From a virus (taxonomy: Duplodnaviria > Caudoviricetes): a stretch of 42,361 bases of DNA. Positions 1 to 42,361 of the stretch are shown one piece after another; positions within the stretch are counted from its first letter, which is position 1, and each line of letters begins with the position of its first letter. The notes below the pieces were generated by a model, which saw only the letters and a list, made by a program, of their open reading frames with translations, ran no database searches and had not been told where the DNA came from. Where the stretch lies: IMG/VR virus record IMGVR_UViG_3300020151_001303, positions 1 to 42,361 of that record. One strand, 5' to 3'. The position numbers were made by a program, and so were the translations under genes.

Positions 1-44
1 CTCCACAACCTGAAGTTAAAATAAAATCGAAATCAAATTCGTAA
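1..44 (+). CDS. 3' end of an upstream gene, truncated by the window edge (…PQPEVKIKSKSNS*)
   Basis: Open frame from position 3 to TAA at 42-44, followed by a hairpin. Confidence 0.4.
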   Translation, partial: PQPEVKIKSKSNS

Positions 45-52
45 TTGGAGAT

Positions 53-71
53 GGCGGCTTCGGCCGCCTTT
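53..71 (+). terminator. GC stem-loop with cUUCGg tetraloop; weak terminator or mRNA-stabilising hairpin
   Basis: GGCGGC-TTCG-GCCGCC followed by only TTT; UUCG loops are typical of T4-like intergenic hairpins. Confidence 0.6.
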
Positions 72-85
72 AACAAGGAGATAAG

Positions 86-625
86 ATGAAGTTTAATCTT
101 CCAAAAATTAATTTAGTCACGGCAGTATTAACAGCAGTTGCTGTTTTGTTTACTGTACCAACACTATCAAAAGAATTTATATCAACAGCAACAGAGAAAC
201 AAGTTGCTACGAGTTACAATAAACAAGTAGAATGCCTCGCCAAAAATATTTACTATGAATCGGCTGGCGAATCATACGAAGGTAAATTGGCCGTTGCACA
301 AGTCACAATGAATCGTGTTAAGAGTGGCCAATTCCCAACAGATATCTGTGCTGTCGTTTACCAAAAGACCACAGATGCTAATCTCAGAACAGTTTGCCAA
401 TTCTCATGGACTTGCATGGTTAAAGAAATGGTACACGGACAAGATCGGTATAGATGGGAAGAATCTCTTTTAATTGCAAAAAGAGCATTGACAGTTCCTG
501 TTTTACATGATAAAATAGCAGAAACAAATGCACTATATTACCATGCAACTTACGTGAATCCTGGTTGGAATAAAAACAAGGTTGTAACGAAAATAGGTAA
601 TCATATATTTTATAGTAGAATTTAA
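86..625 (+). CDS. SleB/Hydrolase_2-family cell wall hydrolase with hydrophobic N-terminal signal or anchor
   Basis: CLAKNIYYESAGE…GKLAVAQVTMNRV…CQFSW…ALYYHATYVNPGW…IGNHIFY motifs; AAGGAG RBS. Confidence 0.9.
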   Translation: MKFNLPKINLVTAVLTAVAVLFTVPTLSKEFISTATEKQVATSYNKQVECLAKNIYYESAGESYEGKLAVAQVTMNRVKSGQFPTDICAVVYQKTTDANLRTVCQFSWTCMVKEMVHGQDRYRWEESLLIAKRALTVPVLHDKIAETNALYYHATYVNPGWNKNKVVTKIGNHIFYSRI

Positions 626-626
626 T

Positions 627-848
627 ATGCCAAGTCGTGATGAAATTAAAGAATTTAGTGTAATGGTTGAACAATTGGTGACAGATAAAAAATTAGGTTA
701 TATGGACGCCATCTGCCACCATTGTAAAGAAACAGGACTTGAAATAGAAGTGGCTGCCACTCTGATATCTTCTGCACTCAAAGCAAAGATTAAAGAAGAA
801 GCACAAGATAACAATATGTTAAAAAAGAGTTCGAAACTGCCTATATGA
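627..848 (+). CDS. gp33: Late-promoter transcription co-activator (T4 gp33-like)
   Basis: YMDAI…C…EIE…LIS..LK.KI..EA…NMLK pattern; 33-59-32 gene order. Confidence 0.85.
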   Translation: MPSRDEIKEFSVMVEQLVTDKKLGYMDAICHHCKETGLEIEVAATLISSALKAKIKEEAQDNNMLKKSSKLPI

Positions 849-1450
849 CCGAGAACACAGGCTTTGCAGCCTATGCTCTATGGAACGCATTGAAGCTGCA
901 CTTTACTTCCGATTCTTACGATTACTTCAAATACAATGGTAAGACAAATGTTTCAAAGCAAACATTTACCAACCGTAAAGACAAATACCAATTCTATAAA
1001 TTATCCCGAAAGTTTGATTTAGAACAATTAAAGAATTTTTATATTGCCAATTTTTTAGAAGGCAATGGTGAATGGGTTGGCGACTTATTACAAGATGGCG
1101 ATGGTAATTATGCTAAGTGGCAAAAAAGAATACAGAGCTTGACTTATACCTTTGAAAATGATATAATCAAGTTATTGGATATGGTTGATAATCCAAATGA
1201 ATTGTTAGTTGTGAAACAAAACCAGTTTCCCAAACTAATGCAGTGTGCAACACAAGGTGATATTTGCCTTGAAACTTTAATTATATTAGATAATATTATG
1301 AATTATTTTCCAATGTGGGAAAAAGAAATCTGCGATGATATAGTATGGCCAAATTTTAAAATGAAATGTCAAAAGTATCGGCCATTTCTACATTATGAAA
1401 AAGAAAAGTTCAAAGAAATATTGAAAGAAAAGATTAAAGAGTATGCATAA
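845..1450 (+). CDS. gp59: Helicase loader (T4 gp59-like)
   Basis: ALKLHFT..YDYFKYNGK…F..RKDKYQFYKLSRK; ATGA overlap with gp33. Confidence 0.9.
   Translation: MTENTGFAAYALWNALKLHFTSDSYDYFKYNGKTNVSKQTFTNRKDKYQFYKLSRKFDLEQLKNFYIANFLEGNGEWVGDLLQDGDGNYAKWQKRIQSLTYTFENDIIKLLDMVDNPNELLVVKQNQFPKLMQCATQGDICLETLIILDNIMNYFPMWEKEICDDIVWPNFKMKCQKYRPFLHYEKEKFKEILKEKIKEYA
1139..1167 (+). promoter_or_regulatory. Sigma70-type promoter inside gp59
   Basis: TTGACT(1139-1144)-17 bp-TATAAT(1162-1167). Confidence 0.6.
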
Positions 1451-1928
1451 GATTACAAAGATTTACTTGGACATGGATGGTGTGATTGCCGACTTCAATA
1501 AACGGTACAAAGCACTATACAAAATGGAACCAAAAGAAGCAGAGGACAAAAAAGAGTTTCATAAATTTTTTAGTGAGTTTATTGCCACAAAGCAATTTGC
1601 AACACTTGATTTGATGCCTGATGCTACAATGTTATTAAACTATCTTAGCAAGTTAAATATACCTACTGAGATATTATCCTCAACCTCATCAGAGAAACGA
1701 GATGCTGATATTAGGGCTCAGAAATTGATGTGGTTACAAACACATAATATTGGTTTCAAAGTAAACCTAGTTCCAGGTAAAAGATTAAAAAAAGATTTCT
1801 CTAATGCCAATTCATTATTGATTGACGATACAGCAGTTAATATTGACCAATGGCGTAGAGAGGGTGGTGTTGGTATACTTCACACGGATGCCTTAACTAC
1901 CATCGGTATTTTGAAAATGTACACTTGA
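1443..1928 (+). CDS. HAD-superfamily 5'(3')-deoxyribonucleotidase-like protein
   Basis: IYLDMDGVIADF (DxD), ILSS, K, LLIDD HAD motifs, W…GG.GILH tail. Confidence 0.85.
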   Translation: MHKITKIYLDMDGVIADFNKRYKALYKMEPKEAEDKKEFHKFFSEFIATKQFATLDLMPDATMLLNYLSKLNIPTEILSSTSSEKRDADIRAQKLMWLQTHNIGFKVNLVPGKRLKKDFSNANSLLIDDTAVNIDQWRREGGVGILHTDALTTIGILKMYT

Positions 1929-1953
1929 CATTGGATAAATACTATTATATAAT
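1925..1953 (+). promoter_or_regulatory. Consensus sigma70 promoter for gp32 with a nested T4-like late promoter (GATAAATA 1934-1941)
   Basis: TTGACA(1925-1930)-17 bp-TATAAT(1948-1953). Confidence 0.85.
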
Positions 1954-2018
1954 GAGCAGTCTGTGGATAAGTTGTTTATATACCGTTTAATACTCCGTTT
2001 AATACGAAAGGAAATACT

Positions 2019-2897
2019 ATGAGTTTTGCAAATCTAAAACGCCAATCTGGCAACCTCGAAAAGTTATCTAAAGCAGTCGAGGCACTCTCCCAAACAACCG
2101 AAGGTAATACAAAGGTCGATAATTTCTGGCGTCCAGAAGTTGATAAAGCAGGTAATGGCATGGCCACTATCCGTTTTCTTCCTGCATCTGAAAAAGATGG
2201 TGATGATGCTCTGCCTTGGGTCAAAATCTTCTCACATGGATTCCAAGGTCCTGGTGGTTGGTTAATTGATAATTGTTTGACCACTAAGAATCAACAATGT
2301 CCTGTGTGTGAACACAATTCTGCATTGTGGAATTCTGGTATAGAAGCGAACAAAGATGTAGTTCGCAAACAAAAACGTAAACTAAATTACGTTTCAAACG
2401 TTTATGTTGTATCTGATCCAAAACATCCTGAGAATGAAGGCAAAGTCTTTCTGTTCCGTTATGGTAAGAAAATCTTTGATAAGATTACTGAAGCCATGAA
2501 TCCTCAGTTTGCTGATGAACAAGCAGTCAATCCATTTGATTTATGGAAAGGTGCTAACTTCAAGTTAAAGATTCGTAAAGTTGAAGGTTATCAGAATTAT
2601 GACAAATCTGAATTCGAATCAGCAGCTCCATTATCCGCTAATGATGCTGACCTTGAAACAATTTGGAAATCACAATACTCACTACAAGAGTTAGTTAGTG
2701 ACAAAGAATTTAAGTCATATGATGATTTGAAGAAACGTCTTGATAAGGTACTTGGCCTCAATGGTGAAGCACCAAAGACGACCGTAGAACAGGTAAAAGC
2801 AAAAGAGTTTACTGCTACTAAGAAAACAGTTGCTGAACCTGACTTAGCAGATGATGATGATATGGCATACTTTAGTAAGCTTGCTGAAGAAGATTAA
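2019..2897 (+). CDS. gp32: Single-stranded DNA-binding protein (T4 gp32-like)
   Basis: DKAGNG.A.IRFLP, HGFQGPGGW.I.NCLTT…CPVC Zn site, NYDKSEF, acidic C-terminus; GAAAGGA RBS. Confidence 0.97.
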   Translation: MSFANLKRQSGNLEKLSKAVEALSQTTEGNTKVDNFWRPEVDKAGNGMATIRFLPASEKDGDDALPWVKIFSHGFQGPGGWLIDNCLTTKNQQCPVCEHNSALWNSGIEANKDVVRKQKRKLNYVSNVYVVSDPKHPENEGKVFLFRYGKKIFDKITEAMNPQFADEQAVNPFDLWKGANFKLKIRKVEGYQNYDKSEFESAAPLSANDADLETIWKSQYSLQELVSDKEFKSYDDLKKRLDKVLGLNGEAPKTTVEQVKAKEFTATKKTVAEPDLADDDDMAYFSKLAEED

Positions 2898-2936
2898 TGC
2901 CTTGTGAATTTTTAACTTTGATTGAAAGGAAATAAA

Positions 2937-3065
2937 ATGAAGTATCTCGTATCTCTACTCGCAGCTGCATTTGCAGTAACAGCCTTTGCTCAAGCTCCTA
3001 AGAAAGAAGAGCCAAAGAAAGAAGCTCCAAAAGCAGAAGTTAAGAAAGACGAAAAGAAGAAGTAA
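2937..3065 (+). CDS. 42-aa secreted Lys/Glu-rich peptide, absent from the ORF track
   Basis: MKYLVSLLAAAFAVTAFA|QAPKKEEPKKEAPKAEVKKDEKKK; GAAAGGAAATA RBS as for gp32; AFA signal-peptidase site. Confidence 0.8.
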   Translation: MKYLVSLLAAAFAVTAFAQAPKKEEPKKEAPKAEVKKDEKKK

Positions 3066-3083
3066 TCTTTTCTCACTTAAAAG

Positions 3084-3108
3084 AAACCCCGCTACGGCGG
3101 GGTTTTTT
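3084..3108. terminator. Intrinsic terminator between convergent operons, probably bidirectional
   Basis: AAACCCCGC-TACG-GCGGGGTTTTTT, UNCG loop, A-rich on the left and T-tract on the right. Confidence 0.92.
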
Positions 3109-3113
3109 ATTGG

Positions 3114-4445
3114 TTATACAACTCTGGTACTGTATAATATCATTCGTTGAAATGTTTCTTCTAAGTTCCTAACAGGAGGCAAAAAATCTTTTCTCTCTGT
3201 TGATGGTGATGATGTTTTAACTGAATTGTTTACTTGAATTGCAGGATCTTCAGCACTCTCTGGTAATTTCATATCTAAATTTTCAGATTGAACATTTTGC
3301 AACTGTGAACCCATATTTGGAGATTCCATTGCAACAGAAGCTTCACCGCCAGCAGGAGTTGATGATGATCCCGTTGCACCTGTTCCAGCAGAACCGCCAG
3401 CCATTGGTGAAGCGGATGGTGTTGAGGATTCTCCCGTTTCTGTTGATGTTGGTGTCTGTGTTGCTTGGTTAACAGGTGTTGCTGTTCTACCATCTCTTTT
3501 TGCCTTATAGTCTTGCACAGCCTTTGCGGCTTCTGGTCCTTTTTTAATAAATGGTTCTAATTGTACATCATTTAATTTTTCGCCTTCATTATAAGTTTTT
3601 TCATAATTTTCTATTTCTGCCATCGTTCTTTCATATTCTGGCAGTTTTCTAATTCTATCTTCTTCATCTTTGGCACCAGCAAGGCCACCGACCGATTCGG
3701 CTTGCCTTAGTCCTTTACTCAAAGCGGAATTTACATCTTCATAACCAGATTCACTTGTTAAAGCTTTTACTAAAAAATAACCTATTGCGCCAGCTGAAGC
3801 TGCACCAAGAATTACTCCACCAATTGGTCCAACAGCCCATGTAGCTAAAGTTCCTAATCCTTTTAGTGCAGATTTTGCAATATCTTTTAATCCAAATGCT
3901 GCAATGATTGTATCTTCTTCTTCTTTTTTATCTTCTGATGTTTTTGTTGCAGAAGCTTTACCAGAATATTTTTTACCTGTAATGGCTTCCATTAATTCTT
4001 TATGTCTACGTAATCTTTCTGATTCTCTTTCTTCAGCAAAATTATTTTCTTTGTCTTTTTGAAATTGATCGTCCTCTAAAGATTTTTTCAATAAATCTTC
4101 TATATTCAATAGAATTGAAGATATTTCATTATCTTCACCCATAAGATTATCTAAAGTGGAACCGCCTCGACCTTTTCTAGTTTTACCAGCAAAAAATTTA
4201 ATATCTTTTTTTGAACGACCCAATATTTTACCCAACAAAGCAGGACCCAAAGAAGAACCACCAGTCATAAATTTTGCCATATTCAAAGGATCAAATGCCT
4301 GTTTGAAACCAGTCATTTTAGCTTTAGTTTTGTCTGATATAGTGGATTTGAGTGATTCGCCAATGCCTCCACCACCAATTAATTTCTTGGCCATTAAATC
4401 ACCAAAACTGGTGCCTCGAATGTCTTTTGCTTTTTGATATTCCAT
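3114..4445 (-). CDS. Tape-measure-position or ejected virion protein; paralogue of the neighbouring gene
   Basis: N-terminal ~87 aa similar to 4448-6049; hydrophobic segment WAVGPIGGVILGAASAGAIGYFLV; S/T/G-rich linker. Confidence 0.55.
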   Translation of the reverse strand: MEYQKAKDIRGTSFGDLMAKKLIGGGGIGESLKSTISDKTKAKMTGFKQAFDPLNMAKFMTGGSSLGPALLGKILGRSKKDIKFFAGKTRKGRGGSTLDNLMGEDNEISSILLNIEDLLKKSLEDDQFQKDKENNFAEERESERLRRHKELMEAITGKKYSGKASATKTSEDKKEEEDTIIAAFGLKDIAKSALKGLGTLATWAVGPIGGVILGAASAGAIGYFLVKALTSESGYEDVNSALSKGLRQAESVGGLAGAKDEEDRIRKLPEYERTMAEIENYEKTYNEGEKLNDVQLEPFIKKGPEAAKAVQDYKAKRDGRTATPVNQATQTPTSTETGESSTPSASPMAGGSAGTGATGSSSTPAGGEASVAMESPNMGSQLQNVQSENLDMKLPESAEDPAIQVNNSVKTSSPSTERKDFLPPVRNLEETFQRMILYSTRVV

Positions 4446-4447
4446 TC

Positions 4448-6049
4448 TTAACCTCGGGTTTTCTGCATATATGCTGGCCTATCATCTGATGGTGCCGAGC
4501 TTGATGGAGAAGATTGTTTTTGTACGTTAGTTGTATTATTATTTACATTAATTGCAGGCCTATCTTTATTGGCAGCATCTTCTTTGAGATTTTTATTTTC
4601 TTTAGATGATTGGTCTATTTGCGAACCAGAATTTAGATTCATTGATTCAATTTCCGATGCCAACTCAGCTCTTTTTTTACCTTTTTCTTTTGTCGGATCT
4701 GAAAAACCAACAGCTCTATTAACTAATGATATATCTTCAAGACTTTTAGGATCACCTTTTGTTAGATTTTTTTTATAATTAAGAAAAAACCAAGGTATAG
4801 ATTTTGCTGCTATCTCTGCAGTATTTAATAAATCTGGATTTGAAACTAAATCAACTTTAAGATAATCACCTAAAGATTTATAAGCATTTTTTCCGGTAAT
4901 TTGTAAAAAACCTCGGCCTCGATATTTCCACCCATCACCTGGAGAAGAATTACCATCAGTTGTTGCATATACATGATTAGCTAATTGTTCGCTCCTATCA
5001 TCTCCTTTTTTTGAAACGAACTGCTGAGCAAATTCCTCTGAAGGTATTCTATTTTTACCAAAAGTTCCCATTATTCCTTTTGCCGTTGTATAGAATAGAC
5101 TTTCACTTTTTGGTACAAAATTTGATTCTGATTTTACTTGTGCTAAAACATTAGCTTGTGCTTTTTGAGAAAGACCAGCAGCAACAAGTGCAGAAATAAC
5201 TACTCCTGCGCCCGCACCTAATTTAGCAGCTGCGCCGCCAATAATTGGTGGTTTAACTGTTGGTGTAGCTGTTGAAGGTTTTGCTGCTTCTATCGGTTTA
5301 GGTGCAGGTGCCGCAGTAGGTGGCTTAACTTCTGGCTTTGGTGCAGGTGCCGCAGTAGGTGGCTTAACCTCTGGCTTAGGTGCGGGTGCGGCTGTTGGCG
5401 GCTTTTCAGGTGCCTTGGCCGGTGGCTTTTCAGGAGCTTTAGCTGGCGGCTTTTCAGGTGCCTTGGCCGGTGGCTTTTCAGGTGCTTTTTCTTCTTGTTT
5501 TTTTTCTTTTCTTTCAGCCTCTTTTTGCTTTACTTCTTCTTTTCTTTTTTCTTTTGGAGTTTTTTTTCTACGAGCAGTTAAAGCTTTGATTAACTCTTGA
5601 TTTCTTAATTCTTCTTGTGCTTCAAGACTTTCTTCAAAGTTTTGTTTCTTTTGCCGTTGACGTAGTTTGCTGTCCCTATCTCGTTTCAACAAATCATAAA
5701 TTCTACCTAAAGATTCGGTAGATTCTTCTAAATCTTTACCACTCAATCCTGTTGTTGCTTTTTGATTTAATTTTTGTTTTTTTGGATCACCGGCAAAATA
5801 TTGCAAATCTTGTTGACTTCTTCCTGTCATCTTGCCAAGTAAAGCAGGACCTAAACGACTACCGCCAGTTAGTGCTTTTGCTATATTAAGTGGATCGAAT
5901 TTTTCTTTGATGCCCGTCATACGAGCTTTAGATTTTTCTGAAAGTGTTTTTTTAAATGACTCTCCTATGCCAGAACCAGAAATTAAATTTTCTGCCATTC
6001 TTTCAGAAAAGGATTTACCTCTTAGGTCTTTTGCCTTTTTATAGTCCAT
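4448..6049 (-). CDS. Tape-measure-position virion protein with GH19 (chitinase/lysozyme-like) domain
   Basis: LAQVKSES…ESL.Y…LANHVY…GN..PGDGWKYRGRGFLQITGKNAY…NPDLL GH19 motifs; Pro-rich linker. Confidence 0.8.
   Translation of the reverse strand: MDYKKAKDLRGKSFSERMAENLISGSGIGESFKKTLSEKSKARMTGIKEKFDPLNIAKALTGGSRLGPALLGKMTGRSQQDLQYFAGDPKKQKLNQKATTGLSGKDLEESTESLGRIYDLLKRDRDSKLRQRQKKQNFEESLEAQEELRNQELIKALTARRKKTPKEKRKEEVKQKEAERKEKKQEEKAPEKPPAKAPEKPPAKAPEKPPAKAPEKPPTAAPAPKPEVKPPTAAPAPKPEVKPPTAAPAPKPIEAAKPSTATPTVKPPIIGGAAAKLGAGAGVVISALVAAGLSQKAQANVLAQVKSESNFVPKSESLFYTTAKGIMGTFGKNRIPSEEFAQQFVSKKGDDRSEQLANHVYATTDGNSSPGDGWKYRGRGFLQITGKNAYKSLGDYLKVDLVSNPDLLNTAEIAAKSIPWFFLNYKKNLTKGDPKSLEDISLVNRAVGFSDPTKEKGKKRAELASEIESMNLNSGSQIDQSSKENKNLKEDAANKDRPAINVNNNTTNVQKQSSPSSSAPSDDRPAYMQKTRG
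5295..5491 (-). repeat. Coding tandem repeats: about 4 x KAPEKPP(A/T) then 3 x KPPTAAPAPKP
   Basis: 24-bp and 39-bp repeat units visible in DNA and in the translation. Confidence 0.9.
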
Positions 6050-6052
6050 TTA

Positions 6053-6253
6053 CTATCTTTTTTTCTTTTGGCGTTCTTTTATCTTTTGATTTTCTTCTTC
6101 AATGTACTGTATCAAAAGGGAGATGTAGATATCTCTTTCCCAAGGCATCATATTTTCAAGTTCGGTCAAGCTATACTTATGGTGTTGCATTAACGAAAAA
6201 TTCGTTTTGTAATAATTCTTCAAATTTTCATGACGAAATGTTAACCGAAAAAA
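6053..6253 (-). CDS. gp51: gp51-like baseplate hub assembly protein, absent from the ORF track; first ATG at 6190, possibly expressed by -1 frameshift from gp26
   Basis: FFRLTFRHENLKNYYKTNFSLMQHHKYSLTELENMMPWERDIYISLLIQYIEEENQKIKERQKKKR*; TAG at 6055-6053. Confidence 0.85.
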   Translation of the reverse strand, partial: FFRLTFRHENLKNYYKTNFSLMQHHKYSLTELENMMPWERDIYISLLIQYIEEENQKIKERQKKKR

Positions 6254-6966
6254 CTTTCTAACCCTTCCACCTCTATCGTGTGGTTAAACCCACACTTACT
6301 ACAAGTGATGTTGACATCTTCTTTTAATTTTGGTAAATTATCAAAGAATTTTTCTACTTTAGAAAATTGTTCTTGGTTCATACCTTCTACAAATTGTAAC
6401 ATTTCACCAGGTTGTGCTTCATGGCCATAATAAAACTGTTCACCATCATAAATGTGTTCTATAGATTCAGCAATCATATTAAAGGTCACTTCATTAATAT
6501 CCTCAAACTTCAAAGAATCTTTAACAACACCAAACTCTGGATACTTCATTTTAATACTGATTTGTGGTGTTAGTTGAATCTCCGGTTTAATATCTTCTGC
6601 CACTTGAACTTTAATCTGTGTTAGGTCAATATTCTTTTCCATAATATTACCACACTCTTTATCTTCTACAATATTGTTACAACGATAACGAGATTCAACA
6701 ATTTCACCTACAGATTTGGCTCTTAGATTAATAAAGTAATATTCAATATCAATAATTGGTAGTTTATCAATGTCAACATCATCTGAGAGTGTGCAGTTGA
6801 TAAGAATATCACGTACTGCTTGTTGTGTGGAATTTGAATCTTGTGATTCTAAAGCCATCAAAAGATTACGCTGTTCTTTAACAAGAAACGGCCGGTATTT
6901 TAATTTTTTCTTTGAAACTGGCAAATCAATTTCATAAGATGGTACATCAAGTTTTGGCAAAGCCAT
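6241..6966 (-). CDS. gp26: Baseplate hub assembly chaperone (gp26-like of T4-like phages)
   Basis: MALPKL..P.YE..LP…YRPFLVKE…LRAKSVGE…CxxC…GLESFFG; AAGGAG RBS. Confidence 0.88.
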   Translation of the reverse strand: MALPKLDVPSYEIDLPVSKKKLKYRPFLVKEQRNLLMALESQDSNSTQQAVRDILINCTLSDDVDIDKLPIIDIEYYFINLRAKSVGEIVESRYRCNNIVEDKECGNIMEKNIDLTQIKVQVAEDIKPEIQLTPQISIKMKYPEFGVVKDSLKFEDINEVTFNMIAESIEHIYDGEQFYYGHEAQPGEMLQFVEGMNQEQFSKVEKFFDNLPKLKEDVNITCSKCGFNHTIEVEGLESFFG

Positions 6967-7002
6967 ATTATATCTCCTTTTTCAAATCAATTTATTAGTT
7001 GT

Positions 7003-7716
7003 TTATGCACCCAATACCACACCTGGTGTATTTGTTAAATTTGAGAGTGCATCTCGATTAACAAAGCTTTCACCAGGTAATAATCCAGCATCTGTTGCAG
7101 ATATATCTGGAAAAGGCAACTGCTGTTCTGCGCCGTTTAAAATACCTGATACTGCAGCAAGACCAGCATCAACCAACTGCATACCAGCTGCCTGTAAAGA
7201 ATTATTTTGCCAATATGTGTAGGCAAAAGTAACATTTAATTTATGATAACCATCGTTACTCCAATCTAAATCCATTTGATTAATAGAAACAGGAAAGGCA
7301 TCATACAAACTTACAGAATAAGTTAATTTATTTGTTACATCATATTGATTGAGTGTTAATATGGTTGCATATTCTTGTTTATAACGAATGTGGTTATTAT
7401 ACAATGGGTTGATAAAGTTCAACCAAGCATCAAACAATATTTTTTGTTGCATATCATCATCAACAATAAATGTCATATCAATATCGGTATATGTGTTAAG
7501 ATACGGAAACTTTTCTATCGGTCCGTATGTTTTTTGTTCTGTTGTTGCTAATGTTCTGCCAGGTAAACTAGTGGATTCACAACGATAAACTAACTGCCTT
7601 GCACCTGCAATGTATGGTATTAATACCAATGGAATATTAACATTCACATCAAATTTATGAGGTCTTGCTACGTCTTTACGAAAACTTGATTTAAATTCGT
7701 TAATGGTACCCGCCAT
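7003..7716 (-). CDS. Tail tube family protein (gp19/gp54-like)
   Basis: ARP..F.V…CES..LPG…YGP…PY…LYDAFPVSI..MDLDW…VTFAY..W. Confidence 0.8.
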   Translation of the reverse strand: MAGTINEFKSSFRKDVARPHKFDVNVNIPLVLIPYIAGARQLVYRCESTSLPGRTLATTEQKTYGPIEKFPYLNTYTDIDMTFIVDDDMQQKILFDAWLNFINPLYNNHIRYKQEYATILTLNQYDVTNKLTYSVSLYDAFPVSINQMDLDWSNDGYHKLNVTFAYTYWQNNSLQAAGMQLVDAGLAAVSGILNGAEQQLPFPDISATDAGLLPGESFVNRDALSNLTNTPGVVLGA

Positions 7717-7717
7717 T

Positions 7718-8308
7718 TTAGTTCCTTATTTGTTCTAATGATTCTTGCCACACTTCTTGAGCTTTGGCACCTCTAAACTGCTGAAGTGGCAACATAGCCG
7801 CAACGTCCCATTCATTAGGCTGAATGGCAAGTATCTTTGACTGGATGTGACCAGCAAGATAACGTTTAATACAAGGCCGAAACTCTTTAAGGCGCTTGGA
7901 GGCGACTAAAATATCATAGGTGACTCTCAACCTGTCAATTTCTCCTGGTTCGCCTTGGACCGCAAATTTAAGTAGTTTACCTAAAAATGCCAGACGATAA
8001 TTAAATGGTAAATAATGAAGGTTCAGGCCTAGAAAACCATCATTATACTTCTCGATTGCCAGTACCATTGGAAAACGGTCATAATATGGCAAACTTTCTT
8101 TACCTTTTGGATCGTAGTAAAAACAATACAATTTACCCAATCTAAAATTATCTACTTGTCTAAATCTTTCACGGCTCATACCCGCAGGTATGTTTGAGGT
8201 GCCTCGTAATTCAGCAATCTTTTGGCTCAGCCATTCAAGTGATTTTTTTGATCCCATCTGCATATCAGCTGGGCGTGCATTGGCTAATTGTGTAAGTTTA
8301 GATTCCAT
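7718..8308 (-). CDS. gp2: DNA end protector protein (T4 gp2-like)
   Basis: G.LY.FYYDPK.K..LPYYDRFP…GFLGLNLHYLP…PCIKRYL. Confidence 0.92.
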   Translation of the reverse strand: MESKLTQLANARPADMQMGSKKSLEWLSQKIAELRGTSNIPAGMSRERFRQVDNFRLGKLYCFYYDPKGKESLPYYDRFPMVLAIEKYNDGFLGLNLHYLPFNYRLAFLGKLLKFAVQGEPGEIDRLRVTYDILVASKRLKEFRPCIKRYLAGHIQSKILAIQPNEWDVAAMLPLQQFRGAKAQEVWQESLEQIRN

Positions 8309-8313
8309 TGAGG

Positions 8314-8321
8314 TATTTAGT
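8314..8321 (-). promoter_or_regulatory. T4-like late promoter variant (ACTAAATA) for gp2 and downstream genes
   Basis: Lies in the gp4-gp2 gap just upstream of the gp2 start. Confidence 0.55.
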
Positions 8322-8755
8322 TACAGTCCTAAATGTTCTTCTGTCATTATTTTGAATTCCCAGCCACGGTCCAAACAGTATTCGTGGGCGGCTTTCCATT
8401 TGGCCTGATTGACACCATATGTTGTAACTTCAGTTACGTATTGTTTGGTCACTCGTTTTCTTGGCTCTGGTGGTATGGTCTGTTTCTTTGGTTTGACTTC
8501 TATCATCAATGTTTTCATTGTACCATCTCTGGTTTTCACTTTTACGATGAAATCTGGAAAGTATCGGTGAAAACGATTATCTATTGGAGATTTATAAGGA
8601 ACAATCAATTCTTCACTTGCCCATGATACAATATCATCATTTTGGTCGAACCAGTTCATCACTCTACATTCCCATGAAGAGCGATACACAATGTTATTTG
8701 AATCCCCAACATATTTTTTAGGGTTCTTTGGTCTGAATATTCCTTGGTAAGCCAT
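8321..8755 (-). CDS. gp4: Head completion nuclease (T4 gp4-like, TnsA-like); likely start MAYQG at 8755
   Basis: F.P.NP.KY.GD…YRSSWE…W.SEE..VPY…HRYFPDF…IEVKP…VNQAKW.AA. Confidence 0.92.
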   Translation of the reverse strand: MAYQGIFRPKNPKKYVGDSNNIVYRSSWECRVMNWFDQNDDIVSWASEELIVPYKSPIDNRFHRYFPDFIVKVKTRDGTMKTLMIEVKPKKQTIPPEPRKRVTKQYVTEVTTYGVNQAKWKAAHEYCLDRGWEFKIMTEEHLGL

Positions 8756-8762
8756 ATAAATA
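8755..8762 (+). promoter_or_regulatory. T4 late promoter TATAAATA driving the baseplate operon
   Basis: Exact T4 late consensus 28 nt upstream of the gp48 ATG. Confidence 0.8.
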
Positions 8763-8790
8763 TGTATGTTCAATCTAAAAAGAGAAATCA

Positions 8791-9714
8791 ATGGCCATCA
8801 TTTCAATTCCATCCTCAATTGGCGGTGTAACCATACCTGGCACCACAACAAAAGGTCCTTTGGGTACTTTGTTTGACAGTAAATATAAATTGAGTACTTT
8901 ACAGTATCCAAGAGATTTGGGTTCTGCAACAAAAGGCCATGCTATAAAATTTTCTATTAATGAGGTTCAGCCTGCAGCCTATGAAGAATCAAAAGGATTT
9001 AGCCTTTCTGGCACTTTATCTGGTATTAAAGATACAGTTTCAAAATTAACTGACAGCAACATAAACATAAGACAATCATTAAGTCCAAATAAAACAAGAA
9101 TTGTTGCAACAGTTTTTTTATATATGCCAGAAACAGTAAATTTTCAATATAATTCTGGTTATAATGATTTAAGTGTGTTAGACGTTGCAAAAGATGTTGC
9201 AGGAGCTGCTGGCAGCACAAAAATTCCAATTGTGTCAACAATAGGAAAAATTGCTTCTTTAGGCCTTTCTGCAGCACAATCACAAACGGCAAGACTGGCT
9301 CTTGCTACACAAGGTCTTGCAATTAATCCACAACAACAATTGTTATTTCAAGGTATTGATTTTAGGTCTTATCAGATGGCTTTTACTTTCACACCATACT
9401 CACAACAAGAAGCCGTTGATGTAAAAAAAATAATTCAAACATTTAGAACACATGCTGCACCAAAAATTGTTACTGGTGCAGGAGGCATGTTTTTTGTTCC
9501 TCCTTCAACTTTTAATTTAGAATTTATGTTAAGTGGCAAAGAAAATCCAAATGTCACGAGAGTTGCTGAAAGTGTGATTGAGAGTATTGATGTCAATTAT
9601 GCACCAAATGGTTGGTCAACCCATCCAGATGGAGCACCAATTCAAACGACATTAACAATTCAATTTAAAGAAATAGAACTTATTGACCGTAAAAAAATTC
9701 AACAAGGTTATTAA
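8791..9714 (+). CDS. gp48: Baseplate tail-tube cap (gp48-like)
   Basis: L.YP.DL…LYMP…NP…LFQG.DFR…F.FTP.S..EA…L.IQFKEIE. Confidence 0.85.
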   Translation: MAIISIPSSIGGVTIPGTTTKGPLGTLFDSKYKLSTLQYPRDLGSATKGHAIKFSINEVQPAAYEESKGFSLSGTLSGIKDTVSKLTDSNINIRQSLSPNKTRIVATVFLYMPETVNFQYNSGYNDLSVLDVAKDVAGAAGSTKIPIVSTIGKIASLGLSAAQSQTARLALATQGLAINPQQQLLFQGIDFRSYQMAFTFTPYSQQEAVDVKKIIQTFRTHAAPKIVTGAGGMFFVPPSTFNLEFMLSGKENPNVTRVAESVIESIDVNYAPNGWSTHPDGAPIQTTLTIQFKEIELIDRKKIQQGY

Positions 9715-9716
9715 AA

Positions 9717-10316
9717 ATGCAATATTTTGATACATTACCAAAAATAGTTTATACAAATTCAGCTGGCCAATCACTAGCTATGACCAATTTACTGGCTCGA
9801 GCTAGTGTTATTCCTCAAATATTAAAAGACCCATTAGTTTATTATTCTTATGATATACAAGAAGGTGACACTCCAGAAATTATTGCTCACAAATATTATG
9901 GTGATTCATATCGTTATTGGATTGTATTGTTTGCAAATGAATTATTAGATCCACAATGGGATTGGCCAATGACTTATAATATGTTCGAACAATATCTTGC
10001 AGACAAGTATCCATCAACAAATATATACGTTGAAGTAGAATATTATGAAAAAGTAATAACGCAATATGATGTCAATACTCAAACAACTACAGTAAATAAA
10101 GTTAGAATTGATGAGGACATTTATAATAGTTTGCCAGTTACTCAAACATCAACATACACTTTACCTACTGGACCTGTAACAATAACTACAGAACGTAATG
10201 CAGTGAGTATCTATGATTATGAATTGGCTTTAAATGAATCAAAAAGAAATATTAAAATTTTAAATTCAAATTATGTTAGTGAAGTAGAAAACCAATTGAA
10301 AAAATTAATGGCTTAA
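9717..10316 (+). CDS. gp53: Baseplate wedge protein (gp53-like, LysM-like)
   Basis: YF..LP…Y.IQEGDTPEIIAHKYYG…WIVL..N…DWP…YE..LNE.KR.IKIL. Confidence 0.9.
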   Translation: MQYFDTLPKIVYTNSAGQSLAMTNLLARASVIPQILKDPLVYYSYDIQEGDTPEIIAHKYYGDSYRYWIVLFANELLDPQWDWPMTYNMFEQYLADKYPSTNIYVEVEYYEKVITQYDVNTQTTTVNKVRIDEDIYNSLPVTQTSTYTLPTGPVTITTERNAVSIYDYELALNESKRNIKILNSNYVSEVENQLKKLMA

Positions 10317-10317
10317 T

Positions 10318-11703
10318 ATGAGTATAGAAGATACAAATATTGTAGAATCTCCTGGTGTATATTACCCTCAAGATTTTTACCTTAAAACATTAAACTTTTT
10401 AACAGCCAGCGGTCAACGAATAGAACTTCGTCAACTACTTGTTGAATTATCCTATTACGAGGACATTTATAGTTTTGCTGCTTCAGGTTACATTACAATA
10501 CTTGATTCACAAGGTTTTATTGAACTCTTACAATTAACTGGTAATGAATTTATTCAAATTGATTTTGGTAAAGTAAGAGATGGCCGCAATGATAATGAAC
10601 AATTATTTCGTGTTTATAAATCAAGTAGTCGCCAACCAGCTGGCAACATGAATACTGAACTTTATACGTTATATTTTTGTTCTGAAGAATTATTGTTGTC
10701 GGAACAAACAAAAATTAGTAAATCATATAAAGGCACAAAAATTTCTGAAATTGTAAATAACATTTTAAAAGAAGAATTAAAAGTTGATAGTAAAAAAATT
10801 TCACAGGCTGTTATTGAAGAAACAACTGGCGTGTATGACTTTTTAATACCAAGAATGAAACCGTTTGAAGCAATTAGTTGGTTGTCAACTTACGCCAGAC
10901 CACAATTAAATGGTGCTATTGGTGCTGATATGTTATTTTTTGAAACAAAATTAGGATTTAATTTTAGGTCATTACAATCAATGATGAAAGATGATGTATA
11001 TGCGACTTACAAATATCAGGCTAAAAACGTAGATGAAAAAACACAAAATATACAAGAAAAATCTACAACAGTTATAGATTACGAATTAAGTAAACCTTAT
11101 GATATTTTAAATGAAATTACTTCTGGTACATTGGCAAATCAATTGATATCAATAGATCCTTTAACAAGAACATTCAAAAAAACAAATTTTGATTACACAA
11201 AATATAAAAGTCAGGCTAAATCATTAAATCCTGGTGGTGTAACAAATAGTTTAAAGAATCGTTTAGGTAAAACAGAACAACAATCTTATGAGAGTGTAAT
11301 TAAAGTTTCGATTGGCAATTCTAATCAAAAACAAGTTCCTTATATAAAACAAATAGAAGATGGTGTTGCACAAGATATTTTTATTGAAACATATGTTCCA
11401 AATAGAACGGCACAAATTAATTTGGCGAATTATACAGTTTTAAAAGCATCGATACCTGGAGATCCTGGTATTACAGCAGGCCGAACTGTTAATTTTAATT
11501 TATTAACACTCAAACCATCAAATACAAAAAAAGATTTAGATAAGTTTTATTCTGGTAAATATTTGGTGACGGCTGTTCGCCACATTATCAAACCAGCGGG
11601 TGCATACCAAACTATTTTAGAATTGGCCAAAGATAGTACACCAACAACTTATATGAATATTAATAGTGATGATCCTGTTTGGGCAGAAGCGGTAAAAGAA
11701 TAA
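10318..11703 (+). CDS. Baseplate hub protein (gp27-like)
   Basis: Position between gp53 and gp5; YEDI…G…D, P…PF.AI.WL, FFET..GFNF.S, PG…AG, SGKYLVTAVRH. Confidence 0.7.
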   Translation: MSIEDTNIVESPGVYYPQDFYLKTLNFLTASGQRIELRQLLVELSYYEDIYSFAASGYITILDSQGFIELLQLTGNEFIQIDFGKVRDGRNDNEQLFRVYKSSSRQPAGNMNTELYTLYFCSEELLLSEQTKISKSYKGTKISEIVNNILKEELKVDSKKISQAVIEETTGVYDFLIPRMKPFEAISWLSTYARPQLNGAIGADMLFFETKLGFNFRSLQSMMKDDVYATYKYQAKNVDEKTQNIQEKSTTVIDYELSKPYDILNEITSGTLANQLISIDPLTRTFKKTNFDYTKYKSQAKSLNPGGVTNSLKNRLGKTEQQSYESVIKVSIGNSNQKQVPYIKQIEDGVAQDIFIETYVPNRTAQINLANYTVLKASIPGDPGITAGRTVNFNLLTLKPSNTKKDLDKFYSGKYLVTAVRHIIKPAGAYQTILELAKDSTPTTYMNINSDDPVWAEAVKE

Positions 11704-12644
11704 TGGAAAATTTTATTGGGAAAGATGGTTTTAATTGGTGGGTTGGTGTTGTAGAAAGCCGACAAGATCCTTTAAAATTGGGTCGGTGCCAAGTTCGTAT
11801 CTTTGGTTATCACACAGAAAATAAACAATTAATACCCACAGCAGATTTGCCGTGGGCTCCATGCCTTGTTTCGCCAAATTCTCAACAAAGCTTTGCCACA
11901 CCAAAAGAGGGCGACTATGTTATGGGTTTCTTTGCTGATGGTGAATCAAATCAAGCACCAACAATTATGGGAATCTACACAGGCATTAAAGCGTCTGCCG
12001 GTGGCGATAGTGGGTTTCAAGATCCAAGAACACCAGAAGAAATTGCAGCCGCACCTAAACCACCGGATGGTATTGTTGTTGAATCAGTAGGACAACCCAC
12101 CACATCACCATCAGCCAGAGGGGTAGTCGCAAATACTCCTCAAGGTCGAGCGGCCAATAATCGTACACACATTTGTAATGTGGCAGTAGAGATTAATAAA
12201 GATGTTGCCGTGATTAAATCTGAAGTTATGGGTATCGTTAAGTTAATACGAACAACATTAGAAGGCTTGTGGGCCGGCACATCAAGCACACCCATTATTG
12301 AAGAAGCAAAAGAGTTCGTTTTGGCGTTAAAAGCAAAAGTTAAATTAATACAAAAAGAAATAGAACCTATTATTGATGAGATACGAGCATATCAAGAATA
12401 TATACAATATTTACAAGAATTGGTCACATATATACAAAGCCTGCCAGCACAATTACAGGCATTATTAGCAAAATGTTTAGCCGAAGCAACAGTTGAATTA
12501 AAAGCTGCTCAAGAAGTAGTTAGTACATTAACTGATCAAACTGCTGTGTTGAATGAATTAAAAACAGAAGTGCAATCAGCAATTAACATACAAGAAGTGG
12601 TAGCCAGCGGAAATACAGCATCAGTAATACCACAATTATCATAG
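11703..12644 (+). CDS. gp5: gp5 N-terminal OB-fold part plus helical region; likely start MENFIG at 11703
   Basis: WWVGVVE.R.DPLKLGRCQVRIFGYH…LPWA…V.GFF.DG…P.IMG; TAATG overlap with upstream stop. Confidence 0.85.
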   Translation: MENFIGKDGFNWWVGVVESRQDPLKLGRCQVRIFGYHTENKQLIPTADLPWAPCLVSPNSQQSFATPKEGDYVMGFFADGESNQAPTIMGIYTGIKASAGGDSGFQDPRTPEEIAAAPKPPDGIVVESVGQPTTSPSARGVVANTPQGRAANNRTHICNVAVEINKDVAVIKSEVMGIVKLIRTTLEGLWAGTSSTPIIEEAKEFVLALKAKVKLIQKEIEPIIDEIRAYQEYIQYLQELVTYIQSLPAQLQALLAKCLAEATVELKAAQEVVSTLTDQTAVLNELKTEVQSAINIQEVVASGNTASVIPQLS

Positions 12645-12652
12645 GATGAGTA

Positions 12653-13399
12653 ATGACAATAGATAGTTCATGGACAGAACCGGTTGTAGTAGATTCAGAA
12701 AATCCACCTGAATATCCTTATAATAAGGCACAACAGTCTGAATCTGGCCATTTAATTGAAATGGACGACACACCCGATAGAGAGCGTGTGCGTGTTCAGC
12801 ATCGTGCAGGTACATTCTTAGAGATGCAACCTGATGGTGAAGTTCATAAAATTTATGGTAATGGATATGAAATTGTTTTGGGTGATAAAGATGTACAAAT
12901 CACCGGCCAATGTAATATTACTATTGAAGGTGCCTGTGTTGTAACCATCAAGGGTGATAGTTTAATGAAAGTAGAAGGCAATGTCACTCAACAAGTTGAA
13001 GGTAATGTTACACAGACAGTTGATGGCACGACAAAAATAGTTGGCAAAGGCGATGTTGATATTGCTTCGTCTGGTGATATTAGTTTACAGGCAAAAGCAA
13101 TCAATGTCGATGGCCAATTGAATGTGGCGGGTAGTGTGGCTGCGACACAAAGTGTTTCAGCATTAGGTAATCTAAATGCTGGACTACAATGTTTTGCAAC
13201 AGTAGGCATGGTAACGCCAGGTTATATTTCTGCTGGTTCTCCCATACCTTTGTATCCTATTCCTGGTTGGGTATCTGGAATTATGGTCACAGATATAGTA
13301 AGAACAATGGCAATGGACCGAATAATTTATGACATACACAATCATGTTGTTTTGAGTAAAGATTTTGGCGTAACTTCATTACCTACACCTTTAATGTGA
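12653..13399 (+). CDS. gp5: gp5 C-terminal beta-helix spike part with HxH tip
   Basis: YPYN…SESGH..E.DDTP..ER…HR.GT..E; VEGNVTQ repeats; terminal IHNH. Confidence 0.85.
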   Translation: MTIDSSWTEPVVVDSENPPEYPYNKAQQSESGHLIEMDDTPDRERVRVQHRAGTFLEMQPDGEVHKIYGNGYEIVLGDKDVQITGQCNITIEGACVVTIKGDSLMKVEGNVTQQVEGNVTQTVDGTTKIVGKGDVDIASSGDISLQAKAINVDGQLNVAGSVAATQSVSALGNLNAGLQCFATVGMVTPGYISAGSPIPLYPIPGWVSGIMVTDIVRTMAMDRIIYDIHNHVVLSKDFGVTSLPTPLM

Positions 13400-13407
13400 G
13401 AATATAG

Positions 13408-14583
13408 ATGAGTGTTTTTGGTAGACTAAATTATAATTTTGATTCAGCTAAGTTTGGTGCAAACAACGAACTTACTGATGGTCAAAAGCTTTCATTAAAT
13501 TATCCAAGTCCGTTATACACTTGGCAGGCCAGTGATTTGTCCGGAAGTTCTGTAACAAATTATTTTCAGAATCCACATTCTGCTAATTTGACTTTGATGA
13601 CAAGTTATACAAATTATTTGCTCACATATTCAAATACTCAATCAATTACATATAACGTAGCACCAATAGAAGCCAATACTTTGAATGCTTTGGCCAATAA
13701 TCTTTTAATAGAGATATCAAGTTTTACAGACCACACCAATAGAATGTCTGGTGCAACAGAATCAACAAATAAACTTACAACACCAGACTATCAAATCGCC
13801 ATGTCGATTGGCCGGCAAGTTCTACAAATCTGTAATCAAGTTGACGGCGTTCAAAACAATGCACCCATTCTTGGTAATTTTACCAGCTTGGCTATCGTAT
13901 CAGATGTTTCAAATAGTGTCATACAGTTATTAAGTAGTAAAAACACATTAAATGCCAGTTTAAGTATAGTTGGTAGTAATACTTATAGTGATATATCAAG
14001 AGCCTCGATGAATACTATCATTGCTACAGCTCAGACAGCATTTAATTTATTGAATAGTAGGCGAGTAGGTGATACAACATTCTATACAAACTCAATTTCT
14101 CTTATTCAAGATTATAATACCATTCTTCAGTTCTCAAATCTTGGAGTAAATTCATCATATTTGATTAAAGATTTGGGTATTGGTACAACAAAGTTACAAA
14201 ATTATTTACAGTATAGTGTACCATCTGGTTATCCTAATAACATATATTCTGGTGCAAGTACAGGAACAACTACAGGAACAAGTACATCAACATCTGCTGA
14301 AGGATTAACGGTTACTGGTGTAGTTCCTGGAACATATACTATAGCGACTGTTTCAGTAGATGCTTATGGTCGTGTAACTTTTGCAAACAGCGGAACGCCA
14401 CAAGTAGCCAATACTCAAATTATTGGAAATCTTGCAGCAAACACATTAACAACTTCTAATTTCTCTATATCTGAATCTGGTGGAAAATTGGTGTTTAAGT
14501 ATGGTGCAACTGTAATTGCTTCAATGGGTGCAAACGGAATCTTTATCTCTGCTAATAACGTGATTGCTGGCGGAACTCCATAA
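13408..14583 (+). CDS. Virion structural protein with fibre-like C-terminus
   Basis: TGVVPGTY..ATVSVDAYGRVT fibre motif; translationally coupled (TAATG) to the adhesin gene. Confidence 0.55.
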   Translation: MSVFGRLNYNFDSAKFGANNELTDGQKLSLNYPSPLYTWQASDLSGSSVTNYFQNPHSANLTLMTSYTNYLLTYSNTQSITYNVAPIEANTLNALANNLLIEISSFTDHTNRMSGATESTNKLTTPDYQIAMSIGRQVLQICNQVDGVQNNAPILGNFTSLAIVSDVSNSVIQLLSSKNTLNASLSIVGSNTYSDISRASMNTIIATAQTAFNLLNSRRVGDTTFYTNSISLIQDYNTILQFSNLGVNSSYLIKDLGIGTTKLQNYLQYSVPSGYPNNIYSGASTGTTTGTSTSTSAEGLTVTGVVPGTYTIATVSVDAYGRVTFANSGTPQVANTQIIGNLAANTLTTSNFSISESGGKLVFKYGATVIASMGANGIFISANNVIAGGTP

Positions 14584-15176
14584 TGGCATTAAATTCTTCT
14601 GGTCCAATTAGTTTAATTGGTTCCATTACAGGACAATCAATAGCAAAAGAATTAAGTCTTAGTCAAACAGCACAACTTAGTTTGTTTGATTCTTCCGTAA
14701 GAACTTTATTGGGTCGTGCTAGTGGACAAATAAGTTTGTTTGATGGTTACGGAAAATCAAATAGTTTTGTATTTAATCAAACAATTTCTAGTGACACGAC
14801 TAACTATAATCTTAAATCGGCTGCAATTGCAGCTGGTTGGGATCAAACCGTAGCATTGGTAGCTACCATCACAATTAATTCTAGCATTTATGTGTATTCA
14901 ACATCAACTGGTTCTTATGCTTTTGATACGGGATCCAGTTTTTTTGTAGGAAGTACTCTTGCATTAATAAACAATGGGGTTATTTTAGGTAAAGGTGGTG
15001 ATGGAGGACAAGGTGCTTTTTATAATAGTGGAACTGATAGTATAGTAGGAGCTAATCGAAACGGAACTACTGCTGGCCCAGCCTTTATTGCTCGTTATGC
15101 AATCAGCGTTACTAACAATGGCACCATAGGCGGTGGTGGTGGCGGTGGTGGTGGCGGTGGTTTATACATATATTAA
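14583..15176 (+). CDS. gp38-like glycine-rich adhesin, N-terminal half
   Basis: MALNSSGPISL N-terminus; NNGVILGKGGDGGQG and NNGTIGGGGGGGGGGG resemble T-even gp38 glycine-rich motifs; ends abruptly LYIY*. Confidence 0.7.
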   Translation: MALNSSGPISLIGSITGQSIAKELSLSQTAQLSLFDSSVRTLLGRASGQISLFDGYGKSNSFVFNQTISSDTTNYNLKSAAIAAGWDQTVALVATITINSSIYVYSTSTGSYAFDTGSSFFVGSTLALINNGVILGKGGDGGQGAFYNSGTDSIVGANRNGTTAGPAFIARYAISVTNNGTIGGGGGGGGGGGLYIY

Positions 15177-15194
15177 AATTGATAAAAAAATAAA

Positions 15195-16610
15195 ATGAAT
15201 AATTATACAAAATTTGTGACATCAAAAGGATTAGAGTTTTATTATTGTAATGAAACTAACTCTTTGCATGAAGTGGACGGTACGAGAATTGTCATTGGTG
15301 ATCCATCACTACGAGATGATAGTGAGTATTACAAATTAGCAAAAAAAAACTACGCCACTCGTAAAAAACATAATAAACCGGTTGCATTACGTATTTTAAT
15401 GGGGCACGCATGCAATTATAGTTGTACATATTGTATGCAAAAGGATATTGGTAATCCAAATGAACGTCCTAAACGAGAAAGATTGGAAGTGTTTTTTGAT
15501 GCTGTTAATACAAATTTAGATTTAGATAATTTATCTCGTATTGAACTTTGGGGTGGTGAACCATTTTTATATTGGAATGATGTAATGGAGTTAATGACTT
15601 TTTTAGATAAAGAAGATCGTCATTTTTATATTTCTACAAATGGAAGCACTTTGCATCCAAAACATGCTGAATTTTTTAGCACTTTAAAATCTGACATTCT
15701 TATTAATATATCCCATGACGCAATGCATCAACAAGAGCTCCGTGGAGATGATATTTTTCATCGAGCTCGTGTAATAGAAACATTAAAAATGTTTGATAAA
15801 TTAGCTAATGTTGAATATGGTTTTACTTGTTCTGTAACTAATACAAACTATGATTTATTTGAAATTAACAACTACTTTAGAAATAAAATTATGGAGCATA
15901 GTTTATTAACTTTTCAACTTGCTTTTTCTTTGGGACGAACATATGCTGAAAGTTCAGATAACCGTACAGAATCTTTGCCGTGTACAATGATTGAAGGGGG
16001 GGCCAATACTGATAAAGGAAATAGTTATAACCATGTTATACATGGAGAAAATTTAGAAAAATTTAGAATAATTTTAAAAAATTTCTTAGAAGCTCACCAC
16101 AAACAATTCACTGAAAGAGGTTTAGATGAAAATGGTGAACCTCTTGTGTTTCAGGCTACCGCTGATGAACTTTCTTTGTTAAAAACGGATATATATGAAA
16201 GTCCTTTAGGTTATAGTGTAACCCAATATGCTCGCAAAACTATTATTGGAGAGCCTATATTGGAAAATACAAATTGTGGTGCTGATATGGCTGACATATT
16301 ATCAATGGATTTGGATGGTAACATTAGAACTTGTCCTCATACAGATGAATCTCACATATATGGTCACCTTAATAATATTAAAGGAATTCGTATCATTAGT
16401 CTAGATATGAAACGTAAAGAATCTCATTGCGCCTCTTGTCATAATATTAAAATTTGCAGAAGTAGTTGTCCAATTAAATTACCAGATGAAGTTTTTATGA
16501 CCAATTGCCGTGTAGAAAAAATTTGGTATGGAGAAATACAGAAAGCAGCTTTTAGATTATTGTTTAATGATACAGTAGAAATGGTAGAAACAGGTATAGA
16601 TTTACACTAG
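15195..16610 (+). CDS. Radical SAM enzyme with SPASM-like Cys-rich C-terminal domain
   Basis: CNYSCTYC (CxxxCxxC), WGGEP, STNG, ISHD; C-terminal NCG…G.I.TCPH…CASC…ICRSSCP…C. Confidence 0.93.
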   Translation: MNNYTKFVTSKGLEFYYCNETNSLHEVDGTRIVIGDPSLRDDSEYYKLAKKNYATRKKHNKPVALRILMGHACNYSCTYCMQKDIGNPNERPKRERLEVFFDAVNTNLDLDNLSRIELWGGEPFLYWNDVMELMTFLDKEDRHFYISTNGSTLHPKHAEFFSTLKSDILINISHDAMHQQELRGDDIFHRARVIETLKMFDKLANVEYGFTCSVTNTNYDLFEINNYFRNKIMEHSLLTFQLAFSLGRTYAESSDNRTESLPCTMIEGGANTDKGNSYNHVIHGENLEKFRIILKNFLEAHHKQFTERGLDENGEPLVFQATADELSLLKTDIYESPLGYSVTQYARKTIIGEPILENTNCGADMADILSMDLDGNIRTCPHTDESHIYGHLNNIKGIRIISLDMKRKESHCASCHNIKICRSSCPIKLPDEVFMTNCRVEKIWYGEIQKAAFRLLFNDTVEMVETGIDLH

Positions 16611-16616
16611 TGTAAA
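16601..16616. repeat. Perfect 16-bp palindrome over the radical SAM stop codon
   Basis: TTTACACTAGTGTAAA. Confidence 0.8.
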
Positions 16617-16653
16617 CCATTCAAATAACCCACAGCCAATAAAATATAAAAAA

Positions 16654-17058
16654 ATGAAATTTAAACCTTATATACAATCAAAAAGACTAATAGCATGTGG
16701 AGCGTGTGCATTCTCTGGAGGCGGCGGTGGCGGAGGTGGCCGAGGCCAAGGTACTGGCGGACCACCTGGTTCAGGTGCTTTTAGTGGAAGTAGTGGTGCT
16801 GCTGGAAATCCAGGAACTTTGGGATCTTTTGGTAATGGTGGTATTTCGGGTGCCGGCGGGCCCAACGATAACCCAAATAATAGACAATATGGTGGTGCCG
16901 GAGGAAGCGCAGGTTCTTCTGGCGCTACAGGAGGAGCCGGAGACGCATGGAACGGGCAAACTGGTGTTGGTAGCGGAGGCGCAGGTGGCACAGCAGTTGC
17001 TGGAAATTCTTTTGTTACATGGTTAGCGTTTGGTACAAGAAGTGGAGCGATAACTTGA
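16654..17058 (+). CDS. gp38-like glycine-rich adhesin, C-terminal half with short leader and CGAC
   Basis: MKFKPYIQSKRLIACGACAFS then GGGGGGGGRG…GGAGG.AV.G…TW…GT..G, resembling the gp38 C-terminus. Confidence 0.75.
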   Translation: MKFKPYIQSKRLIACGACAFSGGGGGGGGRGQGTGGPPGSGAFSGSSGAAGNPGTLGSFGNGGISGAGGPNDNPNNRQYGGAGGSAGSSGATGGAGDAWNGQTGVGSGGAGGTAVAGNSFVTWLAFGTRSGAIT

Positions 17059-17087
17059 ACAATATCAATGGACCATACAATGACTCA

Positions 17088-17549
17088 ATGAGTTATAAGA
17101 TCGTAAAATTTTGGCCAGAAACCGGTCAAATTGAAATTGAATGTTTAGGATACAATCAACGGATTTCTATAGATTTGCCCATTGACAATGGAAAATACCC
17201 AGAAGGCGATGATTTAGATGTTTACATTAGAGGGTTCGTGCCTACTTGGTTAGTGGACCGAAATAAATTGATAAACGCCGGCATATCTAATATGAAGGAA
17301 ATTCAAAAATTAGTTAGCAATTCTGCAGAAAATGAATCTGAGTATCAAAAACGTAATTTTAATTTACAACAAGTATATCAAAAACGTAAATATTTATTGC
17401 AAGAAACAGATTGGACTCAATTATCTGATGCTCCTCTCACTGCAACGGAGAAAAAAATGTGGAAAAAATATAGGCAAGAACTCCGAGATATTACCAAACA
17501 ATCATTAGACTCAAATATGGTATGGCCAACTAGGCCTAGCAATTATTAA
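17088..17549 (+). CDS. Tail fibre assembly chaperone (Phage_tail_APC-like C-domain); likely start MSYKI at 17088
   Basis: R..LL.ETDWTQL.DAPL…W..YRQ.LRDIT.Q…WP..P. Confidence 0.8.
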   Translation: MSYKIVKFWPETGQIEIECLGYNQRISIDLPIDNGKYPEGDDLDVYIRGFVPTWLVDRNKLINAGISNMKEIQKLVSNSAENESEYQKRNFNLQQVYQKRKYLLQETDWTQLSDAPLTATEKKMWKKYRQELRDITKQSLDSNMVWPTRPSNY

Positions 17550-17557
17550 TTATACAC

Positions 17558-17776
17558 ATGGCATATAAAATAATTGAACATAACGATGAACAACGAACAA
17601 TTCATGTTGACGTTGAAGGCACATCACGCATTTTACTTTATCCAAACGATATTAATTTATTTGAAGAAATGACAACAGCAGATTTAGATTTGTGGATTGA
17701 GGGTTTTATAAACGTTAATGTTGCAACAGAAGAAACAGAAACACCTGTGCCACAACAAAACCAATGGATATATTAG
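17558..17776 (+). CDS. Small protein similar to the N-terminal domain of the preceding chaperone
   Basis: MAYKII…DLDLWIEGF versus MSYKIV…DLDVYIRGF. Confidence 0.65.
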   Translation: MAYKIIEHNDEQRTIHVDVEGTSRILLYPNDINLFEEMTTADLDLWIEGFINVNVATEETETPVPQQNQWIY

Positions 17777-17777
17777 T

Positions 17778-19028
17778 ATGAAAATATTTCTACCTAATAG
17801 TATAACACAAAGAACCAACTTGGTTAGTAAGTTGAATGGTTTTGGTATACAAACAACAAGCAATTACAATGATTCAGAATGTACGGCATATTTGACTATA
17901 TTAGAACCGGATGCTTTGTTGTTTGATAACATAGAAGATATTCAAACATATGTAGAAGTATATGGTGGCCACACTCCGTCTTTTTTAAGTTCAAAAATTA
18001 AATCAGTAAATGAAGATTTAGCTGACAAATGGTTGTTACATAAGGCTCTTGCCGATAATCAGTTACCCACTATCCCTACCATTTTACCTACTTCTATAGA
18101 AGAAATACAAAACTTTTTTAATGAACATTCTGCAGTATTTTGCAAGCCTAGAGTGGGGTCCGCAGCAAAACATCCTGTTTTACATAGTATAGGTTTAGGC
18201 ATTGAAATAAACGAAAGTGTTAGTGATGATATTAAGAACTATATTAAAACAATTCCAATTCCAACTTCTGATGTATACTATAAAAAATTTACATCTTATG
18301 CTGATTTTATTGCCAATGTCAATATTGAAAATTTTTTAGAAATACAACAAAACAATAAGTCGTTAAGAATGCATCAATGTATACTACAGCAAGCCATGGA
18401 TTTTAATTTTATCAAATATTACACTGGATGGGTTAATGGAAATGGAGATATTTACATAGAGCCAAAATCAGATAGTTTTCAGGATAGTTTTATACCTGAT
18501 CCTATCAACAATCGCCGAATGGTTACTACAGAAGCATTATATAATATTGTAAATACTCCATCTTTTATGAGTGATTATGGTAGGTTAACAGCTTTCAACG
18601 ACCCTAATAATATTTTTGCCTATCTTAATAATGTGTTTAAAATAAACAATATTAAAAATACTCCTTTTTCCGTTCAAGTTATACAATGCAACAATCAATT
18701 AATTATTATGGACTACACTTCTCGAGCAGAAAAAATGTTATCAAATGCATGGTCCAGTAATAATCTTATTGTGAATAGACTAAACTATATGCATGATGTG
18801 ACCTTAGATGTAATAGACGATACCAATTGTATGTGTTATTTTGTATGCCACATGCCTAAGGGGGGAATTAATTCGAATATTAAAAGTTTGATTGAAAAAT
18901 ATAACATAGAAATTAATGTTCCTGTTAAATTACATAGTATTATAGTAGGACTGCGTGCATATGGTTCAACTACACATGAAATACAAAACAACATCAAAGA
19001 ATTTTTGACCGAGTTGAAAAAATTATGA
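17778..19028 (+). CDS. Divergent ATP-grasp-fold protein; likely start MKIFL at 17778
   Basis: ADKW…L….LPTIPT, VFCKPRVGS, ILQQAM, VQVI…IIMDYTSR occur in ATP-grasp order. Confidence 0.6.
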   Translation: MKIFLPNSITQRTNLVSKLNGFGIQTTSNYNDSECTAYLTILEPDALLFDNIEDIQTYVEVYGGHTPSFLSSKIKSVNEDLADKWLLHKALADNQLPTIPTILPTSIEEIQNFFNEHSAVFCKPRVGSAAKHPVLHSIGLGIEINESVSDDIKNYIKTIPIPTSDVYYKKFTSYADFIANVNIENFLEIQQNNKSLRMHQCILQQAMDFNFIKYYTGWVNGNGDIYIEPKSDSFQDSFIPDPINNRRMVTTEALYNIVNTPSFMSDYGRLTAFNDPNNIFAYLNNVFKINNIKNTPFSVQVIQCNNQLIIMDYTSRAEKMLSNAWSSNNLIVNRLNYMHDVTLDVIDDTNCMCYFVCHMPKGGINSNIKSLIEKYNIEINVPVKLHSIIVGLRAYGSTTHEIQNNIKEFLTELKKL

Positions 19029-19864
19029 GATTGATCTATAAAACATTGCTAGGAAGTTTATTTTTTGTTTGTAATTTGGCAGTTTCTCAAACTGTTTACA
19101 CTGCCGGTGAGCAACAAATAAACACAATAAAAGATATATTATTTCCCAATTTGGTAATAGAAAAAGTACCCGGCGCACAAGGAGCCTTGGCTTGGCAAAA
19201 AGTACTACAAAATAAAAATTCAATTGTAATAACAACCACAAGTTCCACTTACATAGCTCCTCTTGAAAGTAATTATGTTCCAGGGATTGAAGATCCAACA
19301 AAAGAAACTGAACTATTAGCTATATTAACACGAAGTCAACAAGCTATTTTTGTTAGTGTTAAATCTCCAATTAATACAATTACAGACGTTAAATCTTACG
19401 ATAAAACTTGGTTTGTGGGAGGCATAGGAGAAAAAGGTATTTGTAGTCTTTTAATGTCTAAACTTGCAGAAAAATATAAAATTAATTATACCTATGTGCC
19501 GTATAAACTATCTCAACAAATTAGTAATGATATGTTAGGTGGCCATATTGATGCGCATTGTACGACTATGGGAGCATTAAATGTTGGAGATGCATACATT
19601 AAAAACAATACTGGGAAATTAATATATACATTTGATAAAGATTTTGATGCGTTTGCTCGACTTTTTATTTACGCAAATAAAGAGTTGCCAACAGAAACCA
19701 AAGATCAAATTATAAAATCGGTTACTAGAAAATTGACCGAACAAGAACAGTTGTTTGTAAAAAATAACAATTTAACGCTCGATATACATACTAAGGCGGA
19801 AGCAGTAAAAATCTTTAACTACGAAAGAATATTTTGGAATAATCTTAAAAAGGAAAAAAAATGA
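19025..19864 (+). CDS. Bug/TctC-like periplasmic solute-binding protein
   Basis: Signal peptide; VIEKVPGAQGALA, SPINTITD, VPYK…DMLGGHIDA motifs. Confidence 0.75.
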   Translation: MRLIYKTLLGSLFFVCNLAVSQTVYTAGEQQINTIKDILFPNLVIEKVPGAQGALAWQKVLQNKNSIVITTTSSTYIAPLESNYVPGIEDPTKETELLAILTRSQQAIFVSVKSPINTITDVKSYDKTWFVGGIGEKGICSLLMSKLAEKYKINYTYVPYKLSQQISNDMLGGHIDAHCTTMGALNVGDAYIKNNTGKLIYTFDKDFDAFARLFIYANKELPTETKDQIIKSVTRKLTEQEQLFVKNNNLTLDIHTKAEAVKIFNYERIFWNNLKKEKK

Positions 19865-20487
19865 AACATTTTATGATAGTTGTTTTGAGTTTGTTTAGTA
19901 TGTCCGTTTTGGCACAAACAAAACCTGATGTGAATAAAGAATTTGGCTTAAGATCAGTAACTGTTGGCCTTGAAAAAGGATACACCAAAACAGTAAGTGG
20001 TACAGATGTGAACAAAATGGGAGAATCCACTACCTTATCGGTAGGAGCAATTTATAATAATAATATGACATTTGATTGGAGAGCTATGACGAGCCAACAA
20101 AATTCTTATAGTGAAAAATTTGGTAGTCCCACATCATACCAAGAAATTGGACCAGGATACAGATATTCCCTAGGTAAAGACCTGCCAACAGCGTCAATAA
20201 AAGTGTATCTTCAACAATATGAAAAACCAACAAAAAGATATCTAGGATATGCAGTAAACCCTTCTATTAGTGGTAAGATATTGGGAAGTGACTTTGGTTA
20301 CCTTATTGGTTATAAGAGATTTGATTCTTTTGAAGATAGCCTCTTGAACACAGCAAGACATACCCAAAGAATTTATACTATATCTTATAGCATCAACAAA
20401 AACCACAGCGTTTATGTAAAGAAACAGGACCAAAGGGGTTACACTCAATATGATGGCCTTTATGTCGGTTATAGACACACTTTTTAA
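19861..20487 (+). CDS. Putative outer-membrane beta-barrel protein
   Basis: Signal peptide (VLA|Q), alternating aromatic strands, C-terminal YVGYRHTF beta-signal. Confidence 0.7.
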   Translation: MKHFMIVVLSLFSMSVLAQTKPDVNKEFGLRSVTVGLEKGYTKTVSGTDVNKMGESTTLSVGAIYNNNMTFDWRAMTSQQNSYSEKFGSPTSYQEIGPGYRYSLGKDLPTASIKVYLQQYEKPTKRYLGYAVNPSISGKILGSDFGYLIGYKRFDSFEDSLLNTARHTQRIYTISYSINKNHSVYVKKQDQRGYTQYDGLYVGYRHTF

Positions 20488-20519
20488 GAACGATTGTTTA
20501 AAAATCTTTAATCCGAGTA

Positions 20520-20527
20520 GATAAATA
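20520..20527 (+). promoter_or_regulatory. T4-like late promoter (GATAAATA) for gp25
   Basis: 4 nt before the gp25 ATG. Confidence 0.7.
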
Positions 20528-20531
20528 AAGA

Positions 20532-20921
20532 ATGGCATTAACTAGAATCTACTCCGACATCGACTTCACATTTACCAAGAAACCGGTAACGAATGATGTC
20601 GCCTTGAGTTTTGATACTCAGGCAGTTATTCGTTCTATTCGTAACCTATTATTGACTAGGCATTATGAACGACCTTTTAATCCAGACTTAGGTTCAAATA
20701 TTGACGCTATGTTGTTTGAAATGGTTTCTCCTCTATCTGCTACCAGTTTGGAGAAAGAAATTCAAAATGTGATAGAAAACTATGAACCAAGAGCCACAGT
20801 AGATAGTATCGTAGTATCTGCTCAACCAGACAACAATGCGTATAATGTTACCATAACATTTTACATAGAAAATGCTACATTACCAACCACAGTAACACTC
20901 CTTTTAGAGAGAAACAGATAA
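20532..20921 (+). CDS. gp25: Baseplate wedge subunit (gp25-like)
   Basis: YSDID..F…SIRNLLLT..YERPF.P..GS…LFE…YEPR. Confidence 0.93.
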   Translation: MALTRIYSDIDFTFTKKPVTNDVALSFDTQAVIRSIRNLLLTRHYERPFNPDLGSNIDAMLFEMVSPLSATSLEKEIQNVIENYEPRATVDSIVVSAQPDNNAYNVTITFYIENATLPTTVTLLLERNR

Positions 20922-20922
20922 G

Positions 20923-22989
20923 ATGGCAGGAGCTAATTCAAATATTCAGATAACAGATTTGGATTTTAATACAATTAAAACCAATCTGAAACGATATCTA
21001 CAATCACAGAACACACTAAAAGACTACAACTATGAAGGTTCTGCACTCTCCACTCTTTTAGATATTCTTGCCTATAATACACAATACAATGCCTACTATT
21101 TAAATATGGTGGCCAATGAGATGTTCTTGGATTCAGCTATTCAACGTCAATCAGTAGTATCTCACGCCAAGATGTTAAACTACACACCAACATCTGCATC
21201 GGCTCCATCTGCAATAATTGACCTAAAAATTAATCAAGTTACAGATTTGGCTGTAACATTACCAAAATTTACCAATTTTATCTCAGAAGCCATTGATGGT
21301 GTCAACTATCGTTTTGTGACAGTAACAGACACTACTGTAAATACAAATACAGTTAATCAAACGGCCACATTTTCAAATCTAACCATTAAACAAGGTGAAC
21401 CAGTTAATCTCACATTTAATTATGATGCGGCTCAAAATCCTTCAATAACTTTTGAATTGCCAGATCCTACAATTGATACATCAACATTAACTGTAGTTGT
21501 ACAACAAAGCACCTCAAATACATATTCAGAAGTATATTCATTGGCAGAAGCTTATTTGGAATTAGATTCTACTTCTGTTGTGTATTTCTTGCAAGAAGGG
21601 CCTAATGGCAATTATCAAATTTACTTTGGTGATGGAATTTTAGGTAAATCATTAACTGATGGTAATCAAGTAATTGTTTCATATATCACAACAAGTAGCA
21701 CAGCAGCGTATGGTGCTAACAACTTTGTTTTAATGGATACTATTGCCGGATATTCAAATACAGTTATCACACCAATTACATCAACAACTCAAGGAGCAGA
21801 TATAGAATCACTTGATTCTATACGTTACACAGCACCAAAAGCATATTCTGCACAAGGTCGTGCTGTAACAAAAGAAGATTACATCTATCAGATTCAAAAC
21901 AATGCTGGTGTGATTCCAATTGAAGCAGTAAACGTGTGGGGCGGAGAAGAAAATGATCCTCCTGTATATGGTACTGTTTTGGTTGCTATCAAACCAAGAG
22001 GTGGTTATGTACTGACAGAAGCACAAAAACGAATTGTTGAAACTGAAATTATTAAACCTATTAGTGTTTTGACTGTTGTGCCGAGAATAGTGGACGTTGA
22101 TTATACTTATCTGGTTATTACATCAAACATATTGTATACACCAAGGTTAACCACATATACTGCAACACAGTTAGAAAGCCAAGTGTTGAGTGCCATTCAA
22201 TCATTTGGTAATAGCACACTAAACACATTTAATTCAACATTTAAATTATCTTCTTTAATATCTACCGTACAATCTGTAAGTCCTTCATTTATTACAAATG
22301 ATGCTTCTATTCTTTTACAGAAACGATTTGTACCTGATTTATTAAATTCAACAACATATACTTTTAATTTTGATACATCTTTAAAGAAAGATATCTATTC
22401 TGGCAGTATAACGGCCAGTCCCACTTTTCAAATGAGAGATTCAAAAAATAACAACGTTATTAGAGGAGTTGTTTATTTGGAAGAAACACCGGCATCTACG
22501 TCAACTATTGAATCGATTTCAATTGTAAATCCTGGTTTTAACTACACATCAATACCAACAGTTACTATCGTTGGCGATGGTTCTGGTGCTACTGCTACTG
22601 CCACAGTTATTAATGGTCAAGTTGTGAGTATTAATATTATAACTCCTGGTTCAAATTATACTCAAGCATTAGTTCAAATATCTGGTGGTGGCGGTTCGTT
22701 AGCTTCCGCATATGCTGTATTGACAGGAAATATAGGAACATTAAGAACCTATTATTATAATAATGGAGTTAAAACAATTTTAAATCCTACAGCCGGTACA
22801 GTAGATTATGGTGCAGGCACAGTAACACTAACTGCTTTTAATCCAACAGAAATTAATAATTCAACTGGAGTTCTAAGTATTCAAGCAGTACCAACTTCTA
22901 CGATTATTTCTTCAAGTAGAGATAAAATTGTCACTCTTGATACGAGTGATCCAAATTCAGTCAATATAAACATTACTGCTAGAACATAA
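20923..22989 (+). CDS. gp6: Baseplate wedge subunit (gp6-like)
   Basis: LDF..IK..L..YL…DY.YEGS.LS.LLD.LAYNT…NE.FLDSA..R.SVVS.AK; Q.RAVT..DY; WGGE. Confidence 0.93.
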   Translation: MAGANSNIQITDLDFNTIKTNLKRYLQSQNTLKDYNYEGSALSTLLDILAYNTQYNAYYLNMVANEMFLDSAIQRQSVVSHAKMLNYTPTSASAPSAIIDLKINQVTDLAVTLPKFTNFISEAIDGVNYRFVTVTDTTVNTNTVNQTATFSNLTIKQGEPVNLTFNYDAAQNPSITFELPDPTIDTSTLTVVVQQSTSNTYSEVYSLAEAYLELDSTSVVYFLQEGPNGNYQIYFGDGILGKSLTDGNQVIVSYITTSSTAAYGANNFVLMDTIAGYSNTVITPITSTTQGADIESLDSIRYTAPKAYSAQGRAVTKEDYIYQIQNNAGVIPIEAVNVWGGEENDPPVYGTVLVAIKPRGGYVLTEAQKRIVETEIIKPISVLTVVPRIVDVDYTYLVITSNILYTPRLTTYTATQLESQVLSAIQSFGNSTLNTFNSTFKLSSLISTVQSVSPSFITNDASILLQKRFVPDLLNSTTYTFNFDTSLKKDIYSGSITASPTFQMRDSKNNNVIRGVVYLEETPASTSTIESISIVNPGFNYTSIPTVTIVGDGSGATATATVINGQVVSINIITPGSNYTQALVQISGGGGSLASAYAVLTGNIGTLRTYYYNNGVKTILNPTAGTVDYGAGTVTLTAFNPTEINNSTGVLSIQAVPTSTIISSSRDKIVTLDTSDPNSVNINITART

Positions 22990-25910
22990 TGTCTTTAAGT
23001 AAAAAAACTTCAGTACAAATTGCTCAACAACTTCCTGAATTTGTTCGGGACGATAGTAACTATGCAAATTTTGTACTTTTTCTAGAGGCATATTACGAGT
23101 GGCTTGAAACTCAATATACAGCCAATGCCAATAGTACCATCGTTAGTACCACAAGCCAAGGTATAACGTATGGTTCAAAAAACATTTTAAATTATGTTGA
23201 TGTTGATGAAACACTTGATGATTTCGTTCAATACTTCATTAATGATTTTCTTCCATATGTTCCTGCTGAAATTTCGGCAGACAAAAGAAAATTATTAAAG
23301 ATATCAAAACAGTTCTACCAGTCAAAGGGTACTGAAAACTCATATAGGTTTTTGTTTAGGGCATTATATGGTGCTGATGTAGAGATTTTTAATACTAATG
23401 ATGCCATTTTACGAGCATCTGATGGTAAGTGGATTATTCCAAAATACCTAAGAGTCGATTCAACCACTCATACTGAAGAAATGCATATGAATTGGTTGGC
23501 CGCTCAAGGTTTAAGAATTTTTGGTGAGACCAGTAAATCATATGCGGCAATTGAATATGTTGCAATTGTTGGCGACAGAACAGAAATATACATTTCAGAA
23601 ATACAAAATAGATTTCAGGCTGGTGAAAATATTACAGTTGTTGATAATAACAATGCTGTAGTTTATTTTTATGATGGGGAAGTTTATATACAAGGCCAAG
23701 GTGAAATTCCTATGGCAGCAATGCCATTAACGGAAAAAATTACTGGTGTAGTTTCGACAATTACAGTTAATCCTAATCATAGAGGTCTGTTTTATAATCC
23801 TGGAGATCCAGTTGTTGCTTATGGTGGTTTAAATCCTGAAAAAGCAAATCCTGTAGGACTTTCAGCAGAAGTTGGTGACACTAATCTTGGTAGTTTGTCA
23901 ACATTAGTTGTTGTTAATCCTTCTCATGGATATAGATTACCATCAAATACTTTAATATCGATAACTGGTGGTGGAGGTAGTAATGCCGCCGCACAAGTTT
24001 CTTTATTGGATGAAAGTAAATTTGCAAATTTAACATTGGTAACAAGTAATACATTGGGCGCTGTTGCTAACGTTATATTAGGAAATACAACTCATCCAGC
24101 AACATATACCTTTGGTGGTGCAGGAGTTATTGCTCCAGGAAATACAAATACAACTCTAGCAAATACTTTAACATTTAAAACTTTTACTGTGGCACCAATA
24201 GGTTCTGTACAAATTACCAATGCGGGCAGAAATTACACCAGTACTCCAAGCATTTCAGCTCAATCAAATTACACAACAGATTTTGGCACCGATGATTTTA
24301 AATTTTTAGGTATATTACAACCTATTCAAATTGTGAATGCTGGTGTTAACTATGGCAATTCAAATACAATTACAATTGAAAATGGCACAGGTTTTGGAGC
24401 ATTTGCAAACATTACAGTAAATGCTGCTGGGTCAATTATTTCTGCAAATTACATTTATGGTAGTTCAAATAGTGCATATCCTTTAGGCGGTCTTGGTTAT
24501 GACCCCAATTATTTACCCACAGTAAACATATCATCTTTATCTGGTTCAAATGCTTCACTTGTAATACCTGGTGTAATGGCAGTAGGCGCAACATTTTCAC
24601 CAACAACAGACACCATTGGATCAGTAGAAACAATTACTATCATTGAGGGTGGTGAAGATTATGTTTCTACTCCAAATCTATCGTTAAAAGTTGCTGACGT
24701 TGCTGTAACAAATGTTTCACTTTTATATTCCATAGTTTCTGGTGATTTAATTTATCAAGGCAGCACATTAAACACCAGTTATTATGCTTATGTTGATACC
24801 ACTTTAAAGTTAAGCACTGCATCACCACCAAATAGTGCAAATGATGTATATCAAATTAGAACTTACGATTATGTGGGTTCCTACAATTCTACTTTACCAT
24901 TAAAAATCAATAAAAGCGTTGGAAATACGATTTATACTTTAGTTATGACGCCTAGTAATTCATATGTCGATGAATTTGGAAATCCAACATCAATTAAACG
25001 TTATGGTGATGGCACAGCAAGAGCCGATGCATCGTTCTTAGGTGGACTAATTGTCGGCGAAGGTCGTTATCTCAATGATGATGGTTGGCCTTCTTCATTA
25101 GGTAGAGTGTTGGAAAGTGAAAACTATAACAAATACACATATATTTTATCTACCACACAGGCCCTCGCAAAGTATAAAGAATTAGTATTGAACTTATTAC
25201 ATCCTTCTGGTATGAGGATGATAGGTCGTAATTTATTAAAATCGGCCAATTCTTTCAATATGAGTTCTGAAGATGCACTACAAATAGGATATCCATTGTC
25301 TTACGTTGCTGGTTCTGCCGCCTATGCCACACTATCCGTTATTTCCACATCATCAACGATTAGTAACAACATCATTAAATTAACCAATGTTATCTCTGGT
25401 AATATTGGTAACACTATATTTGCCAACGATTTCATAGAATTTACTGCAACCAATAATATTCGAGCCTATTCGACCATTACTAATGTAGATTGGTCAAATA
25501 ATCAGATTTATATGCAAGATAATGTGTTTTTGACTTTTGCAAATGTTGCTTTTGCTTCCATAGGTTCATCTTCAAACGTCATAAATATAAACACCTTGAC
25601 TGGACAATACAATGGTAATTTTAGAGAATTAGCTAACTCCAACAGTATATTCTTTGTGGGTGACACAATTTCTTTAAATAATGGTGGAACGTTCTATACA
25701 ATTACTAAAAGATTTGCTAATGGTAACTTCTCAATAAATGACAGTTCTTTGGGGCCAATAGCAAATACAAGAATTACCGTTAATAAAAATGCTAATACAC
25801 AGTCAGTAATAATTTACGGAGATGTTGGTTTATATGACACTCCACAACTAGTAACAGAAAATGAAGAATCGCTTATGACCGAAAATGATCTCTTTATATT
25901 AATAGGGTAA
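22989..25910 (+). CDS. gp7: Baseplate wedge initiator (gp7-like)
   Basis: QLPEFV…F..FLEAYYEWLE…FY.SKGT..SY.FLFR.LY…LRASDGKW…LLHPSG; position after gp6. Confidence 0.8.
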   Translation: MSLSKKTSVQIAQQLPEFVRDDSNYANFVLFLEAYYEWLETQYTANANSTIVSTTSQGITYGSKNILNYVDVDETLDDFVQYFINDFLPYVPAEISADKRKLLKISKQFYQSKGTENSYRFLFRALYGADVEIFNTNDAILRASDGKWIIPKYLRVDSTTHTEEMHMNWLAAQGLRIFGETSKSYAAIEYVAIVGDRTEIYISEIQNRFQAGENITVVDNNNAVVYFYDGEVYIQGQGEIPMAAMPLTEKITGVVSTITVNPNHRGLFYNPGDPVVAYGGLNPEKANPVGLSAEVGDTNLGSLSTLVVVNPSHGYRLPSNTLISITGGGGSNAAAQVSLLDESKFANLTLVTSNTLGAVANVILGNTTHPATYTFGGAGVIAPGNTNTTLANTLTFKTFTVAPIGSVQITNAGRNYTSTPSISAQSNYTTDFGTDDFKFLGILQPIQIVNAGVNYGNSNTITIENGTGFGAFANITVNAAGSIISANYIYGSSNSAYPLGGLGYDPNYLPTVNISSLSGSNASLVIPGVMAVGATFSPTTDTIGSVETITIIEGGEDYVSTPNLSLKVADVAVTNVSLLYSIVSGDLIYQGSTLNTSYYAYVDTTLKLSTASPPNSANDVYQIRTYDYVGSYNSTLPLKINKSVGNTIYTLVMTPSNSYVDEFGNPTSIKRYGDGTARADASFLGGLIVGEGRYLNDDGWPSSLGRVLESENYNKYTYILSTTQALAKYKELVLNLLHPSGMRMIGRNLLKSANSFNMSSEDALQIGYPLSYVAGSAAYATLSVISTSSTISNNIIKLTNVISGNIGNTIFANDFIEFTATNNIRAYSTITNVDWSNNQIYMQDNVFLTFANVAFASIGSSSNVININTLTGQYNGNFRELANSNSIFFVGDTISLNNGGTFYTITKRFANGNFSINDSSLGPIANTRITVNKNANTQSVIIYGDVGLYDTPQLVTENEESLMTENDLFILIG
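25580..25587 (+). promoter_or_regulatory. Candidate internal late promoter (CATAAATA)
   Basis: Late-promoter-like octamer about 330 nt upstream of 25914. Confidence 0.4.
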
Positions 25911-25913
25911 AAA

Positions 25914-27224
25914 ATGGCAACAGTAAAAATATCAGAACTACCAGAAATATACCATTTAAGTACTAACACAGAAGCAACTTTAGTTGTTGGTGTTAATTTG
26001 GATACAGGTACAACAGGAAAAATAAATGTGGCGACTTTAGGCGAAGGCCTTTATGCCTATCAACCATTAAAAGTTGGTGAAAATCAAGTTTTATTTGCAA
26101 ACACCATTGGACAATTTTCTGGTAATTCCAATACTTATTTACAAATCAATAACCAAAACTTTAACTCCAATGGTTCATCTGATTATGTAGCGCATGCCAG
26201 TGATTCTGATAATTCAAACAAATTTATTGATATGGGTATTAATGGGTCAACGTTTAATGATCCAACATACACTTCAATGAGGCCATATGATGGTTATTTG
26301 TATACTTATGGTCCGTCAGCATTAAGTGCTTCGGGTAATTTAGTTATTGGTACCGCATCTTCTTTTGCAAACATTGTTTATATTGTTGGTGGCACAGTTA
26401 CCAACAATATTGTAGCTCGCATGACCAAAACTGATTTACAGTTGTCTGCTAATTATAATATTAAATTTGGTGACGGTTCTATACAATCGGTTGCTGCTAG
26501 TCCAGTAAATTATTCTCAGGCCGCTTTTACATTAGCCAATAACAATTCTGTTTTATCTCAAGCCTCATTCAACGTAGCTAATACAGCATCTGCAAATACA
26601 TTTATAACTCAAGGTGTGGATATTACACAAAACACTAGATTGACAGTAATTGAAGGAACAGATGTTAGTCAAAATGCTCGAATGGCCATCATTGAAGGTT
26701 CTAACGTAACACAGAATACTAGATTGACAGTCATAGAGGGCACCGATTCATCTCAAAATACCGGGATTTTGGCCACAGATAGTAAAATGCAGTCGGCTTA
26801 TAGTACAGCTAATAATGCTTTTTCTAAAGCCAATAATGCATTGGCGAATACTTCAGGTATATTTGCTGGAGATTTAACAGTAACCGGTAATGTTAATCCA
26901 CAAAAAGGATTTATTTTTAATTCTTTACAATATAATAGTTCACAAACAGCAATTACTATAGATTTTGCAAATAATTCATTAGTACAATGTAACACTTCTA
27001 CTGGATTAGTTGTTTCTTTAACTAATCATATTCCAGGAAAAGTAGTTGATTTATGGGTTACAAACATCTCTGGTAGTCCACATACATTTACACATGGATG
27101 TAATGCACAAAAATCTACCGTAGGTAGTACGACTTACACAATATCTTCTGGTCATAGTATTTTAGCTAAATATTATTCGTTTGATAATTCAATTTCCAAT
27201 ACATTCGTAGCGATTATAAATTAA
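25914..27224 (+). CDS. Baseplate-associated fibre protein with short coiled repeat segment
   Basis: MATVKISELP N-terminus; QNTRLTVIEGTD repeats shared with 37138-41265. Confidence 0.6.
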   Translation: MATVKISELPEIYHLSTNTEATLVVGVNLDTGTTGKINVATLGEGLYAYQPLKVGENQVLFANTIGQFSGNSNTYLQINNQNFNSNGSSDYVAHASDSDNSNKFIDMGINGSTFNDPTYTSMRPYDGYLYTYGPSALSASGNLVIGTASSFANIVYIVGGTVTNNIVARMTKTDLQLSANYNIKFGDGSIQSVAASPVNYSQAAFTLANNNSVLSQASFNVANTASANTFITQGVDITQNTRLTVIEGTDVSQNARMAIIEGSNVTQNTRLTVIEGTDSSQNTGILATDSKMQSAYSTANNAFSKANNALANTSGIFAGDLTVTGNVNPQKGFIFNSLQYNSSQTAITIDFANNSLVQCNTSTGLVVSLTNHIPGKVVDLWVTNISGSPHTFTHGCNAQKSTVGSTTYTISSGHSILAKYYSFDNSISNTFVAIIN

Positions 27225-27236
27225 TAGGATTATATA

Positions 27237-28637
27237 ATGCCAGTTTTAACCGCCAATTCGTCATTATTAACGTACACAAGTAAATTGTATGAAGTGATAC
27301 AATACTATTTTGCACCTTCTTCAACTGCTGAAGAATCTGTAGATGTGCCTAATAGTTTATATGCTTTTATTGGTAGAATAACTCCTTGGCCAGATCCTTT
27401 TAATCCTCCACCACCAGAACAAAGTCAATTTGCAATTAAAGAAACATTTAAAAATATTATTGCTGCAAAGAAAATAATTTCATCCGATATTTCTCCTGTT
27501 ATACCAAGAAGGGATTGGGACACAGGAACAATTTATGATTATTATGATGATAGAGTGAATATGTTTACTTTAGATGCAAATAATTTAGTATCTAAAAACT
27601 TCTATGTTAAAAACAGATATGACCAAGTGTTTATTTGTTTATGGAATAATAGAGGTTCGGCATCAACAGTTGAACCACAATTAACACCAGGAACTTTTGA
27701 TTCAACCTTCTTGGTACAGACAGCTGATGGTTATAAATGGAAATTTTTATATTCAATTGATGCTGGTATAAAACAACGATTCTTAGATGAAAGTTGGATG
27801 CCTGTTCCAGTAGGATTTAATGTTCCAAATCCTGAATTAAATGATACAGCTGAAGGACAAATTGACGTTATTAATATTACGACAGTTGGCCAAGGATATC
27901 AATCCGGTGGCGTTGATGTTGTTATAACTGGTGATGGATCTGGTGCAACTGCTTCACCAGTTATTAATGCAGCAGGTTATTTAACTGATATGATTATGAC
28001 CAACGTTGGTTCTGGTTATACATATGCCAATACAACAATAACACAATCGACAGGTTATCCAACACCAAACGTGGTTGCTGTTGCTATAACACCAGTTTCA
28101 CCAGTTGGTGGACATGGATTAGATCCAATATCTGATTTGGGTTGTAATAATGTAATGGTGGCTATAGAATTTATAGAAGATGAGAATGGAACTATTCCTA
28201 CTGATATTACCTATTATCAACTAGGACTAATATTAGACCCATCATCACAACAAACAACTCCAGATTATTGCTTTGGTGACATATATGACACAACAAAACA
28301 CTTTACTGTTTCTCCTGGAACAGGTTCATTTGTTAGTGGTCAAACAATTTATCAAGGTCCAAATTTAGGATCTGCAACATTTACAGCTCAAGTTGTTAGT
28401 TTTGATGCCACAAATAATGTTTTGAGAGTCATAAATACAAGTGGAACTCCAACTATAAACGATGCTCTTATTCAAGATGCAAGTGGTGCGGTAAACGTGG
28501 CGGTTCGAACTTTATTAGACACAGAAGATCCAGACTTTATTATATACTCTGGATACATGACATATATAGAAAATAGAACGGCTATTCAAAGAAGTCCTGA
28601 TGGTACAGAACAATTCCGTTTAGTGTTAAGATTTTAA
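27237..28637 (+). CDS. gp8: Baseplate wedge subunit (gp8-like)
   Basis: Y.FIGR..PW…VIPR.DW..GT.YD.Y…VF.CL.N…T.DGYKWKFLY…YIENR..I.R…EQ..LVL.F. Confidence 0.88.
   Translation: MPVLTANSSLLTYTSKLYEVIQYYFAPSSTAEESVDVPNSLYAFIGRITPWPDPFNPPPPEQSQFAIKETFKNIIAAKKIISSDISPVIPRRDWDTGTIYDYYDDRVNMFTLDANNLVSKNFYVKNRYDQVFICLWNNRGSASTVEPQLTPGTFDSTFLVQTADGYKWKFLYSIDAGIKQRFLDESWMPVPVGFNVPNPELNDTAEGQIDVINITTVGQGYQSGGVDVVITGDGSGATASPVINAAGYLTDMIMTNVGSGYTYANTTITQSTGYPTPNVVAVAITPVSPVGGHGLDPISDLGCNNVMVAIEFIEDENGTIPTDITYYQLGLILDPSSQQTTPDYCFGDIYDTTKHFTVSPGTGSFVSGQTIYQGPNLGSATFTAQVVSFDATNNVLRVINTSGTPTINDALIQDASGAVNVAVRTLLDTEDPDFIIYSGYMTYIENRTAIQRSPDGTEQFRLVLRF
28430..28437 (+). promoter_or_regulatory. Candidate internal late promoter (CATAAATA)
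   Basis: About 215 nt upstream of 28653. Confidence 0.4.
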
Positions 28638-28652
28638 TTTTGGAAAGAAAAA

Positions 28653-31600
28653 ATGGCAACCAATTTTACTGGCGACTTTAACGTAGATCCTTATTATGAT
28701 GATTTTGATGCGGCTAAAAATTATCACAGAATACTTTTTAAACCGGGATTTGCTGTTCAAGCTCGTGAATTAACACAATCACAAACTATTCTTCAAAATC
28801 AAATCACTAGTTTTGCTGATGCTATTTTTGCTCAAAACACTCCTATTTCTGGTGGTAAAGTCACAGTAAATCAAAACGTATATTATTTAAAATTAAACAC
28901 CACAGTTGGTACAACAGCAATTTCAGCAGAAAATTTTGCTGATGGTACAATTACAAATGCCGATTCAAGCGTTGTTGCAAAAGTAATTTATGCAGCTGAA
29001 GCTTCAACAACGAGTTCTGGTGTTGCAGGCGATCCTCCCACTTTAATTGTTACATACATTACTGGTTCTCAATTTGTAAGTGGTGATACAATTTATCTTG
29101 TGGGCGCAAACTTTACAGCAACATTAATAACATCAACCGTTACAAATCTCGCAACAGGATTAAGTTCTGTGGCTTCTATCTCTGATGGCATCTTTTATGT
29201 TAAAGGTAATTTTGTTACTGTATCAGAAACAACTATTCCATTAGAAAAATATAGCACAACACCATCATTACGTGTTGGTTTAAATGCAATTGAAAGTATC
29301 TATAATTATACAGACGATTCTAGTTTATTGGATCCAGCATTAAATGCTTCCAACTATCAAGCGCCTGGTGCTGACCGTTATAAGATTACATTATCATTAG
29401 AAACACGTCCATTAGAATTAGGAAATGATGATGACTTTATTGAATTGGTTCGTTTAGAGAATGGTTCAATACTTAAACAAGTTAATGATACTGTTTATTC
29501 TGTTATTGATGATTATTTTGCAAAACGTACTAGTGATACCAATGGTGATTTCATTGTCAAAGATTACACATTAACACCTAAAGCAAATACAATCAATTCA
29601 GCAAAATATGATTTGGGTATTTCAAAAGGTATTGCTTATGTTCGTGGTTATCGTTTAGAAACTCAAAGTGATGTAACTTTGACCAATGACCGTGCGAGAA
29701 CAACATCAGCGGCTAATAATAATCCAACATATATTGATTATGGCAATTATTTCTATGTTAATTCTGCTAATGGTGTATTTGATGTATCAACTTTACCGCC
29801 AGTTGATTTTCATAGTGTAGTCAAATCAGACGTTAACACAGCAAACGTAACCACATATAATTCAACATTGGCTGGTACAGGTTATATTCGTAATTTGGTG
29901 TTTTCTAGCACAGCAAATACTGCCAATGGTGATGCTTACATTTATAAAGCATATGTGTTTGGATTACAGAATCAAACATTGTCTGGTACCGCCTCAGCCA
30001 GTTCTGCCAATAACACATATATTACAATACCACACACTCCACAATTTTCAGCAAATGCAAATGCCTATTATAATGTAACTGTTAGTATTGACCAAGGTAC
30101 ATCTGCTGGCGATTTTAGAACAATTACATCTTATGTTCCAGGTGGAGCAACAAGAGTTGCTTTTGTTGATCCTCCATTTACAGTTGCACCAGATGCAACA
30201 TCAGTATTTACATTACGATTTGACGTGACAGATTACGAATCAATCATTGTAGATACTCCAGGAACACCTTATACAATTACAGCAAATGCTGCAATTGACA
30301 ATTCAAGTAAGATGGGTAGTATTTCTACAGGCGATACAATATTACAGAATCAAAATAATCCAGAATTGTTATTTAATTTAGGTAATCGTTATGTGAGCAC
30401 CGTAACTGACACATCTTACGAATCGGTTCAAGTTTTTAGGAATGTGTCATTTACTGTTTCTGGTGGCAATATTTCTGCCGCTTTAACATTTGGTTCAGCT
30501 CCAGTTGCCACTTTATCTTTCCCATTTGGTAACGGTACAATTTCGGCAGATGCCGTTACTCAAAACTTCCAAATTATTGTTACCAATCCACAATCTAGTG
30601 GTCTGAGGGCTGGCCAATGCCTGCCTTGGACAACAGGAAGTCGCACCGTGACGATTTCGGGTAGCGGATCGACTGCGACCTTCACAACTCCAACAAGCGA
30701 CCTAGGTGCGTTTACGGCAACTATTATTGCCAAAGCGTTTGTACGAAATGGTAATGATACCAGTTATGTGTTGAAGGCCAAAAATCTTAAAACGGCAAAT
30801 ACTGCTTATGTGAATTATACTGGTACAGCAGTTGCCATAAACACGAAAGTGGACTTAACCAATGGCCAAGTATATGTTCAAAATGCTGGTCTAGTAGCAC
30901 CAGGTCAACCACAAAAACTATACATTACTGACGCAAAACGTATTCGTAAAATTATCGATACTGGATCATCCGCAACTGTACCCACAGATGCAATGTTAAC
31001 TAATCCTTCTTTTGATGTTACAGACCGTTTCTTGTTTGACAATGGTCAACGTGACTCTTACTATGATTTTGCCACGGTTACATTAAAAGTTGGTCAAGTA
31101 CCAGTACAAGGTAATATGTTAGTGTTACTTGATTACTACGAAACAACTGGCGGTGATGGTTATTATTCTGTTGGTTCTTATTTGTCACCAGTTTCTTCTT
31201 CACCAGAAGATTACGCAGAAATTCCAAGTTATACAAGCACATCTGGTTCAACATATCAACTACGAGATGCTGTAGACTTTAGACCAGCACTTATCAATGC
31301 ACAAGCAAACTTCACAATTAGAACAAGTAGCTCTGGTTCTGGTGCTGCTGGTGCTTACATGCCTGTTGATTTAAGTACTTTTGTTTCTGATTATACTAAT
31401 TACTTGGGTCGTTATGACAAATTGGTGTTAAGTAAAGACCGTTCATTTGAAATCATTCAAGGAACACCTTCTGATAATCCTTTATTGCCGGCAGAACCAG
31501 ATGGTGCATTGGTTGTTTCAAACCTATTCCACGATCCATACACAGCTTATATTCCAAGTGAAGTAACTACTGGTATTTTACCAAATCTTTCTGTTGAGAA

Positions 31601-34600
31601 AGTGAAACACAAACGTTGGTTGATGAGTGATATTACTGGCTTAGAAAGCCGAGTAAACAATCTTGAATACTATACAGCATTAAATCTTTTAGAGAAAAAT
31701 GCAGCTTCGTTACAAATTCCTGATACCAATGGTTTAAATCGTTTCAAAAATGGTATTTTAGTTGATGATTTTTCTGGTTACTCAACATCAGATACGAATA
31801 ATAATGATTATTTGGTTACTGTCAATCGTAGAACAAAACAAATGACAGCATCACAGAACATTTCTAACTTCCCATTACAGTCATTGTCACTTGTATATAA
31901 CATGGGTCAGATAGATTCAACAAGTGCAAACAATTTGAACTATAAGATTTCCAAATCTGGTTCCTCTAATTTCTACACATTACCATACACAACATCAAAT
32001 GTTGTTACACAGCCAATTGCCTCCCGTACAGTCAATTTAAATCCTTTTGCTGTGGCTCTCAAAGAAGGTATAACAACTTTAAGTCCTCCAATGGACAATT
32101 GGGTAGATACACAAAAATCTCCTGATTTATTAATTGTTGATCCTAACTTACAAGTATATCGTGCAAGTGACCAAGTTAATGTGTTACAGGTAGGTGATTG
32201 GAAAACTACTGTTGCAACAACAACAGTTGCTACAATTGGTCGTGGTAGAAATTGGTTCACCAATCAGGTAACAAACTACACACAAGAACAACAACAAACT
32301 ATTTTAGGTAACTATGATAAGTTAAATTCTAGTTATGTTGAAACTGCTGGTTACATTCAAGATGTTAGCATTCTTCCTTACATTCGCCAACAATTTGTAT
32401 TCTTTAATTCGTATGGCATGTTGGTTAATACTTCTGTTAATGCTTTTTTTGACAATGTACAAGTTAACAAGTATATTCGTAAACCAAACGTATTAGAATT
32501 GACTAGTGTTTCTGGTACATTCCAAGACGGTGATGTTATTGGTTATTTTGCTGGCGGCAGTTTCACACCAATTGGAAAAGTTCTTTCATATTACAACTAT
32601 CCAGGAACAACCAATTCACGTTTATATGTAATTGGTGATATTATTAACACAAACTTTGCAGCAGGCGCAACAGTTCAAAATGCACAGTTCAATACATCTG
32701 GTCAATATCAAACAACAACAGCAAGTGGTGTAATTAGTACATATACTCATTTGGGTGGTTTAATCACCAATGCCAATACAACTACTACACTTACATTATC
32801 ACCTCTTGCCTCAAATACAACCAACTTCTATGCTGGTAATACATTATATGTAATTAACGGAACAGGTGTTGGTCAATCTGCCAACATCACCTCATATAAT
32901 GGCACCACCAAGTTAGCCACATTAGGTAGTGCAATTACATCGGCCAATGGTGACATATACTCTATTGGTTCACTAAAGACCAATGAAGTTGGTATGATTT
33001 CTGGTGTATTCTCTATACCTGGCGGCGTATTTAATACAGGTGAAAGAACATTTAGAATTGATAATAGTATCAATAACAATTTAGATAGTGCAACAACATA
33101 TTCTAAGGCAACATTCTTTGCTTCAGGATTACAAGCAACAAAGCAAGGTTTAAATTATGCTTCTTCTATTGATGCCGCAAAGAATACATTTGTTAGTACA
33201 GCAACAAGAGAAAATACAAGTTCATACACATATACTGTATCTTGGGATCCTGTTGCACAAACATTTATTGTTGATAAAGAAAATTACCCTAACGGTGTAT
33301 TCATTGATTCTGTTAAATTGTTCTTTGCAACTAAGCCAACAACAGGTTTTGCGCCAGTAACATTGACAATTGTTGGTACTACTAATGGTTATCCAAATGG
33401 CGAAACTTTAGATAATTCTCAAGTAGTATTAACATCTGAACATATCAATACATCAACAGAGCCACATTATTTGGATCCTACAACATACACAGTATTTAAA
33501 TTCCCAGCTCCTGTATATTTGGAAGCTAACAAATTGTATGCATTTATTGTTCGTTGCCCAACATCAAATGAGTATTCAATCTATACTGCTCAACTTGGTG
33601 ATACTGCAATTGCATCTTCTACTAAAAATTTGCCAACAGACACTACACCAAGCACAGTAACTAAGATTAATTCGGCACCTTATGTTGGTGCTTTGTTTGT
33701 TTCTCAAAATTTACAAACATGGACTGCTGACCAAAATGAAGCCATGATGTTTGTAATGAATCGTTGTGTATTTTCAAAAACCGTAACTCCAACATTACAG
33801 TTTGTTGTGCCTAATAGATTGCCATACAGAAAAATTGTTGAGAATGATATTAACTATTATTTGAGTCCCAATACAGTTTCAAATAAGATTGTAACCTCAG
33901 CAAATACTAATGTGCCAGTACACGCCTTGAATATCTCAACAACTGATTTTATGCCAGGCGATACAACACTAAATTACACCTATAGCGCAACATTGAATAG
34001 TTCATTTACGGCTGCTGCAACGGCAGGCATCACACCAGGAAAATTTGGTACGCCAACATATGATGACATCTACTTAAATGATGGTTTTGGTGAACGTGTA
34101 CTTGTTGCTGATTCCAACACATCATTCTCATTGTATGCAGTAATGAGTACCGCAGATGATGCTGTATCTCCAATGATTTCTGATGATGGATTAAGTGTAT
34201 ACACAATTCGTTGGAACATTAATAATCTTGGAATTTCCAATTCAATGATTTCTGTTGCTAATACTGGTGGTGGTTATAATGTAAATACTGTATCTGTCAC
34301 CATCACGGCAGCAAATGGATATGGTTCAGGTGCAACGGCTGTGGCTAACGTTTCAGCACAAGGTAACATCACTAGTATTTTGATTACCTCTGGTGGTTCT
34401 GGATATGCAACAACACCAACAATTACTATTTCAGATCCAACAACTCGTTTGACAGGAAATGCAAATGCTGTTATTACGATTGCCGGCGAAACATCAAAGT
34501 CTGGTGGTAATGGTTTGTCCAAATACATCACTAAGAAAGTTGTATTAGACCAAGGATTTGATTCTGGCGATTTACGTGTATACTTTACCGCATATCGTCC

Positions 34601-34928
34601 AGTTAATACAAATATCTACGTTTACTACAAGATTCTTTCTAGGTCCGACACACAGTTGTTTGACGATGGTAACTGGCAATTAATGACTTTAGTTAATAGT
34701 GGTGATTCTAAGTTTTCTCAAAATAGAAACAATTTGTATGAGTATATTGCTGCTCCAGGAGCTGGCGGTACTGCTCAAAATTATGTTTCATACGCCAGCA
34801 CAGTTAATGGTCAAACATACAACAGATTTAGTCAGTTTGCAATAAAAGTAGTTCTTGCAACATCAGATAAAACTGCTGTTCCGTTCTTAACTGATATTCG
34901 TGCAATCGCTCTTCCAGCAATAGGTTAA
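28653..34928 (+). CDS. Large virion structural protein (VrlC/DUF4815-like)
   Basis: FNVDPYYDDF…RILFKPG.AVQARELTQ.Q…APGADR…LEYYT.L.LLE…RFKNG..VD.F…DPVAQTF. Confidence 0.8.
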   Translation: MATNFTGDFNVDPYYDDFDAAKNYHRILFKPGFAVQARELTQSQTILQNQITSFADAIFAQNTPISGGKVTVNQNVYYLKLNTTVGTTAISAENFADGTITNADSSVVAKVIYAAEASTTSSGVAGDPPTLIVTYITGSQFVSGDTIYLVGANFTATLITSTVTNLATGLSSVASISDGIFYVKGNFVTVSETTIPLEKYSTTPSLRVGLNAIESIYNYTDDSSLLDPALNASNYQAPGADRYKITLSLETRPLELGNDDDFIELVRLENGSILKQVNDTVYSVIDDYFAKRTSDTNGDFIVKDYTLTPKANTINSAKYDLGISKGIAYVRGYRLETQSDVTLTNDRARTTSAANNNPTYIDYGNYFYVNSANGVFDVSTLPPVDFHSVVKSDVNTANVTTYNSTLAGTGYIRNLVFSSTANTANGDAYIYKAYVFGLQNQTLSGTASASSANNTYITIPHTPQFSANANAYYNVTVSIDQGTSAGDFRTITSYVPGGATRVAFVDPPFTVAPDATSVFTLRFDVTDYESIIVDTPGTPYTITANAAIDNSSKMGSISTGDTILQNQNNPELLFNLGNRYVSTVTDTSYESVQVFRNVSFTVSGGNISAALTFGSAPVATLSFPFGNGTISADAVTQNFQIIVTNPQSSGLRAGQCLPWTTGSRTVTISGSGSTATFTTPTSDLGAFTATIIAKAFVRNGNDTSYVLKAKNLKTANTAYVNYTGTAVAINTKVDLTNGQVYVQNAGLVAPGQPQKLYITDAKRIRKIIDTGSSATVPTDAMLTNPSFDVTDRFLFDNGQRDSYYDFATVTLKVGQVPVQGNMLVLLDYYETTGGDGYYSVGSYLSPVSSSPEDYAEIPSYTSTSGSTYQLRDAVDFRPALINAQANFTIRTSSSGSGAAGAYMPVDLSTFVSDYTNYLGRYDKLVLSKDRSFEIIQGTPSDNPLLPAEPDGALVVSNLFHDPYTAYIPSEVTTGILPNLSVEKVKHKRWLMSDITGLESRVNNLEYYTALNLLEKNAASLQIPDTNGLNRFKNGILVDDFSGYSTSDTNNNDYLVTVNRRTKQMTASQNISNFPLQSLSLVYNMGQIDSTSANNLNYKISKSGSSNFYTLPYTTSNVVTQPIASRTVNLNPFAVALKEGITTLSPPMDNWVDTQKSPDLLIVDPNLQVYRASDQVNVLQVGDWKTTVATTTVATIGRGRNWFTNQVTNYTQEQQQTILGNYDKLNSSYVETAGYIQDVSILPYIRQQFVFFNSYGMLVNTSVNAFFDNVQVNKYIRKPNVLELTSVSGTFQDGDVIGYFAGGSFTPIGKVLSYYNYPGTTNSRLYVIGDIINTNFAAGATVQNAQFNTSGQYQTTTASGVISTYTHLGGLITNANTTTTLTLSPLASNTTNFYAGNTLYVINGTGVGQSANITSYNGTTKLATLGSAITSANGDIYSIGSLKTNEVGMISGVFSIPGGVFNTGERTFRIDNSINNNLDSATTYSKATFFASGLQATKQGLNYASSIDAAKNTFVSTATRENTSSYTYTVSWDPVAQTFIVDKENYPNGVFIDSVKLFFATKPTTGFAPVTLTIVGTTNGYPNGETLDNSQVVLTSEHINTSTEPHYLDPTTYTVFKFPAPVYLEANKLYAFIVRCPTSNEYSIYTAQLGDTAIASSTKNLPTDTTPSTVTKINSAPYVGALFVSQNLQTWTADQNEAMMFVMNRCVFSKTVTPTLQFVVPNRLPYRKIVENDINYYLSPNTVSNKIVTSANTNVPVHALNISTTDFMPGDTTLNYTYSATLNSSFTAAATAGITPGKFGTPTYDDIYLNDGFGERVLVADSNTSFSLYAVMSTADDAVSPMISDDGLSVYTIRWNINNLGISNSMISVANTGGGYNVNTVSVTITAANGYGSGATAVANVSAQGNITSILITSGGSGYATTPTITISDPTTRLTGNANAVITIAGETSKSGGNGLSKYITKKVVLDQGFDSGDLRVYFTAYRPVNTNIYVYYKILSRSDTQLFDDGNWQLMTLVNSGDSKFSQNRNNLYEYIAAPGAGGTAQNYVSYASTVNGQTYNRFSQFAIKVVLATSDKTAVPFLTDIRAIALPAIG

Positions 34929-34931
34929 AAA

Positions 34932-35153
34932 ATGCCATTAGTTAAAATACCAGGAACTACATTCGTCAGAGATACTAACACTATGGCGTTGATTAATACT
35001 GATTCTGTGGGTTTAGAGGAATATACTTTTAAATCAAAGTTAATTAATAATCAGAAAGCAGAAATAAATACACTAAAATCTGAAATTAATGACGTAAAAA
35101 ATGATGTAAAAGAAATTAAACAACTTTTACAACAATTGTTCACTAGGAACTAA
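34932..35153 (+). CDS. Small coiled-coil protein of T4-like structural regions
   Basis: VRDTNT.ALIN…EIN.LK.EI..VK…IKQLL. Confidence 0.7.
   Translation: MPLVKIPGTTFVRDTNTMALINTDSVGLEEYTFKSKLINNQKAEINTLKSEINDVKNDVKEIKQLLQQLFTRN
35063..35070 (+). promoter_or_regulatory. Candidate late promoter (AATAAATA)
   Basis: About 85 nt upstream of 35156. Confidence 0.4.
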
Positions 35154-35155
35154 TA

Positions 35156-36439
35156 ATGGCAAATACAGTAAACATTTTAAGTTTTAATAATACGTTTGGT
35201 GACTTGGTTTCTCAACAAAATAAAGCCGCTGTCGAATTAAACAATATTGGTGCTAATAATTATACAAAAGATAGTGGCACACTTTTGTTAGTTGCTACAG
35301 GAACTGCTTTATCTGTAACAAATACTGCCATTTTAGGTACTGCAATCGTTTCTGGTACTTCAAGTTTGTTAGGTGATGTAACATCAGCAGCCAATGCAAC
35401 ATTTACTGGTTCTGGTTTCGCTTTTCAAGTTGCTAATAATGCCGTTATTGCAAAAACATTAATTACTGATTCAATTACATCAAATACTTTAGTCAGAACC
35501 GCTACAATTAATGCTAGTGGTACCGCATTTGTTAATGGAATTACATCAAATACTTTGATTAGAACATCCACACTAAATTCAAATGGCCCAGCTTATTTGG
35601 ATAGTGTTTCTTCAAATACTGTTATTTTTTCTCCTATTTTTAATTCTAGCACATCAGCATTTTTTAATAATTTAACAGCTAACAATTTAATAACAACAAA
35701 AGATTTAGCTGTTACTGGAAATATTACTTCTCCAACAATTACATCAAGCTCTTTTAATGGTCAAGCAACACTAATTGGTGTATCAACAAGTAATACATCA
35801 GACGCAAATACAAGTAATACACAAATTGCAACAACAGGATTTGTTAAAAATGTGTTAAATTCAGGTAATACATTTAATATGGCAGTTCAGAATGGTGTCG
35901 TTACTACAGGTTCTTATTCTGATCCTTCATGGATTACATCATTAGCTGGTTCTAAAATTTCTGGTACTATAACAGGAAGTTCTGCAAATATTACAAACTT
36001 CATTGTCAACCAAGACCTGAGCACCGCCAGCGGAGTTCAATTTAACTCTTTGGGTGTAGGAACAGCAGCTTCTGGTACTCCAGGAGAAATTCGTGCCACC
36101 AACAACATTACTGCTTATTACTCAGATGATAGATTGAAGAAACGTTTAGGTAATATTGAAAATGCGTTGGCCAAGGTAATGTCACTAAATGGATTCCAGT
36201 ATGAAGCCAACGAAACCGCACAAGCTTTAGGATATGCAGTTAAACCAGAAATTGGTCTATCGGCACAAGAAGTTCAAGCTGTTTTACCTGAAGTGGTCGT
36301 TCCAGCACCAATCGATGAGCAATACCTCACAATTCATTATGAACGAGTTATACCACTTTTAGTCGAAGCCATCAAAGAACTTAAAAAAGAAATTGACGAT
36401 TTAAAGTTAGGTGAATGGCAGACGTATCCTGAGAAATAG
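35156..36439 (+). CDS. Tail fibre with C-terminal intramolecular chaperone (peptidase S74-like)
   Basis: ITAYY|SDDRLK…I.NAL.KV..L.G…GL.AQEV..VLPEVV…Y…IPLLVEAIKEL. Confidence 0.88.
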   Translation: MANTVNILSFNNTFGDLVSQQNKAAVELNNIGANNYTKDSGTLLLVATGTALSVTNTAILGTAIVSGTSSLLGDVTSAANATFTGSGFAFQVANNAVIAKTLITDSITSNTLVRTATINASGTAFVNGITSNTLIRTSTLNSNGPAYLDSVSSNTVIFSPIFNSSTSAFFNNLTANNLITTKDLAVTGNITSPTITSSSFNGQATLIGVSTSNTSDANTSNTQIATTGFVKNVLNSGNTFNMAVQNGVVTTGSYSDPSWITSLAGSKISGTITGSSANITNFIVNQDLSTASGVQFNSLGVGTAASGTPGEIRATNNITAYYSDDRLKKRLGNIENALAKVMSLNGFQYEANETAQALGYAVKPEIGLSAQEVQAVLPEVVVPAPIDEQYLTIHYERVIPLLVEAIKELKKEIDDLKLGEWQTYPEK

Positions 36440-36534
36440 AAAATTCGAAAATTTTCATTCCGGCCTAGAATTTCCGGAGACGAAATTCAAGATTCCAAAA
36501 AGCGAATTTACTTTTGAGCTTAGGTTGGTGTTGA

Positions 36535-36542
36535 CATAAATA
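36535..36542 (+). promoter_or_regulatory. T4-like late promoter (CATAAATA), overlapping TTGACA at 36531-36536
   Basis: Intergenic, 32 nt upstream of 36575. Confidence 0.7.
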
Positions 36543-36574
36543 TCCAATAGGATTAATGATATCGGGAATATAAA

Positions 36575-36913
36575 ATGCCAGCTGCTTACTCAAATCTACT
36601 GTTGGAACAAGGTACCACATTCAATACCACTATTACATTAGACGATGTATATGGTAACGTATACGATTTAACTGGTTGTACGGCCAGTGGTCAAATGCGT
36701 AAATCCTATTATTCTTCAAACGCTACAGCAACATTTTCAACAACAGTATACCCTGCCACAGGGGTCATTGAGCTTGCTTTGACTTCTGCTCAAACCGCTA
36801 ACATCTCTCCAGGAAGATATGTTTACGACACAATAATCACCAATGCCGGCGCCAATACAGTAACAAGAGTTTTAGAAGGCATTGTTGATGTTTCTCCACG
36901 AGTTACGAGGTAA
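36575..36913 (+). CDS. Small virion structural or adaptor protein
   Basis: NL.LEQG.TF…DLTG.TA..QMRKSY…G.I.L.LT..QT…GRYVYD…RVLEG.V.V.P.VTR. Confidence 0.75.
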   Translation: MPAAYSNLLLEQGTTFNTTITLDDVYGNVYDLTGCTASGQMRKSYYSSNATATFSTTVYPATGVIELALTSAQTANISPGRYVYDTIITNAGANTVTRVLEGIVDVSPRVTR

Positions 36914-36916
36914 AAC

Positions 36917-37138
36917 ATGCCAGGTCAAACAATAGGTACAGTCAATGTACAACTAGGTGCTTCTCAGCAAACAGTTCGAACACTATCATATGGTACAACA
37001 ACATTAAAGGCATTATCTGATGTTAGTATGGCTGGTGCTCTAGACCGTGATGTCGTAACCTATGTAGCCTCAACAAATTCTTTTATTATTGCTCCTGCTG
37101 AAAATTCTCGATTAATCATAGATAACGGATTCTTTTAA
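36917..37138 (+). CDS. Small structural protein
   Basis: L..LSDV motif, ends IDNGFF; coupled to next gene by TAATG. Confidence 0.6.
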   Translation: MPGQTIGTVNVQLGASQQTVRTLSYGTTTLKALSDVSMAGALDRDVVTYVASTNSFIIAPAENSRLIIDNGFF

Positions 37139-40100
37139 TGTCAGCAGCAAATTCGTCTAATATAACGACCATACAGATTCTACGGTCGTATTCAAATACT
37201 ACGCCATTAACACTACAAGATGGTCAATTAGCATACTCATTTGTATCTAATACTTTATTCATTGGTTCTAATACCGGTGTTAAAATTATTGGTGATCCAT
37301 CTACTGCTGTAAAATCTCAAGCCGCATACAATCAAGCAAATACAGCAACAGTTTTAGCCAATGCTGCCTATTTTCATGCCAATGGAGCTTTCTTAAAAGC
37401 TAATGCAGCCTTTGATAATTCAAACACAAAATTAAGTTTATCTGGTGGTACAATTACAGGACCAATTAGTGGACCAGGAGAATCTAAACTAGATTTTACT
37501 ACTTACGGTTCCAACACCGTATATCTAACAACCACTAATGATGATTCTACTGCATTGTTTATGGGGGCAATGTCTGCTGAGTTATACGCTAATACAAGTG
37601 TTCAAATTAGGGCCAATACTAAAGGGACATCACAAAATTGGACATTTGGTGCAGAAGGTACATTAACATTTCCTGATAACACAATTCAAACTACAGCTTA
37701 TACGCCTGGTGGTGAAATTGATGAATTGGCCAGAGCGACAGCTAATGCAGCCTATTTTCATGCCAATGGAGCATTTCTAAAAGCCAATGCATCTTTTAAT
37801 CAAGCCAACTTAACTATTGGTGTTGATGCTAGCCAAAACGTAAGGCTGGCTTTCAGTAACACCAGGATGGACATTAGTGATGGTGTTAATGCAAGTCAAA
37901 ACGTTCGGCTGGCTTTCAGTAATACCAGGATGGACATTAGTGATGGTGTTAACACAACACAAAATACAAGATTAACAGTAATTGAAAATACAGATTTAAG
38001 CCAAAACGTAAGATTAAATTTTAGTAATACTCGTATGGACATTAGTGATGGCGTTAATGCTAGCCAGAATTCTAGATTAGATTTTAGTAATAATAGGATG
38101 ACCATCATTGAAGGTGTAAATGTAACTCAAAACACCGACATAGCAAACAAATTAAGTTTAACGGGAGCAAGCTATCAAACTGTTTCTGGTAACGTTGCAT
38201 TTCTCAATGATGTTTCTGTATCAGGTAATTTAATTGTTCTTGGTAATACCATATCACTTAATGTGACCTCGCTTGAAGTAAAAGATACTCTAATTCAACT
38301 TGGTATAGGAAATTATAATACAGATGTATTAACTATCGGTTATGTTGGCCATTACAACGATGGAACAAATGCTCAAGCTGGTATGATTCGTGATGCGGGA
38401 ACGAAAGAGTTCTATGCATTTCAAGGTTACACACCAGGAGTAACAGGTAATACGGTCAACATTAATGATGCATCGTTTGCCAAGGCAAACATACAAGGCA
38501 ATTGGTTTAAAGGTAATCTAATTGCTACTACAGCAAGAGTTGGTGGTCTAGATGTAAATTCTAGATTAGATTTCAGCAATACTAGAATGGCGGTGATTGA
38601 AGGTACTGATTTAAGCCAGAATGTTCGGTTAAATTTCAGTAATACCCGCATGGACATTAGTGATGGTGTTAATGTTAGCCAGAACGTTAGGTTGAATTTT
38701 AGCAATACTCGTATGGACATTAGTGATGGTGTTAATTTAAGCCAGAATGTAAGGCTGGACTTTAGTAATACCCGTATGACCATCATAGAAGGTGTGGACG
38801 TTGGCCAAAACACCAGATTAACTGTATCTGAAGGTGTTGATTTAAGCCAGAACGTAAGAATTGATTATAGTAATACTGCTCTCAACATTGCACAAGGTGT
38901 TGATAACAGCCAGAATGTAAGGTTGGATTATAGCAATACGGCCATTACTATTATTCAAGGTGTAGATGTTGGACAGAATACTCGTTTAACTGTTATAGAA
39001 GGCACAGATGCTAGCCAAAACTCTAGGTTGGATTATAGCAACACCGCTCTTACGATTGCTCAAGGTATTGATAATAGCCAAAACGTAAGACTGGACTACA
39101 GCAATACAGCTATAACTATTATTCAAGGCGTAGATGTTGGTCAGAATTCTAGGATGACCATAGCTGATGGTGTTGATACAAGTCAAAACGTAAGACTGGA
39201 CTACAGCAATACAGCAATAACAATCATTCAAGGTGTTGACGTTACTCAAAACACCAGATTAACTGTTTCAGAAGGTGTTGATTTAAGCCAGAATGTTCGG
39301 TTAGATTTTAGCAATACTCGCATGACCATTATCGAAGGTGTTGATGTTGGCCAAAATACTAGACTTACTGTTTCAGAAGGCGTAGATTTAAGCCAGAACG
39401 TAAGGTTGGATTATAGTAATACAGCTCTTACTATTGCACAAGGTGTAGATAATAGCCAAAATGTTCGGTTAGATTTTAGTAATGCGGCCATCACCATAAT
39501 TCAAGGTACCGATACTACACAAAACACAAGACTTACTGTAATAGAAGGTACTGATGTAAGCCAAAATGTGAGGTTGGATTATAGTAATACTGCTATCACT
39601 ATTATTCAAGGTGTGGATGTTGGCCAGAACACCAGATTAACTGTATCTGAAGGCGTGGATTTAAGCCAAAATGTAAGGTTGGATTTTAGTAATACACGAA
39701 TGAATATTATTGATGGTGTTGATGCGGGTCAAAATGCTCGCATGACCATTATTGAAGGTGTGGATGTTACACAGAATACTGATATATCAAATCGATTAGC
39801 TTTATCTGGAGCAAGCCTTCAAACAGTTACAGGTAATGTTGTATTTGGTAATGATGTTACAGTAACAGGCAACTTGATTGTTCTTGGTAATACAATATCA
39901 CTTAATGTAAACTCGCTTGAAGTAGATGATACTTTAATTCAGCTTGGCATAGGAAATTATTACACAGATGCTCTATCGATTGGTTATGTTGGCCACTATA
40001 ACGATGGCACAAATGCTCACGCAGGATTTATTAGAGATGCGATAACAAAAGAGTTTTATGCGTTTCAAGGTTACACACCAGAAACGACAGGTAACACAGT

Positions 40101-41265
40101 CAATATCAATGATGCATCTTTTGCCAAAGCAAACATACAAGGCAATTGGTTTAAAGGTAATCTAATTGCCACCACGGCAAGAGTTGGTGGATTGGATATT
40201 AAAGACTTTGCTACTGCTGCTTTCAATCAAGCCAATACGGCTGATGTTCGTTCTACAGCTAGTTATTTCCATGCTAACGGAGCTTTCATTAAAGCCAATG
40301 CGGCATTTGACCAAGCCAATGTGACTATTGGTGTTGATGCGTCACAGAATTCTCGTATGACCATTATCGAAGGCACAGATTTAAGCCAGAATGTAAGGCT
40401 GGACTTCAGTAATACCCGCATGACCATTATTGAAGGTGTAGATGTCGGTCAAAACACCAGAATAACGGTGATTGAAGGTACAGACGTTGGTCAGAATTCT
40501 AGAATGTCTATTATTGAGAATACTGATTTAAGCCAGAATGTTCGGTTGGCTTTCAGTAACACCAGAATGGACATTAGTGATGGTGTTAATGCAAGTCAAA
40601 ACGTCAGAATAGATTATAGTAACACAGCAATTACCATTATTCAAGGTGTAGATGCTAGTCAAAACGTAAGATTGGCTTTCAGTAACACCAGGATGGACCT
40701 TAGTGATGGTGTTAATGCTAGCCAAAACGTTCGGTTAGATTTCAGTAACACGGCTATAAGTGCTACTGATGGTAAAATGCAGAACGCATATAACATAGCC
40801 AATACTGCCGATGTACGTTCCACATCTAGTTATTTTCATGCCAATGGTGCTTTCATTAGGGCTAATGCAGCATTTGACAGAGCAAATAGTCAAGTTGGGT
40901 TTGCAAGAATTTCTGTTTCAGGACAACCTGATGCATTAGCAAACATAGCAAATTCTGGTTTAACATTTGTTGCTGGTTCTGGTATGACCATCACCACAGT
41001 TGGCACATCCAATACTATAACATTTGCTTCAACTGGTGGTGGCGGTGCATCACTCTCTGGTTATTTGGCTAACACAATCATTGTAGCTAATTCAACAGGA
41101 TTTTTATCAAATAGTAATGCATTCTTTACCGCTTCTAATAATACATTAGCAACATCAAATGTATATGTAACCAATCGTGTTGGTTTTGCTAACGCTAATA
41201 ATATTTTAGTGGTCTATCAGGTCTATAACGCAAACACAAACTCTCTTGACACAATTTTTGGATAA
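37138..41265 (+). CDS. Long tail-fibre-like protein with heptad-multiple repeats and a duplicated domain
   Basis: IQILRS…P..L.DGQLAYSF..N.LFIG N-terminus; many SQNVRL.(F/Y)SN repeats. Confidence 0.8.
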   Translation: MSAANSSNITTIQILRSYSNTTPLTLQDGQLAYSFVSNTLFIGSNTGVKIIGDPSTAVKSQAAYNQANTATVLANAAYFHANGAFLKANAAFDNSNTKLSLSGGTITGPISGPGESKLDFTTYGSNTVYLTTTNDDSTALFMGAMSAELYANTSVQIRANTKGTSQNWTFGAEGTLTFPDNTIQTTAYTPGGEIDELARATANAAYFHANGAFLKANASFNQANLTIGVDASQNVRLAFSNTRMDISDGVNASQNVRLAFSNTRMDISDGVNTTQNTRLTVIENTDLSQNVRLNFSNTRMDISDGVNASQNSRLDFSNNRMTIIEGVNVTQNTDIANKLSLTGASYQTVSGNVAFLNDVSVSGNLIVLGNTISLNVTSLEVKDTLIQLGIGNYNTDVLTIGYVGHYNDGTNAQAGMIRDAGTKEFYAFQGYTPGVTGNTVNINDASFAKANIQGNWFKGNLIATTARVGGLDVNSRLDFSNTRMAVIEGTDLSQNVRLNFSNTRMDISDGVNVSQNVRLNFSNTRMDISDGVNLSQNVRLDFSNTRMTIIEGVDVGQNTRLTVSEGVDLSQNVRIDYSNTALNIAQGVDNSQNVRLDYSNTAITIIQGVDVGQNTRLTVIEGTDASQNSRLDYSNTALTIAQGIDNSQNVRLDYSNTAITIIQGVDVGQNSRMTIADGVDTSQNVRLDYSNTAITIIQGVDVTQNTRLTVSEGVDLSQNVRLDFSNTRMTIIEGVDVGQNTRLTVSEGVDLSQNVRLDYSNTALTIAQGVDNSQNVRLDFSNAAITIIQGTDTTQNTRLTVIEGTDVSQNVRLDYSNTAITIIQGVDVGQNTRLTVSEGVDLSQNVRLDFSNTRMNIIDGVDAGQNARMTIIEGVDVTQNTDISNRLALSGASLQTVTGNVVFGNDVTVTGNLIVLGNTISLNVNSLEVDDTLIQLGIGNYYTDALSIGYVGHYNDGTNAHAGFIRDAITKEFYAFQGYTPETTGNTVNINDASFAKANIQGNWFKGNLIATTARVGGLDIKDFATAAFNQANTADVRSTASYFHANGAFIKANAAFDQANVTIGVDASQNSRMTIIEGTDLSQNVRLDFSNTRMTIIEGVDVGQNTRITVIEGTDVGQNSRMSIIENTDLSQNVRLAFSNTRMDISDGVNASQNVRIDYSNTAITIIQGVDASQNVRLAFSNTRMDLSDGVNASQNVRLDFSNTAISATDGKMQNAYNIANTADVRSTSSYFHANGAFIRANAAFDRANSQVGFARISVSGQPDALANIANSGLTFVAGSGMTITTVGTSNTITFASTGGGGASLSGYLANTIIVANSTGFLSNSNAFFTASNNTLATSNVYVTNRVGFANANNILVVYQVYNANTNSLDTIFG
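37819..40780 (+). repeat. Three blocks of 21-aa/14-aa coding repeats (about 37819-38140, 38560-39780, 40330-40780) separated by two copies of a ~140-aa domain
   Basis: SQNVRLDFSNTRMTIIEGVDV and GQNTRLTVSEGVDL units; boundaries approximate. Confidence 0.9.
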
Positions 41266-41268
41266 TGA

Positions 41269-42333
41269 ATGCCTACAGTAACTCGATTAACTTCTAACGG
41301 AGTATTTCAAACAATTGGTGGTCTTGGTAGTTTTGATGAAATAAGCCTTGATTCTGGAAGTATTTTTTTAAATGGATCTATTTCAACTTATTTAACCACT
41401 TCCGATAATTCAGCATTTGCTTTTGGAACAAATGATTTTACAGTAGAGTATTTGATATACTCTTTATCTTTTAGTACCGCCGGAACTGTTTTTGATACTA
41501 GACTAACTTCTTCATCAACAAATGGATATGCAGACTACTTTAATACTAATGGTACGTTTGCTTTATTTATAAACAATACAACGATATTTACATCTCCTAA
41601 TTCTGTACCAATAAACGCTTGGACACACATTGCCGTTACAAGAAGTGGAACATCTTTAAAGGTTTTTATTAATGGTGTTCAAAGTGGTTCTACCATTACA
41701 AATAGTACAAATATGACAGATACCAAATGCTTGGTTGGTATTAATATAAACTTAGCAAATGCTTTTAATGGCTATATTTCCAATCTTCGTGTTGTTAAAG
41801 GAACAGCTTTATATACTGCCGATTTTACTCCACCAACAGCACCGTTAACACCTGTTGCAAATACATCTTTATTATTAACAGCAAGTCCACAAAATCCTTA
41901 TCTTGATTCTTCTAATAATAATTTTACAATAACCAGAAATGGTACACCAAGATTTAATTCAATTGGTCCATTTTATTATCCAGGAAACACTTCAATTAAT
42001 TTAGCAAACACCAATAATAATCCTGTATTAGGAAGTAACACAAATATTATTACTAGCACCACAAGTAATGGTGTTGTTATGGTGAGCGGAGAATTTGATG
42101 AAGTGAGTATGACTTCTCAAAGTTTACGGTTTAATGGCACGACAGGATATTTAACTATACCTAGTAATGATGCAGTTACTTTAGGTACCAACGCTTATAC
42201 AATTGAGATGTGGGTATATCCAAATAATAATTCTCAAAATGCTGGATTATTTCAATTAAGTTCTAGTGCCACTTATGTACAAATTACTCCGACAAATCAA
42301 TTATCAATACAATTATTTAATGTTATTATTTAA
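41269..42333 (+). CDS. LamG/concanavalin-A-like fibre or adhesion protein; second domain appears incomplete
   Basis: FGTNDFTVE…WTHIAVTRSG..L..FINGV…FNGYISNLRVVKGTALY..DFTPPT.PL. Confidence 0.8.
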   Translation: MPTVTRLTSNGVFQTIGGLGSFDEISLDSGSIFLNGSISTYLTTSDNSAFAFGTNDFTVEYLIYSLSFSTAGTVFDTRLTSSSTNGYADYFNTNGTFALFINNTTIFTSPNSVPINAWTHIAVTRSGTSLKVFINGVQSGSTITNSTNMTDTKCLVGININLANAFNGYISNLRVVKGTALYTADFTPPTAPLTPVANTSLLLTASPQNPYLDSSNNNFTITRNGTPRFNSIGPFYYPGNTSINLANTNNNPVLGSNTNIITSTTSNGVVMVSGEFDEVSMTSQSLRFNGTTGYLTIPSNDAVTLGTNAYTIEMWVYPNNNSQNAGLFQLSSSATYVQITPTNQLSIQLFNVII

Positions 42334-42361
42334 ATGATTGTATGTAAATTGCGTCACTTAA

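Follow-up and report, generated by a model that had tools for sequence, protein, structure and literature searches.

Receptor-binding tips of the gp38 type determine which bacteria a phage infects and, to our knowledge, have so far been treated as simple, unmodified, single-chain proteins. The locus described here raises the question of whether such a tip can be made as two chains and matured by an enzyme encoded beside it. It lies in a 42,361-nt stretch of DNA from a Caudoviricetes phage (the whole stretch analyzed, hereafter the window), in which a radical SAM (rSAM) gene stands between two ORFs proposed to be parts of one adhesin. The window phage comes from freshwater metagenomes.

Organization of the adhesin locus

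The locus comprises the following features:
13408–14583, plus strand: 391-aa fiber protein (ORF list), directly 5′ of the N-half, its stop overlapping the N-half start
14583–15176, plus strand: adhesin N-half, 197 aa, with fiber-attachment N-terminus, β-helix region, and first polyglycine tract (Pfam GP38, hhalign)
15129–15161, plus strand: polyglycine tract 1 (GGN ×11), followed by a non-conserved 4-residue tail (read from the sequence)
15195–16610, plus strand: radical SAM/SPASM enzyme, 471 aa (Pfam and PHROG matches)
16654–17058, plus strand: adhesin C-half, 134 aa, with the remaining polyglycine (PGII) repeats and a conserved C-terminus (hhalign)
16654–16710, plus strand: N-terminus of the C-half (19 residues), in which a short basic stretch (…KRLIA) precedes Cys15 and Cys18 (CGAC); predicted rSAM target
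16717–16740, plus strand: polyglycine tract 2 (G8), three residues after the Cys motif
17019–17549, plus strand: Tfa-like tail-fiber assembly chaperone (Pfam Phage_tail_APC, 57.9 bits; PHROG tail fiber assembly families)
17718–19028, plus strand: ATP-grasp-like protein (Pfam ATPgrasp_YheCD, 24.8 bits, under the 26.8 cut-off)

The original prediction placed three closely spaced, same-strand ORFs here, and the ORF list contains all three, with 18 nt (15177–15194) between the N-half and the rSAM gene and 43 nt (16611–16653) between the rSAM gene and the C-half. Three in-frame stops separate the N-half from the rSAM start. The N-half ends in NNGTI, eleven glycines, and LYIY before its stop codon; the C-half opens with MKFKPYIQSKRLIACGACAFS, continues with eight glycines and RG, and closes with AVAGNSFVTWLAFGTRSGAIT. 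The 391-aa fiber protein has no match in a Pfam search; its homologs adjoin the adhesin in relatives too, as seen from profile matches, and it is likely the docking partner of the adhesin. The Tfa-like chaperone gene comes after the C-half in all relatives with a complete locus. The ATP-grasp-like ORF, whose true start is probably near position 17778, is a possible accessory maturation enzyme; its homolog in locus L080 passes the same Pfam model at 27.9 bits, and the gene is found again in some split-adhesin loci, with two copies around the pair at L038.

Profile comparisons indicate that the outer ORFs are complementary parts of one gp38 adhesin, as had been proposed. The N-half scores 27.1 bits with Pfam GP38 (PF05268), above the cut-off of 25, with residues 90–193 matching positions 25–117 of 218, and aligns by hhalign to columns 1–186 of a profile of unsplit homologs (probability 100, E = 2e-55). 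C-half residues 21–134 align to columns 197–307 of that profile (probability 99.4, E = 1e-21); in a Pfam search the C-half alone finds no match. Together the halves cover the profile without overlap. The unsplit homologs are about 300 aa long, and PF05268 is present in 120 of 120 among the matches listed. An AF2 model of the unsplit homolog L041, used as a stand-in for the two chains of the window, has a pLDDT of 87.2 and at E ≤ 0.001 retrieves gp38 structures only in Foldseek, those of PP01 and S16 (9V85_C, 3.9e-14; 6F45_D, 5.7e-11), so that the β-helix and polyglycine-II sandwich fold is supported on this model rather than on the window’s own chains. The N-half supplies the fiber-attachment domain, the β-helix, and the first polyglycine strand, and the C-half supplies the remainder of the polyglycine sandwich. 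The break falls between polyglycine tracts, as anticipated, and the cut lies in the first of the variable loops, which connects tracts 1 and 2. A single-chain gp38 in the window was rejected, the two ORFs each having their own start and stop.

As described in PMC12892980, gp38 consists of an N-terminal attachment region, then a β-helix, and then a polyglycine-II sandwich that bears variable loops, an order that T2/S16/PP01-type gp38 proteins (PF05268; 6F45, 9V85) share with the window adhesin. Unlike these proteins, the window adhesin is encoded by two genes, is cut in the first loop, carries an extra Cys-bearing N-terminus, is linked to a SPASM rSAM, and is followed by a Tfa-type chaperone. 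The same adhesin-then-chaperone order occurs in cyanophage Pam3, where, as described in PMC9608196, gp24 (7YPX) has a glycine-rich receptor-binding domain and is followed by the Tfa-like chaperone gp25. Pam3 gp24 differs in that one chain, which forms a trimer and has a TNF-like domain, makes up the protein, and in that there is no rSAM; the fold match between the modeled unsplit relative and 7YPX is weak (E = 2.9).

That the split is non-functional, whether a pseudogene, an assembly error, an rSAM-carrying intron or intein, or a break healed by recoding, is scarcely credible. GGN repeats encoding polyglycine are prone to slippage and interrupt short-read contigs, and public-run contigs end at the GGN repeat of tract 1 because this repeat is common to many genes. 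Both junctions are nevertheless spanned by public-run contigs from several runs and studies, a contig of 5523 nt assembled in another study carries the N-half, rSAM, C-half, and chaperone genes, and the N-half–rSAM–C-half order is seen again in independent contigs at 88–99% rSAM identity, all of which contradicts an assembly artifact. A check for pseudogene decay found none: the halves are conserved in many contigs, and dN/dS values of 0.12–0.34 for the N-half, 0.28–0.36 for the C-half, and 0.09–0.15 for the rSAM gene indicate purifying selection on all parts of the locus. The C-half has a conserved N-terminus and start of its own, at least 12 distinct lineages keep the split, and the three in-frame stops after the N-half likewise argue against this explanation. 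An Rfam search returned no family at E ≤ 1, hence no intron, except one chance lncRNA match, and no intein-sized sequence is present (N-half tails of 0–6 and C-half leaders of 3–14 residues across relatives). Intron or intein insertion was rejected, as each half is bounded by a start and a stop of its own and the insert is missing from the break in most relatives.

Linkage of the split to one radical SAM clade

In a survey with the N-half profile (79 loci, reduced to 66 distinct focal proteins, after manual reclassification of L100 and L101), an rSAM gene lies within 8 kb of 11 of 12 split adhesins and of none of 46 unsplit ones, in agreement with the association that had been predicted. In the close relative L011, the same slot, behind the same 391-aa fiber protein, holds an unsplit adhesin of 339 aa, and no rSAM is present there. 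The split pair at L038 has no rSAM within 8 kb; the only rSAM of that contig is of a distant type and lies about 20 kb off. All 14 distinct full-length rSAMs of the window’s clade in the tree (SH-aLRT 97) adjoin N- and/or C-halves, and the basal L080 rSAM and three truncated copies (L033, L050, L071) do likewise. Since the tree gives the linkage in this clade a single origin, the counts of 11/12 and 0/46 do not represent independent events.

The comparisons do not support the rSAM gene as the cause or hallmark of the break. In most relatives the halves are adjacent, 6–32 nt apart as against 1477 nt in the window, and the rSAM gene lies upstream or downstream of them; at least seven gene orders occur. 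The arrangement seen in the window, with the rSAM gene between the halves, is a derived and incidental one. The split, the Cys motif, and the linkage to this rSAM clade are kept together despite the changes in gene order.

Other genes of the same island include TctC-like, OMP-like, ATP-grasp-like, and AdoMet decarboxylase genes. In L012, L018, L033, and L048, a desaturase-like (FA_desaturase-family) gene overlaps the rSAM gene by 4 nt or directly abuts it, an adjacency that may point to a different pathway, unrelated to the adhesin. The window lacks the desaturase-like gene, as do several other loci that combine an rSAM with a split adhesin.

The enzyme and the cysteine motif

The product of the middle gene is a radical SAM enzyme whose seven-Cys SPASM motif is complete. 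It passes the Pfam models Radical_SAM (51 bits) and Fer4_12. Its CX3CX2C motif is formed by Cys73, Cys77, and Cys80, and the SPASM cysteines, for which the motif is CX9-15GX4C … CX2CX5CX3C … C, are Cys361, Cys380, Cys412, Cys415, Cys421, Cys425, and Cys438; all ten are invariant in 21 of 21 aligned sequences. The AF2 model (pLDDT 80.5, pTM 0.84) is closest in fold to two Cys-directed protein or peptide maturases, anSME (4K38, E = 1.3e-9) and the sactisynthase CteB (5WGG, E = 1.4e-9), then to SkfB, SuiB, and ChlB, and the top NCBIfam matches are maturases of the PapB, QhpD, SCIFF, and anSME types. Scores lie far under the NCBIfam cut-offs (PapB, 49.2 bits vs 340; QhpD, 29 vs 453), and among 42 matched families none of the named equivalogs (PapB, QhpD, SCIFF, anSME, sactisynthases) reached its cut-off. 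No RRE domain was recognized, and two clade-specific insertions occupy residues about 253–276 and about 310–326. The enzyme thus resembles anSME, CteB, SkfB, PapB, and QhpD in its CX3CX2C and seven-Cys SPASM motifs, its fold, and its NCBIfam matches. It differs from the SPASM maturases in its presumed substrate, a virion structural protein with a 3–14-residue N-terminal peptide and no long leader. The closest analogy in function is QhpD, whose thioethers are made within a protein subunit and not in a small peptide.

Nothing in the unsplit profile aligns with the 19-residue N-terminus of the C-half. All 13 aligned C-halves have both Cys15 and Cys18, within the motif C-G-A-C-A-(F/C/S/N); the C-half, with this Cys pair and a conserved (K/R)RLI(A/G) peptide, is linked to the rSAM gene. 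Comparable CxC/CxxC motifs occur in L080, L146, and L038, the latter two having almost no leader and a Cys motif that begins at residue 4, and 9 of 10 inspected stand-alone C-halves from databases carry CxC/CxxC at the same place. N-half tails, on the other side of the cut, vary among relatives; the LYIY tail is not conserved, so the Cys-to-Tyr link envisaged by the original prediction finds no comparative support. Loop cysteines are possible without this rSAM, since they occur in some unsplit adhesins: 7 of 50 unsplit, rSAM-free adhesins by a simple regex that took the first stretch between polyglycine runs as the loop (some of these “loops” being mis-parsed long stretches), and 7 of 42 database homologs.

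Two known Cys-directed signals were compared with the motif and rejected. The anSME recognition motif is C/S-x-P/A-x-R, and C-G-A-C-A-(F/C/S/N) has no Arg at position +4. Signal peptides of bacterial lipoproteins combine a positive n-region and a hydrophobic h-region with a lipobox whose last residue is Cys; L-I-A-C is lipobox-like, but only 14 mostly polar residues precede the Cys, and in L146 and L038 the motif begins at residue 4.

The sister clade of the window rSAM occurs in phage clusters of several rSAM genes (three recognized by Pfam or the rSAM profile, plus a 353-aa ORF bearing a CX3CX2C-like motif) that also contain a 63–70-aa precursor-like ORF with a C-terminal core of CECQCACACGRG or NCQCNCNRGS. 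This precursor-like ORF is present in 22 of 27 loci, three of the five misses having no upstream DNA, and its core (CECQCACAC…) is similar to the Cys motif of the C-half. In the RiPP-like cluster of large phages, represented by ORF076–080 of Ralstonia phage RP12 and by metagenomic relatives, the last rSAM belongs to the sister clade and is 39–48% identical to the window rSAM; the precursor-like ORF ends in a C-x-C-x-C core followed by (G/S)RG, resembling C-G-A-C-A-(C) … G-tract-RG of the C-half. The RP12-type cluster differs in having a leader-plus-core peptide, two further rSAM genes, the 353-aa ORF, a DUF3050 protein, and no adhesin halves. A literature search found no paper on this multi-rSAM cluster. 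A distant rSAM lineage (support 1.0) is found in the tail-fiber modules of L146, JWF, RSP15, L042, and L043. In L146 it adjoins a split adhesin whose C-half opens with MGACACAC, and in L151 and L152 it adjoins a 294- or 300-aa protein with a gp38-type N-terminus and 14–15 Cys in NC/CNC repeats.

Proposed maturation and competing explanations

On balance, we favor a two-chain gp38-type tip adhesin that undergoes Cys-directed, probably thioether, maturation by the linked SPASM rSAM at the Cys pair of the C-half. The N-half and C-half, helped by the Tfa-like chaperone, would assemble into a single gp38-like tip, with the free ends at the cut, Cys motif included, brought together where unsplit adhesins have their first loop. 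This loop joins polyglycine strand 1, which leaves the β-helix, to strand 2 and is therefore expected at the receptor-facing end. The rSAM would abstract a hydrogen atom, after which the Cys sulfur would be joined to carbon; candidate acceptors lie within the C-half or in the glycine-rich end of the N-half, the latter re-stapling the cut. Thioether, formylglycine, or other chemistry, as well as the acceptor, are guesses. A broader scenario is put forward tentatively, as possible rather than probable. In it, phages took a RiPP-type SPASM rSAM out of a multi-rSAM peptide cluster and put it to use in maturing a virion protein, with thioethers formed from CxxC(xC) at the receptor-facing end and maybe stapling the chains via a glycine Cα; the same would recur in the distant rSAM lineage beside Cys/Asn-rich fiber tips, and enzymatically cross-linked adhesins would be a general, overlooked class of device for host recognition by phages.

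A rather unlikely explanation makes the rSAM, often with the desaturase-like gene, an accessory or metabolic island gene that acts on a small molecule, lipid, or host protein, its linkage to the split being inherited hitch-hiking; the two chains would then assemble non-covalently with their Tfa chaperone, and the CxxC pair would serve as a disulfide or bind a metal. The single origin of the linkage is consistent with this, as are the four loci in which the rSAM overlaps or abuts the FA_desaturase-family gene, the further host-like genes of the island, the loop cysteines of some unsplit, rSAM-free adhesins, and the split L038 pair with no rSAM nearby. Yet the linkage has persisted through gene rearrangements, at least seven in number, and through synonymous divergence to saturation, and the window and several rSAM-plus-split loci do without the desaturase-like gene. 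The sister clade, moreover, belongs to a RiPP-like cluster whose Cys core is similar, Cys-rich fiber-tip proteins are also tied to a second, distant rSAM lineage, and maturases of peptides or proteins are the top matches by fold and by family. It is quite improbable that the enzyme instead matures the adhesin or fiber elsewhere (a polyglycine Cα, the N-half tail, the 391-aa fiber protein, or the chaperone) or makes formylglycine from Cys as anSME does. The top fold match is anSME, the cut is flanked on both sides by polyglycine, and rSAM enzymes can abstract a glycine Cα hydrogen, as glycyl-radical activases do. The Cys-bearing N-terminus of the C-half, however, is the only element specific to split forms, which counts against modification at another site; N-half tails vary, and C-G-A-C-A without Arg does not fit the anSME motif.

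Maturation of the C-half Cys pair by the linked rSAM, the reading preferred here, is directly testable because the substrate is small (a 134-aa chain with two Cys), a single enzyme is involved, and unsplit adhesins provide natural controls. A full-text literature search found no paper tying radical SAM enzymes to gp38 or tail-fiber maturation. If correct, the proposal would account for tail-module rSAM genes annotated only as “radical SAM domain protein,” such as those of Achromobacter phage JWF and Ralstonia phage RSP15. It would also represent the first instance of a structural or receptor-binding protein of a phage being matured enzymatically in a RiPP-like manner, and the first enzyme-matured phage adhesin, and would bring new chemistry to host recognition.

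The two-gene adhesin locus

The ORF listing bears out the three same-strand ORFs of the original prediction, with their coordinates and their gaps of 18 and 43 nt. The record is 42,361 bp long and the window covers all of it; the virus is estimated to be 25% complete.

Features of the locus
14583-15176, + strand: N-half, 197 aa; C-terminal end NNGTI, eleven glycines, LYIY
15195-16610, + strand: radical SAM enzyme, 471 aa
16654-17058, + strand: C-half, 134 aa; starts MKFKPYIQSKRLIACGACAFS, then eight glycines and RG; ends …AVAGNSFVTWLAFGTRSGAIT

T4-like baseplate genes (gp27-like, gp5 in two ORFs, gp25-like and gp6-like) surround the locus, and 3′ of the C-half lies a gene for a tail-fibre assembly chaperone of the Tfa type (PF16778, 57.9 bits). 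A blastn search of isolated phages with the region returned no match. The gp5-like baseplate hub consists of an OB-fold N-part (11679-12644) and a β-helix C-part (12653-13399), with no lysozyme domain detected in either ORF, and is divided identically in the close relative L011.

The N-half clears the Pfam GP38 cut-off of 25 bits with a score of 27.1, covering the first half of the model, and is also matched by PHROG tail-fibre and host-specificity families; the C-half alone has no Pfam or PHROG match. Unsplit homologues, about 300 aa long, are numerous: of the candidates scored in a search with one of them, L041, 1520 proteins reached E ≤ 1e-5, and PF05268 is present on 120/120 unsplit homologues among the matches listed. 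The PDB matches of the AF2 model of L041 (pLDDT 87.2, pTM 0.78) at E ≤ 0.001 number just three, each of them a gp38, including those of PP01 (9V85, 3.9e-14) and S16 (6F45, 5.7e-11). In profile-profile alignments to the unsplit family, N-halves cover columns 1-186 (probability 100, E 2e-55) and C-halves, from residue 21 onward, cover columns 197-307 (probability 99.4, E 1e-21). This coverage is complementary, with no overlap, and at the level of sequence profiles it upholds the proposal that the flanking ORFs are parts of one gp38-like adhesin. The cut lies between polyglycine tracts 1 and 2, which in unsplit proteins enclose a variable loop of about 10-25 residues; the break position originally proposed therefore holds. 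Nothing in unsplit proteins corresponds to C-half residues 1-19. The N-half is itself modular: in a relative at 92% identity (L004:3449-4987), about 315 inserted residues separate its attachment N-terminus from its β-helix region, bringing it to 512 aa.

Neither pseudogene decay nor an assembly artefact accounts for the arrangement. Compared with relatives, dN/dS is low in both halves (N-half 0.12-0.34, C-half 0.28-0.36), and is 0.09-0.15 for the radical SAM gene and 0.07-0.39 for the chaperone gene. Both junctions are spanned by contigs assembled from public runs, a single 5523-nt contig of a different study includes all four genes, and the same gene order recurs in independent contigs; short-read contigs break solely at the GGN repeat at 15129-15161. 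Apparent deletion variants joining 15151-15162 to 16713-16723, and so skipping about 1560 nt, were rejected as cross-matches from other polyglycine genes because the sides of the joints, only 20-27 nt long, fall in the two GGN tracts. Recoding into the radical SAM gene was rejected given three in-frame stops after the N-half, with the other frames stopping within 25 codons. The sole Rfam match over 13000-18000 is a chance lncRNA (E 0.9), which argues against an intron. A split intein and a lipoprotein signal were rejected as well. No RNA run carrying the locus is among the public runs listed.

Linkage of the radical SAM enzyme to split adhesins

The enzyme matches the Pfam radical SAM family (51 bits) and phrog_1802 (E 1.9e-37), and 21 homologues keep its CX3CX2C motif and all seven SPASM cysteines without exception. 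Structure comparison of its AF2 model (pLDDT 80.5) puts anSME (4K38, E 1.3e-9) first and CteB, a sactisynthase (5WGG, E 1.4e-9), second, with SkfB, SuiB and ChlB next. Its best NCBIfam matches are the peptide maturases PapB, WgkB, DynA, anSME, SCIFF and QhpD, all far under their cut-offs. A PDB sequence search with the enzyme's profile found the MoaA/viperin core only, and a pattern scan of prokaryote genomes found no relatives. An anSME recognition motif in the C-half was considered and rejected.

Each of the 14 distinct full-length enzymes in the clade adjoins adhesin halves, and a quick tree groups them together (SH-aLRT 97). In a FastTree of 25 chosen rows, the enzyme of L080, a relative's locus, joins them basally (support 1.0). 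A survey seeded by the N-half profile took the best 80 of 184 relatives, giving 79 loci with 8-kb flanks and 66 distinct focal proteins. Script scoring placed a radical SAM gene in the loci of 11 split adhesins and not in those of 3, and in the loci of 0 of 44 unsplit and 0 of 8 other or cut proteins (Fisher p 1.6e-9 from these counts, ignoring shared ancestry). Two loci scored as split without the enzyme (L100 and L101) were mis-scored, their true adhesin being an unsplit 343-aa ORF. With this correction, the expected association is seen among the best 80 of 184 relatives: the enzyme accompanies 11/12 split versus 0/46 unsplit adhesins. L011, whose baseplate and fibre genes are near-identical to those of the window, has an unsplit adhesin of 339 aa at this position, with no radical SAM, chaperone or accessory genes there.

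The C-halves share a cysteine motif, with Cys15 and Cys18 invariant in 13/13 aligned sequences, preceded by (K/R)RLI(A/G) and followed 2-5 residues later by polyglycine tract 2. More distant C-halves carry ACVCAC (L080), GACACAC at residues 2-8 (L146) or SACECC (L038). A C-half profile search of a 5.8-billion-protein set gave 26 hits, a count that does not measure abundance because polyglycine words saturated the candidate list; nine of the ten inspected carry a motif of this kind, P0141 being the one without.

Gene order and related radical SAM modules

The arrangement varies among relatives, and N and C lie 6-32 nt apart in most lineages, basal L080 included.

Gene order among relatives (N, N-half; R, radical SAM gene; C, C-half; chap, chaperone)
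N-R-C-chap: window, L004; L006 and L050 cut after R
N-R-desaturase-C-chap: L048
N-desaturase-R-C-chap: L012; L033 cut
R-N-C-chap: L010/L049, L080
R-orf-N-C-chap: L009
N-C-desaturase-R-chap: L018, with a second N-C pair
N-C-chap-x-R: L020/L021/L052, L022, L024, L025; L023 and L071 cut

Since most lineages keep the halves adjacent, adjacency is probably ancestral and a radical SAM gene inside the break derived, as judged from the radical SAM trees; the enzyme is not what causes the break. L018, one 367-kb contig, has two split pairs (3964-5096 and 10359-11240) and a single radical SAM gene in the 11-kb stretch examined, which suggests that one enzyme may serve several adhesins.

The radical SAM gene overlaps a fatty-acid-desaturase-family gene by 4 nt in L012, L018 and L033 and directly abuts one in L048. 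This is the main hint that the enzyme has a role outside the adhesin, and other accessory genes also share its island.

Desaturase-family genes (membrane proteins, PF00487)
L012:5559-6416 (98.6 bits)
L018:5138-5998
L033:5087-5998
L048:7429-8295
L009:8482-9339

The desaturase-family gene is absent from the window. In L009, a homologue of S-adenosylmethionine decarboxylase (8136-8492; PF02675, 70.8 bits) occupies the same island as the radical SAM gene and split adhesin. In the window, a YheCD-type ATP-grasp-like gene (17718-19028) lies 3′ of the chaperone, just under the Pfam cut-off, which its L080 homologue clears; a PDB sequence search with the protein gave no match. Two ATP-grasp-like copies flank the split pair of L038, and the protein may act as a further maturation enzyme or as a ligase. 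Further on within the baseplate/tail-fibre module are a TctC-family periplasmic binding protein homologue (19025-19864; PF03401, 36.3 bits) and a 208-aa protein (19861-20487), OMP-like by eye and without a family match. Both have signal-peptide-like N-termini by eye, are kept in L004, L010 and L048, and look like host-derived accessory genes.

Tail-fibre modules also house a distant SPASM radical SAM lineage (L146, Achromobacter phage JWF, Ralstonia phage RSP15, L042 and L043; support 1.0). In L146, the enzyme precedes a 616-aa fibre, a 222-aa N-half and a C-half of 118 aa whose first residues are MGACACAC. L151 and L152 have a fibre, then the distant enzyme, then a protein of 294 or 300 aa with a gp38-type N-terminus, 14-15 cysteines in NC/CNC repeats and a hydrophobic C-terminus.

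Modules with the distant enzyme (SPASM radical SAM, 484 aa)
L151:7360-10918, minus strand
L152:7558-9951, minus strand

L152 comes from the contig of the close relative of the window phage; the unsampled part of the window phage may therefore carry the same module.

The sister clade (22 rows, 39-48% identity to the window-type enzyme) was never found beside adhesin halves in those rows. Its enzyme is the last radical SAM protein of a RiPP-like cluster (L026:1932-8038; also L027-L032 and L053-L069) that is present in Ralstonia phage RP12 (L001:1015-6970). Besides three radical SAM genes (585, about 372 and about 440 aa) and a DUF3050 protein, the cluster contains a 353-aa ORF that shows a CX3CX2C-like motif but is matched by neither Pfam nor NCBIfam. 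It also includes a precursor-like ORF of 63-70 aa, in which a conserved, leader-like stretch is accompanied by a C-terminal, Cys-alternating core, CECQCACACGRGTV or NCQCNCNRGSI (also written CECQCACACGRG or NCQCNCNRGS). The precursor-like ORF occurs in 22/27 sister or outlying loci, three of the five misses lacking upstream DNA. Its core resembles the C-half motif in having alternating cysteines followed by Gly and Arg-Gly. A literature search found no paper on this multi-enzyme cluster.

A predicted modification of the C-half

The N- and C-chains would assemble with the Tfa chaperone, bringing the cut ends together at the position of loop 1. This loop would join polyglycine strand 1, as it leaves the β-helix, to strand 2, and should thus lie at the distal, receptor-facing end; in PP01 and S16 gp38, the receptor loops are presented by the PGII sandwich (PMC12892980). 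The enzyme would then link a Cys sulfur to a carbon of the C-half itself or of the N-half glycine tail.

A full-text literature search found nothing linking radical SAM enzymes with gp38 or tail-fibre maturation; the sole phage paper to mention radical SAM, tail fibre and thioether together treats its radical SAM gene as one for antibiotic synthesis (PMC12801897). Several observations count against the maturation reading: the main-clade linkage has one origin, the radical SAM gene overlaps or abuts a desaturase-family gene in some relatives, its island includes other accessory genes, L038 is split yet has no radical SAM gene within 8 kb, and some unsplit adhesins without the enzyme have loop cysteines (7/50 and 7/42 in two sets). 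What the analysis shows is a two-gene gp38 adhesin, a split-specific Cys motif and a linked, Cys-maturase-like SPASM enzyme. We lean slightly towards a radical SAM-dependent modification of the C-half Cys motif, and are less confident in thioether chemistry specifically or in inter-chain stapling. The original prediction is thus partly supported, in its split gp38, its break position and its association of split and enzyme; the enzyme is not the cause of the break, the halves being mostly adjacent. A RiPP-like maturation step is a plausible prediction for this novel form of gp38 adhesin.
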